Of a stretch of 64,000 nt of DNA, positions 1 to 64,000 are shown piece by piece. Location of the stretch: positions 91,302-155,301 of IMG/VR virus record IMGVR_UViG_3300029928_000002; one strand, given 5' to 3'. This DNA is from a virus (lineage: Duplodnaviria; Caudoviricetes). The first letter of the stretch is position 1; each line of letters opens with the position of its first letter. Below the pieces are notes generated by a model, which was given only the letters and a program-made list of their open reading frames with translations, was not told where the DNA came from and ran no database searches. A program made the position numbers and the translations under genes.

Positions 1-1854
1 AAGGGAATTACTCATTAGGAATATTTGGATTATGCAAAAGGTGTAGATGAAATAGTGTAGTGGTTGCGGTTGTATAGAGAAGTAAATAACAATCATAGGG
101 TATATGAAGATTTTATGCAGTTAGCTAAAGGAGCTTCTGAAATGTTACAATTAAGTCAAATATTACATCTAAATCAGGGACTATTTAATTCTGATACAGA
201 TATTTTAGCTTTTATAGATAAATTCTCAAACCTCATAAATGATAGAAGGTATCAAAATAATCCCAAAGAGATTATTCCTAAAGAATCCAAAGTTACAATA
301 GATTTACATCAATTTGTAACTAATCCTAAATATAGAAATGATATTATTAACGCCTATGAAGATGTAAAAGTTTCTTTCAATATATTAGATGTATTGGCTA
401 ATATGCCTACATATTTCCAATATTTAAAGACATTGGATTTGCAGCACGCTATGAACTATAATATTTCTAGTAAATATAGAGCAATGACCGATATTGGCAA
501 GAGAGCTGTGAATTATGTAGGAGCACATAGTGCTAAAGATGTTCAAAAGGTATATAAAAGAGTATCTAACTATATAGATATTTACACTGCTGCTAAATGG
601 ATGCTTGAATCTGATTATAATCCTGCCTAGTATGGTGATCATGGTATTAATATATACTTACCTATAGGAGCATATTATTATATTCAAGATGTATCGAATA
701 ATAATATTATTACAAAGCGTAGAGTGACAAAAGGAGAACGTGAAGATATTTTTGGAGAGAAACATATAGTTAACTCTTTGCACGGTATGCCAGTAAATTT
801 AGGTACTGCTAATGGTAGAGCTTCTTTTAAACATTGGATGGAATCTACTGTAATACCTAATTTACAAAAAGGTAGAAATGGTAAAAGAGGAGCTAATAAT
901 AAATATATTACAAACCCCAATTCTCCATTAAGATCTAATCTATTTATATAGAGATTAGGAGTAAATCAATTCACTAAAACTCCTATGGGAAATCCTATAT
1001 TAGGATATGCTTTGGATATTAATATGTCTCCAAGAACTGACCATGAAATTGAACTTTTATATCTATATAAACAACAATTTAATAAGTTAAAAACTTATGG
1101 AGAATATAGTAAATATTATACAGGTACACATAGTTACGATTTAACAGAATTATTCTTCCTATATAATTTATGTACTTATCAAAATAAACTTGGTGAAAAT
1201 ACTCTGACAACGATATTTTAGGATAGTAGGGATTGGGGAATTATAGGAGACTATTATAAATATATCAATACAATGGATCGTTCTAGAGACGTTATAGCTC
1301 CAGAAATTTCTGACATTGTTCAATATATAGCTCCTATAGCCAATAAATACAGTACTAAATTAAAAAACTTCCTAAGTGTTGATTCTATAACAGGAGATGT
1401 TGTTGTGATGACTAGAAAAACCAAGGCGGATATTGAAGTAGAGTAGGAATATACTGATCCAAATGCTAAAATAGATCCATTTAGGGCAACACCTTTAACT
1501 AGAGATGTAAATTATCCTACTTTGGAATCCTTGAATAAAGTAATAAATATTCCAATACTTGATAAATCCGAAGACTCCGATGTTAAACTTAAGAATATTC
1601 CTAAGAGTAATTAGTCGTATGAGGATGAATCGGGTAACGTGATTGATATACGTAATATAAAGATAGAACATACTAACGGAAGTATTCTTAAGATTTTTGT
1701 TAATGATAAATAGATAAAAATACCAAATGAATATTTGAAGTATTTTACCCATATCCCAACAAAGCTATAGTATTTTGGAAAATTACCAAAAGCAGTAAAT
1801 GATTATGGAACATTAGTCGATGATATAGTAACATTAATATCAAGAGTATGTTAA
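1..1854 (+). CDS. C-terminal part of a giant virion-associated protein (crAss-like RNAP/cargo block), TAG recoded; 5' end outside the window
   Basis: Track ORFs 64-630, 724-951 and 985-1221 share frame 1. The frame stays open from base 1 to TAA at 1852-1854, broken only by about 9 TAGs. Product inferred from context. Confidence 0.8.
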
Positions 1855-2942
1855 ATTGTATTAACCCTGAGTTAAATCAGAAAGTTCATGACTTACAAAA
1901 AAAGTCTGGACTTTCTGATTTTCCATTACGCAGTTAGATAAGACATTATCTTACAAATCATAATGGTAGATTACCTGAATTAGATGAATTAAAAGGAGCT
2001 AATTCTGAGCCTTACTTATACAAGGATTTAAATCTGCCTAAAGGAGGAAGTGCTGATATAAAAACTTTGCTTGAAAAAACAGGTGCTCAAACTTTCTCAG
2101 ATGCTATTATTAGTCTAAATAATACTTATAGAGATTTAGAAATTGAAGGTCATGAGTTAAATAATGACACATATTACCTAAAAGTTAGACATAGGCCAAC
2201 AGTAGATAGTAGTATGTTAGGAGTATTTGATGATGCTCAAGTATCTCCAAATGTGAATGTTGTAGATGACCATACATTAATTGTACAAACTGTAAATAAA
2301 TTGGCAAGTTTATATGGAATAACTATACATAGAGTAAAAGAGGATAAATTACCGCAAGGTTCTAAGAAAGGAACTGTTAGAGGATATATTTAGAATGGGG
2401 AAGTATATATTGTAGAAGGTAATAATGGAGTAGATACCAAATTACATGAAATGATGCACTTAATATTGGGCAGTGTAAAATTTCAGAACCCATCTTTATA
2501 TTATAATTTAGTTGCTATGGCTCCTCAATTTTCTGGTTTTAAAGAATGGGCCAGAAACTACGTAAGTACATATGGAAAAGATACCTTAAATGATTTATCT
2601 GAAGAATTTATGGTAAGCAAAATTGCCAACTATTTAAGCGGTTAGAGTAACGATACTCAATTAGCCTCTATGATTAATAATAATCCAGAAATGTGGTATT
2701 AGACTATGTACCATATGAATAGATTACTAGATTCAGTGTTTATGGGAGGGGCTTCTGTTAAAGCAATTCCTGCCAGTAATCTATATAACTATACGTTTAG
2801 GCAAGTGGCTAATATGGTTAATTCTGCAGTAATGTAGAATAAATATTATGGCAGTCTAGATGATGCTTAGACACACCGTATAGAAATGAATCTTAAAAAG
2901 CACTATATGCAAAATGATAGATTGCTAATGAAATGTGAATAA
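1848..2942 (+). CDS. Zincin-like (HExxH) protein, 364 aa, TAG recoded
   Basis: The ATG overlaps the previous stop. About 6 in-frame TAGs, ends at TAA. Motif KLHEMMHL with downstream SEEF is only complete after TAG readthrough. Confidence 0.8.
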
Positions 2943-2953
2943 ATATTTTAAAT

Positions 2954-5900
2954 ATGTTAACTTGTAAATATACTTTATTAGATAAAGACAAATAGTCTAT
3001 AATTGGAGAATTTGACACAGAGGCACAATTAGACGACTTTTTAATAAAATAGGATGAATGTAATAATAATCAGAATATATCAGATATAGTATTTTCTAGA
3101 AGTGCTCCAAATTTGAAAGCTCAACAAATTCTTGAAGAATAGGCAGTTATCTCTAAAGAACTTGAAGAGAAAAGATTGTTATGGAGTAAAGCTATAAAAA
3201 ATGCTGTAGATGATGATTCTGAAATTATCCTTATGGCAGATCCTCCATATATTGGTGTTACTAAATTCTTAGATGGTAGAAGAAATAATGAGGGAGATCT
3301 ACTTACTCCTGAATTTATTAGTGAGAATTATTGGGGGAATAGAAAATCCCATTGGACATCATAGATTCCTGCAGGTTAGAGTATCAAAGATATGTTTAAT
3401 GCTCAAGAAATTAAACTTCTAGCCGACGGAAATACTGACGAAGAGAGATATTAGAATTTCTTACAGAGTAGAACGTCTAATGGAACATATCAACCCCTAA
3501 CTCAGCAGGAAGCAGATAATTTTTAGAAGACTATTTTAAAGAAATGGGCATTTATAAATACAAGAGGTACTGCTATACACTTTGTAATGTAGCAATATTT
3601 CAGTCCGTTAATAGGTGCTGACGGTAAACCACTTACTAAAAATGGTAGAGTTTTTAGAGTGTTTGACTTGACAAATTCTCCACAAACTTTAAGTGGCGTC
3701 AATTTTCCATCTATTACTGATTATATAAATCGGAAAATTAGTACTGATTTGAAATCTTAGATGGGCAGAAAATTTAGTCCGGATCTAATTACTCCAGAAT
3801 TACTTTAGAATGCTCTAAATTTTGCAGAACAGTTCCACGAGCATATTAAAAAAGTGTTAGGACAAACTGAAGATTTGGATTTTTTCCCTGAGTTCAAAAT
3901 AACTGGAGATTTACATACTACTCAAGGCCCTCCAAAATTGATGGGTATTATCGACTTATTGGTATTGGATAATAAAGGAGTAGCTCATATTTTCGACTAT
4001 AAATGTTCTGATAAGAAATACTCCGATTTTAGTGAGGCGAAGAAAAGAGGATTCTATTATCAGCAGGCTATATATAACAGACTGTTAAATCAACATGGCC
4101 TAAATACCTATAACAACAATATTAGAATTGTGCCTATTGCTTTAGATAATTTTAGAGGTGAGAATATAGAATATACTTTATCGGATCCAGATAAAGTTGA
4201 CTTTACTTTTGACAATAAGCTCTATTATCCACCTCAGATGTCTGTAAATATCAGACCTGATATTACTTCTGTAAACTCTAAAGGTGAATCTAGAATACTT
4301 GATAATATAGATGAGTTTTTACCAGAATCTACTGTTACTAATATAGCCTCCGATAAAGCTGTAGAATTTGTAACCACCATGATGGGTAGATTCTTTCCCG
4401 ACTATTCTGGAGGTAAAGAGATAAATGAAGATCTTATTGAGCAGGAAATAAAAGATGCTGGAGGTTTTGAAAGAGATTCTGAAGGTAAATATTCTTTTGA
4501 AGTATCTGCATATAAGAAATTATCTTTTGACGATCCTAAGAAACTGTTAGATGCGGTTATAAAAGAGAGAAAGTATCAATAGTTACGTAAATCTCAGTTA
4601 GCTTCAACTACAATATCTGCTTTAGAGTATGCCCAAAAGAATAACACCAAAGATATACAAGATATTATTAAAAATATTGATACTAGATTCATTTAGGATA
4701 AGAATGCTTATCAGGGATGGTTTAGAAATTATCTGTAGAAATATTGTAATTCTGATTGGCAAATACTGTCTAGTGAGAGTGCCAGATTCTTTGGATTAAT
4801 ATTACTTAGAAATACTGTTAATAATTAGATAGATGTTATTAAATTGTCTGCATCTAGCCTTAAACGTATTAGAAATATAGATAAAAGTAATAAGAATGTA
4901 AATATCGACAGAGCTTTTGAAGACGATATTACTGAAAATCAGAATACTAATTCTAGAATATTACAAGATGCTGAAGGTAATAGAGAATTAATTGAAACTA
5001 TGTTATTCTTAAATACCGTACCGGCATTATTTAGTGGTACTTATAATAATGGAGTGGTTGGTAATATAGAAGTAATAAATCCATTTAGAGGTGAAGGTAT
5101 AGCTGCTTCTAATGAAGAGCTACTTTATTCTTTAAATAAACTATCTCAACACGCTGAGTGGACTGAAGCTAATAATATTGCTAATGGTAATATAAAGTTT
5201 GGAAGTAAGTGGTAGCTATTTAGAAACGAACTTCAAACCGCTTTAAATAATAGTATTGGATTTTAGCTTTCTAACACTGAATATTTCCAACAGGCTTAGA
5301 ATGATATACAGACTACTGTTACTGGAGATAACAATAAAGATGCGAAAATTAATATATTGCTTAGAGTAATTAAAGGTCTCGAAGATGCTTATAATATTAA
5401 TCAGCTTTCAGCCAACTAGTTGAACAGTGAAACTAATTTATCTCCAGCATATAGACTGTATTATGATTCTCTAATTACTTTGGGAGAATTGAGAGGTCTT
5501 AATTTCAGACAGCAATTAAAAGAATCTGCTAAATGGATTGAGAATGGATTAAGTAACATATTAGCTAATGGTATTGGTGGTATTTATGTTGATAACCCTG
5601 GTAACTTAATTTCTGAAACTCTTAACAGTATTACAAAACTACATACTCAAGCTCTTCAAAATAATAGATAGGATATGGTTGGCCCTACAGCTAAAATCAG
5701 GGATCTAACTGAAAGACTTAAAAAAGAGAAGAACTTTGGATATATTACATCATTAGTATAGAATGATATTGATTTATATAAAAATATGTATGAGACTACA
5801 GCTAATGGTGATCTAAGATTTGTAAATGTAAATAAGTTATCAGGAGTTGAAAAAGAATATTTGCAATATGCTTTACGATTGATAAACAGAGATAGGTATC

Positions 5901-8044
5901 CTAATTATACAGAAGCATCTTTAGATTCTATGGAACAGAATGATGATATTGATTATTATAGAGTTCCATTATGTAGAGCAGAATCTAGAGCTAATTAGAG
6001 AGATGCTGGATTGAAAGAAAAACGTAACCCTGATACTGGTGAAATGGAATCTTATTCCAGTAGTTTATGGCAATCTTTTGTAGATACTTTAAAAGCATTT
6101 TCCTTTAAGAATGCCTTTAAGGAAATGTAGGAGAAGATTAATGGAATATTTACAGAAGACGATACTGCTTACAATAATGCTGCCAAGCTGTTCGATTTAA
6201 CTACATCGTTTGATAGAAATGAGCCAAATGCTTCTGGAAACTTATAGGATAGATTGGATAATATAGCTACTAAAGGTACAGGATATTTTGAATAGAATCT
6301 TGAAACTCTTACATTAAAACACGTATTTGCCTATTCCACTAAGAAGAGAATTAATGAAATTATGCCTACAGTAAAAGCCGGTATGGCATTTCTTATTAAT
6401 ATGGGAAATACTCAGAACACTAATTTTACTAATGACTTGGAATATTATGAAAACTATATTAGAAATAAGATAAAAGGCCAGCCTTTGGAAAATGATCCTA
6501 TATTAGGTAACTCTAAAGGAGCGTAGGGGGTTAAAGCTACCGCTGCTAAAATAAGAAGTGCAGCAAGTTTCTTAGCTTTAGGTCTGAATCCAATTCAGTG
6601 GTTTTATCAGAGATTGTAGGGTATATGGACTGATATAGCTTTAATTATCCGTAAACCTGATGGAAATCCTGCATTTACTTTTAAAAACATGGTAGATGCA
6701 TATAAGACTGTAAACAAAGATCTATTCCACTATTCCGATAAACCTACTAAATGTCAACTTATTAATGAATTGTATGGAATAAATGATATGGATATGAATC
6801 AGTATGCGGATAAATTACGTACTGATAAACATGGATTATTCCATATAAATGAACTTGCTTTTAAATTCACTTCTAGGCCTGACTTCTATAACAGAATGAC
6901 TATTATATTAGCGTAGATGAAAGAGTAGGGAGTATGGGATGCTTTAGAGGTAAAGGATAATAAGCTAGTATATAATTGGAGGAAAGATAAAAGATTTAGT
7001 GCTTATGCTAATAATGAAACTTCTAATCCAGACTATATTAAATAGAAGAGTTTATATTTAGCAATAGCTTAGCAATTTGTAGCTGAAGGTGTGTAGAACC
7101 CTGATGGGTCTTTATTTGAAATAGGACAACCTCTACCATACGCCTACACCAATAGAGAAATGGAATCTATGAAATCTTTATGTGATACAATCTATGGATA
7201 TTATTCACATGAAAAGAAATCTATGATACATTCTACTTTCTTGGGAAGTTTGTTTATGCAAATGAGAACCTATTGGTCAGGTAAGAAAAATCAGTACATG
7301 TTAAAAGGCGGTGTAAGATTAAGAGGCCATTGGGAACAATTAAAAGATTCTGATGGAAATCTATTATATTATCAGACTGATGCCGATGGTAATTTAGATA
7401 GAGATGTTCCTCCAGTACCTAAAGAACAAGTTAAAAACTAGTAGATGTTAATACCATTTACTTAGTGGAAAGGTCAGTGGGAAGAAGGAATTGTGCAAAC
7501 TTTTGCAAATACTTTAAGAGCTTTACATAGAGATGATGCCGTAGATTGGTATAATCCTTATACTTGGGTATACGGATATAATAAATATCTAGATACTCTA
7601 GATCCTTCTATGAGAGCTACTTACAGACAAAATTTAAGATAGCTATGGGTAGATTTAATAGGAACTCTGTTATTAGGCTCTCTTATAGGAGGTATTTTAT
7701 CAGAAAAAGATAAAGATCTTATTAAAGAAGCTAAAGATAGTGGAGACCTTACAGATGCCATGCTTGCTTCTATATCACATATAGGTGTACGGTCTTGGGT
7801 AAATTCTGCAGCTGATTTTAATGCTTTAAATAATGTAATTAGCCCAGCTTTGGATTGGAAACCTTATTGTTTCCAATCTATAGGTAACTTAGCCCAAAGA
7901 GCTTTTAATACTTTTACAGGTGATTAGTCTGCTTATAACAACATTATAAATTCATTCTCAGCAACTAAAGCCATTCAACCAGTATTTACTTATATTGCTC
8001 CAGATGGTGGGTATATATTCCCACAAGACGAAGATCAACAATAA
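2954..8044 (+). CDS. Giant (about 1696 aa) virion cargo protein with PD-(D/E)xK nuclease-like domain, TAG recoded
   Basis: Seven track ORFs (3176, 3854, 4844, 5420, 5786, 6689, 7160) are in one frame and end in TAG. Motif GIIDLLVLD...IFDYK...QQAIY. Final TAA at 8042-8044. Confidence 0.85.
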
Positions 8045-8050
8045 AAAAAA

Positions 8051-8085
8051 TAGCCCACAGTAGTCATTAAGATTACTGTGGGCTT
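8051..8085. terminator. Bidirectional intrinsic terminator
   Basis: agcccacagtagtc/gattactgtgggct stem flanked by an A-tract and a T-tract, between convergent gene blocks. Confidence 0.8.
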
Positions 8086-8103
8086 TATTTTTATAAAAAA
8101 AAA

Positions 8104-8143
8104 TAGGGGAAGAAAACCTGATTTCTCAGATTCTCTCCCCAAT
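8104..8143 (-). terminator. Second intrinsic terminator
   Basis: ggggaagaa/ttctctcccc imperfect stem preceded by an A-tract (U-tail on the minus strand). Confidence 0.6.
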
Positions 8144-8154
8144 AGTTTAACAAT

Positions 8155-8853
8155 TTAAATATCCATTACTAATGGACTATATTTATAGTCATATTTATTA
8201 TCTAAAATACTTACACATGCTGTATTTATTCCATCATAATTGACTATATTATGATCACAGCTATGCAGATGCCCAAAGAAATGATATTTAGGTGCAATAC
8301 CTTCTACTCTCCTTTTATCTAATATTTCTTTTAATTCTCGATTTCCCAAATGTTCTTGGTCCTCCAATAATACATCACTTTCTCTATAAGCAGCATCGTG
8401 AGTAAGTAATATGTCACAATTCTTAGGCATCTTATTAAAATTTCCTAACTCTTTTTTAGGACTATACATAAATGCCCAATTTCCAAATGCCCAATTTCCA
8501 AATATCTGACAGTCTGGAGAACCAAATATTACATATGTTTTACCTTCTGAATTTGTATATTCAGCAGATTCATTACATAAATATGTAATATTAGTACCAC
8601 TAAATATATTCTTTAATTTTTCAGTATTATTTTCAAAATATATGTCATGATTTCCTCCTACAAGATATATATTCTTTACATCAATATCTTTACACCAAGG
8701 TATAAAATATTCTCTTATCCAATTAAATACTTTTTCATAATTAAATTGTATTTCTAGTGGAGTTATATCCCCACATATAAATAAGCAATCTAAATTTGTA
8801 TATTCTATAGGAATCAAATTTCCATGTAAATCACTTAATGCACATATCTTCAT
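8155..8853 (-). CDS. Calcineurin-like metallophosphoesterase
   Basis: SDLHG, CGD, GNHD, LTH and GHLH motifs. Confidence 0.9.
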   Translation of the reverse strand: MKICALSDLHGNLIPIEYTNLDCLFICGDITPLEIQFNYEKVFNWIREYFIPWCKDIDVKNIYLVGGNHDIYFENNTEKLKNIFSGTNITYLCNESAEYTNSEGKTYVIFGSPDCQIFGNWAFGNWAFMYSPKKELGNFNKMPKNCDILLTHDAAYRESDVLLEDQEHLGNRELKEILDKRRVEGIAPKYHFFGHLHSCDHNIVNYDGINTACVSILDNKYDYKYSPLVMDI

Positions 8854-9149
8854 ATACTATATATTACATAGTTTTTATCAGTATCAACAAAGAGAGCTGA
8901 ATCTTTTAATCTTTCAACAGCTTCTTCTCTAGATTCACCCTTATGTACGTAGTTATCCAAATCTCCATAATCCCCATTAATCGCTATATTATCTACTACA
9001 AAAGAGGGAGCTGTTTCTGTAGGGAATATTCCATCTCTAAGACATTGTATAAAGTAATCCCACACAATATCTGGAATACTCCAATTTATTTCCTCTCTTC
9101 TTAAATTTAAGAGTTTAATATAATCTTCTACATCAATTGTTATCGTCAT
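8850..9149 (-). CDS. Hypothetical protein
   Basis: ORF overlapping neighbours in operon fashion. Confidence 0.7.
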   Translation of the reverse strand: MTITIDVEDYIKLLNLRREEINWSIPDIVWDYFIQCLRDGIFPTETAPSFVVDNIAINGDYGDLDNYVHKGESREEAVERLKDSALFVDTDKNYVIYSI

Positions 9150-9354
9150 TTGACTTATATTCTAAATATTTAGTTAAGAAATTAATAGCATCTAGCTCAC
9201 CTCTAGTTAAAGAAATAACTCTTTCGCCAATTGTAATATCCCAACCCTCTCCATTAGTCCATTCAGTAACTTCGATAATTTTATCTTCATCATTACAAAG
9301 GTAGTCATAAATCTTTAAATTATCGTAAACAGATTTTCTATTCTTTATTTCCAT
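9133..9354 (-). CDS. Hypothetical phage protein
   Basis: ORF in operon; EVTEWTNGEGWDI segment. Confidence 0.7.
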   Translation of the reverse strand: MEIKNRKSVYDNLKIYDYLCNDEDKIIEVTEWTNGEGWDITIGERVISLTRGELDAINFLTKYLEYKSNDDNN

Positions 9355-9359
9355 AATTT

Positions 9360-10439
9360 TTAAAATCCTAATTTAGAAGATTTTTTTGCAGAGAAGTCAT
9401 TGTCTTCAGTATTATAAATTTCAGCTAATGTCATAGGCTTATTAAATTCTGGACGAAGTTTGTGTACCTTATCTGCAGTGAGTTTATTAAATATATACTT
9501 TAATTTTAATCTACCTTTACGAAGCAATGCTTTATCAATATTAGATTCATCTGTATTATAAGTACATATAAATTTGAGATTTAAAGCATCTCCTAAAATA
9601 CCATCACTCAGATTAAGTAATGCAGATATAGCTGAGTTACCCCCTAAATCTCTACTCTTAAGAAGAGTATCACAGTCTTCCAATACTAATACTGAATTAG
9701 CTCCTTTCTTTATTAAGAATGTCATAAATGCCGTAGAATCTATATTCATTAAAGTATCAGCCGTAAGTAATATAAATTGCTGTTTACAATCATGGATGAG
9801 CTTCTTGATTATAGTCGTCTTACCGGTTCCGCATGGGCCACTAAACAACATTAGTCCAGAAGATTCACTATCACAAAACTCTACCATCTTATCATAAGGT
9901 AGATCGTCATTATAATTATCGAGAGATATATTTAGATTATGTTTTACAGTTAATACCGTACTGTCAAACAATCCTTTAGTATTCTGAGTAATATAAGTAA
10001 ATTCAGCATCTTTATTATTACTATCCTCAATAGGCTTTATAAAAGATTCTAGAATAGTGGGCTTGGTAGCAGAATATACAATTAACTCTTTAGAGTATTC
10101 ACTAATGTAATATACTAATACAAGGACTTCTTTATAAATATAAAGAATTGCATCACTACCATTAGCACTTATAAAAGTCCTACTAAATTCTGCATTCTTG
10201 TTCAATTCTTTAATAAAGAAATTTAAATCGATAAACTTATAATCAGTTAGAGATTTAATAAATAATCTCTCTACGAAAGAATCTATTTCTATTTTACCGT
10301 CTTTATCTATAAACAAACTCCATACTTGATATGGCTTTCCGAACATTAATTGATAAAGATAATCATATTTATCGTCTAAGCACCAATCTTTCAAAATGGA
10401 GGTTATAGCCCCTTCGTATTTAGTTATATTACTTTCCAT
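9360..10439 (-). CDS. AAA+ ATPase
   Basis: Walker A GPCGTGKT, Walker B LVLED, SRH DKALLRKGRL. Confidence 0.9.
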   Translation of the reverse strand: MESNITKYEGAITSILKDWCLDDKYDYLYQLMFGKPYQVWSLFIDKDGKIEIDSFVERLFIKSLTDYKFIDLNFFIKELNKNAEFSRTFISANGSDAILYIYKEVLVLVYYISEYSKELIVYSATKPTILESFIKPIEDSNNKDAEFTYITQNTKGLFDSTVLTVKHNLNISLDNYNDDLPYDKMVEFCDSESSGLMLFSGPCGTGKTTIIKKLIHDCKQQFILLTADTLMNIDSTAFMTFLIKKGANSVLVLEDCDTLLKSRDLGGNSAISALLNLSDGILGDALNLKFICTYNTDESNIDKALLRKGRLKLKYIFNKLTADKVHKLRPEFNKPMTLAEIYNTEDNDFSAKKSSKLGF

Positions 10440-10671
10440 TAGTCAATTCAATTTCTTTATTTAAATACCATGCAGCTTTCTTCAAATCTTCTGTACCATT
10501 TTTATAATGACTTCTCCATAAATATTTAAAAGCATTTAGGTGACAGAATGTTTTAACATTATCATCTCCGAAAGCTGCTTTCATAGCATCTATACATTCT
10601 ATCCCACCCTGATTGTAATGAGTAGGATGGTTCACATTGTCAGTTGTTTTTTCAGTTGCTTTTGCTACCAT
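10429..10671 (-). CDS. DUF3310 / T7 gp1.7-like protein
   Basis: DNVNHPTHY..IECID..NAFKYLWR..KNGTEDLKKAAWY signature. Confidence 0.85.
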   Translation of the reverse strand: MVAKATEKTTDNVNHPTHYNQGGIECIDAMKAAFGDDNVKTFCHLNAFKYLWRSHYKNGTEDLKKAAWYLNKEIELTNGK

Positions 10672-10934
10672 ATATTACCACCTTTTATATAAATTCTATC
10701 TTTAGAGTAATACTCATATTTCTCGTTAGTAATAGTATCTACTACTGTTAATACATATCCATTAGGCACTCTTGAGATATAAGATTTAAATGAATTGGTT
10801 GGATTATGAAATACCATTTCATTCTTCTCACCATAAGTTTCATATATTAAATTATATCTATTTAAGTGCCTATAAGGATGTGTATTAGTACAGTTAATAC
10901 ATACTAAAGATAGCAGTATTATTATATATTTCAA
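10665..10934 (-). CDS. Small putative lipoprotein/secreted protein
   Basis: Hydrophobic N-terminus followed by Cys. Confidence 0.55.
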   Translation of the reverse strand: MKYIIILLSLVCINCTNTHPYRHLNRYNLIYETYGEKNEMVFHNPTNSFKSYISRVPNGYVLTVVDTITNEKYEYYSKDRIYIKGGNIW

Positions 10935-10946
10935 TCTTAAAATATA

Positions 10947-11339
10947 TTAATCTATAAAACAATATACTCCTTTTATATCAGAATATTCTGCATTATTATG
11001 AATATTGTATAGAAATTTGATGTAATCTCTTACAGCTTCTAAGTCTTCAAGATATTCCTTCTTATCAACTATATCCTGAACATCTGGAGATTTAACTTCT
11101 TTTGCAGTGTTAATATATAATTGAGCATTGTTTATCTGCCCTTGCAAATCGTTTAGTATGGAATTAAAAGTATATTCAGTAATTTCTTTCTTTTCCCCTT
11201 CAGAAGAATAAAAGTTACCTGCTTCATATACTGTTTGATATATATCAGAATTTCTAGATATACTATCAAATAGAATAAAGATAGGTTCTTTCATATCCCT
11301 CTTCTTTACCTTAAAATATATATTTAAATAGCTACTCAT
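10947..11339 (-). CDS. Hypothetical protein
   Basis: ORF in operon. Confidence 0.7.
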   Translation of the reverse strand: MSSYLNIYFKVKKRDMKEPIFILFDSISRNSDIYQTVYEAGNFYSSEGEKKEITEYTFNSILNDLQGQINNAQLYINTAKEVKSPDVQDIVDKKEYLEDLEAVRDYIKFLYNIHNNAEYSDIKGVYCFID

Positions 11340-11342
11340 AAT

Positions 11343-12206
11343 TTATACAAAATATTCTTTAGGACAACCATGTTCTTCAAGGAACTTATTTATCTGTTCC
11401 TTTACCATTCTCATTACTATCTTGCAATTAGGATGTGCCACACCATACTTATCATACAGCCTAAGGTCAAGAATATCTTTCCATTCCTTTATAGTATAGG
11501 TATATACAACCCTAGTGGCTGTATCCAATGGTAGAACACCTCTTGCATTCTCAGGCTTAAAGCCGTTTTCAAGCATACCTTTATAAGAAGCATAAGCACT
11601 CTCCATATACTTTAAGTAATCATTTCTTTTCTCTTCATCAGCATCACTCCACCACCATGGCTTACATATATCCAAACCGTCCTTTGATGAACAGTATCTT
11701 GTAGACCTCTCAGCAATGTTGTTAGGAGACTTACGATTCAATTCCCTTGAAGTGGCTATCTGAGTGGTAATGCAGAAGGTCATGCGAAGACTCTTGAAGT
11801 ACTCAGGATTCTTTTCACACTGCTTTAAGAACTCAGGAGCATCCATAGTGACCACAGAACCCTCTTGTAAATCATCTATGGCGTCTCCTACATTCCCAAA
11901 CATATACTCTTGCATATTACAAGAGACACAACCCCAATCCTGGAACACATTGGAGGATATTGTGGAAGTTATGGACTCCCGTTCTATCTTGGACAACCTT
12001 GATAAGTCCAAATATACAGAACCATGCCTAAGCATACTAAGATGGCCTTTATTTATAAGACCTTGCACAAGTTTATTATCTTGCTCTAGAGTATGGGGTT
12101 TATCCTCCCCATCATAACATACCCTCGCACACCTTGCTATATGTTGATTAGAGGTTACTTTACTTTCATCAAAAAATTCAACTTTCGGTTCTATTAATTT
12201 TAGCAT
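11343..12206 (-). CDS. thyX: FAD-dependent thymidylate synthase
   Basis: ARVCY, GHLSML, ERSTRY, ENARGVLP and LDLR..AHP motifs. Confidence 0.85.
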   Translation of the reverse strand: MLKLIEPKVEFFDESKVTSNQHIARCARVCYDGEDKPHTLEQDNKLVQGLINKGHLSMLRHGSVYLDLSRLSKIERESITSTISSNVFQDWGCVSCNMQEYMFGNVGDAIDDLQEGSVVTMDAPEFLKQCEKNPEYFKSLRMTFCITTQIATSRELNRKSPNNIAERSTRYCSSKDGLDICKPWWWSDADEEKRNDYLKYMESAYASYKGMLENGFKPENARGVLPLDTATRVVYTYTIKEWKDILDLRLYDKYGVAHPNCKIVMRMVKEQINKFLEEHGCPKEYFV

Positions 12207-12405
12207 TTTCTAATAATTTTTTACCTTTTTCAGTTAATCTAAATGTTGTATTGGAATTTGTAATACTATCTATATCATTTAGTATATCCATGATGGCATT
12301 ACCATCTCCTATTGGTATAAACTTTCCTATATCAAGGTCTCCGCATTCTACATATATTCCATTATCAAAGAAATGAAATACGGCTGTTGTGTTTTCTCCT
12401 GTCAT
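12178..12405 (-). CDS. Hypothetical protein
   Basis: ORF in operon. Confidence 0.55.
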   Translation of the reverse strand: MTGENTTAVFHFFDNGIYVECGDLDIGKFIPIGDGNAIMDILNDIDSITNSNTTFRLTEKGKKLLENAKINRTES

Positions 12406-13472
12406 TCTTTTTCTAGTATTACTTCTGTAAACATTTGATTCTTAAGTTTGTACCAAGTATTTGCCTTAATACGTTCACCATCAACATACTCTGTTTTCAC
12501 ATACTTGGGAACTCTTTGTTTCATCATGTCGTCCCATGCCCATTCTGTAAGTGTAATCCAAGAACCAACTTCTGCTTTTACAACGGATTTGTCTCCTGCA
12601 CACATGATTATAGAATCTTTACCAGTGCTGGCAATCTTAGTAGAGTCACCACTCGAATTGATTATAGCACGGTTACCACTCGAACAAACCCGAGCACAGT
12701 AACCTGTGGAACTAATCTGGGCGAAATAACCACTTGAACCAATTTGAACATAGTAGTCACTCGAACTAATTTGAGCGTAGTCACCTTCGGAAAGAATTTT
12801 AGCAAAATCACCGCTAGAACTGACCTGAGCAAAATTTCCACTAGAACCAATATTGGCAGAATTACCACTAGAACTAATTTTGGCATAGTCTCTGTCTGAA
12901 CTAATCCAGGCATGGTCATCACTCGAACTAATCCTAACATAGAAACTACTATTATCGTTTGGGCCAGTTGTTTTTTCCGTCTTAGATTGTGAAGTAATAT
13001 TCTTTAGCCATTTAATACATATTTTGATAATGTCAGAAAGTTTTAGCTCAATCTTAATTTTAATACGAGAAGAACAAACTTTTGTTGAGTTATCTCCTCT
13101 ATCAATTTTACCAGATTGCTCAACCTCGGCAAAGCGGGAGTTGACTATATCATAATAGTTAAAAACTTCCCAAGGTGATCCACACGCGTGAAAACCCCGG
13201 CTGCAACATTTAATATCACCATCCACCTCGTATTCTTTACCAACTTCGTACTGAAAGCCCCGACACTGCATATTTTTATCGAAGCCTTTGTAGGACTTTA
13301 TTACTCTATCTTCTTTCATATTCCCAATATTTAACCTAAAAATAAAATTATCACATTCATTTACATCATCCGGCATTGCTATCTCATCCCGACACCTACC
13401 TTTGTCTTGGTAAATGCAAGATCTGCTACAATGTTCCCTTATATCTATATTCTTTTCGTCAACCATAATCAA
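12402..13472 (-). CDS. Phage protein with YKGF..GFHAC domain and 9-aa beta-solenoid repeats
   Basis: YKGFDKNMQCRGFQYEVG, GFHAC; tandem SSGxxAxIx repeats; C-terminal VDGERIKANTWY. Confidence 0.8.
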   Translation of the reverse strand: MIMVDEKNIDIREHCSRSCIYQDKGRCRDEIAMPDDVNECDNFIFRLNIGNMKEDRVIKSYKGFDKNMQCRGFQYEVGKEYEVDGDIKCCSRGFHACGSPWEVFNYYDIVNSRFAEVEQSGKIDRGDNSTKVCSSRIKIKIELKLSDIIKICIKWLKNITSQSKTEKTTGPNDNSSFYVRISSSDDHAWISSDRDYAKISSSGNSANIGSSGNFAQVSSSGDFAKILSEGDYAQISSSDYYVQIGSSGYFAQISSTGYCARVCSSGNRAIINSSGDSTKIASTGKDSIIMCAGDKSVVKAEVGSWITLTEWAWDDMMKQRVPKYVKTEYVDGERIKANTWYKLKNQMFTEVILEKE

Positions 13473-14155
13473 TCTTCCTTATAGTCATTAAAAGTGCCTA
13501 TGAGTTTGGCGGTATCTTTGTTGTAGGGAAGTATCTCGCTATACCATCCACCAATACAGTAGTAAGATTTACCATCAGCATAGCCGAATATTTCAGGACG
13601 CCAAGCACCCCTATTATATCTTGCTACCACCTTTTCATAAGGCTCAAACTTAGGCTCAGTAGGCTTGTTAGGAACTATCTCTAAGGTCTCCATGTTGAAC
13701 TTGCCATTAAAAGCTTCCTCAACTTCCTTGATATATTCCCCTGCCTCTTCCGGACTGGCTTTTTCGTACCAGTCTTCTACACTTTCTTTAGTAACTTCTG
13801 GGGCAATAAATACTCCATCTGCTCTATTGTATCGCATATATTTTGCTTCAAAACAAGTGTAGGAATCATCTGAGAACTTATCAAAGAAACAAAACATGTT
13901 TCCATCACTTTTGAGTACATCACCTCTTTTCCAAGAGAACTTTGACCAGTCGCACATTTCCTTGGAGGGGAATAACATGAGGTCTCCACCCCTGCTGTAT
14001 CTACCATCTTCGTAAAAGTTACGCTTTTCCTCTGCATTAATTTTCACAAAAATGATTCCATCATTATCTATATGGTCAAAGGTGACATATCCCCAAATAG
14101 GAGTATAGAGCTTGGTGCCTTGTGACTTGTTTTTAAGAATTTCTGCTATGTTCAT
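13469..14155 (-). CDS. Hypothetical phage protein
   Basis: Long ORF; MNIAEILK..GTKLY..LFPSKEM pattern recalled from Bacteroidales phages. Confidence 0.7.
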   Translation of the reverse strand: MNIAEILKNKSQGTKLYTPIWGYVTFDHIDNDGIIFVKINAEEKRNFYEDGRYSRGGDLMLFPSKEMCDWSKFSWKRGDVLKSDGNMFCFFDKFSDDSYTCFEAKYMRYNRADGVFIAPEVTKESVEDWYEKASPEEAGEYIKEVEEAFNGKFNMETLEIVPNKPTEPKFEPYEKVVARYNRGAWRPEIFGYADGKSYYCIGGWYSEILPYNKDTAKLIGTFNDYKED

Positions 14156-14176
14156 AATTTTAACGTTATTGAAAGT

Positions 14177-14437
14177 TTATACATTTAAAGTATATTTAGT
14201 AATCCAGTCACCACACTGTTCACATGTACCCAAATCCTCATAATTTCCTTGAGATTCTATCAAGTTTATTAGAGTTTGTTGTAAAGTACCTATATCAGAT
14301 ATTTTATCAACAGCTTTTTTAATAGCTGCTTTTATATCTTCTATAGGTAATTCAACAGATTCTTTACCATCTATAGTTAAAGAATCACATATACATCCTG
14401 AAATACTTACTAATTTCATATTTGATCTGATAACCAT
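14177..14437 (-). CDS. Hypothetical protein with CxxC
   Basis: CEQCGD near the C-terminus. Confidence 0.65.
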   Translation of the reverse strand: MVIRSNMKLVSISGCICDSLTIDGKESVELPIEDIKAAIKKAVDKISDIGTLQQTLINLIESQGNYEDLGTCEQCGDWITKYTLNV

Positions 14438-14727
14438 CCTTCACTGTCCTTACACGTATGAAATTCACAATAAGGGCATCCCCATTCTACTGATAAACAA
14501 CACATATCAATATCTTTTTTATTAGGCAATCCATCAAATAATTTATTCATTTCTTCTTCTGGAAATACCCATTTAGAGTTAAAATATATGTCTAAATTCT
14601 CAGAATCCATTATCTGAACATCTCCATCTAAAACATTATTAAAGAACTCTTTTATATATTCTAGATTCTTAGGATCTGTTGAATATACCCTGAGTGTATT
14701 CTCGCAAATGTTAGCCATTATTTTCAA
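14416..14727 (-). CDS. Hypothetical protein
   Basis: MANICENTL...FNSKW..P pattern. Confidence 0.65.
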   Translation of the reverse strand: MKIMANICENTLRVYSTDPKNLEYIKEFFNNVLDGDVQIMDSENLDIYFNSKWVFPEEEMNKLFDGLPNKKDIDMCCLSVEWGCPYCEFHTCKDSEGWLSDQI

Positions 14728-15340
14728 TTTTAGAATTTATAATATCTAATATCTGATTCCAAGATATTGGATAATAATTATTATTATCTACTCCTACATC
14801 ATATTGATAAGGAAATGTCATATCTAGTCTAGATGTATCCTTATTTTCATTATTTTGATTACTATGGACATGCCCATACAGTTGTATTACAGCATGATTG
14901 GGTTCTCTGTACGTTCCCCCATAGCACAAGAATGGATAGTGATTTAAATATACATATCTTCCGTCGATATTAAGGAGTAATTGAGAAGCTACTCCTTCAA
15001 ATAAATCAAATGTCTGGTGCCCTGGATACCGTAGATCGTCATGGTTACCTACAATCAAATAGATATGCCCATTTAGACTATTAATTATTTCTTTCCATCT
15101 ACCATTAGTAGCAAATGCAAAATCCCCCAAATGGAATACTATATCTTCAGGTTTTACTACTTTATTCCAATTTTCTATCAGAGCATTATCCATTTCTTCT
15201 ACAGTATTCCACGGACGATTACAGAATTTAATTATATTTCTATGACCAAAATGGGTATCAGAGGTAAACCAAATATTTACCTCTGAAGTGCTTAATTTTA
15301 AAGGTTTAATATATTCCATTACAATAGATATTTTATCCAA
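14711..15340 (-). CDS. Calcineurin-like phosphoesterase
   Basis: SDTHFGH, HLGD, GNHD, HYP, GHVH and DVGVD motifs. Confidence 0.9.
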   Translation of the reverse strand: MDKISIVMEYIKPLKLSTSEVNIWFTSDTHFGHRNIIKFCNRPWNTVEEMDNALIENWNKVVKPEDIVFHLGDFAFATNGRWKEIINSLNGHIYLIVGNHDDLRYPGHQTFDLFEGVASQLLLNIDGRYVYLNHYPFLCYGGTYREPNHAVIQLYGHVHSNQNNENKDTSRLDMTFPYQYDVGVDNNNYYPISWNQILDIINSKIENNG

Positions 15341-15678
15341 GCATAATGCTTTCTGTGATTTATATAATCGGAGTTTTCTTCATTAGTATATGCTTCTTGT
15401 TCTAATGACAAACTTCTATAAACTCTTTTAAAGTAACTCCTACCGGGTTTAGAAAAATTCTTAGTCAATGAAGGTATAAAGAATTTTATAATAAATTCTA
15501 ACCCATAAATTAAGAAGAAACCGATTATAAGAGTTTCTTTATACTGCTCCCAATGAATAGCTTCATGATTAATATCTTCTCCACTAAGAGTAGAATCTTT
15601 TTTAATGAAGATAAATGGGCCAATTGTTAAAGCCTTAAAACCAGATGGTGGTAGAATTTTATTTACAATGATTTTCAT
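15319..15678 (-). CDS. Membrane-associated HExxH protein
   Basis: NHEAIHWEQ, one hydrophobic segment, EQEAY. Confidence 0.7.
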   Translation of the reverse strand: MKIIVNKILPPSGFKALTIGPFIFIKKDSTLSGEDINHEAIHWEQYKETLIIGFFLIYGLEFIIKFFIPSLTKNFSKPGRSYFKRVYRSLSLEQEAYTNEENSDYINHRKHYAWIKYLL

Positions 15679-15694
15679 ATATATAAAATTTAAG

Positions 15695-16009
15695 TTAATC
15701 TTCTATTACGTCTAAGTTATCTTCTGTCCAATTAGAGCATTCTTTTATAAGATATTCAGAATATTCCTTATTCGGTAAAACCTTTCTTTGTAGATAACTC
15801 TTAAATTCACTTATTAATTCTATTGGTGTTAGATGAGAATATATATATCCTTCTTTTAGATTTACATATTCTTCATCTAATTTATCATAATCTGTTAATA
15901 CATTATCAACAGATTTACTTAAAGTTTGTGAACATAGAACACAAACTGGCTTTCTTATAATATTATTCATTGTAAGCAAGTATTCTATAATCTTGATAAT
16001 TAGGAGCAA
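15695..16009 (-). CDS. Hypothetical protein
   Basis: ORF in operon; start uncertain. Confidence 0.6.
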   Translation of the reverse strand: MLLIIKIIEYLLTMNNIIRKPVCVLCSQTLSKSVDNVLTDYDKLDEEYVNLKEGYIYSHLTPIELISEFKSYLQRKVLPNKEYSEYLIKECSNWTEDNLDVIED

Positions 16010-16469
16010 TTTTCAAAAGTGCTTTACAATAAGTTCTTATCTTATACACTAATTGATCGTAACTTCCCATTTCGTAAACTTTTGGATTAAATTTGCAGTA
16101 ATATTCTTTATTTGTTGCCAATTCCATATAAGAATCTAGTACTGAATTTATATAATAAGGAAATGATATATTTAACAGATCTTCTGGATGCCATAATATA
16201 TCATATAGAGTATTGGGTTCGACTATTAAAGCTGAAGTTCTATCTTTACAATGCTTGGCCATTTTAATTAGAGTATCTTCAATTCTCGTATGAAACCAAA
16301 CTTTATATCTATAAGACTTTTCACCTATTGTGGCACTATCAATATCTGGAAAATATTTAGATACTTCTTTTTTAGTACCAAACTCCATAAGTTCTCCACC
16401 TTCGCTAAGACACACTCCAGTAGTCTCAAATACTCTAGGATTTTTATCTATTATATATAAATGTAACAT
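15963..16469 (-). CDS. Hypothetical protein
   Basis: ORF in operon. Confidence 0.65.
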   Translation of the reverse strand: MLHLYIIDKNPRVFETTGVCLSEGGELMEFGTKKEVSKYFPDIDSATIGEKSYRYKVWFHTRIEDTLIKMAKHCKDRTSALIVEPNTLYDILWHPEDLLNISFPYYINSVLDSYMELATNKEYYCKFNPKVYEMGSYDQLVYKIRTYCKALLKIAPNYQDYRILAYNE

Positions 16470-16473
16470 AATT

Positions 16474-17496
16474 TTATTTATTTATAGCTAAATATGAATT
16501 ATTACTTATATCAATAATTTTAGAATTTTCGTAAAATTCTTCCAAATTTTTGGCATTACAGTAACTCATTGCAGATTGTAGATAATCTTTCATATTATCA
16601 GTCCACTGCTTTAAAGTATACTTTATTGGAAGATATTTAGCAATTCCTTCTGCAGTATGTTTCTTTTCACCAAAGAGGTCAATCTGACCCTGCTTCGAAG
16701 CCATACCATAGAATTTATGATAAATATCCCCATCTAGACATCTAGTATGTTTATATTTACCATCAGAAGTTTTATAATATATTTCATCTTTATTAGATTC
16801 ATAGCATTGAGAAAACAGACTTCCTATCATTACATAATTTGCCCCTAAAGCCAGTGCTTTAATTACATCGGAGTAGTTTCTAATTCCTCCATCAGCAATT
16901 ATTTTAATTTTATTTTTATTCTCTTTGGCATTCCAATTATATCTATAAAGAGTAGCATTATGAATTAGAGATGCCATAGGACAATGTATACCTGTGTTAG
17001 AAGAAGTAATGCATCCACTTCCACCGCCTATTCCAAGTCTTATATAATCTACAGATCCCCATTTTACAATAGTATCAAGTAGATTTGGATTGGCAATATT
17101 TCCTGTCATTATAACAAGTTTTGGATATTTCTCCTTTTTAGCATTAATGCAGTCATATAGATACATCATATGACCATTAGCTACATCTACACAAACTTTA
17201 CTAATTTTTGGAAATTCTGTTTCATTAAACTCTTCCAAAGACATTGCTACCCAATACCCTTTATTCATATACTTTATACGTACATCGTAAGGTATATTTC
17301 TTGGAAGGATAGGTGTAATATTGTTATTTATATAATCATTAAGATTTTCTTCCAATACTATACAACTCATAGGAGCTGTAAATATAGGTAAAGATTTAAT
17401 ATTAAAATCAGTTAAATAAGGGTAACATTCTTCTCTATGATGAATATTAGAAAAATTTCTTGGAATTATTGAAACGTCATTATAACTTAAATACAT
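16474..17496 (-). CDS. IMPDH/GMP reductase family protein
   Basis: APM, DVANGH, GIGGGSGCIT, IIADGGI, VMIGS, YGMAS, AEG and SAMSY motifs; no CBS insert. Confidence 0.9.
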   Translation of the reverse strand: MYLSYNDVSIIPRNFSNIHHREECYPYLTDFNIKSLPIFTAPMSCIVLEENLNDYINNNITPILPRNIPYDVRIKYMNKGYWVAMSLEEFNETEFPKISKVCVDVANGHMMYLYDCINAKKEKYPKLVIMTGNIANPNLLDTIVKWGSVDYIRLGIGGGSGCITSSNTGIHCPMASLIHNATLYRYNWNAKENKNKIKIIADGGIRNYSDVIKALALGANYVMIGSLFSQCYESNKDEIYYKTSDGKYKHTRCLDGDIYHKFYGMASKQGQIDLFGEKKHTAEGIAKYLPIKYTLKQWTDNMKDYLQSAMSYCNAKNLEEFYENSKIIDISNNSYLAINK

Positions 17497-17621
17497 AATT
17501 ATTGATGGATAAAAAATTGATTTTAAGATACTTATTAATAAAAATTCAAGATTTAAATTTGATTATTGATAAAATACTTGTAATTAAAAATAAATATCTT
17601 AAAATCAATCCTATAAATTAT

Positions 17622-18215
17622 TTAATTATATTCTATAAAATCAATTAATAACACTTTGTTATTAGAAGATAAATCATCTATATGAGATTGTAAAAACTTA
17701 CGATTATAATGTTTAGCATAAAACTTAGTACCTAATAAATAAAGATACCAAGGAGCCGAAACACTTGCATGATGTTCTATAACTTCTGTTATGGTATTAG
17801 AATATTTTTTTATATCCCAATCCCAATAACATATAGCACAATCTATATTTAGATGATTCTCATCTTTTAATTTTGTTATAAAATCTGTAAATTTCTTAGT
17901 ATACTCTTTCGTATTATCTACTTTATACCTCTCATCAAATATAAATCTATAATAAACATCTTTTTTCTTAAAGAGTTTAAACAGATCCGTACAGTCATAG
18001 AGATACCCATAATCTATTCTATTATGACATAAATGCCATTGATTATCTATTAATCTTAGTCTTATATCAAAATATCTAACTCCCAAAGAATATTGTTCTA
18101 ATAAAGTTAGTTTTTGACAATCTGACCAGATTTTAGTATACTTACGCAATCCTTTATTTTTAATTGGTAAGTAACTTATACTATTATGACTTCCTAACAT
18201 AATTAATGAATCCAA
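17622..18215 (-). CDS. PI-PLC X-domain phosphodiesterase
   Basis: GSHNS...CQ..TLLEQYSLGVRYFDIRL...LCH signature. Confidence 0.8.
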   Translation of the reverse strand: MDSLIMLGSHNSISYLPIKNKGLRKYTKIWSDCQKLTLLEQYSLGVRYFDIRLRLIDNQWHLCHNRIDYGYLYDCTDLFKLFKKKDVYYRFIFDERYKVDNTKEYTKKFTDFITKLKDENHLNIDCAICYWDWDIKKYSNTITEVIEHHASVSAPWYLYLLGTKFYAKHYNRKFLQSHIDDLSSNNKVLLIDFIEYN

Positions 18216-20452
18216 TATGTCGGTAAATTCCCTTCTTTATCCAGAGACAAATCTCCAGGAAGAGGTAATTTATCACAAAAAGGTTTAGCACCCTCTTTCA
18301 TACATTTTAATAATACCTTGGCGACTTTATCTGCTATATTATTAGGAGCTTCTATGTTCCATTCGTCATGAGCAGGTATGCAGAACTTTACTTTATGTAG
18401 CAAATCGTTCTTAACTACCCAGTTAAATAGGAACAAGGAAGCTAATTTAAAGCAACAGGCACCTCTATTTTGTATTCTATAATTTATAGACTGCTTTTCT
18501 AGAGTCTTTTTTCGCTTTTTATAATATTTAAAATCATCCATTAATACAGGATCTTCTCTAAACATTTTCCAGAAGTTATGGTCTTGCATTTCTTTCTGAA
18601 TTTTGGATAATCTATCCCAATCATAAGCAAATGCTTTAGCTCCAGTAATATTATTCATTTGAATATAGCCTCTTTCCATAACATCCTTTTTACAGTACCT
18701 CTGATATGTTTCCATACCAGGAAAACCTTTCATATAATTATCATATACCTTCTTGGCTTCTTCCAAAGGGATTCCTTTGTTATTAGCTATGGTGTTTTCA
18801 TCACCACCGTAGTTGATAGCAAACTCTACTCCCTTAGCATCTTGTCTGAGGTCATGATATTTCTTCTTGATCTCTTCAATCTTAGTATCTCTAGGTATTA
18901 AATGTGGATATGACATATATGCTACTAGAGAATGTATGTCTTTGCATCCCTCAGTGAATATTTTTATCATAGCATCATCGCCTGTTACAGACGCAATAAT
19001 ACGTGATTCTTGACCCTCATAGTCCACCGAGAGCCACTTATTACCTTCTTCACTAATAAAGCATGCTCTAGTCTCTGCATCCTTCGGTAATTGCTGTAGA
19101 TTCACTCCTCCTTTAGTTCCACCACAGGACATTCTGAATGTATCGGCCCCTATAGGATTAAAGTCAGCATGAATCCTACCATCTTCCTTAGTTACATTAC
19201 TAATAAAGTTTTGCCCGAATGCTTCACATACTTTAGCTGCTTCTTTATAATTCACATATAATTCTGCAATAGAAGATATATTCTTTTGAGCTTCTATAAT
19301 CTTTTTATCTGCAGATTTCTTGTGCATCTTAGTCTTCTTATCAATAGTATCAAGATTAAATCCCAATAATTCAAATAAAGGAATTACTTGACTACTACTA
19401 GACCAGTTGATAACACATTTATCTCCAAATTCTAAAGCTACTGGATTGAATAAATCTTGTTGTATTGTATTTATATGTTGTACATAAGGATTGAATTTAT
19501 CTCTTAAGGTATATCCAAATGGAATTTTATAAACTCCATATGTCTTAAATCCATATTTATCATCAGGGACTTGTTCAATTTCTCCATCTTCGTATTTAAC
19601 CCCAAAGAGTCTTTCAACATCTACAAATTTTAAATCAGATGGAATATTTTGATCGTCTCTATGGATAAATTGTGTGTCAAGGAGGGCTTTATATTCTATT
19701 TTTCCCCTACTTCCATTATGCTCTTTATAATATTTTACTATCCAGTCATTTAGTGCTTTTAACCATTTATCTCTTCTGGCATTATCTTTAATCATTTTCT
19801 TTTTCCATCTATCAACATCTAGTTTTACACCATCCAGTTTTATTTTACCTACTACAATTGTAAACTTAGATTCAAAGTCAGCAGCTTTCTTAACATGATA
19901 TTTAATTAATTCTTTCTGCTGAGCTTTATAAATCGGAATGGAATATTTAACATCTGTTGCTGAATAAACTATAGTTCTTTCAGTTAAACCTTTAGTAATG
20001 ATTTCACCTCTAGCTGTTTTATCCATATCATAGTCACAATATTTCTTTGCACATGTTTTCAATGATACAGAATACATATCTCTAGGTTTACCATTATTAA
20101 GGACTCTTTCACCTATCAAAGTATCAAAATAGTTCTTCTGCACAATTCCTACTTGTAGTAGCCATTGACTATCAAAGCAATAATTATGCCACACATATAG
20201 TATATTAGGATTCTCTAACAGCTCCTTCAACATTATTAGAGGATAGCTTAGACAATCCCATACTATTTGATCTTGTTCATCTCCAAGCTGAATAGATAAT
20301 ATTTTCTTAGTAACAGGATTCAATCCTTGAGTTTCAGTATCTGCTCCTAATATTGTTTTCTTAGATAGTAAAGCTATAGCTTCTTCTGGAGGTATTACTG
20401 TATACTTATCAGATTTAAATAAAGTTTGCTCCCTACTTACTAAATAAATCAT
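18203..20452 (-). CDS. polA: DNA polymerase family A with 3'-5' exonuclease
   Basis: DTET, HNYCFD, DYEGQESRI, RQDAKGVEFAINYG, NYRIQ and HDE motifs. Confidence 0.95.
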   Translation of the reverse strand: MIYLVSREQTLFKSDKYTVIPPEEAIALLSKKTILGADTETQGLNPVTKKILSIQLGDEQDQIVWDCLSYPLIMLKELLENPNILYVWHNYCFDSQWLLQVGIVQKNYFDTLIGERVLNNGKPRDMYSVSLKTCAKKYCDYDMDKTARGEIITKGLTERTIVYSATDVKYSIPIYKAQQKELIKYHVKKAADFESKFTIVVGKIKLDGVKLDVDRWKKKMIKDNARRDKWLKALNDWIVKYYKEHNGSRGKIEYKALLDTQFIHRDDQNIPSDLKFVDVERLFGVKYEDGEIEQVPDDKYGFKTYGVYKIPFGYTLRDKFNPYVQHINTIQQDLFNPVALEFGDKCVINWSSSSQVIPLFELLGFNLDTIDKKTKMHKKSADKKIIEAQKNISSIAELYVNYKEAAKVCEAFGQNFISNVTKEDGRIHADFNPIGADTFRMSCGGTKGGVNLQQLPKDAETRACFISEEGNKWLSVDYEGQESRIIASVTGDDAMIKIFTEGCKDIHSLVAYMSYPHLIPRDTKIEEIKKKYHDLRQDAKGVEFAINYGGDENTIANNKGIPLEEAKKVYDNYMKGFPGMETYQRYCKKDVMERGYIQMNNITGAKAFAYDWDRLSKIQKEMQDHNFWKMFREDPVLMDDFKYYKKRKKTLEKQSINYRIQNRGACCFKLASLFLFNWVVKNDLLHKVKFCIPAHDEWNIEAPNNIADKVAKVLLKCMKEGAKPFCDKLPLPGDLSLDKEGNLPTYWIH

Positions 20453-21321
20453 AACAATTCTTTTAAAGTTTTTCTAAAATATTTCTTTAATTTTATAATA
20501 GCTCTAAGTTTGGTCTGCCTAATACATTCTGTAGACTTGTGATACTTTTCACAGAGATTTTTAAGATACTTAGATTCGTTATTTGGATCAGAAAATCCAT
20601 AATAATCTAATACTATATCTCTTTCTATCTTTGTGAAATATTTACTATTTAATATATTCAAAATAACTTCTCTTTTATTTTTATGTTCTGCAGAAGTATC
20701 TGTAGAATCTACATTATTATTTGGTATAGCTTCTATAATAAGAGGAGCATCCGAATCTGAAGAGGTTGAAGTATCTAAAGATGTATAATTAATATCAGAA
20801 TTTAAAGCATTTTCTAATTGAGGTAATGTACATCTACATAGTTTAGCAAGCTCTTCATCTGTTGGTGCTTCTCCATGTTTTTGAATATACTCTTGTCTAT
20901 ATTTATTAATTCTATATTGTATTTCAACAGGGCCTTGTGCAATTCTAATAGTTCTAGATTTATTAGTAAGAGCTTTGGTAATACATTGACGCATCCACCA
21001 CAAAGCATATGTAATAAATCTATAACCTAGATCGACATTCCACCTTTCTGCTGCTCTACAAATTCCTGCATTTGCTTCAGCTATTAAATCTTCCAAAGGT
21101 AATCCTCTACCTTGATAATGTTTTGCAACAGTTACCGCAAATCTTAAATTGGAATTTATAAGTTTTCGTCGGGCTTTCATATTACCACGCTTACTTAATT
21201 GTCCAATATATCTTTCTTCATCTTTCGTAAGTAATTTATATCTAGATATGTCATGTAAATAATCTTTCAAAGAACGAGAATATATATTAGTAATACTTGG
21301 TGCTGTGGTAATTTGTCTCAC
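20449..21321 (-). CDS. Sigma-70 family sigma factor
   Basis: YLHDI..LLT..EE, LINSNLRFA..VAK.Y, DLI.E.N.G, RFITYALWWMRQ; region 4 ECIRQ. Confidence 0.9.
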   Translation of the reverse strand: MRQITTAPSITNIYSRSLKDYLHDISRYKLLTKDEERYIGQLSKRGNMKARRKLINSNLRFAVTVAKHYQGRGLPLEDLIAEANAGICRAAERWNVDLGYRFITYALWWMRQCITKALTNKSRTIRIAQGPVEIQYRINKYRQEYIQKHGEAPTDEELAKLCRCTLPQLENALNSDINYTSLDTSTSSDSDAPLIIEAIPNNNVDSTDTSAEHKNKREVILNILNSKYFTKIERDIVLDYYGFSDPNNESKYLKNLCEKYHKSTECIRQTKLRAIIKLKKYFRKTLKELL

Positions 21322-21680
21322 TATTTAGAACTGTTTAAAATGTTATTTATATAAGTAATCAACCATCTATCTCCTAGAAAGGAATTCCTTAACCATGTAT
21401 GGCCATAACTATCTGTGTAAGATGATATAATCTTATATTTAGACCAGAGACTCTTATATGCATCTAATATTTCTTTAGCAGTAAATTCTGGATGTTTAGC
21501 TATATTCTCAGCTAGATTTCTTAAATAAACCTTAGTAAGCTCTATTTTAGAAATATGCTTATTGCTGAATATAACTTTATCATCTAATTTTATCACTACA
21601 GTAAAATATCCTGGCTGTTTAACAGTTTTACTTATAGCAGTAACGGCTTTCTCAGCCTTACTTATCCTACCTTTCCTCAT
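21321..21680 (-). CDS. Hypothetical basic protein
   Basis: ORF in operon; ends TAG-TGA. Confidence 0.65.
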   Translation of the reverse strand: MRKGRISKAEKAVTAISKTVKQPGYFTVVIKLDDKVIFSNKHISKIELTKVYLRNLAENIAKHPEFTAKEILDAYKSLWSKYKIISSYTDSYGHTWLRNSFLGDRWLITYINNILNSSK

Positions 21681-21975
21681 ACAATACTGTTTGAGAATAC
21701 TCCATCAATAAATTACCTACACTTTGTGCAAATGATTCATCAGATCCATTATTATAATAATAGTTTATAGCATGAGCTAATTCATGGAAATAAGTATTTA
21801 ACATAGTTTGTTCAGATACTTCATCTCCATAAATAGTTCTAGCTATTTTAATTATGTTAGTATTAGAATCAAATTGCCCATAATCATAAGAATCATCTTC
21901 GTTGTGAATATCATCTACAATCTCAACTGTAAATGTTATACCAGCAAATTTAAACTGTTTAGGAATTTTAATCAT
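21667..21975 (-). CDS. Small HExxH metallopeptidase-like protein
   Basis: YGQF...TYFHELAHA...DE. Confidence 0.75.
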   Translation of the reverse strand: MIKIPKQFKFAGITFTVEIVDDIHNEDDSYDYGQFDSNTNIIKIARTIYGDEVSEQTMLNTYFHELAHAINYYYNNGSDESFAQSVGNLLMEYSQTVLYEER

Positions 21976-23218
21976 GTAAATCAGCTTCTGTTAAATCAAA
22001 TCTAAATGCAATAAATGCAGGCTGTTCAGGAATACCATAAGGAGAAATATTAAAATATTTACAATCTCCTAATTTTCCTTTATAGAATTTGTCAAAGTTG
22101 TCAGTATATTCTACTTTTTGATTATGGTCTCCTAATGGTTTGGCTTTAAAAGTTTTACCTTCTCTAGTTTCCATTATAAATACCATATCATCATAAGGAC
22201 GTAAGCCTTGCTCAATACCAATACATTTAAAAGTATTCTCTTTATACTTCTTAATTTTAATCATATTGTTATTTCGCTTGCCTGGCCCATATTTAGCAGT
22301 ATCCAATCTGACAACTAGTCCTTCCCAACCTTCTTCTACATATTGATTATGTAGTTTCATCATATTGTCCCATCCAGTTACTGCAACTTGTGGAACAAAT
22401 TGAATCTTTAACTCACCTTTTTTCCAGATTCTATAAGGATTAAAGTCTAGATTCAACAATCTTTTAATCCTATACATTTTCTTTAATCTATCATGAAAAG
22501 GTAAATCAATATCTACAATATCATACATATAGAACTCTAACTTACCTAAATCCTTGGCAGTAGAATTATTACGACATATTCCACTAATAGTAGATAGAGG
22601 TAAACCATGTTTATAAGCTTCTCCATCTAGTATTAAATCTGGATTTGCTTTAAACAACTTTTTCAACAATGGATGACTAATTATATGATAGAGAGGAAAA
22701 TCTAAAGATATAGCTGTTCTACTCTTAGCATGAATCTCTTTACCATCATAGTAGATTAATGTTCTAATTCCATCAATCTTCCTACTGGCCCAATAATGTA
22801 AATCAAATGTAGCTTTATTAGTTACATTCTTAGCCATTTTACATAACATTGGTTTTAGTAACCCATCACTGAAAGTCTTATAGAATCCGATAATTGCATC
22901 TAATTCTTCTACAGTATAATCATCAGCAGATTTGTCTAATTTTTTATATCCTTTATCAATATATTCTTTACATAGAGATTTAACTCTTTGCTGAACTCTA
23001 ATATGTGCATCTCTCTGGACTTTTCTATCATCTATATCTATTGAAGGCTGTTCTGTATGCTTACAATGATATTTATAAGAGAATCTTCTTATTTTGTAAT
23101 AATTAGGTTCAATCTTTTCATAATAAATATCAATACCTCGTATACCTCCAACACTATCTCTAATAGCAAAATAGAACTTAGTTATCTCTTGACTATCAAA
23201 TAATCCCGGTTGATCCAT
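21968..23218 (-). CDS. ATP-dependent DNA ligase
   Basis: KIDGIR, LDGE, YDI, EGLVVR and KIK motifs. Confidence 0.9.
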   Translation of the reverse strand: MDQPGLFDSQEITKFYFAIRDSVGGIRGIDIYYEKIEPNYYKIRRFSYKYHCKHTEQPSIDIDDRKVQRDAHIRVQQRVKSLCKEYIDKGYKKLDKSADDYTVEELDAIIGFYKTFSDGLLKPMLCKMAKNVTNKATFDLHYWASRKIDGIRTLIYYDGKEIHAKSRTAISLDFPLYHIISHPLLKKLFKANPDLILDGEAYKHGLPLSTISGICRNNSTAKDLGKLEFYMYDIVDIDLPFHDRLKKMYRIKRLLNLDFNPYRIWKKGELKIQFVPQVAVTGWDNMMKLHNQYVEEGWEGLVVRLDTAKYGPGKRNNNMIKIKKYKENTFKCIGIEQGLRPYDDMVFIMETREGKTFKAKPLGDHNQKVEYTDNFDKFYKGKLGDCKYFNISPYGIPEQPAFIAFRFDLTEADLHD

Positions 23219-23508
23219 TAAGCATTTGTATACACTAATTTACCTTTATTATCTGGAATCTCTAGAGTATATTCCCCATTATTATCTTTAGGTTCTAATG
23301 GTTCTATATCATCAACATATTCTTCTGTACCTACTAATTTTATTGTATCAGAATCTGGTATAATATCTACATTATTTTCTTCGGTAGCGGCTATAAGTTT
23401 ATTTACAGCCTCATCATAATTATCAGCTTCTACAGAATATGTTTCATTAACCCACATTCTACATAGAACATTTCTATCAATATAATACTTCATAATTATA
23501 TTAGACAA
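23218..23508 (-). CDS. Hypothetical protein
   Basis: ORF in operon. Confidence 0.65.
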   Translation of the reverse strand: MSNIIMKYYIDRNVLCRMWVNETYSVEADNYDEAVNKLIAATEENNVDIIPDSDTIKLVGTEEYVDDIEPLEPKDNNGEYTLEIPDNKGKLVYTNA

Positions 23509-23510
23509 TA

Positions 23511-23546
23511 ATAGCCTACATAGAAAATAATATCTATATAGGCTAT
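23511..23546. terminator. Intergenic hairpin/terminator
   Basis: atagccta...taggctat stem. Confidence 0.5.
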
Positions 23547-23553
23547 CTTATTA

Positions 23554-23820
23554 TTAGAAATTAATGTTAGAAAGAGTATAATTCAATGTTTTAATAGTTT
23601 CATTTAATTTGTCAATTGTTTTTTGCAGCTCTTTAAGTTTGGCAACATCTGCTGAATCATCCTCATCAGATTTATCTGAATCTTCATCTGAATCTGCTAC
23701 GTAATGCAATGAAGAATACATATTATCATCTTCTAGAGCTTTTGCAAATGCTTTATAAAACTCATCTTCCGATTTAAATTTCTTACCATTAATCATTCCT
23801 TCAAATACTTCTTTTTTCAT
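23554..23820 (-). CDS. Acidic coiled-coil hypothetical protein
   Basis: ORF with D/E-rich linker. Confidence 0.65.
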   Translation of the reverse strand: MKKEVFEGMINGKKFKSEDEFYKAFAKALEDDNMYSSLHYVADSDEDSDKSDEDDSADVAKLKELQKTIDKLNETIKTLNYTLSNINF

Positions 23821-23844
23821 TATTTTAAAAATTAAAACTATTAG

Positions 23845-24230
23845 AGATACCCTCTTTATGCCGATGTTATAAAATTAATTCCTAGAGCCTGTGGAAGGCT
23901 TGGAAGTTGGGAATAACACCCAGTAAAACCACTTCGTGCTACTACACTACTATTTTCAAAATCATAGTATGGCTAACTATGAAATTTAAGTGGTCGGCTC
24001 ATGTACAGCCACGGATTGCCATGTATCGAATCTAGCCTAACTTAAAAAAGTCATCGGCACCCGTTGTTAGAGGGTAGGACAGAGCGGGATTAAAGCTATC
24101 TGTACACGAAACAGGAGATAAACTCCACTGTTTGAGGTTTTTATTATGTGGTCAAACGAAACTGCTAAACACCACTAAGATTTTTTTGATTCAAAACAAA
24201 CATATCGGCTACCTAAAATAGGTAACTGTT
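23845..24230. ncRNA. Candidate large structured ncRNA
   Basis: About 400 nt with no ORF in the track, GC-elevated, long-range stems and about 9 local hairpins. Confidence 0.6.
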
Positions 24231-24244
24231 AATTATCTATAAAA

Positions 24245-24466
24245 TTAATTCTGCTTGCCTTTAAGAATTTCATCAATCTTACTTTCAATCTTCTTAACAG
24301 CGTCTGCAATAGAAGCAGAATCTTTATCCAGCTTACCGAAGACTTCTTCGAGCTTAGATTTCAAATCTACAAACTTATTACCATTCTTCTTGTAAATAAA
24401 GTAAAGAACAGCGAGTACAATAACAATAGTAATTAAATTACCGGCAATTACACTTAATACTACCAT
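24245..24466 (-). CDS. Single-TM coiled-coil protein
   Basis: N-terminal hydrophobic helix, charged tail. Confidence 0.7.
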   Translation of the reverse strand: MVVLSVIAGNLITIVIVLAVLYFIYKKNGNKFVDLKSKLEEVFGKLDKDSASIADAVKKIESKIDEILKGKQN

Positions 24467-24488
24467 AATTTTAAATTATTAAAAAGAA

Positions 24489-24779
24489 TTATTTTCTATG
24501 ATCTTTAACTACCTCCCATAAATCTTCTACAGAAGATATATCAATATCTTTATCATCTATTACTACATAATCAGCATCTTCATACATATAACTATATATT
24601 ATATCTCTACCAAAATCATCAAAAGTATAGTCAAGGAATGTATCAAATAGAATATTTGCATAATCTGCCCAATCACATTCCAGTAGGTCTGCTTTAAAAG
24701 CCTCTGATACTCTATCAATATCATCACTCCACTTTAGATGATTCGTAATTAGTTTAATAAATTGTTCTTTTGTAATCAT
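24489..24779 (-). CDS. Hypothetical protein
   Basis: ORF in operon. Confidence 0.7.
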   Translation of the reverse strand: MITKEQFIKLITNHLKWSDDIDRVSEAFKADLLECDWADYANILFDTFLDYTFDDFGRDIIYSYMYEDADYVVIDDKDIDISSVEDLWEVVKDHRK

Positions 24780-24782
24780 AGT

Positions 24783-25145
24783 TCAATAACTTATTTCAAA
24801 ACATAAAGATTCATCGTCATTTAATTTATCAAACTCTGGAAGTAATTCATCTTCCACATAACTTCTAACTCTCCTTATATCATCAAAATAATATTCGTCA
24901 TAAGCTGTACTTCCAAAGAAAAATCCATCCATTGTAGGTAGAAGTTCAGGAGCTTTAGAATGATCTTTTAAAACTTCATTACATCTAGACAGTAATTCTT
25001 CTACATCTTTTTTCTCAATTTCAAAAGGATTTGGATGTGTAATATCCATACCTTTATCATTAAAGAATCTTACTAGAAAATTTACTTTTCTAAAATATCC
25101 TATATCTTTAGTCCCTTTCTTTGTAAAATATATATCCAGTCCCAT
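24783..25145 (-). CDS. Hypothetical phage protein
   Basis: MGLDIY..YFRKVN..LLPT.DGFFFG pattern. Confidence 0.75.
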   Translation of the reverse strand: MGLDIYFTKKGTKDIGYFRKVNFLVRFFNDKGMDITHPNPFEIEKKDVEELLSRCNEVLKDHSKAPELLPTMDGFFFGSTAYDEYYFDDIRRVRSYVEDELLPEFDKLNDDESLCFEISY

Positions 25146-25147
25146 AA

Positions 25148-25675
25148 TTATTTAGATCCAGTTGAATTAAAACCTCCATTACCTCTATCAGTATTTCCTA
25201 AATCATCTTTAGAAAATACTTTAGACCATCTAAGACGATAGACAGGTTCGAGAATAGCTTGACATACTCGTTCCCCATCTTCAATATAAATATCTTGTAA
25301 ACCAAGGTTGATAACAGGAATCATCCACTCTCCGCGATAATCACTATCAATAGTTGAAGGAGTGTTAGCTAGTTGCAAACCTTTCTTTATAGCCATACCT
25401 GAACGTGGTCTAAAAGATATTTGATAACCTTCAGGAATAGCAGTAAATATACCACTAGGGAGCAAAGCTCTACCCATAGGAGCTATACGTACCATTGGAA
25501 CAGAGTGTCCTTCACCAGACCATATCACTTCAGCATCTCCAAAAGCTTTAATTGTATTAGTAGGAGTTACTCTACTCAAATCAATTCTAATATCGAGACC
25601 TGCCGATCCAGCAGTCTCGTATTTTGGAAGATCATTATTACTTACATTATACACTTTAACATTTACCTCGTTCAT
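25148..25675 (-). CDS. dut: dUTPase
   Basis: AGLD, RSG, TIDSDYRGE, ERVCQ and RGNGGFNSTG motifs. Confidence 0.95.
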   Translation of the reverse strand: MNEVNVKVYNVSNNDLPKYETAGSAGLDIRIDLSRVTPTNTIKAFGDAEVIWSGEGHSVPMVRIAPMGRALLPSGIFTAIPEGYQISFRPRSGMAIKKGLQLANTPSTIDSDYRGEWMIPVINLGLQDIYIEDGERVCQAILEPVYRLRWSKVFSKDDLGNTDRGNGGFNSTGSK

Positions 25676-25857
25676 AATCGTAAATTAATAATTACTTATT
25701 ATAGCATCTATAAATTCATATATATTATCTAGAGTTATATATTCAAATTGACATAGATTTTCAATCTCAATCTCAGAAATAGAATCTGTTTTATTTATCA
25801 CATATCCAAATTTTCCAATTCTAAAATTAATATAATCTATATTATCTAGAATTAACT

Positions 25858-26547
25858 TTATTTTTTGTTCTTTACCCATGATTGAAAGTCTATAAATTTG
25901 TTATTTTCTAATATATATGAGTGAGTATAATCTAAACAAGAAAATATTTCAGAGTTTTCGGTATCAGATTCTACAATATTTTCAGATATATTCCATTTAA
26001 ATACTTGGTGATATGGACTAAATCTAGGATATTCTATAAACTTAATAGGATTACTATAAAGTGGACTAATATTACTAATATTCTTAGATACTTCTTGAAT
26101 CTTGATAAATCTATCTAAATTTAAAGAAGGTATTATAAGTCCGGGATATTGTAAATTACAGATATTTGAATTTATAGAGAACCATGTATAGTTTATTCCT
26201 CCGTAAGTAAATAGATAAGTTTCATCACCCTGAGTTAACCATGTATTTAAAACTAGTGGCAATGATTGCAATTTTTGTTTAGCAATAGTTAGGGAAGAAT
26301 TTCGACTATTTAAAATGTTAGTTTCCCAATTACCTAAGATAAGTTCAACTTTTCCAGAATCTTTATCTAATTCATCTGTAGTGAAAGATTTTAAAAGTAA
26401 ACTTAATTTCTTTAATGATTTTTTAAAGTTACTTTTATCTACACTGATATAATCTCCCAATACTATTATATGGTCAAAGTTGTCTTTATATTTAACAGCT
26501 TCTTCCCAAGGTGACAGAAAACAACTAGGTATTACTAGAATCTTCAT
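25858..26547 (-). CDS. Degenerate metallophosphoesterase-like protein
   Basis: LGDY and LGNWE retained, metal-binding His residues lost. Confidence 0.55.
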   Translation of the reverse strand: MKILVIPSCFLSPWEEAVKYKDNFDHIIVLGDYISVDKSNFKKSLKKLSLLLKSFTTDELDKDSGKVELILGNWETNILNSRNSSLTIAKQKLQSLPLVLNTWLTQGDETYLFTYGGINYTWFSINSNICNLQYPGLIIPSLNLDRFIKIQEVSKNISNISPLYSNPIKFIEYPRFSPYHQVFKWNISENIVESDTENSEIFSCLDYTHSYILENNKFIDFQSWVKNKK

Positions 26548-26812
26548 TTTGTAAATAATTAATTAATTGAACTATGGCATTATCCTCCCAATCATTCTCA
26601 CTATAAAATGCTTTCTTAGGAGTATCTCCATCAAATATTATACAGAATGGATCTACCTTAGCCCCCCAATACTCTTTCAGTTTCCAACCCTCCTTTTTAC
26701 CATGTCTAGTAGTTGTATCTATATATTCTACTAGAAAAGGCTGCTTAAAGATAGTGTTTTTAAACTCCAAAGCCTGTTGAGGATCATTATATACAATATA
26801 TACGCTAATCAT
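26525..26812 (-). CDS. Thioredoxin-fold-like hypothetical protein
   Basis: WGAKVDPF cis-Pro-like motif; no CxxC. Confidence 0.45.
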   Translation of the reverse strand: MISVYIVYNDPQQALEFKNTIFKQPFLVEYIDTTTRHGKKEGWKLKEYWGAKVDPFCIIFDGDTPKKAFYSENDWEDNAIVQLINYLQNEDSSNT

Positions 26813-28161
26813 TTATTAAATATATTTACATCACTACGAGTTCTACTAAAAGCTACATATTCAAGCTGTCTGCGTACTGCAGATTCACAACATTTCTTAA
26901 GATTACTTAGATCTATATATACTTTATTATATGACGAACCTTGTGCTCTATGAATTGTACAACTATATCCTAAATCAAATGTCTTTTTAAAGACTACTCT
27001 ATCCTCATATATTAAATTATCATAAGAACAGAAAGATTTAGTTAATGCCATATAAGATTGCCACTTATTAGTCTTCAAAGCTCTTAATCTAAGATCTTCT
27101 ATTTTTTCAGGTAAGTCTGGATATTTACTTACATCTGTTAATAGAAATATTAGTCCATAAGATTTATTGTAATTATCGTACAATGTTAGCCAATATCCAT
27201 CAACATCACCATAACAAGGTAATCTCTTATATCCTGCACAGACATTGGTAATAAAATAATCCATTCCATTGTAATAGTCGAAATAACTTATAGTTTCTTC
27301 ACCATTACTAGTTAATTGTACCCCACTTCTACCATTAGCATAAGCAGTTAATATATCACCTACATGGAATAAATCTTTATCTTTCCATATAAATCTCTGA
27401 ATAGCCTTATTATAATTTCTTACAGCTTTATTAGTATAGACTAACATTTTAGTGTATAAAATATCTTTATTAGAAATAGCTTGCTTATAATCAGCTGCAC
27501 ACTTTCTAACAAATTCTTTTATATCTGTATATACATTTAAATCTCCATCAGAAGAATGTAAAGGTTTAAAATTACGAATTTCTTCAGTTCGTAATTTAGT
27601 TAATATTGGTAATATACAATTCTCATCTGACTGCCTATATATTTTAGTCAGAGTATAAGTTTTATCACAATTAGTATATACTTTAGAGAATCTGACTGTA
27701 TCTACTGGAAATAATTGAGCTTTATCACTTACAAATATTATCTTACATTTATAATCTTTACACTTCTCTATTAGTAAATCAAATAAATCATCATTAATCA
27801 TAGAGGCTTCATCACATATTACTACTCCTTTATAAGGAATCTGAAGATTATCTTTAGTAGATAAAAACTTTAAATCTAATAGATTAAATTTCTCTATATA
27901 AAGATTTGGAGTTAATGCTAATAAACTATGAATTGTAATAGCAGACCTACCACAATAATTCATCATTACTATAGAAGCCTTATGTGTAGGAGCACATAAT
28001 ACTATAGACATATTTAACTCATCTATTTTAGGTAATAGTTGAGATATGGTATAACTTTTACCTGTTCCAGCAGCCCCTACTAAACTAAAACATACGTCTG
28101 AGGACTTTAGAAATTCTAGAATTAAATCTATTGCTTTCTGTTGATCAGTTCCTAACTGCAT
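26809..28161 (-). CDS. SF1 helicase (Dda/RecD-like)
   Basis: GAAGTGKS, DEASM, QL.PV, YRQ, TIHRAQGS and YVAFSR motifs. Confidence 0.92.
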   Translation of the reverse strand: MQLGTDQQKAIDLILEFLKSSDVCFSLVGAAGTGKSYTISQLLPKIDELNMSIVLCAPTHKASIVMMNYCGRSAITIHSLLALTPNLYIEKFNLLDLKFLSTKDNLQIPYKGVVICDEASMINDDLFDLLIEKCKDYKCKIIFVSDKAQLFPVDTVRFSKVYTNCDKTYTLTKIYRQSDENCILPILTKLRTEEIRNFKPLHSSDGDLNVYTDIKEFVRKCAADYKQAISNKDILYTKMLVYTNKAVRNYNKAIQRFIWKDKDLFHVGDILTAYANGRSGVQLTSNGEETISYFDYYNGMDYFITNVCAGYKRLPCYGDVDGYWLTLYDNYNKSYGLIFLLTDVSKYPDLPEKIEDLRLRALKTNKWQSYMALTKSFCSYDNLIYEDRVVFKKTFDLGYSCTIHRAQGSSYNKVYIDLSNLKKCCESAVRRQLEYVAFSRTRSDVNIFNK

Positions 28162-28164
28162 AAA

Positions 28165-28929
28165 TCATAATTCTTTGTTAAATCTGGCTTTTTCATTTCT
28201 TATTAACTTGTTATTGAATTTTTTATCTTTTAAATATTCCAACCATAAATCCTTAAATTTTTTATCTATAGAAACAAATTTAGATAAAAAATAAGATTCA
28301 ATGTTCTCTCTATCTACAATTGTTAGTTTATCTAAATATTGACGTGTAATTTCATCATCATAGGAATTATCTTGGAAGATAATTTTATTTACTAAATATG
28401 CTAAATATACTACTAATTCAAATCTAGGAAATTCCTTAGTAGATACTAATTTACCATTAATAGTAATATTATATCTGTATCTGTAAGGATAGATACATGT
28501 ACGATAAATTCCTTTATATCCAAAAGAAGTAATAGGTATTCTTTTAAACTTCTTAAGTTTTACTATTAATAGATTATCTCTAGTATAATTAAAAAGGTCA
28601 TTATCTTTAAATGTTACTTTCTGAATATTGTCTGTTTTCATTAGTATATTTAAAAGATAATGACCTTCTGAATCAATTAGATAAGGTTTAGTATTTACAT
28701 ATTTAATAAACCATTTGTGAGTTTGAATTGTATCTAAATCTTTAATATCGAAGATGAATATTTTATCATCAATATATAATTTATTATCAACAATTACGTT
28801 ATCTGCCTTTAGATGTTTCCTACTTAGAGATTCATGGTGATATTTACACAAGTCCATATTATATTTAATACTATGGACTATTCTAGTTTCTTTTTCAGTT
28901 TTACCACAAATTCTACATACTCGAAACAT
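28165..28929 (-). CDS. Degenerate HNH/AP2-like homing endonuclease
   Basis: N-terminal CxxC..C..H; NYTRDNL and GYKGI segments; catalytic His not evident. Confidence 0.5.
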   Translation of the reverse strand: MFRVCRICGKTEKETRIVHSIKYNMDLCKYHHESLSRKHLKADNVIVDNKLYIDDKIFIFDIKDLDTIQTHKWFIKYVNTKPYLIDSEGHYLLNILMKTDNIQKVTFKDNDLFNYTRDNLLIVKLKKFKRIPITSFGYKGIYRTCIYPYRYRYNITINGKLVSTKEFPRFELVVYLAYLVNKIIFQDNSYDDEITRQYLDKLTIVDRENIESYFLSKFVSIDKKFKDLWLEYLKDKKFNNKLIRNEKARFNKEL

Positions 28930-29393
28930 TATTTATTTACATAGATTATATGCTGATTGGTTGAACCCTTAAATGGATTGTTAGAAGTAGTGTCTAATTT
29001 ATCTATTTCAAATGGCCCATCTACTAATACATCTACATTATTATCTACAAATTCTTTTAATGGTTTTGGTAATTCTTTATAATAATATCCAGTATAGCAC
29101 CAGACATCTTTATTAAGATTATGTACTTCTTTACATAAGTCTGCTAATTCTTTAGTATTAGTAAATTGTAAAGGTTCCCCACCACTTAAAGTTAGTCCTT
29201 TTATGTAGGGTAATTTACAAATATCTAATACTTTCTTTTTAGTTTCAGAATTATAGATATGTCCAAAGTAATAATCCCAAGATTCAGGATTGTGGCATCC
29301 CTTACATTTGTGGGAACATCCACTTAACCATAGAGTAACTCTACATCCAATACCATTATTAAGATCTGGATAACTAATATTTATATAGTTCAT
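28929..29393 (-). CDS. nrdG: Anaerobic RNR activase
   Basis: CSHKCKGCHN, SGGEP and DVLVDG motifs. Confidence 0.95.
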   Translation of the reverse strand: MNYINISYPDLNNGIGCRVTLWLSGCSHKCKGCHNPESWDYYFGHIYNSETKKKVLDICKLPYIKGLTLSGGEPLQFTNTKELADLCKEVHNLNKDVWCYTGYYYKELPKPLKEFVDNNVDVLVDGPFEIDKLDTTSNNPFKGSTNQHIIYVNK

Positions 29394-31702
29394 TCTATTA
29401 TTTTTATATGTTTTACCCTATGCTCTACCTCATCTTGCTTGCCTTTATTGAAGGCTGTGGTATAGTTGCCAGTAAGATAGCCAGTTACCCTACGCAATCT
29501 ATTGATATTAGTGCTTCCACAGTTAGGACACTTATCAGAAATCTCTCCCTGATACCCACAATCCTTACATCTATCGGCAGGAATATTAATTGCAAAATAA
29601 GGTATGTCTTTATCCATAGCATAATCAACTATAGTTTCCAATCCATCTATGTTATTGATTACACTACTATCAAGTTCTACATAAGTAATACATCCAGCAT
29701 TACTATATCCAGTCAATTGAGATTCAATATCTATCTTTTCAAAAGGAGTAATCTTCTTCCATACAGGTACATGCATACTGTTAGTAAAGAACTCTTTATC
29801 ACTTACATTAGGAATAACTCCATACTTCTTTCTGAACTTCTTTAAGGCTGTATATGATAAATTTTCTGCGGGAGTTAAATATACGCCGAAATTCAGCTTA
29901 TATTTCTCTTTAAATTCCTTACATCTTTGACTATAAAGAGATTCTATACGTTTAGCTAACTGCATTCCTTCATCAGTAGTTTGGTCTGTACCAATTAAAA
30001 GTTGTAAGCATTCAGCTAAACCTAGTTGTCCTACAGCTAGGGTATTATGCTTCATAGCACTAATAATACCTTCTTTAGGATTATAACCTTCCATTAATCC
30101 ATTTTCCCACATGAATTTAGCAGAATCTGGAGATTGAGAACATATATAATTAAATCTCTCAATCAACATATCTTTAGCTTCATGTATCTTTTCATCAAGG
30201 AGCTTCATAAAAGACTCTACATCCCTATCAGCTTCCATTGCAATAGTTGGAAGTATTATAGTTACAGGACAGATATTACCTCTACCATCTTTAAGCTGCC
30301 CAAATCCATTAATATCGCAGCTAGTGGCCGTACGGCAACCCATTGTACTAAAATAAGTTCTAGGATCACTTATATCGTATCCAGCATTACCACTCCAATC
30401 TACATTTGCATAATTAGGGTAAAGTCTTCTTGCTGTAGATTTTAGAGCAAGTCTGAATAAATCATAGTTAGGAGTTCCAGGCTTATCATTAACTCCTTTC
30501 ATATATTGAAATATTCCACATGGAAATATAGGAGTGGCATATGTTCTACCAAATTCTTTGTCAGAATTAGGAGAGAGCTTATCTCCCACACCTTTGATAG
30601 AACCTAGCAAAAGAGCTTTGATTACCATACGTCCTTCCGGTAGAGTACAAGTACCGTAGTTGATTGAAGTGAATGGCAATTGATTTCCTGACCTACTTTG
30701 AAGTGTATTTAGATTATGGTAAAGACCTTCTACAGCCTGATTAAGTTCTTCCAAAGTCTCTAATCTAGCCTCCTTATACCATATTTTATTTATATCTTCA
30801 ATTCTTTTGTCGTCAATATGGAATTTAACTACTTTTACTTTAAAACTTCCTAAGGTATAGTATTCATCTTCAATATGATATTTCTGTTTAAACTCTTTCT
30901 TTTTCTTGTCTTTATACTCTTTAAACTCTTTAGCAGTAAGTTTTTCTGCATCAATATTTTCCTCTTCTAGGCATTTAAATATATACTTAGTTATAAAATG
31001 TTTAAAGAAAGATTTACGGACATATGGAACCATTGTCCAATCCAAATGATTAGCAGCAACTCCTCCAAATTGCTGCAAACTTTGTAGTTGAAATATTACT
31101 GCCAACAATTGGAAGGCAGTATTTATACTACCGGCAGGTCTAATATCAGCTTGTCTTGTAGTAAATCCTTTAGCTAATAGTTTATCTATTGGAGCAGTTA
31201 GGCAGTTGTGCTGTCCTACAGCGTAAGAATCCAAATCATGAATATAAATTTCATTATTCTCATGATTCTTACGTGCCATTTTAGACATACAGTTATCTAG
31301 AGCAAATTGTTTAGCTACAAAAGATTCTGCTTCACCTTTTCTACCACCAAATGATTTCTCATCAACATTGGCATTCTGATTTACAACATTAGTTGCAAGG
31401 AGCTTCTCTTTAAGTTTATTATTATAATCTTGATTAGCTTTACGTACAGCTGCTCTTTCATTTCTATATGTAACATAGCTATCTGCTACATCATTATAAT
31501 TTAATAGACGTAAAGCATTAATAACATTATCTTGTATTTCTTCTACAGTAATACCATCTCTTAAAGGAACTTCATCTACAATATCATCTAATTCATCATA
31601 GCTTAAAGGAACATTAACAGATTCAAAGGCTTTAGTAATTGCATTTTGAATCTTGTTAATGTTACATTCTTCCTTAACTCCGTTTCTTTTAATTATATAC
31701 AT
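29390..31702 (-). CDS. nrdD: Anaerobic (class III) ribonucleotide reductase with ATP cone
   Basis: IIKRNG cone, IHDLD, MGCR, TPAE, CxxC..CxxC and RRVTGY motifs. Confidence 0.97.
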   Translation of the reverse strand: MYIIKRNGVKEECNINKIQNAITKAFESVNVPLSYDELDDIVDEVPLRDGITVEEIQDNVINALRLLNYNDVADSYVTYRNERAAVRKANQDYNNKLKEKLLATNVVNQNANVDEKSFGGRKGEAESFVAKQFALDNCMSKMARKNHENNEIYIHDLDSYAVGQHNCLTAPIDKLLAKGFTTRQADIRPAGSINTAFQLLAVIFQLQSLQQFGGVAANHLDWTMVPYVRKSFFKHFITKYIFKCLEEENIDAEKLTAKEFKEYKDKKKKEFKQKYHIEDEYYTLGSFKVKVVKFHIDDKRIEDINKIWYKEARLETLEELNQAVEGLYHNLNTLQSRSGNQLPFTSINYGTCTLPEGRMVIKALLLGSIKGVGDKLSPNSDKEFGRTYATPIFPCGIFQYMKGVNDKPGTPNYDLFRLALKSTARRLYPNYANVDWSGNAGYDISDPRTYFSTMGCRTATSCDINGFGQLKDGRGNICPVTIILPTIAMEADRDVESFMKLLDEKIHEAKDMLIERFNYICSQSPDSAKFMWENGLMEGYNPKEGIISAMKHNTLAVGQLGLAECLQLLIGTDQTTDEGMQLAKRIESLYSQRCKEFKEKYKLNFGVYLTPAENLSYTALKKFRKKYGVIPNVSDKEFFTNSMHVPVWKKITPFEKIDIESQLTGYSNAGCITYVELDSSVINNIDGLETIVDYAMDKDIPYFAINIPADRCKDCGYQGEISDKCPNCGSTNINRLRRVTGYLTGNYTTAFNKGKQDEVEHRVKHIKIIE

Positions 31703-31795
31703 ATAAATAACATTAAAAAATTAACAGTATTATCTAATATACCAGAATTTAGTATACTAAACAATACTGTTAATATAGAAATATAATAAGATTTT

Positions 31796-32584
31796 TTAAT
31801 TTATTTCGAGTATATCTTTAAGAAGTAAACATTTATCTGCTTTATTCATAATATCTTTATCCTTATGAGTAAGAATATCAGTAAAAGCATTATAAATATG
31901 AAACATATCAGTATTCAATCCAGAAGTAGTATCTATATAATATGAAGATTTCTTAGATTTAAACAGTAATTTATATGCAGATAATATAGTTGAAGCTGCA
32001 ATACTTGCTTTGGAAAATCCATTATTAAAGCATTCTTCTATACTGTTATCAATCCACTTTCCTAAAGAACGTTGTATGTTCTCTTCACTACATTCAAAAG
32101 GAGTGTTATGTAAGTTGTCTAAGAATATTTTAATTTCAGAAGTAGTCTCTATAATATAATCTAGATTTCCAAAATTAATTGCTTTAGACGGCTCCAAAGG
32201 TTGTACACTCAAGCATTTAGGATCAAATACGCATAGATTTGTACAAGCTCTATTTTCTCCTCCCACATAGAATTTACAAATAGGAACTCTGGTATCAATA
32301 CCATAAACCATTCCAATTACTTTGCTGTGATTATCAACAACATATTGATCCGGAAGTATAGCTTCAATCCATACTCTGTTATAAGTTATATCTTCAATGT
32401 TGTTTAAATCTTCTTTAGAAGTAATTGTAATCTGTTTTGGAAGTTCTGCATGACATTTAATAGTTGCATTGTACTTACTCATTCTTTCCAAGAAAGGTTC
32501 TACATAGGCTTCGGTTGGAAAGAATTTATCTTCCTTAATCTTAGTTGCTTTACCTTTAAGCAGCTGTTCTGTAGATATATCCAT
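31796..32584 (-). CDS. DUF932-like protein
   Basis: RACTNL and YNAFT motifs. Confidence 0.55.
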   Translation of the reverse strand: MDISTEQLLKGKATKIKEDKFFPTEAYVEPFLERMSKYNATIKCHAELPKQITITSKEDLNNIEDITYNRVWIEAILPDQYVVDNHSKVIGMVYGIDTRVPICKFYVGGENRACTNLCVFDPKCLSVQPLEPSKAINFGNLDYIIETTSEIKIFLDNLHNTPFECSEENIQRSLGKWIDNSIEECFNNGFSKASIAASTILSAYKLLFKSKKSSYYIDTTSGLNTDMFHIYNAFTDILTHKDKDIMNKADKCLLLKDILEIN

Positions 32585-33180
32585 TATTTATCAATTTCCT
32601 CTTCAACATAATCATCTCCATAGTAAATTGATTCCACATCAATTTCTTTAATTGTAATATCTTTACCTTTAGATTTCCAATATTCTATAACAGCTTCTTT
32701 ATTAGATGTTGGAGAACATCCCAAAGAAATATAAAAATCTGCAGTAGTTAAATCATGACTTCCCCAATTATAATAGAAATCTTTATAATCTTCGATAACC
32801 TTTATAACTTTATCAGTAGGTTCTTCTCCGATTATTTTATATAGAGGATCTACTGGCCCATAATCTTTATGAGCAGGTTTTTCATCAGTAGCAGGAACAT
32901 ATATATGTTTTATACCTCCATTCTTAAAACAGTCTAAAAGGAGATTTACAGATTCTTCCCAAAAATTAAATAATCCATAACACTGTAAATAATGATTCTT
33001 TATAAATTTGAAATTCTTTTCAGATAAATAATGCTGCATATAAAGAGGATTGTCTTTATCTTCCTTATATTTAGGATCTTTTAATACCTTTTTAAAATCC
33101 AAAGATGGTTGAGCATACTTATACATTTCAGTAAGACATCTTTCTACACATTCGGATAAAATATCTTTTCTAGTCAACAT
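32584..33180 (-). CDS. Hypothetical protein
   Basis: ORF in operon. Confidence 0.7.
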   Translation of the reverse strand: MLTRKDILSECVERCLTEMYKYAQPSLDFKKVLKDPKYKEDKDNPLYMQHYLSEKNFKFIKNHYLQCYGLFNFWEESVNLLLDCFKNGGIKHIYVPATDEKPAHKDYGPVDPLYKIIGEEPTDKVIKVIEDYKDFYYNWGSHDLTTADFYISLGCSPTSNKEAVIEYWKSKGKDITIKEIDVESIYYGDDYVEEEIDK

Positions 33181-33186
33181 AATATA

Positions 33187-34698
33187 TTAAAGTTTAAATT
33201 CTCCATTTAAAATATTATCACCAGAGATTATACTATAACTACAACCTCTAGGATTAGAATTAAAGTTCATTTGACTATAATCACTATCACCAAACAAACT
33301 CAAACAATTCCTATAATCAAATTTAAGATTGCTGTCATAAGCTGCACTATGCAAATCTCCCTTAAGAATATGGATATTACCGGGTGCATATTTAGCAGTA
33401 ATCCCACTTCTATCCATATAATTATTTAGCCATACTATAGAATTGGGATTAAGATGTAAAGGAAGTGGTTTCTTCATAAATGTGCTGTCTTTGCCATGAC
33501 ATAGGACAAAACAGTGACCATTTACATCAAACCAATCAATAAATTTATCAAATACAAACATCTGAACATTTGGAATATTGCTAACAGCATTCTGTAAAGC
33601 TACTACTGCATAATATTCTGGTGCTCCAGTATGATTTCCATTAGGAACAGAATGAATCTTCAACTCATTACATCTAGTACTAAGCTGATTTATAAACCAA
33701 CTCATCTGCCTAAAGAATACATCAAACTGAGCATAATTATCCATACATTGAGGCATAATATGATCTCTTCTAGCAGTCTGATTATCCATTCCATCTAACA
33801 TATCTCCAAGCATATTCAAATAGATTTTATCTAAAGAAAAGTTAGATACTCTTTTAATAATTTCAGCTAGACGATTATGGATAGCTTCTTCTGTCCAATC
33901 ATTTTCATATAAAGAATGGCTCTCTACCTTAGCTCCAATATGAACATCTGAAAGATTTAAAATCATATCTATATCAGATTCTATAGGAGTATTAGGTATA
34001 TCTTCCAGACCAGTAATATTGATATTTACTTTAGAAATATAATTAATAAAGTTTTCATACTTCTTATTCTCTTCTACTAAAAGAAGATTAATTTTCTGAG
34101 CATCTTTTAATTGATTCTTCTCTAAAGTACGAGTAAGATTATTTCTCTTACGTTCGATAGCTATATTATGTAGCTCTTCTTCACTATGCTCATCAATATC
34201 ATGTGGAGCAAATGGACAAGTATACTTATAAATTAAGAAAGCATTCTTAATTCTATTCAACTCATCCAAAGAATATTCTGGGAAATCTAAAGAAGTCTGA
34301 GCAGTAGTTAAATCAGCACCATATCTGGAATAAAGACTACACAGTCTATCCATCTGTTCTCTAGATAAAGTGCCGATAAGAGGACCACCTACTTTACGTT
34401 TAATATTGAATTTATATCCTATAATAAGGCCATTCTCATCTCTTACCCATTCAGTATCCTGTGCGACATCATCGAAATCTACATCTGTATCGGAATTTGT
34501 ACTACCCTTTCTTTTCTTTACAGATTCATAAAGAACTCTAACTATATTATTGTCTTTAACAACTTTATTGATGGATTGACGCCAAGAGGCAATATCAATA
34601 TCGTTTTCCTTACAATAATCTATAAGAGTAGGAGTATCAGAAGTTTTTACATCAGTCAAGAATTTAATTACCTTATTAATAGTTGCTTGTCTTACCAT
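33187..34698 (-). CDS. Large metallophosphoesterase/nuclease
   Basis: SDVHIG, GDMLDG, GNH, HGKD and GDLH motifs. Confidence 0.85.
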   Translation of the reverse strand: MVRQATINKVIKFLTDVKTSDTPTLIDYCKENDIDIASWRQSINKVVKDNNIVRVLYESVKKRKGSTNSDTDVDFDDVAQDTEWVRDENGLIIGYKFNIKRKVGGPLIGTLSREQMDRLCSLYSRYGADLTTAQTSLDFPEYSLDELNRIKNAFLIYKYTCPFAPHDIDEHSEEELHNIAIERKRNNLTRTLEKNQLKDAQKINLLLVEENKKYENFINYISKVNINITGLEDIPNTPIESDIDMILNLSDVHIGAKVESHSLYENDWTEEAIHNRLAEIIKRVSNFSLDKIYLNMLGDMLDGMDNQTARRDHIMPQCMDNYAQFDVFFRQMSWFINQLSTRCNELKIHSVPNGNHTGAPEYYAVVALQNAVSNIPNVQMFVFDKFIDWFDVNGHCFVLCHGKDSTFMKKPLPLHLNPNSIVWLNNYMDRSGITAKYAPGNIHILKGDLHSAAYDSNLKFDYRNCLSLFGDSDYSQMNFNSNPRGCSYSIISGDNILNGEFKL

Positions 34699-34807
34699 TT
34701 ATTTATTGATTTTAATTTTTTATAGTGGTTATATCTATCTCTAGTTTTATTCCACATATTTTATATTATTACATGATCTATTTATTTTAAAATTATCTAA
34801 AATAAAA

Positions 34808-34840
34808 ATAGGGCAAGTAGTCTTAACTACCTGCCCTATT
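34808..34840 (-). terminator. Intrinsic terminator
   Basis: atagggca.gtag/ctac.tgccctat stem with A-tract. Confidence 0.75.
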
Positions 34841-34850
34841 CTGTTATTTA

Positions 34851-35504
34851 TTAAAGAGTTTCTGCATCTACTTGACCAAAGATAATATACTTACCTGTAG
34901 AAGCCTTCTTAGAAGGAGTATAAGTAAGCTCACCAAGAACTGGGTTAGTAATATAACCTGCAAGTCTCAATACAAGAGTATCCTTAACCTCGCCCTTACT
35001 CAAAATCTCCTTACCACGCTTAATTGCTTCAGCCTTAGTAATATGAACATCACTGTGCCAGATAACCTCACCAGTCCTCTTGTTCACAATCTCTACAACT
35101 GTAGTAGTCTTACGCTTACCTGCGTTCTTTACATTAACATACTCATAAGGACGCTTACGAGTAGACTCTACACCCGGATTAACAACAATCAGACAGCCAA
35201 GATTAGGAATATCCTTAGCCTTATCGTGAGCATAGGCCATCTGCCATTCCTGCAGCTCTGAAGGTGTTACCTGAGCTTCATCAATCAACATCTTCCTATA
35301 ATCAGAAGGAGTAGCCTTCTCAGCAGCATGCTGCTCCAACCATGCCTTACGATATTTTGTATCGAATCCCATCTTCTTCTCCAAGAACGTTGTATAAGCT
35401 GCTGTAGCATCAATAATCACACTATCAAATGGAGAATTCTTAATTGCCTCATCCTTAGAAGTACCAGAAACTACAACACTCTTAAAAATACTATTAGTAA
35501 CCAT
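34851..35504 (-). CDS. Hypothetical basic protein, probably highly expressed
   Basis: Stand-alone ORF with its own terminator; AAG/GAG-rich codon use. Confidence 0.75.
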   Translation of the reverse strand: MVTNSIFKSVVVSGTSKDEAIKNSPFDSVIIDATAAYTTFLEKKMGFDTKYRKAWLEQHAAEKATPSDYRKMLIDEAQVTPSELQEWQMAYAHDKAKDIPNLGCLIVVNPGVESTRKRPYEYVNVKNAGKRKTTTVVEIVNKRTGEVIWHSDVHITKAEAIKRGKEILSKGEVKDTLVLRLAGYITNPVLGELTYTPSKKASTGKYIIFGQVDAETL

Positions 35505-35657
35505 AATTTTAAAACTTATTTACATTAAACATTAAAATATTATCTATCAAATCATAATAAATTATTATCTATTCACTAATTGCGTTTGAATTAGTAAATC
35601 CAATATATACGGAAATATTATCTATCCAACAAAAATATTTGTTAAAATCTGTTAATT

Positions 35658-36008
35658 TTAAAAGGGAAGCATTTTATGTATAATTTCCCTAATTTTTGCC
35701 GGAACCTCTTTTATAGTTAACCCAAAGGTTACAAAATCATCACATCCATAAGCAAAGTCTTCAGCTACAATAGCTATACTTTTAATCTCTTTGTCTGACA
35801 GTCCTTTACTTTGGGCTAACTTATATACAACCTGATAATAAGTTACATCAGGTTTCTTTTTACGTAAAGTTGTTACCAACCAACCTATTAAATCTATTAA
35901 GGCTAATTTATCTTGCATACTAGATAAATAACCAGTAGAAAACCAGTCTTTATAAGTACTGGCCATTTGTTCATAGGTAGGTTCAGAAGCTCTCTCGAAA
36001 TCCCTCAT
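35658..36008 (-). CDS. Hypothetical protein
   Basis: ORF in operon. Confidence 0.7.
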   Translation of the reverse strand: MRDFERASEPTYEQMASTYKDWFSTGYLSSMQDKLALIDLIGWLVTTLRKKKPDVTYYQVVYKLAQSKGLSDKEIKSIAIVAEDFAYGCDDFVTFGLTIKEVPAKIREIIHKMLPF

Positions 36009-37023
36009 ATTCTGGCAATGTTGAATAAAATGCTGCTAATCTTAGTAAGTGGTTAAATTCATTAAAACCAGTTCTAAACAGAGTTGAAGTCATTGGATAA
36101 ACCTTAGTATTAAAATCTCCAAATGTCTCCACTACCAAGAAATTACTTTTAATAGCAGGTTTCTTTAACCCATAAAACTTCTCAGCACATAGACTTAATA
36201 GCCATGTATACATAGCCATTTCCCTATTATAGCTGAAATTAGATATAGCAGATTTAAAGAGATTTACATATTTACCTGTAGTTTTAATATCATTTACAGT
36301 AATCTCGTTAGCTAACTTGTCTATATTATAGTTATCTAATTTACTCTTTAATCTAAATCTAAATGGATCAAATCCGGGGCAAGTAACTTTTAAATCAAGT
36401 AATATAGCTTGCTCATTACCTACCATCTCTTTATCTATATCTTTAGGTCTGAGAAGTTCTTGTATTTTTGTATTACTGTTTAATGCATCTATACAAGAAT
36501 GTACTACTTCTCTAGATTTAGCATCTAGATAAATTGGAGTTCTAACAAGATCTCTTTTATTACTATGTTCAAAGATAGCCCTCTTTCTCCAATATTCAGA
36601 ACACTGAGACCTTAATTTATCGGCCTTCTTACTATTAAAGCTATTAGCATAATATCCTATCTTACCAGAAGCCTTCAAGATTTCATCATAGCTAGGCATT
36701 CTTCCATTATATCTATATAGCATATCTGCCATAGCACCCGCCTTAGCAGTAGGTTTATCTATAGAATCTACTATGTAGAAATATTCTGGCTGCAATACAC
36801 ATTCATGTACAGCACTTCCTCTATTTAGAGAATCACTATATTCATAATTTTGTTGTAATCCTTCAAAGAATTTATCTGGATTTTTAGGACTTTTCTTTAA
36901 TAAATTAAGTCTACTATTACTTATATAAGTGTTATACTTTTTAGAGAAATATTCTTCATCAGATATTTTTTCTAAGTGTAATGTATCTAATAGAGGTTCA
37001 AATTTTATTTCAGATAACTTCAT
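35983..37023 (-). CDS. PD-(D/E)xK exonuclease (RecE/DUF3799-like)
   Basis: ISNS.L, GSAVH..VL, KSKLD, DIKTT and Y.RE.A.Y motifs. Confidence 0.85.
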   Translation of the reverse strand: MKLSEIKFEPLLDTLHLEKISDEEYFSKKYNTYISNSRLNLLKKSPKNPDKFFEGLQQNYEYSDSLNRGSAVHECVLQPEYFYIVDSIDKPTAKAGAMADMLYRYNGRMPSYDEILKASGKIGYYANSFNSKKADKLRSQCSEYWRKRAIFEHSNKRDLVRTPIYLDAKSREVVHSCIDALNSNTKIQELLRPKDIDKEMVGNEQAILLDLKVTCPGFDPFRFRLKSKLDNYNIDKLANEITVNDIKTTGKYVNLFKSAISNFSYNREMAMYTWLLSLCAEKFYGLKKPAIKSNFLVVETFGDFNTKVYPMTSTLFRTGFNEFNHLLRLAAFYSTLPEYEGFRESF

Positions 37024-37510
37024 TATATAAATTCATAATTTCATTTATATCTAAATTATTTATTCTTAATTTTGTATCATAGTTCTGATTGCTTTTAGAA
37101 GTAATAAGAAAACATAAAACTCCTTTATCGTTTAAATCTTCAAAGTTCCAAGTACTATCGTCTATAAATAGATTTACTTTATTCTTTAAAGTATTAAACT
37201 TACTTGTTCCCCAACCTCCAGAAATTTGATATAATTTAGCATCTGGAAGATTATTGCGTTTTAGAAATTGTTTAGTCCAATTATGTGGATTAACTCTAAC
37301 ACTACAATAACAAGTTGGAGTAAAATTAGGACGATGTATTACATTTAATCCTAACCAAAATGCTTTCTCTTTAATAAGAATATTATTGACATTTCTAGAA
37401 ATTCCCCAATCATTATTTGGGAATCTTCCAAATCTTTTTAAATATCCTTCATCAAAATCAACAATACAATTATCTATATCCAATCCTATTTTAGGTATAT
37501 TCATTATCAA
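37010..37510 (-). CDS. HAD-family nucleotidase-like protein
   Basis: GLDIDNCIVD and FIDD motifs. Confidence 0.8.
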   Translation of the reverse strand: MIMNIPKIGLDIDNCIVDFDEGYLKRFGRFPNNDWGISRNVNNILIKEKAFWLGLNVIHRPNFTPTCYCSVRVNPHNWTKQFLKRNNLPDAKLYQISGGWGTSKFNTLKNKVNLFIDDSTWNFEDLNDKGVLCFLITSKSNQNYDTKLRINNLDINEIMNLYNEVI

Positions 37511-37751
37511 TCTCTTCTATATCTGAAATATTTAAACCATCTAAATCAAATACTTTATCACAATCTGTTATCCAATTCTTCATATCACTATTACAAAGAA
37601 TTTTACAGGATTCTTCACTTAAATCATTATATTTATCGATTATCTTCTGTGCTGCTACAAAATAGGCATCACTAAAATCGTCAGCTGAAAACTGTATTAC
37701 AGACTTAGGAGAATCTTCTGTATAATCTGCATAAACCTTATATAGATTCAT
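37491..37751 (-). CDS. Hypothetical protein
   Basis: ORF in operon. Confidence 0.6.
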   Translation of the reverse strand: MNLYKVYADYTEDSPKSVIQFSADDFSDAYFVAAQKIIDKYNDLSEESCKILCNSDMKNWITDCDKVFDLDGLNISDIEEIDNEYT

Positions 37752-38344
37752 AAAATATTATTATATTTTGTGTAAGCATCTAGTAATTCATAAAAGAACT
37801 CTGCAGGAACTAACATTAAGTTTTTCTCTATAGGAATATTTAAATCTTTATTCTTCCTTACTTTAAAATAATCATCTGGTTGAGAACAATGCCATGCTAC
37901 AATAAAAGGAGTTTTTGCATCATCACATCCCTGTCTAATAGTATTATAGTCAGGACATGATTTATATGCTTTACATTGTATATTAATTGGTAATTTATGA
38001 TCTAAGTCTACTATATCAATATTATTGTTATCGGCATTCTTAGATTCACCCCTAGATGTAGTAGCACCTCTATACCCCATTTTCTTTAAAGCATTTCTAA
38101 CATTATATTCCCAATTACTTCCTTTAGATTTGGAAGATTTAGCTCTATAATATCTTATAGTATGGTCATCTAACCACTCGCATAAGATATTATCTTTAGG
38201 AATAATTCTGCTTGCAGAAGAATATTTATTAGCTCTCATCTTTAAAGCTAAAGCAGATAAAACTTTAATTCTAGGATTAGTTCTAGACATTTTTAAGATA
38301 GCTTCTTCAGCTTCTTCTATAGAACTAAATTCCATAGGATTCAT
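37748..38344 (-). CDS. Holliday junction resolvase-like nuclease; start possibly 38404 via TAG readthrough
   Basis: SKSKGSNWE...D.IDI...NIQCK; N-terminal FSSIEEA (NUMOD1-like). Confidence 0.75.
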   Translation of the reverse strand: MNPMEFSSIEEAEEAILKMSRTNPRIKVLSALALKMRANKYSSASRIIPKDNILCEWLDDHTIRYYRAKSSKSKGSNWEYNVRNALKKMGYRGATTSRGESKNADNNNIDIVDLDHKLPINIQCKAYKSCPDYNTIRQGCDDAKTPFIVAWHCSQPDDYFKVRKNKDLNIPIEKNLMLVPAEFFYELLDAYTKYNNIL

Positions 38345-38373
38345 TCCTGGATAAGTAATTCTTATTGAAGTAT

Positions 38374-39390
38374 CTAACAGCTATGTGAACTTTTTTCTAC
38401 CCATTTATTTTTAAAATATTTAAGCACTTCTTTTATATAATCTGTCATTTTCTGTTTTCCAAATTTTTTATAAGTATCGGTAAAATCTTTTGCATATCCT
38501 TTAGGAATACAGAAATAATCTAATTCTGGATGTAATCTTCTTAATTTGGCCATATTTGCCATACCTGCCCTATCATTATCATAGAGTACTATGATATGTT
38601 TAAATCGTTGCTTCAATTGTTCTAGAACACTATCACTAACAAATTGTGTTTCAGAATTTGGAGCACAAGCAGTTATTTTAAATTCATACATAGCCATTAC
38701 ATCCTTCATAGATTTAGTAATTACTAATAAATCACCATATTTAGGTAATTCATCAAATCCCTGTATTTTCTTAGATGGCCAATTAGTTAAGAATCTATAT
38801 TCTCTACGTTGGGAATAATAAATTCTCCACAATTCATATCCATTTCTCTTTCCTCCATAATATCCAAAAGTTAACTTACTTCCTGTTGTAAATAGGTTAT
38901 CATTCAAGAAAACATTTTCACAAGAATATACATGAAACTTTTTTAATGTCTTATATGTAATACCAAAACTCTTCCACCACTTTAATTCGGATTCTGTAAA
39001 ATCTTTAATCTTAACTCCAATTTTAGCAGGGCCTTTATCTTCAAATTTAGGAACAGATTTAATATACTTATGATAGGTTACATTACTTTCAACAATATGA
39101 AAATCTTTAGCAATCTGTTTTATTGCTTGATGATAAGTTATATGATAAAGCTCCTGAACAACTCCTATAAAATTAAGATGTTGTCCAGTAGCAAAATCAT
39201 GAAATATCAACTCTCCATGTTTGTTGCGGTAAAACCCACAAGTAGGATTATTATCTTTTCGTAATGGAGACCTAAATATTTTCTTATCTACAGGATGCTG
39301 TAGATAATAAGACATATATTGTTCTTCTGTATACTTAGAAAGTAAATAAGATTTAGTTAGAGAAATGGAAGGACTGTATGTGAATTTCAT
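38374..39390 (-). CDS. DNA primase (TOPRIM)
   Basis: SPLRKDNNPT, FHDF, KSMKD, YDND.AG and KDFTD motifs. Confidence 0.88.
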   Translation of the reverse strand: MKFTYSPSISLTKSYLLSKYTEEQYMSYYLQHPVDKKIFRSPLRKDNNPTCGFYRNKHGELIFHDFATGQHLNFIGVVQELYHITYHQAIKQIAKDFHIVESNVTYHKYIKSVPKFEDKGPAKIGVKIKDFTESELKWWKSFGITYKTLKKFHVYSCENVFLNDNLFTTGSKLTFGYYGGKRNGYELWRIYYSQRREYRFLTNWPSKKIQGFDELPKYGDLLVITKSMKDVMAMYEFKITACAPNSETQFVSDSVLEQLKQRFKHIIVLYDNDRAGMANMAKLRRLHPELDYFCIPKGYAKDFTDTYKKFGKQKMTDYIKEVLKYFKNKWVEKSSHSC

Positions 39391-39418
39391 TTACTCTAAC
39401 TAAATCTTATCTATCTAT

Positions 39419-40138
39419 TTAGAGATCCATATCATCCAACTCACCTGTTAGATCATCAATATCATCCTTCTGAGTCTCTGCTGTATTATCAATCTTATCC
39501 ATATTAGTTGGCTTAGAAGCTGTAGTAGCTTTAGCCTGCTGACTCTCATAATCAGATAGTGTCAGATTTGGACCAAGGAATCTTTCCATCCAAGCAGAAT
39601 CATCTTTAGACGAAATTCTAGCATTTGGAAGAGCTGCATAAACTCTATCATTTCTCTTTCTACCTTGCAATTTAAGCATAATAGGATAATCCTCTGTAGG
39701 CTTCTTTGGATTCTCCAAATATTTCTTCAAGACAGAAATAAACTTACTGAATTCTATATTGTTAAACTTACCACTCTCAGCAAGGCTCTGGAACTTTGCC
39801 TTATTAGCATCGTTCATATATACAGAGATAACTTGTTGGAAGATAAGATTGAGTCTTTCAATGTCAGAGGGAAGTTTAATAGTACCTCCATTGCTTGCAG
39901 CAATCTCAGTTCTCTCAGAAGCTTTGGCATCTGTAGGCTCAAAGATGGATTCAGAATATATCCCCTCTTTACACCTAAATGTCATATCCCATCTTCTCCA
40001 CTTACGGCCAGAAGAACTTGTACCCTCTGTGGGATCAGAAATTCCATCAAACTCTACATTATTATAAATAGACCATGCCTTAAGAAAACTCTGTGTTGAA
40101 ACTGGTTTAGCGGTTGTACCAAAATTAAATCCTGTCAT
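39419..40138 (-). CDS. Putative single-stranded DNA-binding protein
   Basis: Position in the replication cluster, acidic C-terminal tail. Confidence 0.55.
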   Translation of the reverse strand: MTGFNFGTTAKPVSTQSFLKAWSIYNNVEFDGISDPTEGTSSSGRKWRRWDMTFRCKEGIYSESIFEPTDAKASERTEIAASNGGTIKLPSDIERLNLIFQQVISVYMNDANKAKFQSLAESGKFNNIEFSKFISVLKKYLENPKKPTEDYPIMLKLQGRKRNDRVYAALPNARISSKDDSAWMERFLGPNLTLSDYESQQAKATTASKPTNMDKIDNTAETQKDDIDDLTGELDDMDL

Positions 40139-40169
40139 AATTGTTTATATGTTTAAAAAGTTAAAAATA

Positions 40170-40820
40170 TTAAAGAGTGAAATCACTAGAATCGAAATCC
40201 TTGTCATTATCGAGTAGAGAATCTATATTATTCATATCCTCTGCCTCAGGTTCAGGCTGCTCTACTACTTTATCAGGAGCAGTCTTAGTTACAGACTTGT
40301 AGGCTTTTTTATCGCTCTTTACAGATTCGAGAACTGGAGATCCTTCAAAAGCCTTACCGTCCTGTGTAAGAATAAATAGATTCTCTGTATTAGGATGTTT
40401 AGCTAATATAAATTCTGTTCCAAATTCCATTAGATGGTCATGCTTACTTCCAGAGAACCTAACAGTACCAGACTTAGTTATCCTATTACCACCTTTCACA
40501 TCACCATAAGCCTCTGGCTTACCGATGAGAGGATATTCAAGATTATCAACCTTTTGATACCGGATGTCTAGCCTATCTTCGCTGCCTGGTTCTACACCAA
40601 GCATCTCCAATGCTCCCGAAGTAAGAACATACTTAGAATCCTCCAATATCAGTCGGGGAGTAGAATCTTCTACCAACTTGGCTTTACTTGAAGAACTGCG
40701 CTTAGGTTTAGCTGCAACAGCTGCTGCAAGCACTTCCAATGCATTAATCTCTTTAGTAGTTACTTCACCTGTGGCCTCATCGACCAATTCCAATTTCAAA
40801 ATTGCACTTTGCAAATTCAT
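40170..40820 (-). CDS. Hypothetical replication-cluster protein
   Basis: ORF with acidic tail. Confidence 0.7.
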   Translation of the reverse strand: MNLQSAILKLELVDEATGEVTTKEINALEVLAAAVAAKPKRSSSSKAKLVEDSTPRLILEDSKYVLTSGALEMLGVEPGSEDRLDIRYQKVDNLEYPLIGKPEAYGDVKGGNRITKSGTVRFSGSKHDHLMEFGTEFILAKHPNTENLFILTQDGKAFEGSPVLESVKSDKKAYKSVTKTAPDKVVEQPEPEAEDMNNIDSLLDNDKDFDSSDFTL

Positions 40821-40838
40821 TGTAAAAAATTTTTAAAA

Positions 40839-41534
40839 TTATTCATTATATGCCTTGATAGTATCAATGACATATTTTAAATCATTATCAATAAGAGTAT
40901 CCTTAAACATTCCCATAGGAGTTTTGGCGGTACACGTTCCGTCGGAATTAGTTATAAACTTATATTGAATTGTTCCAGAAGCATCATCTTTAAATACTTT
41001 AGTAAATAAAACATAAGTAAATAACCCTTCAAGAGTGATAGTAGAATCAAGGAGCTTGCCTAAAGTTTTAATCTTATAATAAGGATTTAGGTTATCTCCC
41101 GTATTCTCACTATGCGTTAAAATACATACATATAGATCATCCCTAAGATTCATAGCTGCTTTCAACACCTCATAAGCATGCTTAGCGATGTCCGTGAACT
41201 TACTATAGCCTTTTTCATCTACTCTTGCCATAGATTCGAATGCTTGAATATACTGATAATCGTCAATAATAACAGTAGTTATCTCAGGTCTACCACTATT
41301 AATTATATTAAGCACTTTAGCAATGTTATCAACATTGGAAGTTACATAAAAATTACCAGAAGTTTTCTTCGCAACCTTATCTATAGTAAAATCTGGATAC
41401 TTTTTCTTAGCACCCCTCATTCCAGGCCTTTTACCAGTAGTACTGATAATAAAAGTCTTTTGAGGATCCAGATTTCTAATTGATGAGGTTTTTCCACTAC
41501 CACTATCTCCTACAATAGCTATAAGTTCTGCCAT
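40839..41534 (-). CDS. AAA_24/Sak4-like ATPase
   Basis: GDSGSGKT, IIDD, LTH and AKTP.G motifs. Confidence 0.85.
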   Translation of the reverse strand: MAELIAIVGDSGSGKTSSIRNLDPQKTFIISTTGKRPGMRGAKKKYPDFTIDKVAKKTSGNFYVTSNVDNIAKVLNIINSGRPEITTVIIDDYQYIQAFESMARVDEKGYSKFTDIAKHAYEVLKAAMNLRDDLYVCILTHSENTGDNLNPYYKIKTLGKLLDSTITLEGLFTYVLFTKVFKDDASGTIQYKFITNSDGTCTAKTPMGMFKDTLIDNDLKYVIDTIKAYNE

Positions 41535-42643
41535 TATAATGTCATTTTAAATGTTTGTTTACTATTATCTTCAATATCTTTTTCTTCATTTGTATTATCT
41601 TCTTTCTTTATATTATCTGTATTGATCCAATACGGATCTTGATACTTAGTATAATCATAGATGTTATCTGGAAGAGGAAGCTCTTTCCACATATTTATCT
41701 TACCGTAGAAGGAAGTGCCTATCTCTACGTCAGAATCACCATATCTATCTTTAATAACTCCAATTATTCTAAAATTCTTACCTAATTGAGATACATCATA
41801 TCCTCTATAAGAATTCAACTTATCCCTAAAAGGATTGTAAATAGTAATAACATTCTCAGCTGCTTCAGAAGGACCCGCACTATCTTTTAAATCAGATAGG
41901 CTGAAAGAGGTAAGACCTTGTTTTCTTCTTTCCACATTAGAATGCTCTCTATTTACTTGCTGAATAACTATTGGAGATATTCCACAAATATTTCTTAAAG
42001 TAAGTAAATATTTAGAAGTAATATCAATCTCCTGTTTTAATGTATTACCAGAAGATGGTACTAAAAGACCGATATGATCTATGATTACAGTATATATAAG
42101 ATCAGGATTAGATGGAATATATTTTACATGATTATCTTCTTCCTCAAAAGTACCTATAGAAGCTAAGTCTGTTCTTAGTAATTTATAAACTACTTTCGCA
42201 TTAGTAGATTTATCATATATTTTAATATGATTCTCTACTTTTCTTAGCCAATCCATACTGTCTTGAACTATAGCATAATTCTCGTCAGATAGTGTGTAAT
42301 CCCTTTTTCTGGATAATAGTTCTTTCATACCTAATTCTACTCCATATGTTTCAAATATATAGGTAGACAATAATTTAGCCAATACCATATCGGCAGACAT
42401 CTCTAACGAAAATAGAAATATTCTATAATTATCATCATCTATATGTTCCATCAATGGACGATAGATATAAGCATATTCAGTTAGTGAAGTTTTTCCAGTT
42501 CCTGAATCTGAACATACTACAGTAAAAGTCTGTTTAGTTACACCATCTATTATACTTTCAAGTTTAGGTAATCCCATAGAATATCCCTGATTCTTACCTA
42601 ATCTTCCTTCATCTATTTTTTCTAATAAAGATTCAACAATCAT
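41534..42643 (-). CDS. DnaB-like replicative helicase
   Basis: SGTGKT, SLEM, IDHIGL, QQVNR, DLKDS and KDRYG motifs. Confidence 0.9.
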   Translation of the reverse strand: MIVESLLEKIDEGRLGKNQGYSMGLPKLESIIDGVTKQTFTVVCSDSGTGKTSLTEYAYIYRPLMEHIDDDNYRIFLFSLEMSADMVLAKLLSTYIFETYGVELGMKELLSRKRDYTLSDENYAIVQDSMDWLRKVENHIKIYDKSTNAKVVYKLLRTDLASIGTFEEEDNHVKYIPSNPDLIYTVIIDHIGLLVPSSGNTLKQEIDITSKYLLTLRNICGISPIVIQQVNREHSNVERRKQGLTSFSLSDLKDSAGPSEAAENVITIYNPFRDKLNSYRGYDVSQLGKNFRIIGVIKDRYGDSDVEIGTSFYGKINMWKELPLPDNIYDYTKYQDPYWINTDNIKKEDNTNEEKDIEDNSKQTFKMTL

Positions 42644-43248
42644 AGCAATGTGATTGCATTCATATTATAATTAGTCACTTTTCCATCTTTAATTGCTTTT
42701 AAATCTAACCATGCTCTATTAATAATAAAACTAGCAAAACTCTGATTTAATATTTCATTTTCCTTAGCCCATTTTACAAGCTCAATGATTTCTTTATGTA
42801 TGTTGTCTTTATAATGAATAGTCTTAGCATATACTCTATAGGCATCTTCCAAACTGTTAAATTTAGAAGCAATACCTCTTAGAGATACAATCTTTCCATT
42901 AATATTTCCAAATTGGGGATAAACATCAAATAACTCAGTTCCCATCTCAAAAGAACTTCTATAATAATCTTTTAGAAAATTCTGATTGAATGGAATTTCA
43001 TTAAGATCCATAGAGTCTCCTTTAGCTGGAATTTTGAATGAGGAGAGAATTAGGTGTTTATTTTGTAAAGACAATAAAATACTTCTGAAATCTCCTCGAA
43101 CCTCCTCTTTTAATTTTAAATAATTCTGGAGATATTTATTTTCACCTTCTCGAAGATAAAGAAGACATTTTACAACATAAAGTTCATTTGGATTTAATTT
43201 ATATTTATTGAGTATTGCAGATTCGTTATCAATGTTTAACTCACCCAT
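42640..43248 (-). CDS. Hypothetical replication-associated protein
   Basis: Coupled to the helicase gene; ELFDVYP segment. Confidence 0.65.
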   Translation of the reverse strand: MGELNIDNESAILNKYKLNPNELYVVKCLLYLREGENKYLQNYLKLKEEVRGDFRSILLSLQNKHLILSSFKIPAKGDSMDLNEIPFNQNFLKDYYRSSFEMGTELFDVYPQFGNINGKIVSLRGIASKFNSLEDAYRVYAKTIHYKDNIHKEIIELVKWAKENEILNQSFASFIINRAWLDLKAIKDGKVTNYNMNAITLL

Positions 43249-43386
43249 TGAAGAAATTAATTATCAAGTATAATACTTAATAATCTTCAATGTAAACTAT
43301 AGCTTATTTCCTACATCCAATTGTAGGAAAGGATTTTATATTTTACAACTTAATTTATTCTCTATCCCTAGAGTTCAGTCATAAAT

Positions 43387-44995
43387 TTAAAATCTAAAGG
43401 TATATCTATTTATATTTCCGGAATATACCTTTGGTTGTTCTCCATTAAATATTGCATTTAATTCAGATTCTTTAATTACTGTATATTTAGAATCTTTATG
43501 TGACTTCAAAAACCATTCTGTTTCCACAGTGTTATTAAGCACCAAGTTGAATATCAGAGCCTTCTTGTCTGGTGCCCATCTGATAACTCTACCTCTTCTT
43601 TGGGTAGCTTTAATCGATGAACTATCTAGTCCTAAGATGATTGCTACTGATAATCCTTTCACATCCAAACCTTCATTGGCCTTGGCGCAAGTGTGGAGAG
43701 TACCTGTCGATAGTTTATTGAAGTCTTCTATAAGGATTCTACCTTTCTTCTTAGATGTTTTACCGGTATATACATTCTGACCATGTTCTAAGGCTTCCGC
43801 CATTTTTACATTATTAGAGAATGTAATTACCTTTCTGTCCGAATAATGTTCCAGTATTCTTCTAGCTACCTCTATCTTTTTTGGATGATTATTTATGAAT
43901 GCTTTACGCTGTTGAATACTTCTAATAAATTGCATTGAATAATAAGTAATCTTCTTTAACATCTCTTTTCTGTCAGATTCTTTACTAGTCATTTGCTTTG
44001 CTAAAGCTGCTCTGGTTTTAAATCCGTTAGCTCCAATACAACTCATAGCTAGATTAAAATCATAACTGAAAAATCCAAATGCTTCAGAAAACTGCCTATT
44101 ATAAACTTTATAAGTATCCAAATCATCTACATCTAGTAGTACTAGATATTCATCATATTCAGATACCCAATTGTTTAATAGACATTCTTCAACTCCTACT
44201 GTATCACAAATAGGACAATATTTACGTATTATTTCATCCTTACCATCCAATCTTTCAAGAGTAGCAGTCAATCCTAATATGTATTTATACTTTACACAGG
44301 TAAATATCTGTCTAAAGGTATCAGAAGCATATCTATGACACTCATCCAATACCAATAGATCACATTTCCATCGATCTTTGACGAAAGAGTTTATGATATG
44401 AACTTCACAGTTAAATACAATGTCATTAGATACAAGTAACTCTTCCCACTGACTCTTTAAAGTCTCTGTTGGAACTATTACAATGCATCTAAGGTTAGGA
44501 TATTTATGCTTGAGTAGCTTGATAGTCATTATAGCTATCCTTGTTTTCGATTATGTTATCAGCAGGCTTTTTATCCTACTTTCTTATTATTACTAATAAG
44601 TCCCGCATAGATTTTTACCCTTAAAGGGTATCGAACACTCGTGGAGAAATTATATTCTATAGAATAACTTAATTTTATTAATTAAGTTACTTTACAGGTT
44701 CATTCTCTATGCTGTACAGTACGGAAGACTTTTTAGGTTCTTCCGTTACCTCGGTATTACCCTATGTAGGGTGTTCACCGATTTTGCTCGATAATAACTC
44801 CGAAGATTTCTCAATCAGAGCGGCACCATAATTAACTGGTATATATACATTAGCTACATTTTATTAGCCCATACCAGCTTTTACTGTACCAAACCCAGTA
44901 GCTGCCTCAATACTGGCCTTACCTCCAGACTTAATCCAAGATTTTATACAGTATTTCTGTCTAGTAGTTCGGTCTGTTTGGAATAAACTATTCAT
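43387..44995 (-). CDS. SF2 (DExH) helicase, 422 aa; exons 44995-44888 and 44547-43387
   Basis: Splicing restores Walker A AATGFG|KT; DECH, GLTAT, EGLD and QRRGR motifs in exon 2. Confidence 0.9.
44548..44887 (-). mobile_element. Group I intron, 340 nt, no ORF
   Basis: Exon ends in U, intron ends in G; P1 UUGGU/GCUAA; core-like AAAAUCGGUGAA...AAUACCGAG; many stems; removal restores frame and motif. Confidence 0.88.
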
Positions 44996-45015
44996 AAGCT
45001 CATTCCATTTTAGGA

Positions 45016-45933
45016 CTACTTAGCAGAATCCGGCAAGAGTGAAAAGTTATATTTCTCATTAGCTACTCTTTCAAGTTTCTTGATTATATCTTCCCACTGA
45101 ATTATTTGATAGTTTATTTCTTTAGAGAATCTATTAAGAATCTTATCTTTAAGAAGAATCAGCTTATCATTAGACATCATGCTATATTTAGCTTCCCTCA
45201 AATGTATCACAGATTCAAGCTCTTTAAAAGTAAGACCTTTAGAGCTTCTCTTAATATTTAAATAAGATGGAATTTTAAGACGTTCTCTGATTATATCAAG
45301 AACTTTCTTACCCTCAACAGTAAATTCTTTAACTTCTTCAGGAGTAAGTTCAAGACCTAAGTTCAAGAGAAATGTAAGTGTAATATGTCTTCTACTAAAA
45401 GTTCCAAGCAAATCTAAACAACCGTCCATCGCTTGCTTAACAGATACATCCCTAAAATCTATAGGGAGATTATTCATACAAGAAGAAAGCATTACTTCAT
45501 TCCATTTATCTCTTGGAATTGCTTTCTTATTCTCTGGCTGATTGAGAAGATTATCTAGATCTTTAAAGAGAAGATTTCTTGGCAAAGAACCTCTATCAGT
45601 GGATTCATCTCCAATATTATACTTACCCTCAATCCATCTAATACATAACTCAGTAGTACAATTATCTATCTGTTCTTCTACTATCTTCTTAAGGTTATAT
45701 CTTCCTGGATTATTTTTGTTATTACTAAATAACATACTAATACAGTGATTATACCATTCTTTTAATTGTTCGGGAGTGGCATCTACCATTTTAATGACAT
45801 CTTGACAACGTACTCCAGCACGTTCTTTCTTAGGCCCTTTCCAGACCCAATTATTCATGTCATTTTTAGATTGATTTTTTAGCTCTTTCTTTTCTTTAAT
45901 GGCTTCTGCCAACTTGTCTCCTAATACACCCAT
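45016..45933 (-). CDS. Hypothetical protein
   Basis: 305-aa ORF. Confidence 0.75.
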   Translation of the reverse strand: MGVLGDKLAEAIKEKKELKNQSKNDMNNWVWKGPKKERAGVRCQDVIKMVDATPEQLKEWYNHCISMLFSNNKNNPGRYNLKKIVEEQIDNCTTELCIRWIEGKYNIGDESTDRGSLPRNLLFKDLDNLLNQPENKKAIPRDKWNEVMLSSCMNNLPIDFRDVSVKQAMDGCLDLLGTFSRRHITLTFLLNLGLELTPEEVKEFTVEGKKVLDIIRERLKIPSYLNIKRSSKGLTFKELESVIHLREAKYSMMSNDKLILLKDKILNRFSKEINYQIIQWEDIIKKLERVANEKYNFSLLPDSAK

Positions 45934-45968
45934 CGTATTAACTAATTAATATTTCATAATTCTATTAT

Positions 45969-46298
45969 CTATAACGTTATTATACTATCTACTTTTTTCT
46001 CGACTGGGAGAAATTTATCAAATCTTATATGAGAATATTGATATGTGTCTTCCATATTTAACGCTCTATTATAATAAGAAGTTCCAGCTATAATATATGT
46101 GTATTGTAAAAATCCTACATCATTTATATCAGGATAGCTAGATTCCCAATTAGGATACCTTACACACATAATATACTTATTTGTCCAATTATCTGATTCT
46201 AGATTTTGAAATACATAAGTTGTATATCCGCCAGTATCTTCATTATACGCAAGAAGTTTGGCGTGAATAACTATAGAACTTACAGTATTATCAGACAT
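45969..46298 (-). CDS. Hypothetical protein (beta-rich)
   Basis: ORF in operon. Confidence 0.65.
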   Translation of the reverse strand: MSDNTVSSIVIHAKLLAYNEDTGGYTTYVFQNLESDNWTNKYIMCVRYPNWESSYPDINDVGFLQYTYIIAGTSYYNRALNMEDTYQYSHIRFDKFLPVEKKVDSIITL

Positions 46299-46642
46299 AT
46301 AATAGCTATCAAAGAAGCACCACTAATTCCTTTAAATATTTTATTAGAATTACGTAACTTCTTAATAGTTTTATCTTTACTTTTTATAACATCCTTATAA
46401 ATAACTTCAGATTTCTTATAAGCAGAATCAGACTTTTCATAAGATTTACAAAGTTCTTTATAATTAGCTATTTGTTTATTAAGTAAAGGAACTTCTTGTC
46501 TAAATTTAGCGTGTTCCAATAGAATCAAATTTAATTTCTTTAAGTCCTGTGCTGTCAATAGTGAATCTTGAGAGATAGTTTTTGATGTCCCACCAATCGC
46601 TATCAACAGGCTGAGAAATAACACGCTGAACATTCTTTTCAT
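46280..46642 (-). CDS. Exported coiled-coil protein with C-terminal TM
   Basis: Signal peptide, heptads, hydrophobic C-terminus. Confidence 0.65.
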   Translation of the reverse strand: MKRMFSVLFLSLLIAIGGTSKTISQDSLLTAQDLKKLNLILLEHAKFRQEVPLLNKQIANYKELCKSYEKSDSAYKKSEVIYKDVIKSKDKTIKKLRNSNKIFKGISGASLIAIICLIIL

Positions 46643-46856
46643 AAGTAGAATGTATTTTATAAATATTAGTAGTTATAGTATCATTGACCTTATTTATAGA
46701 ATCTCTAATGTGTTGTTGCTCAGCTTTGATAGAATCTAACTTATATAAAGTGTTCTTCCATTGTTGAGAATTATCAGAGATTTTGTGAGTTTTAAATAAT
46801 ACATATGACAATATAACTACTAATATAATAAGTAAAATATTACTTAATTTGTTCAT
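46506..46856 (-). CDS. N-anchored coiled-coil membrane protein
   Basis: N-terminal TM; overlaps the next gene by 137 nt. Confidence 0.65.
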   Translation of the reverse strand: MNKLSNILLIILVVILSYVLFKTHKISDNSQQWKNTLYKLDSIKAEQQHIRDSINKVNDTITTNIYKIHSTYEKNVQRVISQPVDSDWWDIKNYLSRFTIDSTGLKEIKFDSIGTR

Positions 46857-47364
46857 AATACTTATAGAGCTTCTTATTAGCTTCTATCTCTTCAGAAGAA
46901 GCTGAAGCTAGAGATTTCATATTATCAATCTCTTCTTTAGACATTTTACTTAGAGTATTAAATGCATTAGCTTTCTCTCGATATTTCCTTGCTTCATGAT
47001 TATATCCTTTAATCATTATTGCAGGATGCTTAATAAGATACTTTAGATACATATTAAGAATCATATCTGTAAATTCATCAAAGTTTTCTAATACAAATCC
47101 GGGTCTACTGACTTGGATAATATTATTACAACTTTCAATATCTAGAGTAATTATATCGTCAGAATCTTTCTTCCATTTGAGAGCTGCTCTACCAAAAGCT
47201 ATATCTTCTGCAGTATCTTTATCATGTGTGTCTTGAGGATTAGAACAAGACCATCCTAAAGAGTACATTCTTGGCCCCATAGCATCAAAGCACACTAAAC
47301 ATGCTGTAACAGTATGAATATCACCTTTGTAATCTACAAAACTAGCTGATTTAAATTTTTTCAT
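46840..47364 (-). CDS. Hypothetical protein (G..C...D..D....IA..RA family)
   Basis: GWSCSNPQDTHDKDTAEDIAFGRA. Confidence 0.7.
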   Translation of the reverse strand: MKKFKSASFVDYKGDIHTVTACLVCFDAMGPRMYSLGWSCSNPQDTHDKDTAEDIAFGRAALKWKKDSDDIITLDIESCNNIIQVSRPGFVLENFDEFTDMILNMYLKYLIKHPAIMIKGYNHEARKYREKANAFNTLSKMSKEEIDNMKSLASASSEEIEANKKLYKYYEQIK

Positions 47365-47512
47365 AAAATGTTAATTATTAATGTAAAAGTAATCATTGTG
47401 GAAAACAATATAAAAAATATTAAATTTATATATTTAGGTTTTCCAATAAAATATTTATGTACTATAATATTACAAATATTTAATACTATAATAACTAATA
47501 GCAGCTTGATAA

Positions 47513-47710
47513 TCATTTAAAGTCTACAAATTCTGTAAAACATTTAGTTATAACTGAAATCATAAACCATGCAATCGCTATTGTCAATCCTAACATATGA
47601 GATAATGTACTAAAACTACACATCATAAATACACAAACCCATATTAGGAATATAGTAATTATAACATATGCTAATAGTATTAATATATGATATTTAGAAG
47701 TTTTACTCAT
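47513..47710 (-). CDS. Small two-TM protein
   Basis: Two hydrophobic helices. Confidence 0.55.
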   Translation of the reverse strand: MSKTSKYHILILLAYVIITIFLIWVCVFMMCSFSTLSHMLGLTIAIAWFMISVITKCFTEFVDFK

Positions 47711-47711
47711 C

Positions 47712-48023
47712 TCAATCTAATAGTTGTGGAGAATTTGTTTTATCTAATAAAGCCTCTTTCAATTCTGCTAAGAGTGAAGTATATTCTTTAAGATATTGTA
47801 CTAAAGAAATATTCTCTTCTTTATGTCTGTGCTGAATACGATAATTACATATTCGCTTAATTGCAGAACATAAAGATAGGCCATATCCGACATTCTTAAA
47901 ATCTGTTCTAGCTGCTGCATCAGTTCCTTTGGGTTTAATACTAACAAGTAGTTCCAAATCCCAATAATCTGATGCAGTATTAGTAGAAGGAATTAGTCTG
48001 AAATCTTTTTCTTCAATTATCAT
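47712..48023 (-). CDS. Hypothetical protein
   Basis: ORF in operon. Confidence 0.7.
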   Translation of the reverse strand: MIIEEKDFRLIPSTNTASDYWDLELLVSIKPKGTDAAARTDFKNVGYGLSLCSAIKRICNYRIQHRHKEENISLVQYLKEYTSLLAELKEALLDKTNSPQLLD

Positions 48024-48025
48024 TT

Positions 48026-48253
48026 TTAATAATTATAAAAACTGTCAACATTAATATTTAACTCATCTGTAAACATCCATTGACAATTATCTACATTATG
48101 ACCTAAGAGAGTTAGTAAAGATTCTGGCTCTATTGTATCAGGTACATCTGTATAAACATATACTTTGGCTGATGTAAAATCCAGAACTACTAAATTCTCT
48201 TTAGGACGAGCACTAAGTTCGTATTCAAATCCCGATTTTGTTTTTACTTTCAT
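48026..48253 (-). CDS. Hypothetical protein
   Basis: ORF in operon. Confidence 0.65.
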   Translation of the reverse strand: MKVKTKSGFEYELSARPKENLVVLDFTSAKVYVYTDVPDTIEPESLLTLLGHNVDNCQWMFTDELNINVDSFYNY

Positions 48254-48714
48254 TAATTTAAACTATTTAAAAGACTTTTATAATATTTCTTTTCTCGATT
48301 TAGGAATGTATAATATTTCTCAGAGTCTCCGATTACTCCAGTGGGAGCATATCTTACCTCATTCATACCTAAGACTTTTAATAGATAGTCTATATAAGTG
48401 TCACAAAGTTCTGCCATAAACCTATATAGTTTAATGGTAGCTCTAGATTTTGCTATTTTGTAACCGATAACTGGATCCCAAGAATCTTCAGAATTTTTTT
48501 TAGCAGTTCCAATAGCTTTTATATAAAATCCCCCACTATACATACCTATGTAACCGGGATAATTCTCTATAAAATCTTTTAAAACAAATGGTATATAATA
48601 TTCATCAGGAAATAATATAACCCCTTTTAAGGTTATTTTTACAATTTTATTATTAAATTGTTCTTCAATAGGTTCTATATTAAACCTATCTGTATCAAAA
48701 CTAAGTTTTATCAT
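48253..48714 (-). CDS. Hypothetical protein (same motif family as 46840)
   Basis: GTAKKNSEDSWDPVIGYKIAKSRA. Confidence 0.7.
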   Translation of the reverse strand: MIKLSFDTDRFNIEPIEEQFNNKIVKITLKGVILFPDEYYIPFVLKDFIENYPGYIGMYSGGFYIKAIGTAKKNSEDSWDPVIGYKIAKSRATIKLYRFMAELCDTYIDYLLKVLGMNEVRYAPTGVIGDSEKYYTFLNREKKYYKSLLNSLN

Positions 48715-48821
48715 TTCTTCTGACTTCCTGGACGTGTGTTAGAATGTTGTTCTGCTCCAGACATTCTGTCAAAAGCAGCTTGACGTGCTTTCAAATTCAA
48801 TTGCTTGTTTTTGTACTTCAT
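48711..48821 (-). CDS. 36-aa basic peptide
   Basis: MKYKNKQLNLKARQAAFDRMSGAEQHSNTRPGSQKK; fills the gap exactly with an ATGA overlap. Confidence 0.65.
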   Translation of the reverse strand: MKYKNKQLNLKARQAAFDRMSGAEQHSNTRPGSQKK

Positions 48822-48823
48822 AA

Positions 48824-49075
48824 TTAATTTTGTTTATGTTTATCAGATATTAAAGTTATCTGATTAAATGTGTCTGTAAATTCCTCCAATCCCTTAGGAA
48901 CTGTTTTAAGAATATTAGATAGAGTTATACCTAATATATAAAACAATTCGTCTGAATCCAAAGATTCATCACTACCTAATTTATCAATAATAGTATGAGC
49001 TAAATCATTACTGATGTTATGAATATATTTCATTCTATCAGAAGATCTAGAACTTACAAATTTATAAATGTTCAT
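48824..49075 (-). CDS. Hypothetical protein
   Basis: ORF in operon. Confidence 0.6.
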   Translation of the reverse strand: MNIYKFVSSRSSDRMKYIHNISNDLAHTIIDKLGSDESLDSDELFYILGITLSNILKTVPKGLEEFTDTFNQITLISDKHKQN

Positions 49076-49695
49076 AATAATACTAAATTACTTCCCTTAA
49101 CTGCCAATTTATCAGCTTCATTATTAAACTTATTATCAGCATGACCCTTTACCCATTGAATGGAATATTTTAAATCATGTTGTTTTAACAGATTGATATA
49201 TGTATCAAACTTATCCCATAATGCTGTATTACATTTTCTCTTCCAACCTTGAGTAGCACATCCCCATACATATTGAGAATCAGTATAAATAGTAGCAGAT
49301 ATTTTATTCTTAATAATATATATCATTGCCTTTAATACTGCAAATAATTCCATTTTATTATTGGAATCTACTTTGGCCCCATTATAGTCAGAATAAAGTA
49401 TATCATTATCTTTTACTACCACATAAGCCCAACCTCCCCGATTTACAGAAGGTCTAAAAGCTCCGTCTGTATAAATACAGATAGAGTCTTTATTAGTTAT
49501 TTCTGCAGTAGGTATAGATAATTTCTTACCACATATAGGACAATAACTTATAGGAATATGATTTGTAATATGTACAAGCATATTAACTGTTTCGGAGCAA
49601 ATGCTTGGCACATTATCATATATAGATATTCCCAAATCCCCATTTAATATATTCATTTTAGGATATTTGGGGATATTGTCACAATATTTACACAT
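49072..49695 (-). CDS. rnhA: Ribonuclease HI with N-terminal Zn ribbon
   Basis: IYTDGA, NNKMEL, TDSQY and WVKGH..N.EADKLA motifs; CKYC..CPICG. Confidence 0.9.
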   Translation of the reverse strand: MCKYCDNIPKYPKMNILNGDLGISIYDNVPSICSETVNMLVHITNHIPISYCPICGKKLSIPTAEITNKDSICIYTDGAFRPSVNRGGWAYVVVKDNDILYSDYNGAKVDSNNKMELFAVLKAMIYIIKNKISATIYTDSQYVWGCATQGWKRKCNTALWDKFDTYINLLKQHDLKYSIQWVKGHADNKFNNEADKLAVKGSNLVLL

Positions 49696-49852
49696 TATAA
49701 TTTAATAATTATATGATTTCTTCTAGTTCTATCAAATGGTGGTGTATAATAAATAAAGATAGAATTATTTTCCTTAAAGATTGATGGATTAAATACTACT
49801 TTAACTAGTAAGAATATTATTATAATAAAAATAACTATGTTCAACATAAGAT

Positions 49853-50659
49853 TTAATAATTAATACCGTCTTTAAAGTATGTTACATAGAACTTATTTGG
49901 TCCATATACTTTAAAGATTCTAGAGGTAGTTTTAAAATAACACTTAGAAGTTTTATCTTCAGTAGCTGCTCCTCTTGAATAGTTTGTTATATTTGAAACC
50001 CAGAATTTATTGTCAATATACTTATAATTAGTACTATCATTAGAGAAATTATAAGCTATTCTATTAGAGAATGTATATGGAGTGTCCTGTTCTGTGTATG
50101 ATTTAATTTTATAAGATTCTGAGGGAAAATCTTGTTTGCTAGTACATGTAACTGTCAAAGATGGGCTTAATTTGTAAGTATTAAACTCTTTATAGCATTT
50201 TGCAGGAATACATACAATTTCTTTTTCTATTGTGTATGTATTTACAGTATTAACAGTTTGAGTTTTACTTCCAAGTAAGGCTAAGAATATATTATTTCCC
50301 CAAATATTACCAGCAGTAGTACTTATAGAATTAGCCGCTGAAGACGAGTAAATCCTATTCCTAAAATATTCATTCGCCTTACCGTTAACTTCATAAAAAG
50401 TCTTTGCCAAATTTATGTATATATCTTTATCCGTCTTATTCCATATTACAAACTTCAATTCTCCATTATTTGACCATAGATTATAAAGAACTTTACAATC
50501 ATCATTTTCATAAACCATCGAGTTATCCTGTAATTTCAAATCCTTACTTTCAACATCATAAACTTGATAGAATGTTTTATTACAAGATGAAAAACACACT
50601 GCAGCAAAAGCAGCCACTAAAATTTTGTTAAATTTCATAAGACTAATTAAATGATGCAC
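49853..50659 (-). CDS. Bacteroidales-type lipoprotein
   Basis: Signal peptide ending FSSC; likely start near MKFNK. Confidence 0.75.
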   Translation of the reverse strand: MHHLISLMKFNKILVAAFAAVCFSSCNKTFYQVYDVESKDLKLQDNSMVYENDDCKVLYNLWSNNGELKFVIWNKTDKDIYINLAKTFYEVNGKANEYFRNRIYSSSAANSISTTAGNIWGNNIFLALLGSKTQTVNTVNTYTIEKEIVCIPAKCYKEFNTYKLSPSLTVTCTSKQDFPSESYKIKSYTEQDTPYTFSNRIAYNFSNDSTNYKYIDNKFWVSNITNYSRGAATEDKTSKCYFKTTSRIFKVYGPNKFYVTYFKDGINY

Positions 50660-50864
50660 TTAAATACTTTACAACGCAACCTACAATAATAAATAGTATT
50701 ATTATAGTAACCCAACCAGAATTTTCTTCTTTGTCCGAACATTCGTTGTAAGCAGCAAGTGCGAGAATTATTATAAGAACTATTAAAGCAATCATATTAT
50801 CTATATAAACTAAAAATCCTTGATTACTAAGCATATACTTAATAACCAAGGATTGTTGTTAATA

Positions 50865-51023
50865 TTAATGTAGAGAATCTACAACGCTAGAATCTGTGTC
50901 AACTGAATCAACTACAGTAGTATCTGAATCAGCTGAAGATTGTTTTGAACTTGACGAACCTTCAGTACAACTCATAAGACCAAAAGTCATCATTGCTGCA
51001 AAAATAAAGATTAACTTTTTCAT
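50865..51023 (-). CDS. 52-aa Ser/Asp-rich lipoprotein
   Basis: MKKLIFIFAAMMTFGLMS-CTEGSSSSKQSSADSDTTVVDSVDTDSSVVDSLH. Confidence 0.75.
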   Translation of the reverse strand: MKKLIFIFAAMMTFGLMSCTEGSSSSKQSSADSDTTVVDSVDTDSSVVDSLH

Positions 51024-51058
51024 AATTAATAATTAATTTAAAAATTAAACAATATCAG

Positions 51059-51108
51059 CTCTCTATAACAGAATCGAACTGTTTAAAATATCCAAACATA
51101 TATAGAGA
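51059..51108 (-). other. tRNA-like minihelix (acceptor stem plus T-arm only)
   Basis: TCTCTAT/ATAGAGA stem with AACAG-TTCGATT-CTGTT arm. Confidence 0.55.
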
Positions 51109-51157
51109 TAAATAGAAGAAACTCCATAATACTTTGGAGATTCTTCTATAACTTATT

Positions 51158-51715
51158 TTATACTAAATCTTTTAATTTATCTGTATAACTAGGATCTTCT
51201 GCATAACCTATCTTATTTAAAAAGGTATAATAATTTCCTCCAGAATATTTAGACTGAATTAAATTCTTATAGGCTTTAACACTTTCTGTCCAATGCCCAA
51301 ATCGTCTATACCTTTTGCCTTTTCTTAATCCAAATAAATTGTTAGTACTTGTAGCTACATCAGATTTGCCTAAATTACTTTCTAACTTAGCTTGTGCTAA
51401 AACAATATTTGGATATTTAATATTCTGTCTTATTAATTCTTTTTTTAAATTTTTTTCAGTTAATGGTAATTTACTAATTTCTACTTTTGAATTAGATTTA
51501 TTCTTTACTTTAAATGTTGAATTTTTAATAGTATTAGAATCACTTTTGATAATAAGTTCTATTTTAGTTGGAGTGGATACTTTAGATTTCTTAGGAACTG
51601 AATGTCCTATAAGATAACCTATAAATAATCCTGAAACTAAAATAGTACTTAATTTCCAATAATCTGATTTCTTAGAATTAATACTATCTACTGTGTGAAA
51701 TAATTTTACATCCAT
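51158..51715 (-). CDS. Membrane-anchored glucosaminidase (GH73-like)
   Basis: AQAKLES, NNLFGL and GYAEDPSY motifs; N-terminal TM. Confidence 0.88.
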   Translation of the reverse strand: MDVKLFHTVDSINSKKSDYWKLSTILVSGLFIGYLIGHSVPKKSKVSTPTKIELIIKSDSNTIKNSTFKVKNKSNSKVEISKLPLTEKNLKKELIRQNIKYPNIVLAQAKLESNLGKSDVATSTNNLFGLRKGKRYRRFGHWTESVKAYKNLIQSKYSGGNYYTFLNKIGYAEDPSYTDKLKDLV

Positions 51716-51961
51716 GGTGATATATTATTTTCTAATAATGGTTTATAAGCTATTTCAAACATCTGACAATATTTGTTCCATGCTTTTAATAATAATTTGA
51801 CCATAATTTTAATACTTTTAAAGATTGCTAAATTACTATCTAATCACATTACTAAATTATCGGAAGATAATTGATTAATCCATTGATATAAATCAAAATC
51901 GGTAATGAGTTAGTCTTAAGTATTATTTTAGTCAATTATAAATAGTATTAAAATTAAAAAA

Positions 51962-52083
51962 TGCCTGAGTGGAGATTCTCAACTCCACTACAGGCTCTTT
52001 GGTTAAACTCTTAGATAACCACTCTAGCACATGCTTCTTGTTGAACTAGTACGAAGAAGTCACCCCATTTAAGGCGATGGGGT
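51962..52083. ncRNA. Candidate four-hairpin RNA
   Basis: Four consecutive GC-rich stems in an AT-rich intergenic region. Confidence 0.45.
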
Positions 52084-52240
52084 TCCGAGAATTTTATTAT
52101 TTATATATTATATTTTTTAAGGTACTTTATTTTATTTAAGTAGTTGTGAGATTACTTTATTTGTCCATTCTCTGTTACTAAAATGACCCATTTCATAATT
52201 ATCATTTAGTAAAGCTAGAGAAGATGCTGTAAGAAATTTT

Positions 52241-52453
52241 TTAATCATCGAAATACTGATCATAGTCTCCAATATGTTCTAAATATTCATGATTTCTTAA
52301 TATCATAGCAATTGTATTATCAAGATGGGAATCATCCATATCTTTAATAGGAATGTTTTCACCACTCTTAGTAGTCCATACAATTGAACCAGAATTACGT
52401 CTTCTAAACCATGATTCCAGTAGTAAATCTCGAAGAGTTGCTTTTATAACCAT
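52241..52453 (-). CDS. Hypothetical protein
   Basis: WTTKSG..IPIKDMDDSHL.N pattern. Confidence 0.7.
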   Translation of the reverse strand: MVIKATLRDLLLESWFRRRNSGSIVWTTKSGENIPIKDMDDSHLDNTIAMILRNHEYLEHIGDYDQYFDD

Positions 52454-52782
52454 CCTTTATATACTAAATAATTGTAATTTCTTAATATACTATCAACAGT
52501 TTCTATAGAATATTTCTCTAGATTGTGGTAATGAATGAACTCTTGTTCTTCTATAGGAAGTTTTGCTATTTCTTGTTTACTCATTTAAAAAATCTAAATC
52601 ATGCTGTTCTATAGAAGAATCAATCATTGATGCCATAGCATCTTCATAAGTTTCTTTATAAATATAAAGATTAATCACTTCCTCAAATGATTTGTCCATT
52701 AATTCATACTTCTTAGCAAATGTGAGAAGTTCTTGCAAATCTTTTCTGCTCATAATTAATTAATTTTATATACAAAATAGTC

Positions 52783-53394
52783 TTAATCATAAAATAATAT
52801 ATCTTTTAACGAACCCTTATTAAAATCCAGTACTTTTCCATTAACTTCGTCTAAAGACTGTTTAATTTTTCCAATTTTCAAATCAGGGCTTGAAGCTGAA
52901 ATCCAAAATTTATTTGGAACCAATACTCTTAATTTAGAGTATTCTATTACATCGCAATAAATTATTGGATAAGTCCCATATTCTTTATAAAATAAGGTAT
53001 TTAATTCCTTGAGGATTTTTATGCGAGTTTTGAAATCTTTTTTAAATCCGGCTCTTTCGTAATCTACACAAGGAATTAAACTTAAAGACATATTACTTTG
53101 AGCTTCTTCATAATTAGTAAATTGAGATTTAGCAGACACATTATCTCTAAAGAAATGATAAGTACCTACATACATATTATGTCGAACTGCTTGTTCGTAA
53201 TGTTCATATCTCATAGGATCTTTGTAAGAACTTCCTTCTGAGACTTTTAAATACACAAACTTAATATTCCTGGACTTTAACTGTGTCCAATCACTACCGT
53301 TTAATTCATTGTGGTGTGATAAATCTACACCTTTATCAGTACAGTTAGTACAACTACCTAAAATTAAACTAAGTAGAATAATTAATGTTCTCAT
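52783..53394 (-). CDS. GH25 muramidase with lipoprotein signal
   Basis: GVDLSHH, KVSEG, GTYHF, VDYE and PIIY motifs; LILGSC. Confidence 0.9.
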   Translation of the reverse strand: MRTLIILLSLILGSCTNCTDKGVDLSHHNELNGSDWTQLKSRNIKFVYLKVSEGSSYKDPMRYEHYEQAVRHNMYVGTYHFFRDNVSAKSQFTNYEEAQSNMSLSLIPCVDYERAGFKKDFKTRIKILKELNTLFYKEYGTYPIIYCDVIEYSKLRVLVPNKFWISASSPDLKIGKIKQSLDEVNGKVLDFNKGSLKDILFYD

Positions 53395-53398
53395 AATT

Positions 53399-54016
53399 TT
53401 AAAATATTATCTTTCTGTCATTATACTTATTATTATAAACTACTCCACTATTAGAGGTATCATTTTTGTCATTTATTCCAGAAGTTAATCTACCTCTATT
53501 CCAGTATATATTATTAGCTTCTTCAGTTGTCATAGGAGTTCCGCCTTTCCAAGTATAGTTATTCTTCATAGACTTTCTATTTTCATCTAATTTAATTACA
53601 GTAGCTTGGCCCTATTTAAAGTTAGAATCTTTTAAAGTCTAATCATTTATTCCATACCTAGAATATCTAGCATTTAACTATTTTTGAGCCGGAATTATCT
53701 TTATTTGAGACAATCCTCTCGATATAGGCATAGTCTTTCCTCTAACTATGTTCTAAATAGCCTGCAACATCCAATCAGGCATAGCCGATTTTACTTTGTA
53801 TCTAACACTAGTACCATTCTTACTTTCAACTCCTGTAATATTAACTGCTTGTCTACTTAAATCTGCCCATTGAGAATCTGATATTCCCCTTTCCTTCATA
53901 ATATCATTTCTCAGACTATTAACCCCTTCTATATAATCGTGTAACTATTTATTTCCTCTATTAGGGTTTATTGCAGTTACAGTAACTTCCGGAATACTAT
54001 ATATTGTATCATTCAT
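53399..54016 (-). CDS. Lytic transglycosylase/lysozyme-like protein, 205 aa, TAG recoded
   Basis: Open from ATG 54016 to TAA 53399 with 5 TAGs; ITGVES, SRGLSQIK and YWNRG motifs. Confidence 0.75.
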
Positions 54017-54924
54017 AATCCTAAAAATCCTAGACCTAATAATCCTTTCTTATCTGTACTTGGAGGTTCTTTTTTATCTGAATCCTATTTTTTATCAGGA
54101 TGCCATTTAACTGCTCCTGCATCATATATAGCAGTAATACCATATTTATTAGGATTACTTCTACCACCTAACACATCAGAAACAGGATTATTTAATATGG
54201 TTCCATGAATATTATGTCCCACCATCCACTGATTACCATTATTATATAATACTCCTGTATGAGTTCCTGGTGTTTGGGTATTTTCATCTAAAGATTTTCT
54301 ATAAAACTCTTCCATGTGTGGAGAAGTATTATAATACATATTAACTGGATACATATGCCATTTCTAAAGAATTGTGGTATCAAGATCTTTCTTTACTTCG
54401 TCAGCAGCTTCTCTATGATAATTCATAATCTAAGCTCTGGAAGCCCCTCTCTAAAAATGTATTCCATCATATCCATTAATTACAGGACTATAATGTCTAC
54501 CTACTTGATAAGCATCACCACCAGCATTAATACCATTATTCCTCATCCATGTATTACTAAATGTAGCACATTCTAGAGTTTTATTTCCAAGTCTATCTAC
54601 AGGAGTAGAAGGTATTTGAATATCTTTAGTATAATTCTACCAAGCCTATTCACTTTGAGGACCCCAGTCTCCATCAACAGCTATTTTATAACCAGCTTTA
54701 ACTAATTCCTACTGACGCTACCTAATTTTATCTGGATCATACCCATATCCATGCTTAGCTATCAGTCTTCTATCTTTATCTATTTTTTGCTGTCTATTAG
54801 TATCCCATCTTTTTTGAGTTCTAGATATTAACTGTGTAGTTTTCTTCACACCTCTCTATATAGCTTTCTACAAAATTTGCTATTGGAGTGTTTTTTTATT
54901 TATGGGTTTTGTATAATCTGTCAT
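54013..54924 (-). CDS. Peptidoglycan-binding plus CHAP/NlpC-like hydrolase, 303 aa, TAG recoded
   Basis: 11 TAGs; IR(Q)RQ(Q)ELVKAGYKIAVDGDWGPQSE(Q)AW; ECATF..GDAY..HTGVL; ATGA overlaps at both ends. Confidence 0.8.
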
Positions 54925-55367
54925 AATTTCTTAAATTGAGAATATGTGTGATTCAATATTATTGGTTTATTATTTTGAGAATTAAGTTCAGGAGTTCCAT
55001 CTTCTTTAAGTATCTTAATTTTACAGAAAGAGTTTCTCACTTCCTCAATAATTCCAATTTTATTAATGTCATCTGCATGGGTAGAAATAATCTTTACCTT
55101 ATCTCCTACAGCATAATTCTTATAATTCTTATGAGATTTAAGTTTGGGAGGAGGCAAAGTTCCCTCATTAATACATTTTACAACTTTAGAAGCAGATTCT
55201 TCAAGAATACTAATTAACTTCTTGTTATTCTGTACAGAAATAAATAAGTCAGTAAGTTGATTTATCTTACAAATATCTTTTACTTCTAAATCTGGATATT
55301 GATTTATAATATCTCGTGTGACGCTATTACTGTGAGTAATAATATTATGTAGCTTCTTATTTTTCAT
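54921..55367 (-). CDS. Hypothetical protein with KOW/SH3-like C-terminus
   Basis: VGDKVKII...IGIIEEV. Confidence 0.65.
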   Translation of the reverse strand: MKNKKLHNIITHSNSVTRDIINQYPDLEVKDICKINQLTDLFISVQNNKKLISILEESASKVVKCINEGTLPPPKLKSHKNYKNYAVGDKVKIISTHADDINKIGIIEEVRNSFCKIKILKEDGTPELNSQNNKPIILNHTYSQFKKL

Positions 55368-55369
55368 TA

Positions 55370-56032
55370 TTAATACATTTGTTCTAAAGTAAATCTAAAT
55401 GCTTTATTAAATTCTTCATAAGAAGATTTGGTAGGTTTGATGAATTTATTATGTTTAAAAATATCTTCAATCCTTCGATCTTCTCTGAGAATATCTAAAA
55501 CCTTTCTATCTTCTATCCAAGAATTTACATATATAAAAGTAGCATCGAGTTTGGAAGGAGTTGTTTTAGATACTCCATGAATTTTAATATAACAAAATAT
55601 TGGTTCAAACCATTTTTCTTGTTCTTCTTTAGATAGCTTGAGGATTTCTTTAAGACTTTTATCAGTATTCTTTATCTGATGAATTGCCCTTAAAGTAATA
55701 TAAGATACTGGAAAATTCCACTTCTCTTTAGAGAGCGGAAATTCTGGGTCTAACGCAAATACATTTGCTAATACTATAATAATATGTTCATCAGCTACAT
55801 TATAACAATGTATTGCTAAAGATTGACCTTCAGAGTCATTTAATAGTTTCCAATTATCTACTGTATATGGAATAACAGCAACATAACTATAAAGAGAAAC
55901 TTTACCATATTCTGTATCCTTTGTAAAGTCAGAAGATTCTAATATATGAAATACAGTATTGTTAGGAACTATTACTTCCTCCACTTGGCTCACATAAGCC
56001 CATCTATAAATTTTATACTTTTTCATAACCAT
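55370..56032 (-). CDS. Hypothetical protein
   Basis: 220-aa ORF. Confidence 0.7.
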   Translation of the reverse strand: MVMKKYKIYRWAYVSQVEEVIVPNNTVFHILESSDFTKDTEYGKVSLYSYVAVIPYTVDNWKLLNDSEGQSLAIHCYNVADEHIIIVLANVFALDPEFPLSKEKWNFPVSYITLRAIHQIKNTDKSLKEILKLSKEEQEKWFEPIFCYIKIHGVSKTTPSKLDATFIYVNSWIEDRKVLDILREDRRIEDIFKHNKFIKPTKSSYEEFNKAFRFTLEQMY

Positions 56033-56243
56033 TTCATTATTTCTTTTTCATTAAGATAAATAATAGTTCCAAAGCATTTGCGCTTAACTTCTTCATCAGT
56101 GACTAGATTTTCAACTTCTTCATATAATATACATTGAAGCTGTTTGAAATCTTGTACATAACGCTTTTCTTTAATTACATTTTTAATAACTGCTGTCAAT
56201 ACAGTAACTGTCATAATATAATATTAAATTAGTAAAACAATTG

Positions 56244-56315
56244 TAACCCATAGCAGAATCGAACTGCTCTTTCTAGAATGAAAATCTAGTGTCCTAACCG
56301 ATAGACGAATGGGCT
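56244..56315 (-). tRNA. tRNA-Glu(TTC)
   Basis: Cloverleaf; anticodon arm ctaga-ttTTCat-tctag; GTTCGA T-loop. Confidence 0.9.
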
Positions 56316-56374
56316 AAGATAGTAAACTATCTTCACAGACCGTTTACTATAAATATAAATGAAGTATTTTTATA

Positions 56375-57433
56375 TTATTCTACTGTTACAACTCTATTTG
56401 TATTAAGTTGGTCTGGATTAAACTTATTAGTTTCTCCAAGACCTGAAACCTCAATCTTGTCTTCTGGTACACCAGCTTTTACAAGAAGTTTCTTCACTGC
56501 TTCAGCTCTCTTAAGAGAAAGTGCTTTATTATACTTAGTTGTACCTTCTGTAGAAGCATAGCCAGTAATCTTGATAGTACCATCAATATTCTTAAGTGAA
56601 TCTGCAATATCATAGATATTAGCCATAGAAGTTTCTGTTACTTTAGCAGAACCCTGCAAGAACTGAACCTTAGGATAGATATATTTAACAACTTCCTTAG
56701 ATTTAGCATTCTTAAGAACTTCGATAGTAGCATTTGCATTATCAAGATCTTTCTTCAAATCATTAATCTTGCTATTTAGACCGTCAATCTCATTCTGGTC
56801 ATAGAGCTTAGCTTTCTTAAAACTTGAAGTGCCATTAGAGGTATTAAAGTGGTATACAAGACCTGCAGTTACTTCAAAACAGCCGTTATTCAAGGCTCCA
56901 TTATGCATATCATTCCATACAACTGAAGGATTTACTACAATTGCAAAGTTTCTAGAACTACCAAGATTAAAGTTAAACTCAGTGCCTGCCCTAAAAGTCA
57001 TCCAGTTGTTGTTTGGATAAGCATTCTGATGTCCCCATCCAAGACCAGTATAAATTACTGGTTCAAAAAGATGTCTTCTACCTGAATAAGCAAAAGCATT
57101 TGCAAGATTTGCCTTTAAATAGCCAGAAATATTAATATAGTCAAAAGTTTTGTAAGTATTTCCTACGTTGTTTTTAGTAAGAATTAATGAACGACCGTCA
57201 ATTCCAAAACCAAATACTGGAGTAATATATTTATCAACCCCAATTACAAATGTTGGAAATATATTAGCAGTACTTGCGTAAAAATCGGAAAATGGAGTTG
57301 TTACACCTCCCTGAACTGTAACACTTACATTATCTGTAAATTTAGAACTACCGCTGTAATTAGATTGTGTTTGAGCATTTGCATTAAAGAAAGTTGCAAG
57401 TGCTATTGCCATACTAAAAATAAACTTTTTCAT
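56375..57433 (-). CDS. OmpA-family outer membrane protein
   Basis: Signal peptide, beta-barrel ending AGLVYHF, coiled coil, GYAS.EG..N..LS.KRA..V OmpA-C motif. Confidence 0.9.
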   Translation of the reverse strand: MKKFIFSMAIALATFFNANAQTQSNYSGSSKFTDNVSVTVQGGVTTPFSDFYASTANIFPTFVIGVDKYITPVFGFGIDGRSLILTKNNVGNTYKTFDYINISGYLKANLANAFAYSGRRHLFEPVIYTGLGWGHQNAYPNNNWMTFRAGTEFNFNLGSSRNFAIVVNPSVVWNDMHNGALNNGCFEVTAGLVYHFNTSNGTSSFKKAKLYDQNEIDGLNSKINDLKKDLDNANATIEVLKNAKSKEVVKYIYPKVQFLQGSAKVTETSMANIYDIADSLKNIDGTIKITGYASTEGTTKYNKALSLKRAEAVKKLLVKAGVPEDKIEVSGLGETNKFNPDQLNTNRVVTVE

Positions 57434-57491
57434 AAAACATTTTAATATTTAATTACTAATATCATCTTTTATTTTTATTATTATCTAATAG

Positions 57492-57564
57492 TTGGACTAC
57501 CAAGACTTGAACTTGGAATATCAGAACCAAAATCTGAAGTGTTACCTATTTACACCATAGTCCA
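57492..57564 (-). tRNA. tRNA-Gln(TTG)
   Basis: Anticodon arm tcaga-ttTTGgt-tctga; acceptor tggacta/tagtcca. Confidence 0.9.
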
Positions 57565-57567
57565 AAG

Positions 57568-57703
57568 TGCTTCTGCAAAACCTGCCCGGAAAATCAGAAG
57601 CGTTGTCTTGTACTTCGACATTTATTTCCCCTATGTTGACGGACAAGGGCTTAAACCGGTCTACTCCCTATCGGTCGGTAGACCGGACCGCCAGTACTGC
57701 TAT
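57568..57703. ncRNA. Candidate three-hairpin RNA between tRNAs
   Basis: gcttctg/cagaagc, cttgt..gacat/atgtt..acaag and ccggtctac/gtagaccgg stems. Confidence 0.5.
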
Positions 57704-57733
57704 CTTAGATAACATATTCTACTGGATTATAAG

Positions 57734-57807
57734 TGGTTTAGATGAGACTCGAACTCATAACTTACGCTTTAGAAGAGCGTTACTCTATCCAATTGAGTTA
57801 CTAAACC
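57734..57807 (-). tRNA. tRNA-Arg(TCT)
   Basis: Anticodon arm acgct-ctTCTaa-agcgt. Confidence 0.9.
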
Positions 57808-57817
57808 ATCAATATTG

Positions 57818-57902
57818 TAGCTTTAGGGGGATTCGAACCCCCACGTTCCTTACGGAACATCAGATTTTAAGTCTAATATGTCTACCAATTCCATCATAAA
57901 GC
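57818..57902 (-). tRNA. tRNA-Leu(TAA)
   Basis: Anticodon arm ttaga-ctTAAaa-tctga; long variable arm. Confidence 0.9.
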
Positions 57903-58127
57903 CTTATATTGAAGGAAGATTATGTAAATAAATAAGCATACTAATAATCTTATGCATTTATAAAGATTATTTAATTCCTAATCATTTATAAAAAGATTAT
58001 TTTTTGCTCTATTATATTTACCTCATACATTCGCGAACTGTTGAGTAATCTTCCTTCTTATTTTTAGTAAAACTAATATAAATATACTTTTCTTTTTACA
58101 TTTAAAAATTTATATTTTTTAAGTTTA

Positions 58128-58421
58128 TTATTTTACATTCCATTTTATCGCAATTACATTGTATGGAGAAGTAATAGTACCAACTTTAAAACCTCTACCT
58201 TCTAATTCTTTAGTAAGATTAGGAATAGATACTTCTGATGGAATATTTGTAATTGTCATGTGATCTATACCTAATTTAGAATTGTTGTATATTTCAGTAT
58301 TGAGTTTATTGTGGAAAGATTTAACAATATCTTCTCTGCTGCAAGGTTTGTTATATTTTGCCATCATTGCAGCAGATTCCTCAGTCATTTGAGGAATCTG
58401 ATGTTTTTTAAAAAATCTCAT
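58128..58421 (-). CDS. Hypothetical protein
   Basis: ORF in operon. Confidence 0.65.
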   Translation of the reverse strand: MRFFKKHQIPQMTEESAAMMAKYNKPCSREDIVKSFHNKLNTEIYNNSKLGIDHMTITNIPSEVSIPNLTKELEGRGFKVGTITSPYNVIAIKWNVK

Positions 58422-58777
58422 AAATAAATAATTTCTCCTAATATATATACTTTATAATTGAAATATTTTGAATATGGGTCAAATGATTGAAGTTCCATTA
58501 AAGCACTTTTAACAGTTGACCAATATCCAGAACTGTTGTAAGCAATTACATAGTAATTACCTTCATCATTATAAGTATATTTTAGTTTGACAGTATGCCA
58601 ACCATCATATCTTTTTACATATCCAGTAGTTATAAATATTGGATTCTTTCTTATGGGCTGCTTTCTAATTACTTTAGAAGAATTTGTTACTGGATCATAT
58701 CTAGATAAGAATGGGTCTATCTGAGCACTAATAGTAAGTGTGCTCAGAAGAAGAATGAATAGTAATAACTTTTTCAT
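58418..58777 (-). CDS. Secreted hypothetical protein
   Basis: MKKLLLF..ISA-Q signal peptide typical of Bacteroidota. Confidence 0.7.
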   Translation of the reverse strand: MKKLLLFILLLSTLTISAQIDPFLSRYDPVTNSSKVIRKQPIRKNPIFITTGYVKRYDGWHTVKLKYTYNDEGNYYVIAYNSSGYWSTVKSALMELQSFDPYSKYFNYKVYILGEIIYL

Positions 58778-58917
58778 TTATTTTCTCTACCACTTCTAGT
58801 TGATATATATCTTACATCAGCTTGATTACCAAGCCTATTATATTCCGTGCTTCCAAATAAGCACATTTCATAACCATCTCGTATATCCATAATATTATCT
58901 ATTTTTTTTTATTAGTA

Positions 58918-59367
58918 TTATTTATTATGCTTAGGATTCTTGTATATAATTCTAAGATAGCAACTAAATGTAACTGGGTCTATAGATTCCCATTCTGTGA
59001 TTTTATTAGAATCTATTTCTTTTGCGTCTTGAGCAAGAGCTAAGGTTATATGCTTAGTCTTGCTTGTAGAGGGTGTGATGATGTTAGAACTATTCTTACA
59101 TTCAGATACTCTAAGTGCTATGATATTATCAGCTTTACTAATACCGTCAATAGTAATCATATGAGGCTGTTCATTATTATTAAGAACATATCTCATATCC
59201 TCTATTGGAATATTGTTAAATCTGAAGATAGTCATATGTGGATAATTTATCTGGCGATAATTCTCTTTCTTAGTAAAATCTTCTGGAATAAATGTTCTAA
59301 TCTTGTCCAGTTCTTTGTCTGAAATAAAGATACCTGCGTACAAAATGCGATTAATTTTCTGTGCCAT
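58918..59367 (-). CDS. 2H phosphoesterase family protein
   Basis: Two HxT motifs: PHMTI and KHITL. Confidence 0.75.
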   Translation of the reverse strand: MAQKINRILYAGIFISDKELDKIRTFIPEDFTKKENYRQINYPHMTIFRFNNIPIEDMRYVLNNNEQPHMITIDGISKADNIIALRVSECKNSSNIITPSTSKTKHITLALAQDAKEIDSNKITEWESIDPVTFSCYLRIIYKNPKHNK

Positions 59368-59373
59368 AGTTTT

Positions 59374-59871
59374 TTAAATGTTAGATATTGTTTTAAAGTA
59401 ATTACGTTCTCTTTCTGCTAGTTTGAAGTATTTGTACATATCTGCAACAATACAATCTTCTGTGAGAATTCTTGAATCTAAAGTTTTCTCGTAATACTTA
59501 GAAAATATACTTGTTGCAGATTTTTTGCAAATGTAGTTACAAAGATTAAACAATGCTGTATAAAGCTGTTTGTAAGCTTTAACTTTAGTTATCTTCTTAC
59601 CAAGTTCTTCATTGTAAGTATCTACAACTCTACAAGTAGTACCACCGATTACAGTTATATCCATTGAATCATTCTGGATGTCACTTCTAAAGTTTTCATT
59701 ACTATACTGTTTAGCCCAATCTATAACATATTGTATATAATGCTTTGGGAAACTGACTTGAGTACTAAGATAGCAGCCTGTAATAGGACCAAGCTCTTCA
59801 AAAAGGAAAGAGGGTTTAGTAAAATTAATCATAGTTTTTAAATATTTGGTGAATATATAAGTTCTCTCCAA
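59374..59871 (-). CDS. Hypothetical protein (same motif family as 48253)
   Basis: GGTTCRVVDTYNEELGKKITKVKA. Confidence 0.65.
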   Translation of the reverse strand: MERTYIFTKYLKTMINFTKPSFLFEELGPITGCYLSTQVSFPKHYIQYVIDWAKQYSNENFRSDIQNDSMDITVIGGTTCRVVDTYNEELGKKITKVKAYKQLYTALFNLCNYICKKSATSIFSKYYEKTLDSRILTEDCIVADMYKYFKLAERERNYFKTISNI

Positions 59872-60077
59872 GTAAGACCTCTATATTGTTTGTTTGGATC
59901 AAACTTTTTGAAAACTCCTTTTGAAACTTCTAACTCTAATATTGCGGGTTTTGTTAAATCTTCATTTCTCACATCTATACATTTGTTGTTATGAAAGAAC
60001 AAAGTATAAGTAAAGAGATCTGGAAGTTCAACATAGTCTTTATCTAACCTTACCCATCTTACATTATAACTTTTCAT
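59838..60077 (-). CDS. Hypothetical protein
   Basis: ORF in operon. Confidence 0.6.
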   Translation of the reverse strand: MKSYNVRWVRLDKDYVELPDLFTYTLFFHNNKCIDVRNEDLTKPAILELEVSKGVFKKFDPNKQYRGLTWRELIYSPNI

Positions 60078-60508
60078 GATATTTCTTTTTTAAGACGGTC
60101 TCTTATTTGTTGAAGACCATTGATTAATATTAATTTAAATCTATCTTCAAACTCAGAATCCCTATTATTTAATAAAGATTTGAGTGTTAAATTGTCTGCT
60201 AAATATATGTTATCTGGTGTTATACTATAAAGCTGTTTATTAGAGGTTACTCTAAAAGTTCCATAGATGTCAGCACTAAGACTTGGCGGTAAATAGTCAT
60301 AGAAAACAAATATTAACTTTTTGTAAGTATTGAAAAGAGATATTAAAGAGAGAGAAGCCGTTGACAAAGAATTTATAATTTCTCTGGCTATTTTTAAATA
60401 TCTCTTGCAGAGACGTATATGACGCTGTTTTTCTCTATAGTGAAGGAAAATTCCAAAAATAGAGAAGGAGAGACATATACATAATATTGTAATTGTAGTA
60501 TTATGCAT
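60074..60508 (-). CDS. Membrane-anchored hypothetical protein
   Basis: N-terminal TM. Confidence 0.6.
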   Translation of the reverse strand: MHNTTITILCICLSFSIFGIFLHYREKQRHIRLCKRYLKIAREIINSLSTASLSLISLFNTYKKLIFVFYDYLPPSLSADIYGTFRVTSNKQLYSITPDNIYLADNLTLKSLLNNRDSEFEDRFKLILINGLQQIRDRLKKEIS

Positions 60509-60709
60509 GGTATTTTTCTAAGCTAATACTAAGTAAACAATACTCTGAGGCATTTGTTACCATTTGTTGTGTCAATAGTAACAAAACAACCAAGTGTTAA
60601 AGGGAAACTATTGGGTATTTTATAAGTTCTTCCAAAATCAGTAATGAATGTCTGATGTGAGATAAAATAACCGTGTGTTGTGATTAAAGATGGTTGATAT
60701 GACATAATG

Positions 60710-61600
60710 TGATGGATTTATGAAAATTTTTGAAAATTTTTTAAAATTGGCTTGAGGCCGCCGTTCTGGATTTTTTTGGCCGTCCGAGAAAATTTTTGTT
60801 AGAGGGGTTCTGGAGGGTTTTTGGGGGGCGGGTGAGGTCTGAACCAGGGGTCACACCCCCTAAAATTCCACCTTATACACCTCTCAGCTACCCTCGCATA
60901 TTCAACTCCAAATAACACCCTCAAATCATTTTCTAATACTAACTTACCTATTTCTCATATATAAACCAAATTTTTTTTTGAAGCAGAAGGCTGCTAAAAA
61001 ATTTTGTGGTTGGTAACAAAAAAATTGGTATTCACGCGCGCATTAAATAATAAAATGTGGAGATTAAAAAATGTACATCTGAATTACTTCTCCTTTTATT
61101 TTTCTACATTTAATTGTATACAAATATAGTTTTTATATTTAAATGTAATCTAGAAGATAGGTTTAATATCTAATATTTATGTTTTACTATTTGATTGGCA
61201 TATTTAATTATATATCTGCCACTTTTATTTGTAAATAAGTACATCATTTATGTCTAATAATTTCTTATATTTAATTCTAAACTGCATTTAAATTTTTTTT
61301 TGATTTATTTTTTAAATATCCTTATCTTTATCTATACCCGTAAGTACTACTTTTTTTTTTTTTTTTACCCTATACTAGATGGATTTGAGATTTTTTTGAC
61401 CCCCTGTGAATACATCTAAAGAAGTCTCCAGATATACTGGTTTGGACCGTGGGTCACAAAATTGTGATATTTTTTTTTAATTTTCCTACAGCAATTTGCG
61501 GCTTAAAATGACATCTTTAAATTTCAGATAATATCTATTAATAATATCTAAGATAGTCTTATACTTTTTTAAAATAAGTATCCTTACAAAGTTTAAGTAA
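60710..61600. promoter_or_regulatory. Divergent non-coding control region, candidate origin or genome terminus
   Basis: Coding strand switches here; G/C-run patch, homopolymer tracts, short repeats. Confidence 0.55.
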
Positions 61601-63334
61601 ATGATAGAATACAAAACAATTATCGGTGGAGATCATCGATATTTAAGTGAATTAACGGAGTTTAAGAATGGACTTCCAGATGGTGTAATTAATAAAGTAA
61701 AAACTGATGTAGGAGGCACTTATATTGCAGCTAATTGTGATAAGAACTATATAATAGTATGCCCCTATAGAGACCTTGTAAATAGTATTTATGAGGACGC
61801 AAATAATAAATATAATATCTTTAAATGTTATACAGGTATTTATAAAAGTGATTTTGTAAAATATTGTAAAAATAATAAGATAAAGAAGATAGCAGTTACT
61901 TATGATTCTTTAGAAAGTAAATTACTTAAATGGTTAAATAATACTACTGAAGAATGGTATGTTGTTATTGATGAATATCATACAATTTTAAGTGATATGG
62001 ATTATAGAGAAAATGCTATTAATAGATTAATGTCAGTTCTAAGCAAATTTAAACACCTATCATTATTATCTGCTACTCCTATTAATGCTACATTTGAACC
62101 TAAATGTATTGCTAAACTTCCTCATTATAGAGTAGAATGGAATAATATGGAGAAAGTAGAAGTAATTAGATTTAAAACTAGTAACATACATTATGGACTG
62201 TGTAAATTAATAAATTTATTTCTTACTACAGGTTTATTTGTAGGAGATGTTAGAGTAGAACAATTATTTATATTCTTTAATTCTGTAACTGGGATAAAAG
62301 AAATTCTTGAAGAATTAGATTTAGATCCAGATTTAGTAAAAATATCATGTGCTTCTAAAATAGATAACAAAAGAAAACTTGGTGATACTTATCAGATAGA
62401 ATCTACTACTGCTCCTAATAAAGCCATTAATTTCTTTACTAAGAAAGGATTTCAAGGATGCAATCTATTTACTAATAATGGATTAATTATAGTAGTTTCT
62501 GATAGTACTAAGGAATCTTCTGTAATAGATATAAGTACTGCATTGGAACAAATATCTGGAAGAATTAGAGATAATAAAGAATATCATAACATCTTTAGAA
62601 ATAAAATATTACACTTCTATAATACTAATAGTAAATTATTATCAGATGATGAATTTAATGACTTAATGGCTATTAAGGATAAAGAAGGGCAAATATTAAT
62701 AGATGGATTTAAACAGTTATCTGCTGACGCTCAACAGATTTACAGTGCCAGATTAAATCTTAATAATGATGTAGTTTCTATTATTAATAATAAAATGGTG
62801 TATAATGAATTAAAAAGAAACTCCTTTATTTACAAGCAAGAATTAAAGAAACAGTACAAAGATGGATTTACTGTTGCAGCTTCTTATAATTCTAAGAAAT
62901 TTACTCCTATTAAACAAGAATATTGGAACAATCTTTATAAAAAAGTAAATAAACTTATATCTAAGAATTATAAAGAATCTTTAATAGAATATTTAAGTAA
63001 TAAAGATGAATCTGATTTAAAAGAACATCCAGAATTTGAAGAATATACTAGATACTTATCAACTAAAGAAATGAGTAGTTTACAATATAGTAAAAGTAAA
63101 TTGACTAAGGCTGTAGAAAATAAGAAGAAGTTATAGGCCGCTTTTTATACTTTACATTTATCTAAAGGATTTATTAGTAGTAAAGACCTAAAATTCAAAC
63201 TAAATAAAGTATTTAAATCTTTGGGCATTACTTTAACTCCTAAGGCTTCTTTAATAGAAAATTCTATTTATAAAGTAAAGAAGAAAATACCTAGAATTAA
63301 TGGAAGGTCTGTAACTGGATATGAAATACTATAA
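61601..63334 (+). CDS. SF2-helicase-like putative origin-binding protein, 577 aa with one in-frame TAG at 63134-63136
   Basis: Degenerate Walker A TDVGGT, IDEYH, LSATP and QISGRIR motifs; frame continues past TAG to TAA just before a terminator. Confidence 0.75.
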
Positions 63335-63340
63335 TATAAT

Positions 63341-63378
63341 AAAAGGCGGTAATAGAACTTAATCTATTATCGCCTTTA
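63341..63378. terminator. Intrinsic terminator
   Basis: aaaggcggtaataga/tctattatcgccttt stem. Confidence 0.8.
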
Positions 63379-63797
63379 CTTATTTGTTTTTACTATTTTT
63401 TCCATGGTAAACGATTTTTTTAATTTTTTGTTATACAAAATATATAATCTAGAATAGCTTATTAGTATCTCTGATATGCTAAAAAATCAGTTACCGAATT
63501 TTTTTTTTATACGGGTAACCGATTTGCGCATGGTAGGTAACTACTTTATATTCACCAATATAGATTATTTATTTTATATAATACAAATTTTTTTTAATTT
63601 AAATCGGATACACAATGTAAAAGATAATTTTATTAAATTTATAGATAGAGAAGTTGTGAATAAAGAATCAGAAATACAGTAAAAGATACCATACAGTGTA
63701 CTCGTCTGATGTGATAGGCAAAATCCTCCGAAGGAGATTTTGTTTAAGTATAGGTACACATATAGTCGTTATTTATAGCTGCTTAATATAGTTAGTA

Positions 63798-63946
63798 TAA
63801 AATTTTGCGGTTCACAGAATTATGCATCTGTTTAAAAATTTTAAAAAATGCTATCTGGAAAAAATTTTAGAGTATCAGAAGCGTTCTTCTGGCACATTTC
63901 TGGATATACAAAATTTTGCGGTAAATACATAAAATTTTGCGGTTCG
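63798..63946 (+). repeat. Three AAAATTTTGCGGT direct repeats
   Basis: Copies near 63799, 63910 and 63931; variants near 60998 and 61493. Confidence 0.7.
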
Positions 63947-64000
63947 ATTCTACTAGATAATACAAAGAGTTCTTTAGATATAATTATACTATTTTTTAAA

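What the first reader, a model, noticed from the sequence alone, without database searches (positions are those of the whole stretch)
23845..24230. About 390-nt multi-domain structured RNA that I cannot assign to a family
Seen: closing stems taccctct/agagggta and tgccgatg/catcggca enclose agcct/aggct, tggg/ccca, accactt/aagtggt, tcatagt/actatga, ggct/agcc and gatt/aatc. Four more hairpins follow (acaga/tctgt, aaacag.gag/ctc.ctgttt, gtggt/accac, taccta/taggta). The flanking genes are intact, so it is not an intron in a CDS. I see no tmRNA, RNase P 5' core or group II D5 signature, and the strand is ambiguous. Inference: an undescribed phage ncRNA (scaffold, sponge or ribozyme).
Basis: partly seen in the sequence, partly recalled or inferred. 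Interest (0 to 1): 0.78.

Follow-up and report, generated by a model that had tools for sequence, protein, structure and literature searches.

The report
New pseudoknotted RNA of crAss-like phages
The gene-free gap holds a real gene for a folded, non-coding RNA of about 335 bases. Four lineages of uncultured crAss-like phages keep it as a movable cassette among their DNA-replication genes. It matches no catalogued RNA family, and its function is unknown.

Summary
Window 23845-24181 on the minus strand, the strand of all neighbouring genes, encodes a conserved structured RNA of about 335 nt.

- **Homologues.** I found them in three further lineages of the same crAss-like clade (L089, L058, L097; PolA 67-78% identical to the window's).
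- **Position.** Each copy lies in its own 386-424-nt gap, on the gene strand, at a different gene junction. Relatives show "empty" junctions.
- **Covariation.** Eleven helices (60 pairs) are 98% paired across 5 sequences. 27 pairs show compensatory double changes, against 2-7 in slid controls. A covariance model built without L097 still finds L097 at E 5e-11.
- **Pseudoknots.** Two long-range helices (P3 and a CCCG/CGGG helix) cross the closing stems P1 and P2, giving a double pseudoknot.
- **Strand.** G·U pairs pick the gene strand.
- **Not coding, not catalogued.** No reading frame is conserved under any genetic code. Rfam 15 gives nothing even at E≤10, and I found no paper describing it.
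Two of its stems (acaga/tctgt, ggct/agcc) are not conserved. One (taccta/taggta) is the upstream gene's terminator-like hairpin and lies outside the element.

Function is unknown. My best guess is an autonomous, trans-acting folded RNA, either a ribonucleoprotein (RNP) component or a ribozyme-like RNA. No expression data were available.

The parts
23845..24181 (-). Conserved core of the RNA, about 335 nt (RNA index 64-400, where index 1 = window 24244)
   Evidence: Homology to L058, L089 and L097 starts and ends here. Identity to L089 is 0.88 and to L058 0.78, against 0.68 and 0.49 at 4-fold sites of PolA.
24148..24175 (-). H1 hairpin: 5-bp stem with an 18-nt loop
   Evidence: GUGGU/ACCAC becomes GACCA/UGGUC in L097, so 4 of 5 pairs change on both sides. 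It lies in a 57-mer that is identical in the window and L058.
24114..24126 (-). H2 hairpin
   Evidence: GGAG/CUCC becomes GGGA/UCCC in L058 and L097: 2 compensatory pairs.
24093..24098 (-). P3, 5' strand. This long-range helix crosses P1 and P2 (a pseudoknot).
   Evidence: UAGCUU/AGGCUA becomes UGGUGU/ACACCA in L058 and UCUGUU/AACAGA in L097. 4 of 6 pairs in the hand table, and 5 of 6 in the model-fitted alignment, change on both sides.
24033..24038 (-). P3, 3' strand
   Evidence: As for the P3 5' strand.
24085..24088 (-). PK, 5' strand (CCCG). The PK helix encloses the 5' strand of P1.
   Evidence: CCCG/CGGG becomes CCUG/CAGG in L089 (C-G to U-A) and CUCG/CGGG in L097 (U·G).
24060..24063 (-). 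PK, 3' strand (CGGG)
   Evidence: As for the PK 5' strand.
24069..24076 (-). P1, 5' strand (outer closing helix)
   Evidence: 4 of 8 pairs change on both sides (L058 GACCGCCU/AGGCGGUG; L097 GUUCU/AGAAC).
23848..23855 (-). P1, 3' strand
   Evidence: As for the P1 5' strand.
24052..24059 (-). P2, 5' strand (inner closing helix)
   Evidence: Invariant in the window, L012, L089 and L058. This strand is deleted in L097.
23859..23866 (-). P2, 3' strand (CAUCGGCA)
   Evidence: Conserved in all four lineages. In L097 it can pair locally with ACCGUUG instead. That pairing rests on one sequence and is unverified.
24040..24051 (-). Small hairpin hpA
   Evidence: C-G becomes G-C in L058. The hairpin is absent in L097.
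24014..24032 (-). P6 hairpin with a conserved 11-nt loop (CG...CAUGG)
   Evidence: AUU/AAU becomes CCG/CGG in L097: 3 compensatory pairs. The loop length and CAUGG are kept in all four lineages.
23928..23994 (-). P5 domain: a 7-bp helix enclosing hairpins P5.1 and P5.2 and a purine-rich junction (UUGAAAAUAGUAG)
   Evidence: One P5 pair is A-U, U-A or C-G in different lineages. P5.1 has 5 of 6 compensatory pairs. P5.2 shows G-C, A-U and G·U.
23879..23922 (-). Two variable hairpins, P7 and P8
   Evidence: A hairpin is present at both places in every lineage, with unrelated sequence and length.
24197..24204 (-). TATGTTTG box upstream of the core, a possible promoter -7 element
   Evidence: All four lineages have a TAnnTTTG-like octamer 8-31 nt upstream of H1, in otherwise unrelated flanks. 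Reading it as a Bacteroidota promoter element rests on my own knowledge and was not tested.
24208..24226 (-). Terminator-like hairpin of the upstream 73-aa gene. It is not part of the conserved RNA.
   Evidence: Found by the terminator scan. It lies outside the homology.

Best explanation
Window 23845-24181, minus strand, is a gene for a structured non-coding RNA of about 335 nt.

**Shown.**
- *Fold.* The RNA has a 5' arm of two hairpins (H1, H2). This is followed by a compact core closed by helices P1 and P2.
- *Core.* The core holds a three-way P5 domain, the P6 hairpin with a conserved loop, and two variable hairpins.
- *Pseudoknots.* Two further helices cross P1/P2 and make a double pseudoknot: P3, and a CCCG/CGGG helix that encloses the 5' strand of P1.
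- *Selection.* The structure, and in the closer lineages the sequence too, is under purifying selection.
- *Cassette.* The element is a self-contained cassette that sits at different gene junctions in the replication module of related crAss-like phages.

**Inferred.**
- The RNA is transcribed on the gene strand, either from its own Bacteroidota-type promoter box just upstream or by read-through.
- It works in trans as a folded RNA, not as a regulator of one neighbouring gene. In this picture the invariant 5' arm and loops serve as recognition surfaces for a protein or nucleic-acid partner. The role would then be an RNP component, a decoy or a catalytic RNA, acting while the replication module is expressed.
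- The specific biochemical activity is not known.
For: **Homologues.** Four lineages carry it, always on the gene strand and in a dedicated 386-424-nt gap: the window with L002 and L012, L089:8106-8476, L058:10126-10467 and L097:3838-4170.

**Covariation.**
- In the hand table, 278 of 284 cells are paired and 27 of 60 pairs have compensatory double changes. Slid controls give 2-7.
- On a model-fitted alignment, 98.7% of cells are paired. 17 of 30 pairs change on both sides, against 5.2±1.8 in shuffles (0 of 500 reach it) and 0-3 in slides.
- Model R1, built without L097, finds L097 at E 5e-11.

**Strand.**
- 278 cells are canonical on the gene strand against 268 on the opposite strand. All 10 differences are G·U pairs.
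- The strain SNP at window 23967 changes G-C to G·U on this strand.
- Folding z is -2.83 against -0.98.

**Selection.** Nucleotide identity is 0.88 and 0.78, against 0.68 and 0.49 at PolA 4-fold sites.

**Not coding.** No frame is conserved under code 11, TAG=sense or TGA=sense, and a 1-nt indel in L012 breaks the window's longest frame.

**Cassette behaviour.**
- The flanking ORFs are unrelated between lineages.
- L089 carries the element exactly at the ligase/next-gene junction, which overlaps in L011.
- L097 has it between a 112-aa ORF and the NGKKF-type small ORF. In L106 the same two genes are 53 nt apart.

**Promoter.** A TAnnTTTG-like box lies upstream in all four lineages.
Against: - There is no expression evidence of any kind, and the 5' and 3' ends are undefined. 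No intrinsic terminator follows the core.
- There are only four independent lineages, too few for R-scape-type statistics. I chose some L097 helix coordinates by hand.
- The next ORF starts about 20-60 nt downstream of P1, so a cis role cannot be excluded.
- The 57-nt identity between the window and L058 could reflect recent recombination rather than constraint.
- L097 lacks the 5' strand of P2, so the closing architecture is not uniform.
- Relatives with PolA 60-73% identical show no copy within ±10 kb. The RNA is therefore dispensable or replaceable.
Confidence: 0.6

Rival explanations
1. It is a cis-acting leader or intercistronic element. The folded RNA would be part of the polycistronic mRNA and would control translation, stability or processing of the ORF that starts about 20-60 nt downstream.
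For: The element always lies on the gene strand directly in front of a small ORF. In the window and in L097 that ORF belongs to the same NGKKF-type family. No terminator follows the core.
Against: The downstream genes differ in L089 (a small HExxH protein) and L058 (unrelated). NGKKF-type genes occur without the RNA in L093, L095, L098 and L106. At 335 nt with two pseudoknots it is far larger than known leaders. A promoter-like box immediately upstream suggests a separate transcription unit.
Confidence: 0.2
2. It is a ribozyme or the remnant of a mobile ribozyme, such as an intron-like element or a self-cleaving or self-processing RNA. It would have inserted between genes, and its pseudoknotted core would be a catalytic fold.
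For: The fold is compact and double-pseudoknotted, with invariant unpaired nucleotides. The element shows insertion/absence polymorphism at three different gene junctions. An Rfam miss is therefore weak evidence.
Against: The element does not lie inside a gene: the flanking ORFs are complete and unrelated. The order of helices does not fit the group I P3-P8/P7 scheme (my own comparison). No small-ribozyme or intron family matches at E≤10. No target-site duplication or homing endonuclease is present.
Confidence: 0.12
3. It is a DNA-level element of the replication module, such as an origin, a cruciform or a protein-binding site, or the template of a primer RNA. It would not be a functional folded RNA.
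For: In all four lineages it lies among replication genes: ligase, PolA, Dda-like helicase and dUTPase.
Against: The pairing asymmetry favours one strand: 10 G·U pairs would be C·A on the other strand. Long-range and pseudoknot helices covary, which duplex DNA does not require. The region is GC-rich rather than AT-rich. The homologues show no iterated repeats.
Confidence: 0.05
4. It is a non-functional spacer or decayed gene whose apparent stems are chance.
For: The plus strand does not fold better than shuffles. Distribution is narrow.
Against: Conservation exceeds that of neutral sites. 27 pairs are compensatory against 2-7 in controls. The model detects L097 independently. No frame is conserved.
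Confidence: 0.03

Closest known systems
GOLLD (RF01998), ROOL (RF03087) and OLE (RF01071): large 'ornate' RNAs of bacteria and phages (PMC12286853)
   Same: They are large, intricately folded RNAs, encoded as independent genes, often carried by phages or prophages, and of unknown function.
   Different: Rfam gives no match to any of them at E≤10. This RNA is smaller (about 335 nt, against roughly 580-800 from my own knowledge). It is not next to tRNA genes: the window's tRNAs lie 32 kb away. It is known from only four lineages. Oligomerisation was not tested.
Abundant early 'long non-coding RNAs' of crAss-like phage phi14:2, at the g004-g006 intergenic regions (bioRxiv 10.1101/2020.03.07.982082)
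   Same: They are long gene-free stretches on the gene strand of a crAss-like phage. [quoted passage not shown]
   Different: There is no detectable homology: model R1 run over NC_021806 1-9000 with filters off gives a best score of 11 bits. The phi14:2 regions lie in the early region near the genome start, not in the replication module. Expression of the present RNA is untested.
UG27 reverse-transcriptase-associated ncRNA of gut phages (PMC9226505)
   Same: It is a structured ncRNA predicted in uncultured gut phages, some of them Crassvirales.
   Different: That RNA lies between the UG27 RT gene and a partner gene and consists of three long stem-loops. The present genome has no RVT_1 match, and the present fold is pseudoknotted.
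Group I introns (RF00028)
   Same: They are 300-400 nt long with a pseudoknotted core, and are frequent in large phages.
   Different: This element is not inserted in a gene. The strand order of its helices differs. There is no Rfam match, no flanking exon continuity and no homing endonuclease.
Candidate structured RNAs of IMG/VR intergenic regions (PMC10690425)
   Same: They are the same kind of object: covariation-supported motifs in the intergenic regions of uncultured phages.
   Different: The main text of that paper mentions no crAss or Bacteroid motif. Its supplementary catalogue could not be searched by sequence here. Only two lineages of the present RNA are in IMG/VR.

Membership tests
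Any Rfam 15 family | A covariance-model match at the gathering score, or at least a consistent weak match in several homologues | tested here: not met
   The gathering scan of the window finds only 4 tRNAs elsewhere. At E≤10 the window, L097 and L058 give only unrelated snoRNA-type noise, different in each.
Group I intron | Inserted in a gene, so that the flanking exons join into one ORF | tested here: not met
   The flanking ORFs are complete and unrelated between lineages. The homology starts about 50-60 nt after the upstream stop codon.
Group I intron | Strand order P3-P4-P5-P6-P7-P3'-P8-P7', with P7 closing directly after P8 | tested here: not met
   The observed order is P3-PK-P1a-PK'-P2a-hpA-P3'-P6-P5 domain-P7-P8-P2b-P1b. 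The comparison with the group I scheme rests on my own knowledge.
tmRNA and tRNA-like RNAs | A tRNA-like domain with a tag reading frame, as detected by ARAGORN | tested here: not met
   ARAGORN finds only 4 tRNAs at 56-58 kb in the window. In the whole genome it finds 5 tRNAs and no tmRNA.
RNase P RNA | The P4 pseudoknot with the conserved core, detected by the Rfam RNase P models | tested here: not met
   No match at E≤10.
Retron or UG/Abi RT-associated ncRNA | An adjacent reverse-transcriptase gene | tested here: not met
   The 155-kb record (86% complete) has no PF00078 match. All neighbours are small ORFs or replication genes.
GOLLD / ROOL / OLE | A match to the family model | tested here: not met
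   No match.
GOLLD / ROOL / OLE | Homo-oligomeric RNA-only assembly | not testable with these tools
   This needs native gels, SEC or cryo-EM.
Riboswitch or cis-regulatory leader | A consistent functional class of downstream genes, and an expression platform | tested here: not met
   The downstream ORFs fall into three unrelated families across the four lineages. No terminator or sequestering hairpin is shared.
Structured ncRNA gene (generic) | Conserved secondary structure supported by compensatory changes on one strand | tested here: met
Structured ncRNA gene (generic) | A discrete transcript | not testable with these tools
   No RNA run holding the sequence was listed.

The most novel reading that the evidence does not exclude
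This would be the founding member of a new class of compact, double-pseudoknotted phage RNA with an activity of its own. It could be a new ribozyme, or an RNA that self-assembles. Its P6 loop carries the self-complementary CAUG in all four lineages. In this reading it is carried as a mobile cassette, possibly with natural rewiring of helix P2 in L097, and is used by crAss-like phages during genome replication or against host defence.
Probability: 0.18. Interest if true: 0.85.

Novelty: categorically new. Interest (0 to 1): 0.66.

Why it matters
**Context.** crAss-like phages are among the most abundant gut viruses, yet almost nothing is known about their RNA biology. The main exception is a report of unexplained abundant non-coding RNAs in the cultured phage phi14:2.

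**What this adds.** Here is a mid-sized RNA that can be approached experimentally. Its secondary-structure model is well supported and includes two pseudoknots. It has no relative in Rfam, and it behaves as a portable cassette inside the replication module.

**Why that is interesting.** RNAs of this size and complexity have usually turned out to be ribozymes, RNP cores or, more recently, self-assembling RNAs. The structure model and the four natural variants are enough to design probing, cleavage, oligomerisation and pull-down experiments.

**Limits.** The family is small, the phages are uncultured, and neither expression nor function has been shown.

Tried and rejected
**Searches that found nothing**
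- Rfam at the gathering score and at E≤10, on three homologues: nothing.
- blastn of the element from the window, L097 and L058 against 50,697 GenBank phage records: no match. megablast of window 20000-28000: no match.
- A 16-mer scan of IMG/VR gave 15 further loci, all chance hits inside unrelated genes.
- A three-part pattern scan of GTDB genomes and of IMG/VR gave only chance hits.
- Relatives found through the ligase (53 loci, 39-84% identical) and through PolA (L090-L099, L106-L111) show no copy within the fetched flanks, by nhmmer --max or by model R1.
- Five whole genomes of more distant relatives show no copy.

**Expression**
- No RNA holder was listed for the stretch, so expression could not be addressed.
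- The four DNA holders come from one study. They gave strain SNPs and revealed the L058-type homologue.

**Readings I considered and dropped**
- *A plus-strand ORF read with TAG=Gln (137 codons).* It is not conserved, and an indel in L012 breaks it.
- *A UG27 or retron ncRNA.* The genome has no reverse transcriptase.
- *Homology to the phi14:2 lncRNA regions.* There is none.
- *Antisense targets of the invariant 5' arm in the phage's own genome.* The only hit is a 17/18 match at genome 180-197, borderline at E 0.016-0.16 in AT-rich sequence, and I did not pursue it.
- *A kissing contact between the P6 loop (AUGGC) and the P5.1 loop (GCCAU).* It fits the window and L089, gives 4 bp in L058, and is not possible in L097, so I left it open.
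- *A link to stop-codon recoding.* The window's CUCUAAC mimics an anticodon loop. It lies inside helix P1, is a strain-specific SNP, and the genome already has a tRNA with anticodon CUA.

Full report
**1. The locus**

The window is part of a 155-kb IMG/VR record of a crAss-like phage. Positions 23821-24244 are free of ORFs. They lie between two small minus-strand ORFs, 23554-23820 (88 aa) and 24245-24466 (73 aa).

The gap sits inside the replication module. Nearby genes are the ATP-dependent ligase (21968-23218), dUTPase (25148-25675), a Dda-like helicase (26809-28161) and PolA (18203-20452). GC rises to 41% over 23875-24174, against about 28% around it.

The minus strand folds better than its shuffles (z = -2.83, 1 of 100 as good). 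The plus strand does not (z = -0.98). Rfam 15 gives no match at the gathering score, and only noise at E≤10.

**2. Finding relatives**

Near-identical copies (L002, L012) differ from the window at three places:
- one unpaired base;
- one C-to-U change that turns a G-C pair into G·U on the minus strand, and would break the pair on the plus strand;
- a 1-nt insertion.

Relatives reached through the ligase were either too distant or, at 84% identity (L011), carried different small ORFs and no element.

Laying public contigs on the stretch showed a second genome in the same samples. It matches 23977-24154 at about 82%, shares an identical 57-mer (24125-24181), and diverges beyond 24181. A 20-mer from that block recovered this lineage from IMG/VR as L058.

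Contigs encoding PolA homologues gave two more lineages: L089 (PolA 78% identical) and the much more diverged L097 (PolA 67%).

On a PolA tree the window, L089 and L058 form one clade. L097 is sister to a larger clade that also holds lineages in which I found no copy within ±10 kb.

**3. The element is a cassette**

In all four lineages it lies on the gene strand, in its own 386-424-nt gap, but at different junctions.
- **Window:** between the 73-aa ORF and an NGKKF-type small ORF, two genes upstream of the ligase.
- **L089:** exactly between the ligase and the small HExxH ORF. These two genes overlap (ATGATTAA) in L011.
- **L058:** 450 nt upstream of PolA.
- **L097:** between a 112-aa ORF and an NGKKF-type ORF. 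In L106 the same two genes are only 53 nt apart.

The flanking proteins are otherwise unrelated. NGKKF-type genes also occur without the RNA.

**4. Structure**

RNA index 1 corresponds to window 24244. I tabulated the following 11 helices in 5 sequences:
- H1: 70-74 / 93-97
- H2: 119-122 / 128-131
- P3: 147-152 / 207-212
- PK: 157-160 / 182-185
- P1: 169-176 / 390-397
- P2: 186-193 / 379-386
- hpA: 194-197 / 202-205
- P6: 213-216 / 228-231
- P5: 251-257 / 311-317
- P5.1: 264-269 / 277-282
- P5.2: 298-301 / 306-309

278 of 284 cells are standard pairs. 27 of the 60 pairs show a change on both sides, and 28 never vary. Sliding the 3' partners by 1-3 positions leaves 34-49% of cells paired and 2-7 such pairs.

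P3 and PK are nested in each other and both cross P1. P3 also crosses P2. The result is a double pseudoknot. Their support:
- PK: C-G becomes U-A in L089, and U·G in L097.
- P3: three or four different sequences, all complementary.

P7 and P8 are hairpins at fixed places with unrelated sequences.

A covariance model of index 147-317, built only from the window, L012, L089 and L058, finds L097 at E 5e-11. On the resulting alignment the pair-counting tool gives:
- 98.7% of cells paired;
- 17 of 30 pairs changed on both sides, against 5.2±1.8 in shuffles (0 of 500 reach it);
- 0-3 such pairs in slid versions.

Some caution is needed. There are only four independent lineages, the alignment is fitted to the model, and I chose the L097 coordinates of H1, H2 and P1 by hand.

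**5. Strand, coding potential and selection**

On the opposite strand ten G·U cells become C·A, and nothing improves. Together with the strain SNP and the fold z-scores, this fixes the RNA on the gene strand.

The longest frames under code 11, TAG=sense or TGA=sense fall on different strands or frames in the different lineages. The window's 137-codon TAG=Gln frame is broken by the indel in L012.

Identity of the RNA core to L089 and L058 is 0.88 and 0.78, against 0.68 and 0.49 at 4-fold sites of PolA. Against L097 the sequence is saturated (0.49) while the helices persist.

**6.

Most of its stems are real (P1, P2, P5, P5.1, P6, P7, H1, H2). Four of its stems need correcting.
- acaga/tctgt and ggct/agcc are not conserved.
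- agcct/aggct is lineage-specific.
- taccta/taggta is the terminator-like hairpin of the upstream gene and lies outside the homology.

It missed both pseudoknot helices and left the strand open.

**7. Function**

Nothing I could run addresses function directly. No RNA run holding the sequence was listed.

Arguments for an autonomous trans-acting RNA:
- the cassette behaviour;
- the unrelated downstream genes;
- a TAnnTTTG-like octamer 8-31 nt upstream of H1 in all four otherwise unrelated flanks. This resembles the Bacteroidota -7 promoter element, a point that rests on my own knowledge and was not tested;
- a size and complexity well beyond known leaders.

Arguments for a cis role: the short distance to the next start codon and the absence of a terminator.

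A DNA-level role is unlikely, given the strand asymmetry and the covarying pseudoknots.

Several features are unexplained.
- The 5' arm is invariant in three lineages.
- The P6 loop keeps CAUGG in all four lineages. It could pair with a downstream YAUG, or act as a self-complementary contact.
- The junction UUGAAAAUAGUAG is purine-rich and conserved.
- In L097 the conserved 3' strand of P2 can pair only with a different, local partner. This is possibly a natural rewiring, but it rests on one sequence.

**8. Comparison with known RNAs**

- No Rfam family matches.
- It is not a group I intron: it is not in a gene and its helix order differs.
- It is not tmRNA or RNase P RNA.
- It is not RT-associated, because the genome has no reverse transcriptase.
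- It is not homologous to the abundant early lncRNA regions of phi14:2.
- I found no paper describing it.

The closest analogues in kind are the orphan large phage RNAs (GOLLD, ROOL; PMC12286853) and the phi14:2 lncRNAs.

Earlier notes of this scan report other, unrelated new structured RNAs in crAss-like phages. One is a first-reader note on the L058-type copy of this same RNA.

**9. Verdict**

This is a real, previously uncatalogued structured RNA family with a well-supported double-pseudoknot model. It is narrowly distributed, and its function is unknown.

Noticed in passing
G000:C1:7564-7636 (outside the window): ARAGORN finds a tRNA with anticodon CTA, which it labels Pyl. It is an amber suppressor, which fits the TAG-sense late genes noted by earlier readers.
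   Followed up: partly
G000:C1:170-320 (outside the window): The motif AAATTTTGCGG occurs three times within about 150 nt at the left end of the contig. One copy is followed by TTTTTATTATG and matches 17 of 18 bases of the RNA's H1-H2 linker. This may be chance.
   Followed up: partly
Rfam gives no Intron_gpI match even at E≤10. The best hit is a weak RAGATH-22 match (23.4 bits, E 0.026) at 44594-44746 on the minus strand.
   Followed up: partly
window 23829-24242, plus strand: A stop-to-stop frame of 137 codons opens if TAG is read as Gln. It is not conserved in the homologues, and a 1-nt indel in L012 breaks it, so it is a chance frame.
   Followed up: yes
L090:7668-8664; L096:4327-4981; L106:3162-3889; L099:3644-4782: Relatives that lack this RNA have other gene-free gaps of 0.65-1.1 kb near PolA. 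Rfam finds nothing in them at the gathering score, and they do not match this RNA.
   Followed up: partly
L106:10001-12583, L108:714-3288, L109:6121-8723: PolA is split in some relatives. In L106 and L108 a 474-aa N-terminal part is followed by a gap and a LAGLIDADG-type ORF. In L109 there are two PolA ORFs. This suggests introns or inteins in the polymerase gene.
   Followed up: no
window 24125-24181; runs X1 and X3: Two diverged phages, of the window type and the L058 type, co-occur in the same samples. They share an identical 57-mer inside the RNA, and the assemblies branch there.
   Followed up: yes
window 23554-23820; L097:4219-4437; L075:6255-6497; L106:4541-4723: A family of small acidic proteins with the N-terminal motif F-x-G-x-(I/V)-N-G-K-K-F is widespread in this phage clade. 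It has no Pfam or PHROG match.
   Followed up: partly

Follow-up and report, generated by a model that had tools for sequence, protein, structure and literature searches.

Recoded modules of gut phages have been described in several studies (Ivanova 2014; Yutin 2021, PMC7886860; Borges et al., bioRxiv 10.1101/2021.08.26.457843; Peters 2022, PMC9523058). These systems share with the phage analyzed here the reading of TAG as Gln, a phage-encoded tRNA-Sup(CTA) placed near the 5' end of the recoded strand, and a division of labor in which replication genes use the standard code and structural and lysis genes are recoded. They also share a proposed coupling of late proteins to the code switch. Borges et al. 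proposed two roles for recoding, the coordination of late genes and the prevention of premature lysis, and they reported that lysis genes are preferentially recoded. In their crAss-like phages, structural and lysis genes form one contiguous recoded unit, and multi-module layouts were found in other clades. The same study describes a 'code-change module' that adjoins recoded lysis genes in Jade phages and, within an early gene of Agate phages, a recoded intron endonuclease. According to the paper describing Mgcod, a code switch accompanies a strand switch; this tool merges blocks that are shorter than three 5-kb windows.

The DNA studied here (64,000 nucleotides, hereafter the window) is the final 64 kb of a 155,301-bp phage record. 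The first 50 bases of the record repeat at position 155171, and the ends overlap by ~130 bases. The genome has a GC content of 29%. A plus-strand block at 15-99 kb contains 570 TAG in 27,322 codons (2.1% of codons) and encodes TerL (18 TAG), the portal (28 TAG), a tail protein, and giant proteins. The minus-strand block, at window positions 8155-60553, encodes NrdD, PolA, DnaB, ligase, helicases, an IMPDH-like enzyme, and a sigma-70-family factor. ARAGORN placed tRNA-Sup(CTA), with anticodon CUA and U1-A72 as the first acceptor pair, at genome positions 7564-7636. A crAss-like assignment of the phage is in agreement with marker hits and with the crassvirus structural Pfam families on L018, a locus where a distant homologue of gene 2 (see below) is also encoded.

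When read with translation table 11, window positions 53399-54924, in the minus-strand block, yielded fragments only, with all ORFs shorter than 90 aa. Retranslation with TAG as Gln (table 15) revealed two intact minus-strand ORFs without a single in-frame TAA or TGA. Gene 1 (54013..54924, minus strand) encodes 303 aa with 11 in-frame TAG codons, and gene 2 (53399..54016, minus strand) encodes 205 aa with 5; over the 508 codons of this island, the in-frame stop codons are thus TAG 16, TAA 0, and TGA 0. An ATGA overlap at 54921-54924 joins the TGA of a 148-aa upstream gene to the ATG of gene 1, a second ATGA overlap at 54013-54016 joins gene 1 to gene 2, and only 4 nt separate the TAA of gene 2 from the start of a GH25 gene. 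The first-pass annotation, made from the sequence alone, had described two hidden genes with 11 and 5 TAGs linked in this manner, and all of its coordinates and counts were correct.

All protein-coding neighbors of the island considered here lie on the same minus strand and are TAG-free. The gene that follows the island encodes a GH25 muramidase with a lipoprotein-type signal peptide (52783..53394), and further downstream lies a gene for a glucosaminidase-domain protein with one N-terminal hydrophobic segment (51158..51715). On the upstream side are the 148-aa gene (54921..55367) and a 220-aa gene (55370..56032), both without a family match, and a gene for an OmpA-family protein with a signal-like N terminus (56375..57433). 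No transmembrane protein adjoins the island; the nearest two-TM ORF is located at 50643-50849. An Rfam search over 50.5-59 kb returned nothing beyond four tRNAs, all on the minus strand: tRNA-Glu(UUC) at 56243..56315, 1.3 kb upstream of the island, and a tRNA-Gln(UUG), tRNA-Arg(UCU), and tRNA-Leu(UAA) cluster at 57491..57903. The packing of the genes suggests that the island and its neighbors may form one operon.

Compared with the contiguous recoded unit of other crAss-like phages, this is a 1.5-kb two-gene unit on the standard-code strand, with standard-code genes on both sides. The code switch is not accompanied by a strand switch, as the island shares its strand with its TAG-free neighbors. 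The Jade and Agate phages likewise have standard and recoded genes next to each other, or a recoded gene within an early region. However, those phages belong to other clades and use a TGA code, whereas here wall hydrolases are placed between standard-code genes. Moreover, the suppressor tRNA is ~17 kb away from the island, across the ends of the record if the genome is circular. The timer idea itself has already been published by Borges et al.; the locus is a finer-grained example of it that departs from the strand rule, and the mechanism is not new. Block annotators of the Mgcod type will miss such islands, which lie below their resolution.

We examined how the TAG codons behave in homologues. 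At the TAG sites of gene 1, orthologues had Gln or TAG in 22/62 alignment cells, compared with 23/68 at the CAA/CAG sites; for gene 2, the corresponding values were 18/25 and 19/30. Since TAG and CAA/CAG sites match Gln or TAG equally often, TAG behaves as one more Gln codon, and in the same alignment columns TAG and CAA/CAG interchange freely among orthologues. To that extent, the orthologues supported the first-pass reading of the TAGs as Gln, for which a lack of Gln in homologues had been named as the counterevidence. The placement of TAGs at Gln-consensus sites of a peptidoglycan-binding domain was not borne out in the single alignment to a solved domain of this type (4xxt), in which the Gln of the aligned chain is opposite Q71, a CAA/CAG residue and not a TAG.

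The dN/dS ratios against orthologues were 0.12-0.33, at dS values of ~0.8-1.1 (2.1 for the most distant pair). Full-length homologues are present in public assemblies, and each close one that was traced to DNA requires TAG=Q; near-identical proteins were found on several independent contigs. By these comparisons, the island genes are functional reading frames under purifying selection. Decaying pseudogenes or an assembly artefact, as the non-coding appearance under table 11 might suggest, are practically negligible as an explanation and were ruled out, given that only TAG interrupts the frames and given the dN/dS values and the independent contigs. The DNA and tblastn searches of GenBank phages gave no match to the region or to either protein, and IMG/VR scans with single island proteins gave no confirmed locus.

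The island is the only part of the minus-strand block that carries internal TAG codons. Without it, the block comprises 83 ORFs and 15,629 codons with no internal TAG; the residual TAGs are at ORF edges, where they are real stops or precede the probable start codon, apart from those in a single doubtful short ORF. This agrees with the first-pass description of TAG-free flanks. By our own arithmetic, the chance that 16 random TAGs over 16,137 codons would all land in the island's 508 is ~1e-24. TAG accounts for a share of 0.47 of the island's Gln codons; in late genes the median share is 0.43 (p=0.49). Three TAGs within the first 23 codons had been pointed out, and they are indeed present at codons 15, 19, and 23 of gene 1. 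However, such an early first TAG is ordinary for this phage, whose 47 late genes have their first TAG at a median position of codon 23. Without suppression, translation would terminate at codon 15 of gene 1 and codon 24 of gene 2. Codon usage, computed without Gln and stop codons, barely separates the early and late classes, and so the island cannot be assigned to either class by codon usage.

These properties bear on whether the TAGs regulate anything or merely mark the genes. According to a passive reading, the island encodes late-only proteins, perhaps transcribed from an internal late promoter, in which CAG-to-TAG transitions were never purged in a genome of 29% GC. The TAG share gives no sign of extra TAG selection, the first TAG is ordinarily placed for a late gene, and TAG and CAA/CAG swap freely; all three observations are as this reading would predict. 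The upstream neighbors of the island also vary among relatives, and in several of these the island is preceded by a gap of 95-270 nt with room for a promoter. In addition, the phage encodes its own sigma-70-family factor, and unfamiliar promoter types and an internal promoter are therefore possible. A sigma-70 consensus scan gave 90 sites versus 77 expected, which is background level and uninformative, and the Bacteroides -7 motif TAnnTTTG was absent from the minus strand of 53400-59535, that is, up to ~4.6 kb upstream of the island start. The motif TAGATAAT was enriched in intergenic regions, but before early and late genes alike. Its nearest intergenic copy upstream of the island is at 57486, in the gap before the OmpA-like gene, and a further copy at 55859 lies inside the 220-aa gene. 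No copy of this motif occurs in the 260 nt preceding the island or in the stretches of up to 360 nt examined ahead of the islands of relatives. Another motif, GTAGAATA, which L006, L008, and L012 have in common ahead of their islands, was rejected because it is not promoter-like in this genome. Against the passive reading, the locus has an ATGA overlap in place of an upstream gap, and a promoter-like motif was seen neither near the island start here nor before the island in the relatives examined. Furthermore, the TAGs would block translation without suppression whatever their origin. We consider the passive reading possible, although we lean against it.

We compared the locus with eight relatives (L006, L008, L009/L010, L012, L014, L015, L016, and L019), in all of which one or more recoded genes are directly followed by a TAG-free GH25 gene. 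The island genes of these relatives are 35-85% identical to those of the window. The recoded genes upstream of GH25 contain 16 and 6 TAG in L006, 15 and 9 in L008, 15 and 6 in L014, and 6 and 6 in L016; three such genes are present in L009/L010 (8, 9, and 5 TAG) and L012 (8, 12, and 6 TAG), and one is present in L015 (5 TAG). In L019, gene 1 and gene 2 are fused (6 TAG), and recoded and standard genes alternate one by one. In L008, a recoded Peptidase_M15_3 gene is located just upstream of the pair. The linkage between gene 2 and GH25 is invariant among the relatives, being either a 4-nt gap or an ATGA overlap. The upstream neighbors differ from one relative to another and include tRNA-Ile/tRNA-Leu at 95-174 nt, a Trans_reg_C gene, or DUF6939. 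A suppressor tRNA was not found beside the island in the relatives; the adjacent tRNAs are those for Ile, Leu, and Arg.

In six aligned GH25 orthologues (50-82% identical), TAG was used for 0/27 Gln codons. By our own arithmetic, genes using TAG as often as the island does would show this outcome with a chance of ~4e-8, although the orthologues are not independent. In L006 and L008, the end of the GH25 alignment is a TAG, read as a stop. Taken together, the absence of TAG from GH25 and the TAG at the end of its alignment indicate that TAG is Gln in one gene and is avoided or used as a stop in the next gene of the same run. On the evidence of these alignments, the code boundary is conserved across the relatives: in three adjacent genes on the same strand, TAG=Gln gives way within 4 nt to a TAG-free gene (TAG=stop in relatives), and this boundary has been kept at 35-85% identity.

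The constant gene 2-GH25 linkage beside a variable upstream context could point to a nonsense-polarity gate. In that case, release at codon 15 would leave 1.5 kb of bare mRNA, and Rho-type polarity or lost translational coupling would silence the GH25 cluster up to the onset of suppression. This explanation is very unlikely in view of GH25 itself, which is TAG-free in six aligned orthologues and apparently ends in TAG in two of them. A gene with these properties is expected to be translated while TAG is still a stop codon.

To characterize the products, we relied on predicted structures, family profiles, and conserved residues; the fold Z scores given here come from a VIA-align wide comparison of predicted models. 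The AF2 model of gene 1 (pLDDT 87) has a 49-residue N-terminal helix (residues 10-58) and a further domain at residues 101-277. The latter matched NlpC/P60/CHAP chains in ~30 top rows with Z scores of 8.7-6 and an rmsd of about 3 Å over 100-127 residues. Cys-119 and His-237 are invariant across 23 gene-1 homologues; in the model, C119 opens the helix 119-129 and H237 lies within the strand 233-239. Thus, at the level of the model, gene 1 shows an NlpC/P60-like papain fold with an invariant Cys/His pair, and its product is a candidate NlpC/P60-type cysteine endopeptidase whose activity is predicted. Between the helix and this domain, residues ~60-100 form a weak PG_binding_1-like module with a subthreshold match. 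The window copy scored 14.9 bits against PG_binding_1 (PF01471), below the cut-off of 23, and 16/23 members of the gene-1 family matched at E up to 1, the best at 9.5e-6. The gene-1 family profile also matched the peptidoglycan-binding region of 4xxt in the PDB weakly (E 0.016), and this weak match was the sole result of the profile-versus-PDB sequence search with the island proteins. The C terminus of gene 1 is a conserved Gly-rich hydrophobic tail; in L009 and L012 a segment of that kind is internal.

Gene 2 gave a model of lower confidence (pLDDT 73). Its fold matches included a GH23 chitinase, DslA, Slt70, MltC, and MltE with Z scores of 6.3-5, amid unrelated helical proteins. Glu-64, which ends the helix 47-65, is invariant in 19 gene-2 homologues. 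These data make gene 2 a plausible, though not firm, candidate for a lysozyme/SLT-like (GH23-type) glycosidase, with its activity predicted from the model.

Neither island protein reached a Pfam threshold. At E up to 1, NLPC_P60 and CHAP matched none of the 23 gene-1 members, and SLT matched none of the 19 gene-2 members. Foldseek against the PDB gave nothing at E <= 0.001 for either model. The first-pass identification of cell-wall hydrolases is supported in that the products look muralytic; the Pfam families SLT, CHAP, and NlpC_P60 were silent, and PG_binding_1 remained below threshold in the window copy. Modular endolysins of phages of Gram-negative hosts, such as phiKZ gp144 (PDB 3bkh), have an N-terminal PG_binding_1 domain followed by a catalytic domain and lack a signal peptide. 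Gene 1, with its candidate PG-binding module, would resemble this layout, and 3bkh was among the fold matches of gene 2 (Z 4.3). Compared with phiKZ gp144, the catalytic domain of gene 1 is NlpC/P60-like and not SLT, no holin gene is adjacent, and a second endolysin gene is located elsewhere in the genome.

We next consider the larger proteins in which the same domains occur. Two natural proteins, P0063 and P0069, span gene 1 and gene 2 in one chain. A profile search with gene 2 gave 285 representatives, and in many of these the domain is part of a long protein (500-2,200 aa). When eight such long proteins were scanned, YkuD was detected in 6/8, together with LysM in five of those six. P0087 combines a gene-2-like domain with a phage tail lysozyme domain. 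P0123 contains LysM, YkuD, a gene-2-like domain, and crAss_CARG1, and its gene is flanked by those for the muzzle and cargo-2 in a standard-code crassvirus. The domain of gene 2 is homologous to an internal domain of a protein of the type of the crassvirus cargo protein C1 (crAss001 gp45; crAss_CARG1), which is packaged in the virion and ejected in crAss001 (Bayfield et al. 2023, PMC10172136). Compared with C1, the island proteins are small and free-standing and are encoded outside the structural module. Neither of them matched crAss_CARG1, and the island is on the opposite strand to the structural genes and far from them; for these reasons, the island proteins are not C1 itself. A crAss_CARG1 search of the phage's own genome was silent, as were its controls. 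A candidate wall-hydrolase domain that otherwise occurs within the cargo protein C1 is found here as a free-standing gene.

These relationships make a role in the virion or in entry a serious alternative to a role in lysis. The island proteins would then be free-standing C1 muralytic modules packed into the virion, which carry the late code because they are made together with the virion. Besides the domain architectures of P0123 and P0087 and the ejection of C1, several properties of the phage are in line with this possibility. Its recoded holin-like gene and its GH108 endolysin gene are separate from the island, no Pfam wall-hydrolase domain was found in its own giant late proteins, and a hydropathy scan detected no export signal or hydrophobic N terminus in either island protein. 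The Gly-rich hydrophobic tail of gene 1, internal in L009 and L012, may also speak for it. However, the island is remote from the structural module; its surroundings are envelope and accessory genes, with the exported GH25 as a tightly linked neighbor; neither a CARG1 nor a portal-binding domain was found in its proteins; and a PG-binding module with a catalytic domain is the classic endolysin layout too. We regard packing for entry as a substantial possibility, a little short of even odds.

The holin-endolysin cassette layout was not found at the island and was approximated elsewhere. At genome positions 8264-9051, a GH108 + PG_binding_3 endolysin gene and a 92-aa multi-TM holin-like gene, with 3 TAG each, lie side by side. 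This pair is located beside the suppressor tRNA, and a 415-aa SLT-containing protein (13 TAG) is encoded nearby.

The first-pass annotation had concluded that the TAGs act as a gene-by-gene lock on toxic enzymes within one transcript. Such an adaptive lock, silencing especially toxic enzymes within an early transcript, would explain the tight operon-like packing with TAG-free genes and the code boundary kept in eight relatives. It would also accommodate the third recoded hydrolase, the Peptidase_M15_3 just upstream of the pair in L008, and it accords with the argument of Borges et al. that recoding prevents premature lysis. The island enzymes should nevertheless be harmless in the cytoplasm because they are signal-less, and proteins of this kind are expected to need a holin for access to the wall. 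The neighboring hydrolases with export signals (the GH25 lipoprotein and the membrane-anchored glucosaminidase) are TAG-free, and the island shows no TAG excess over other late genes. The lock is also weakened by the presence of the holin-like/endolysin pair elsewhere in the genome. The toxicity rationale for the TAGs is therefore doubtful and an adaptive lock is unlikely. As a whole, the initial interpretation is partly supported: its gene structures stand, and its lock on toxic enzymes is weak.

We favor a reading, to which we assign a probability of roughly 0.7, in which the island encodes a late-class muralytic pair whose production is tied to the decoding of UAG by tRNA-Sup(CUA). Its genes are on the strand of standard-code replication and accessory genes, yet they contain 16 UAG codons that are read as Gln. 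Full-length proteins would be made only while tRNA-Sup(CUA) decodes UAG, whatever the timing of the mRNA. The output of the island would in this way be coupled to the same translational state as that of the capsid, portal, terminase, and holin-like/endolysin genes. We infer three steps of this scheme, namely the temporal control of suppression (the late timing is assumed from the literature), co-transcription with the neighboring genes, and the enzymatic activity of the products. The scheme would correspond to the published coupling of late and lysis genes to the code switch, at single-gene resolution within a same-strand run. The most likely function of the island is a late muralytic activity, exerted at lysis or packed for entry.

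A bolder combination of these elements is that the genetic code by itself separates the early from the late products of one polycistronic mRNA transcribed from the early strand, with the island providing detached cargo or ejection muralytic modules after suppression begins and GH25 being made and terminated under the standard code. We consider this conjecture improbable. If it were true, gene-level code mosaicism, as in the L019 mosaic, would be a general regulatory layer in the lineage. The code-switch timer hypothesis has so far rested on genome-scale block correlations, and the locus offers a compact natural test of it.

A further observation concerns another reassigned codon in this family. 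In L011, a TGA-recoded relative, the sole Trp codon of the gene-1 homologue is TGA, and it is positioned at the invariant Trp of the family.

In one relative, the code alternates gene by gene along a single strand (L019:4478-11302), with genes encoding, in order, proteins of 384 aa (10 TAGs), 101 aa (none), 427 aa (7), and 187 aa (none), a fused hydrolase (6), a GH25 protein (none), and a 207-aa protein (3). In a second relative, the gene for a 378-aa HTH/LAGLIDADG-like protein (L008:2975-4111) is recoded, with 7 TAGs, amid TAG-free genes; it resembles the recoded homing endonuclease of Borges et al. (10.1101/2021.08.26.457843). The phage itself carries the reverse case of the island, a mirror-image exception formed by plus-strand genes for 644 and 95 aa outside the window (genome 15936-18160), both free of TAG although they lie within the recoded plus-strand block. 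The 644-aa protein gave sub-threshold matches to PD-(D/E)XK and LAGLIDADG, and its residues 196-539 gave terminase-like and primase-like PHROG matches. The true terminase large subunit gene lies elsewhere (genome 21115-23532) and has 18 TAGs.

The gene 1 product ends in a Gly-rich, hydrophobic tail, GLLGLGFLGL (window 54013-54045); of the five closest copies, four keep this tail. The gene 1 homologues in relatives L009 and L012 are without the PG-binding module and instead carry a Gly-zipper-like hydrophobic segment inside the chain. In the TGA-recoded relative, the sole Trp codon of a 201-aa homologue of the gene 1 catalytic domain (L011:8001-8606) is TGA, and nearby genes contain 6 and 9 TGAs. 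The GH25 gene is apparently terminated by TAG in two relatives (L006:9564-10271 and L008:9609-10238); under suppression, these proteins would acquire a C-terminal extension of 5-31 aa, up to the next stop.

Outside the window (genome 7564-9051), the suppressor tRNA gene, tRNA-Sup(CTA), has two genes <1 kb away on the opposite strand. One is a recoded gene for a holin-like protein of 92 aa with 2-3 TM, and the other encodes a GH108 + PG_binding_3 endolysin.

Downstream of the island, a minus-strand envelope cluster (window 49695-51023) encodes a 268-aa lipoprotein-like protein (49853-50659), a small 2-TM ORF (50643-50849), a 52-aa lipoprotein-like ORF (50865-51023), and a 50-aa single-TM ORF, all lacking TAG except as stop codon.

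A TAG-free minus-strand gene inside the standard-code block (window 20449-21321) encodes a sigma-70-family factor with Sigma70_r1_2, r2, and r3 matches, which could drive middle or late transcription. Relative L016 also encodes such a factor. The motif (A/T)TAGATAAT(A/T), noted at window 31735, 35545-35623, 57486, and 58900, is a candidate promoter element because it is positioned 30-120 nt upstream of the starts of standard-code and recoded genes alike. Its intergenic enrichment is seen genome-wide, with 16 of 67 AGATAATA matches falling in non-coding DNA (5% of the genome).
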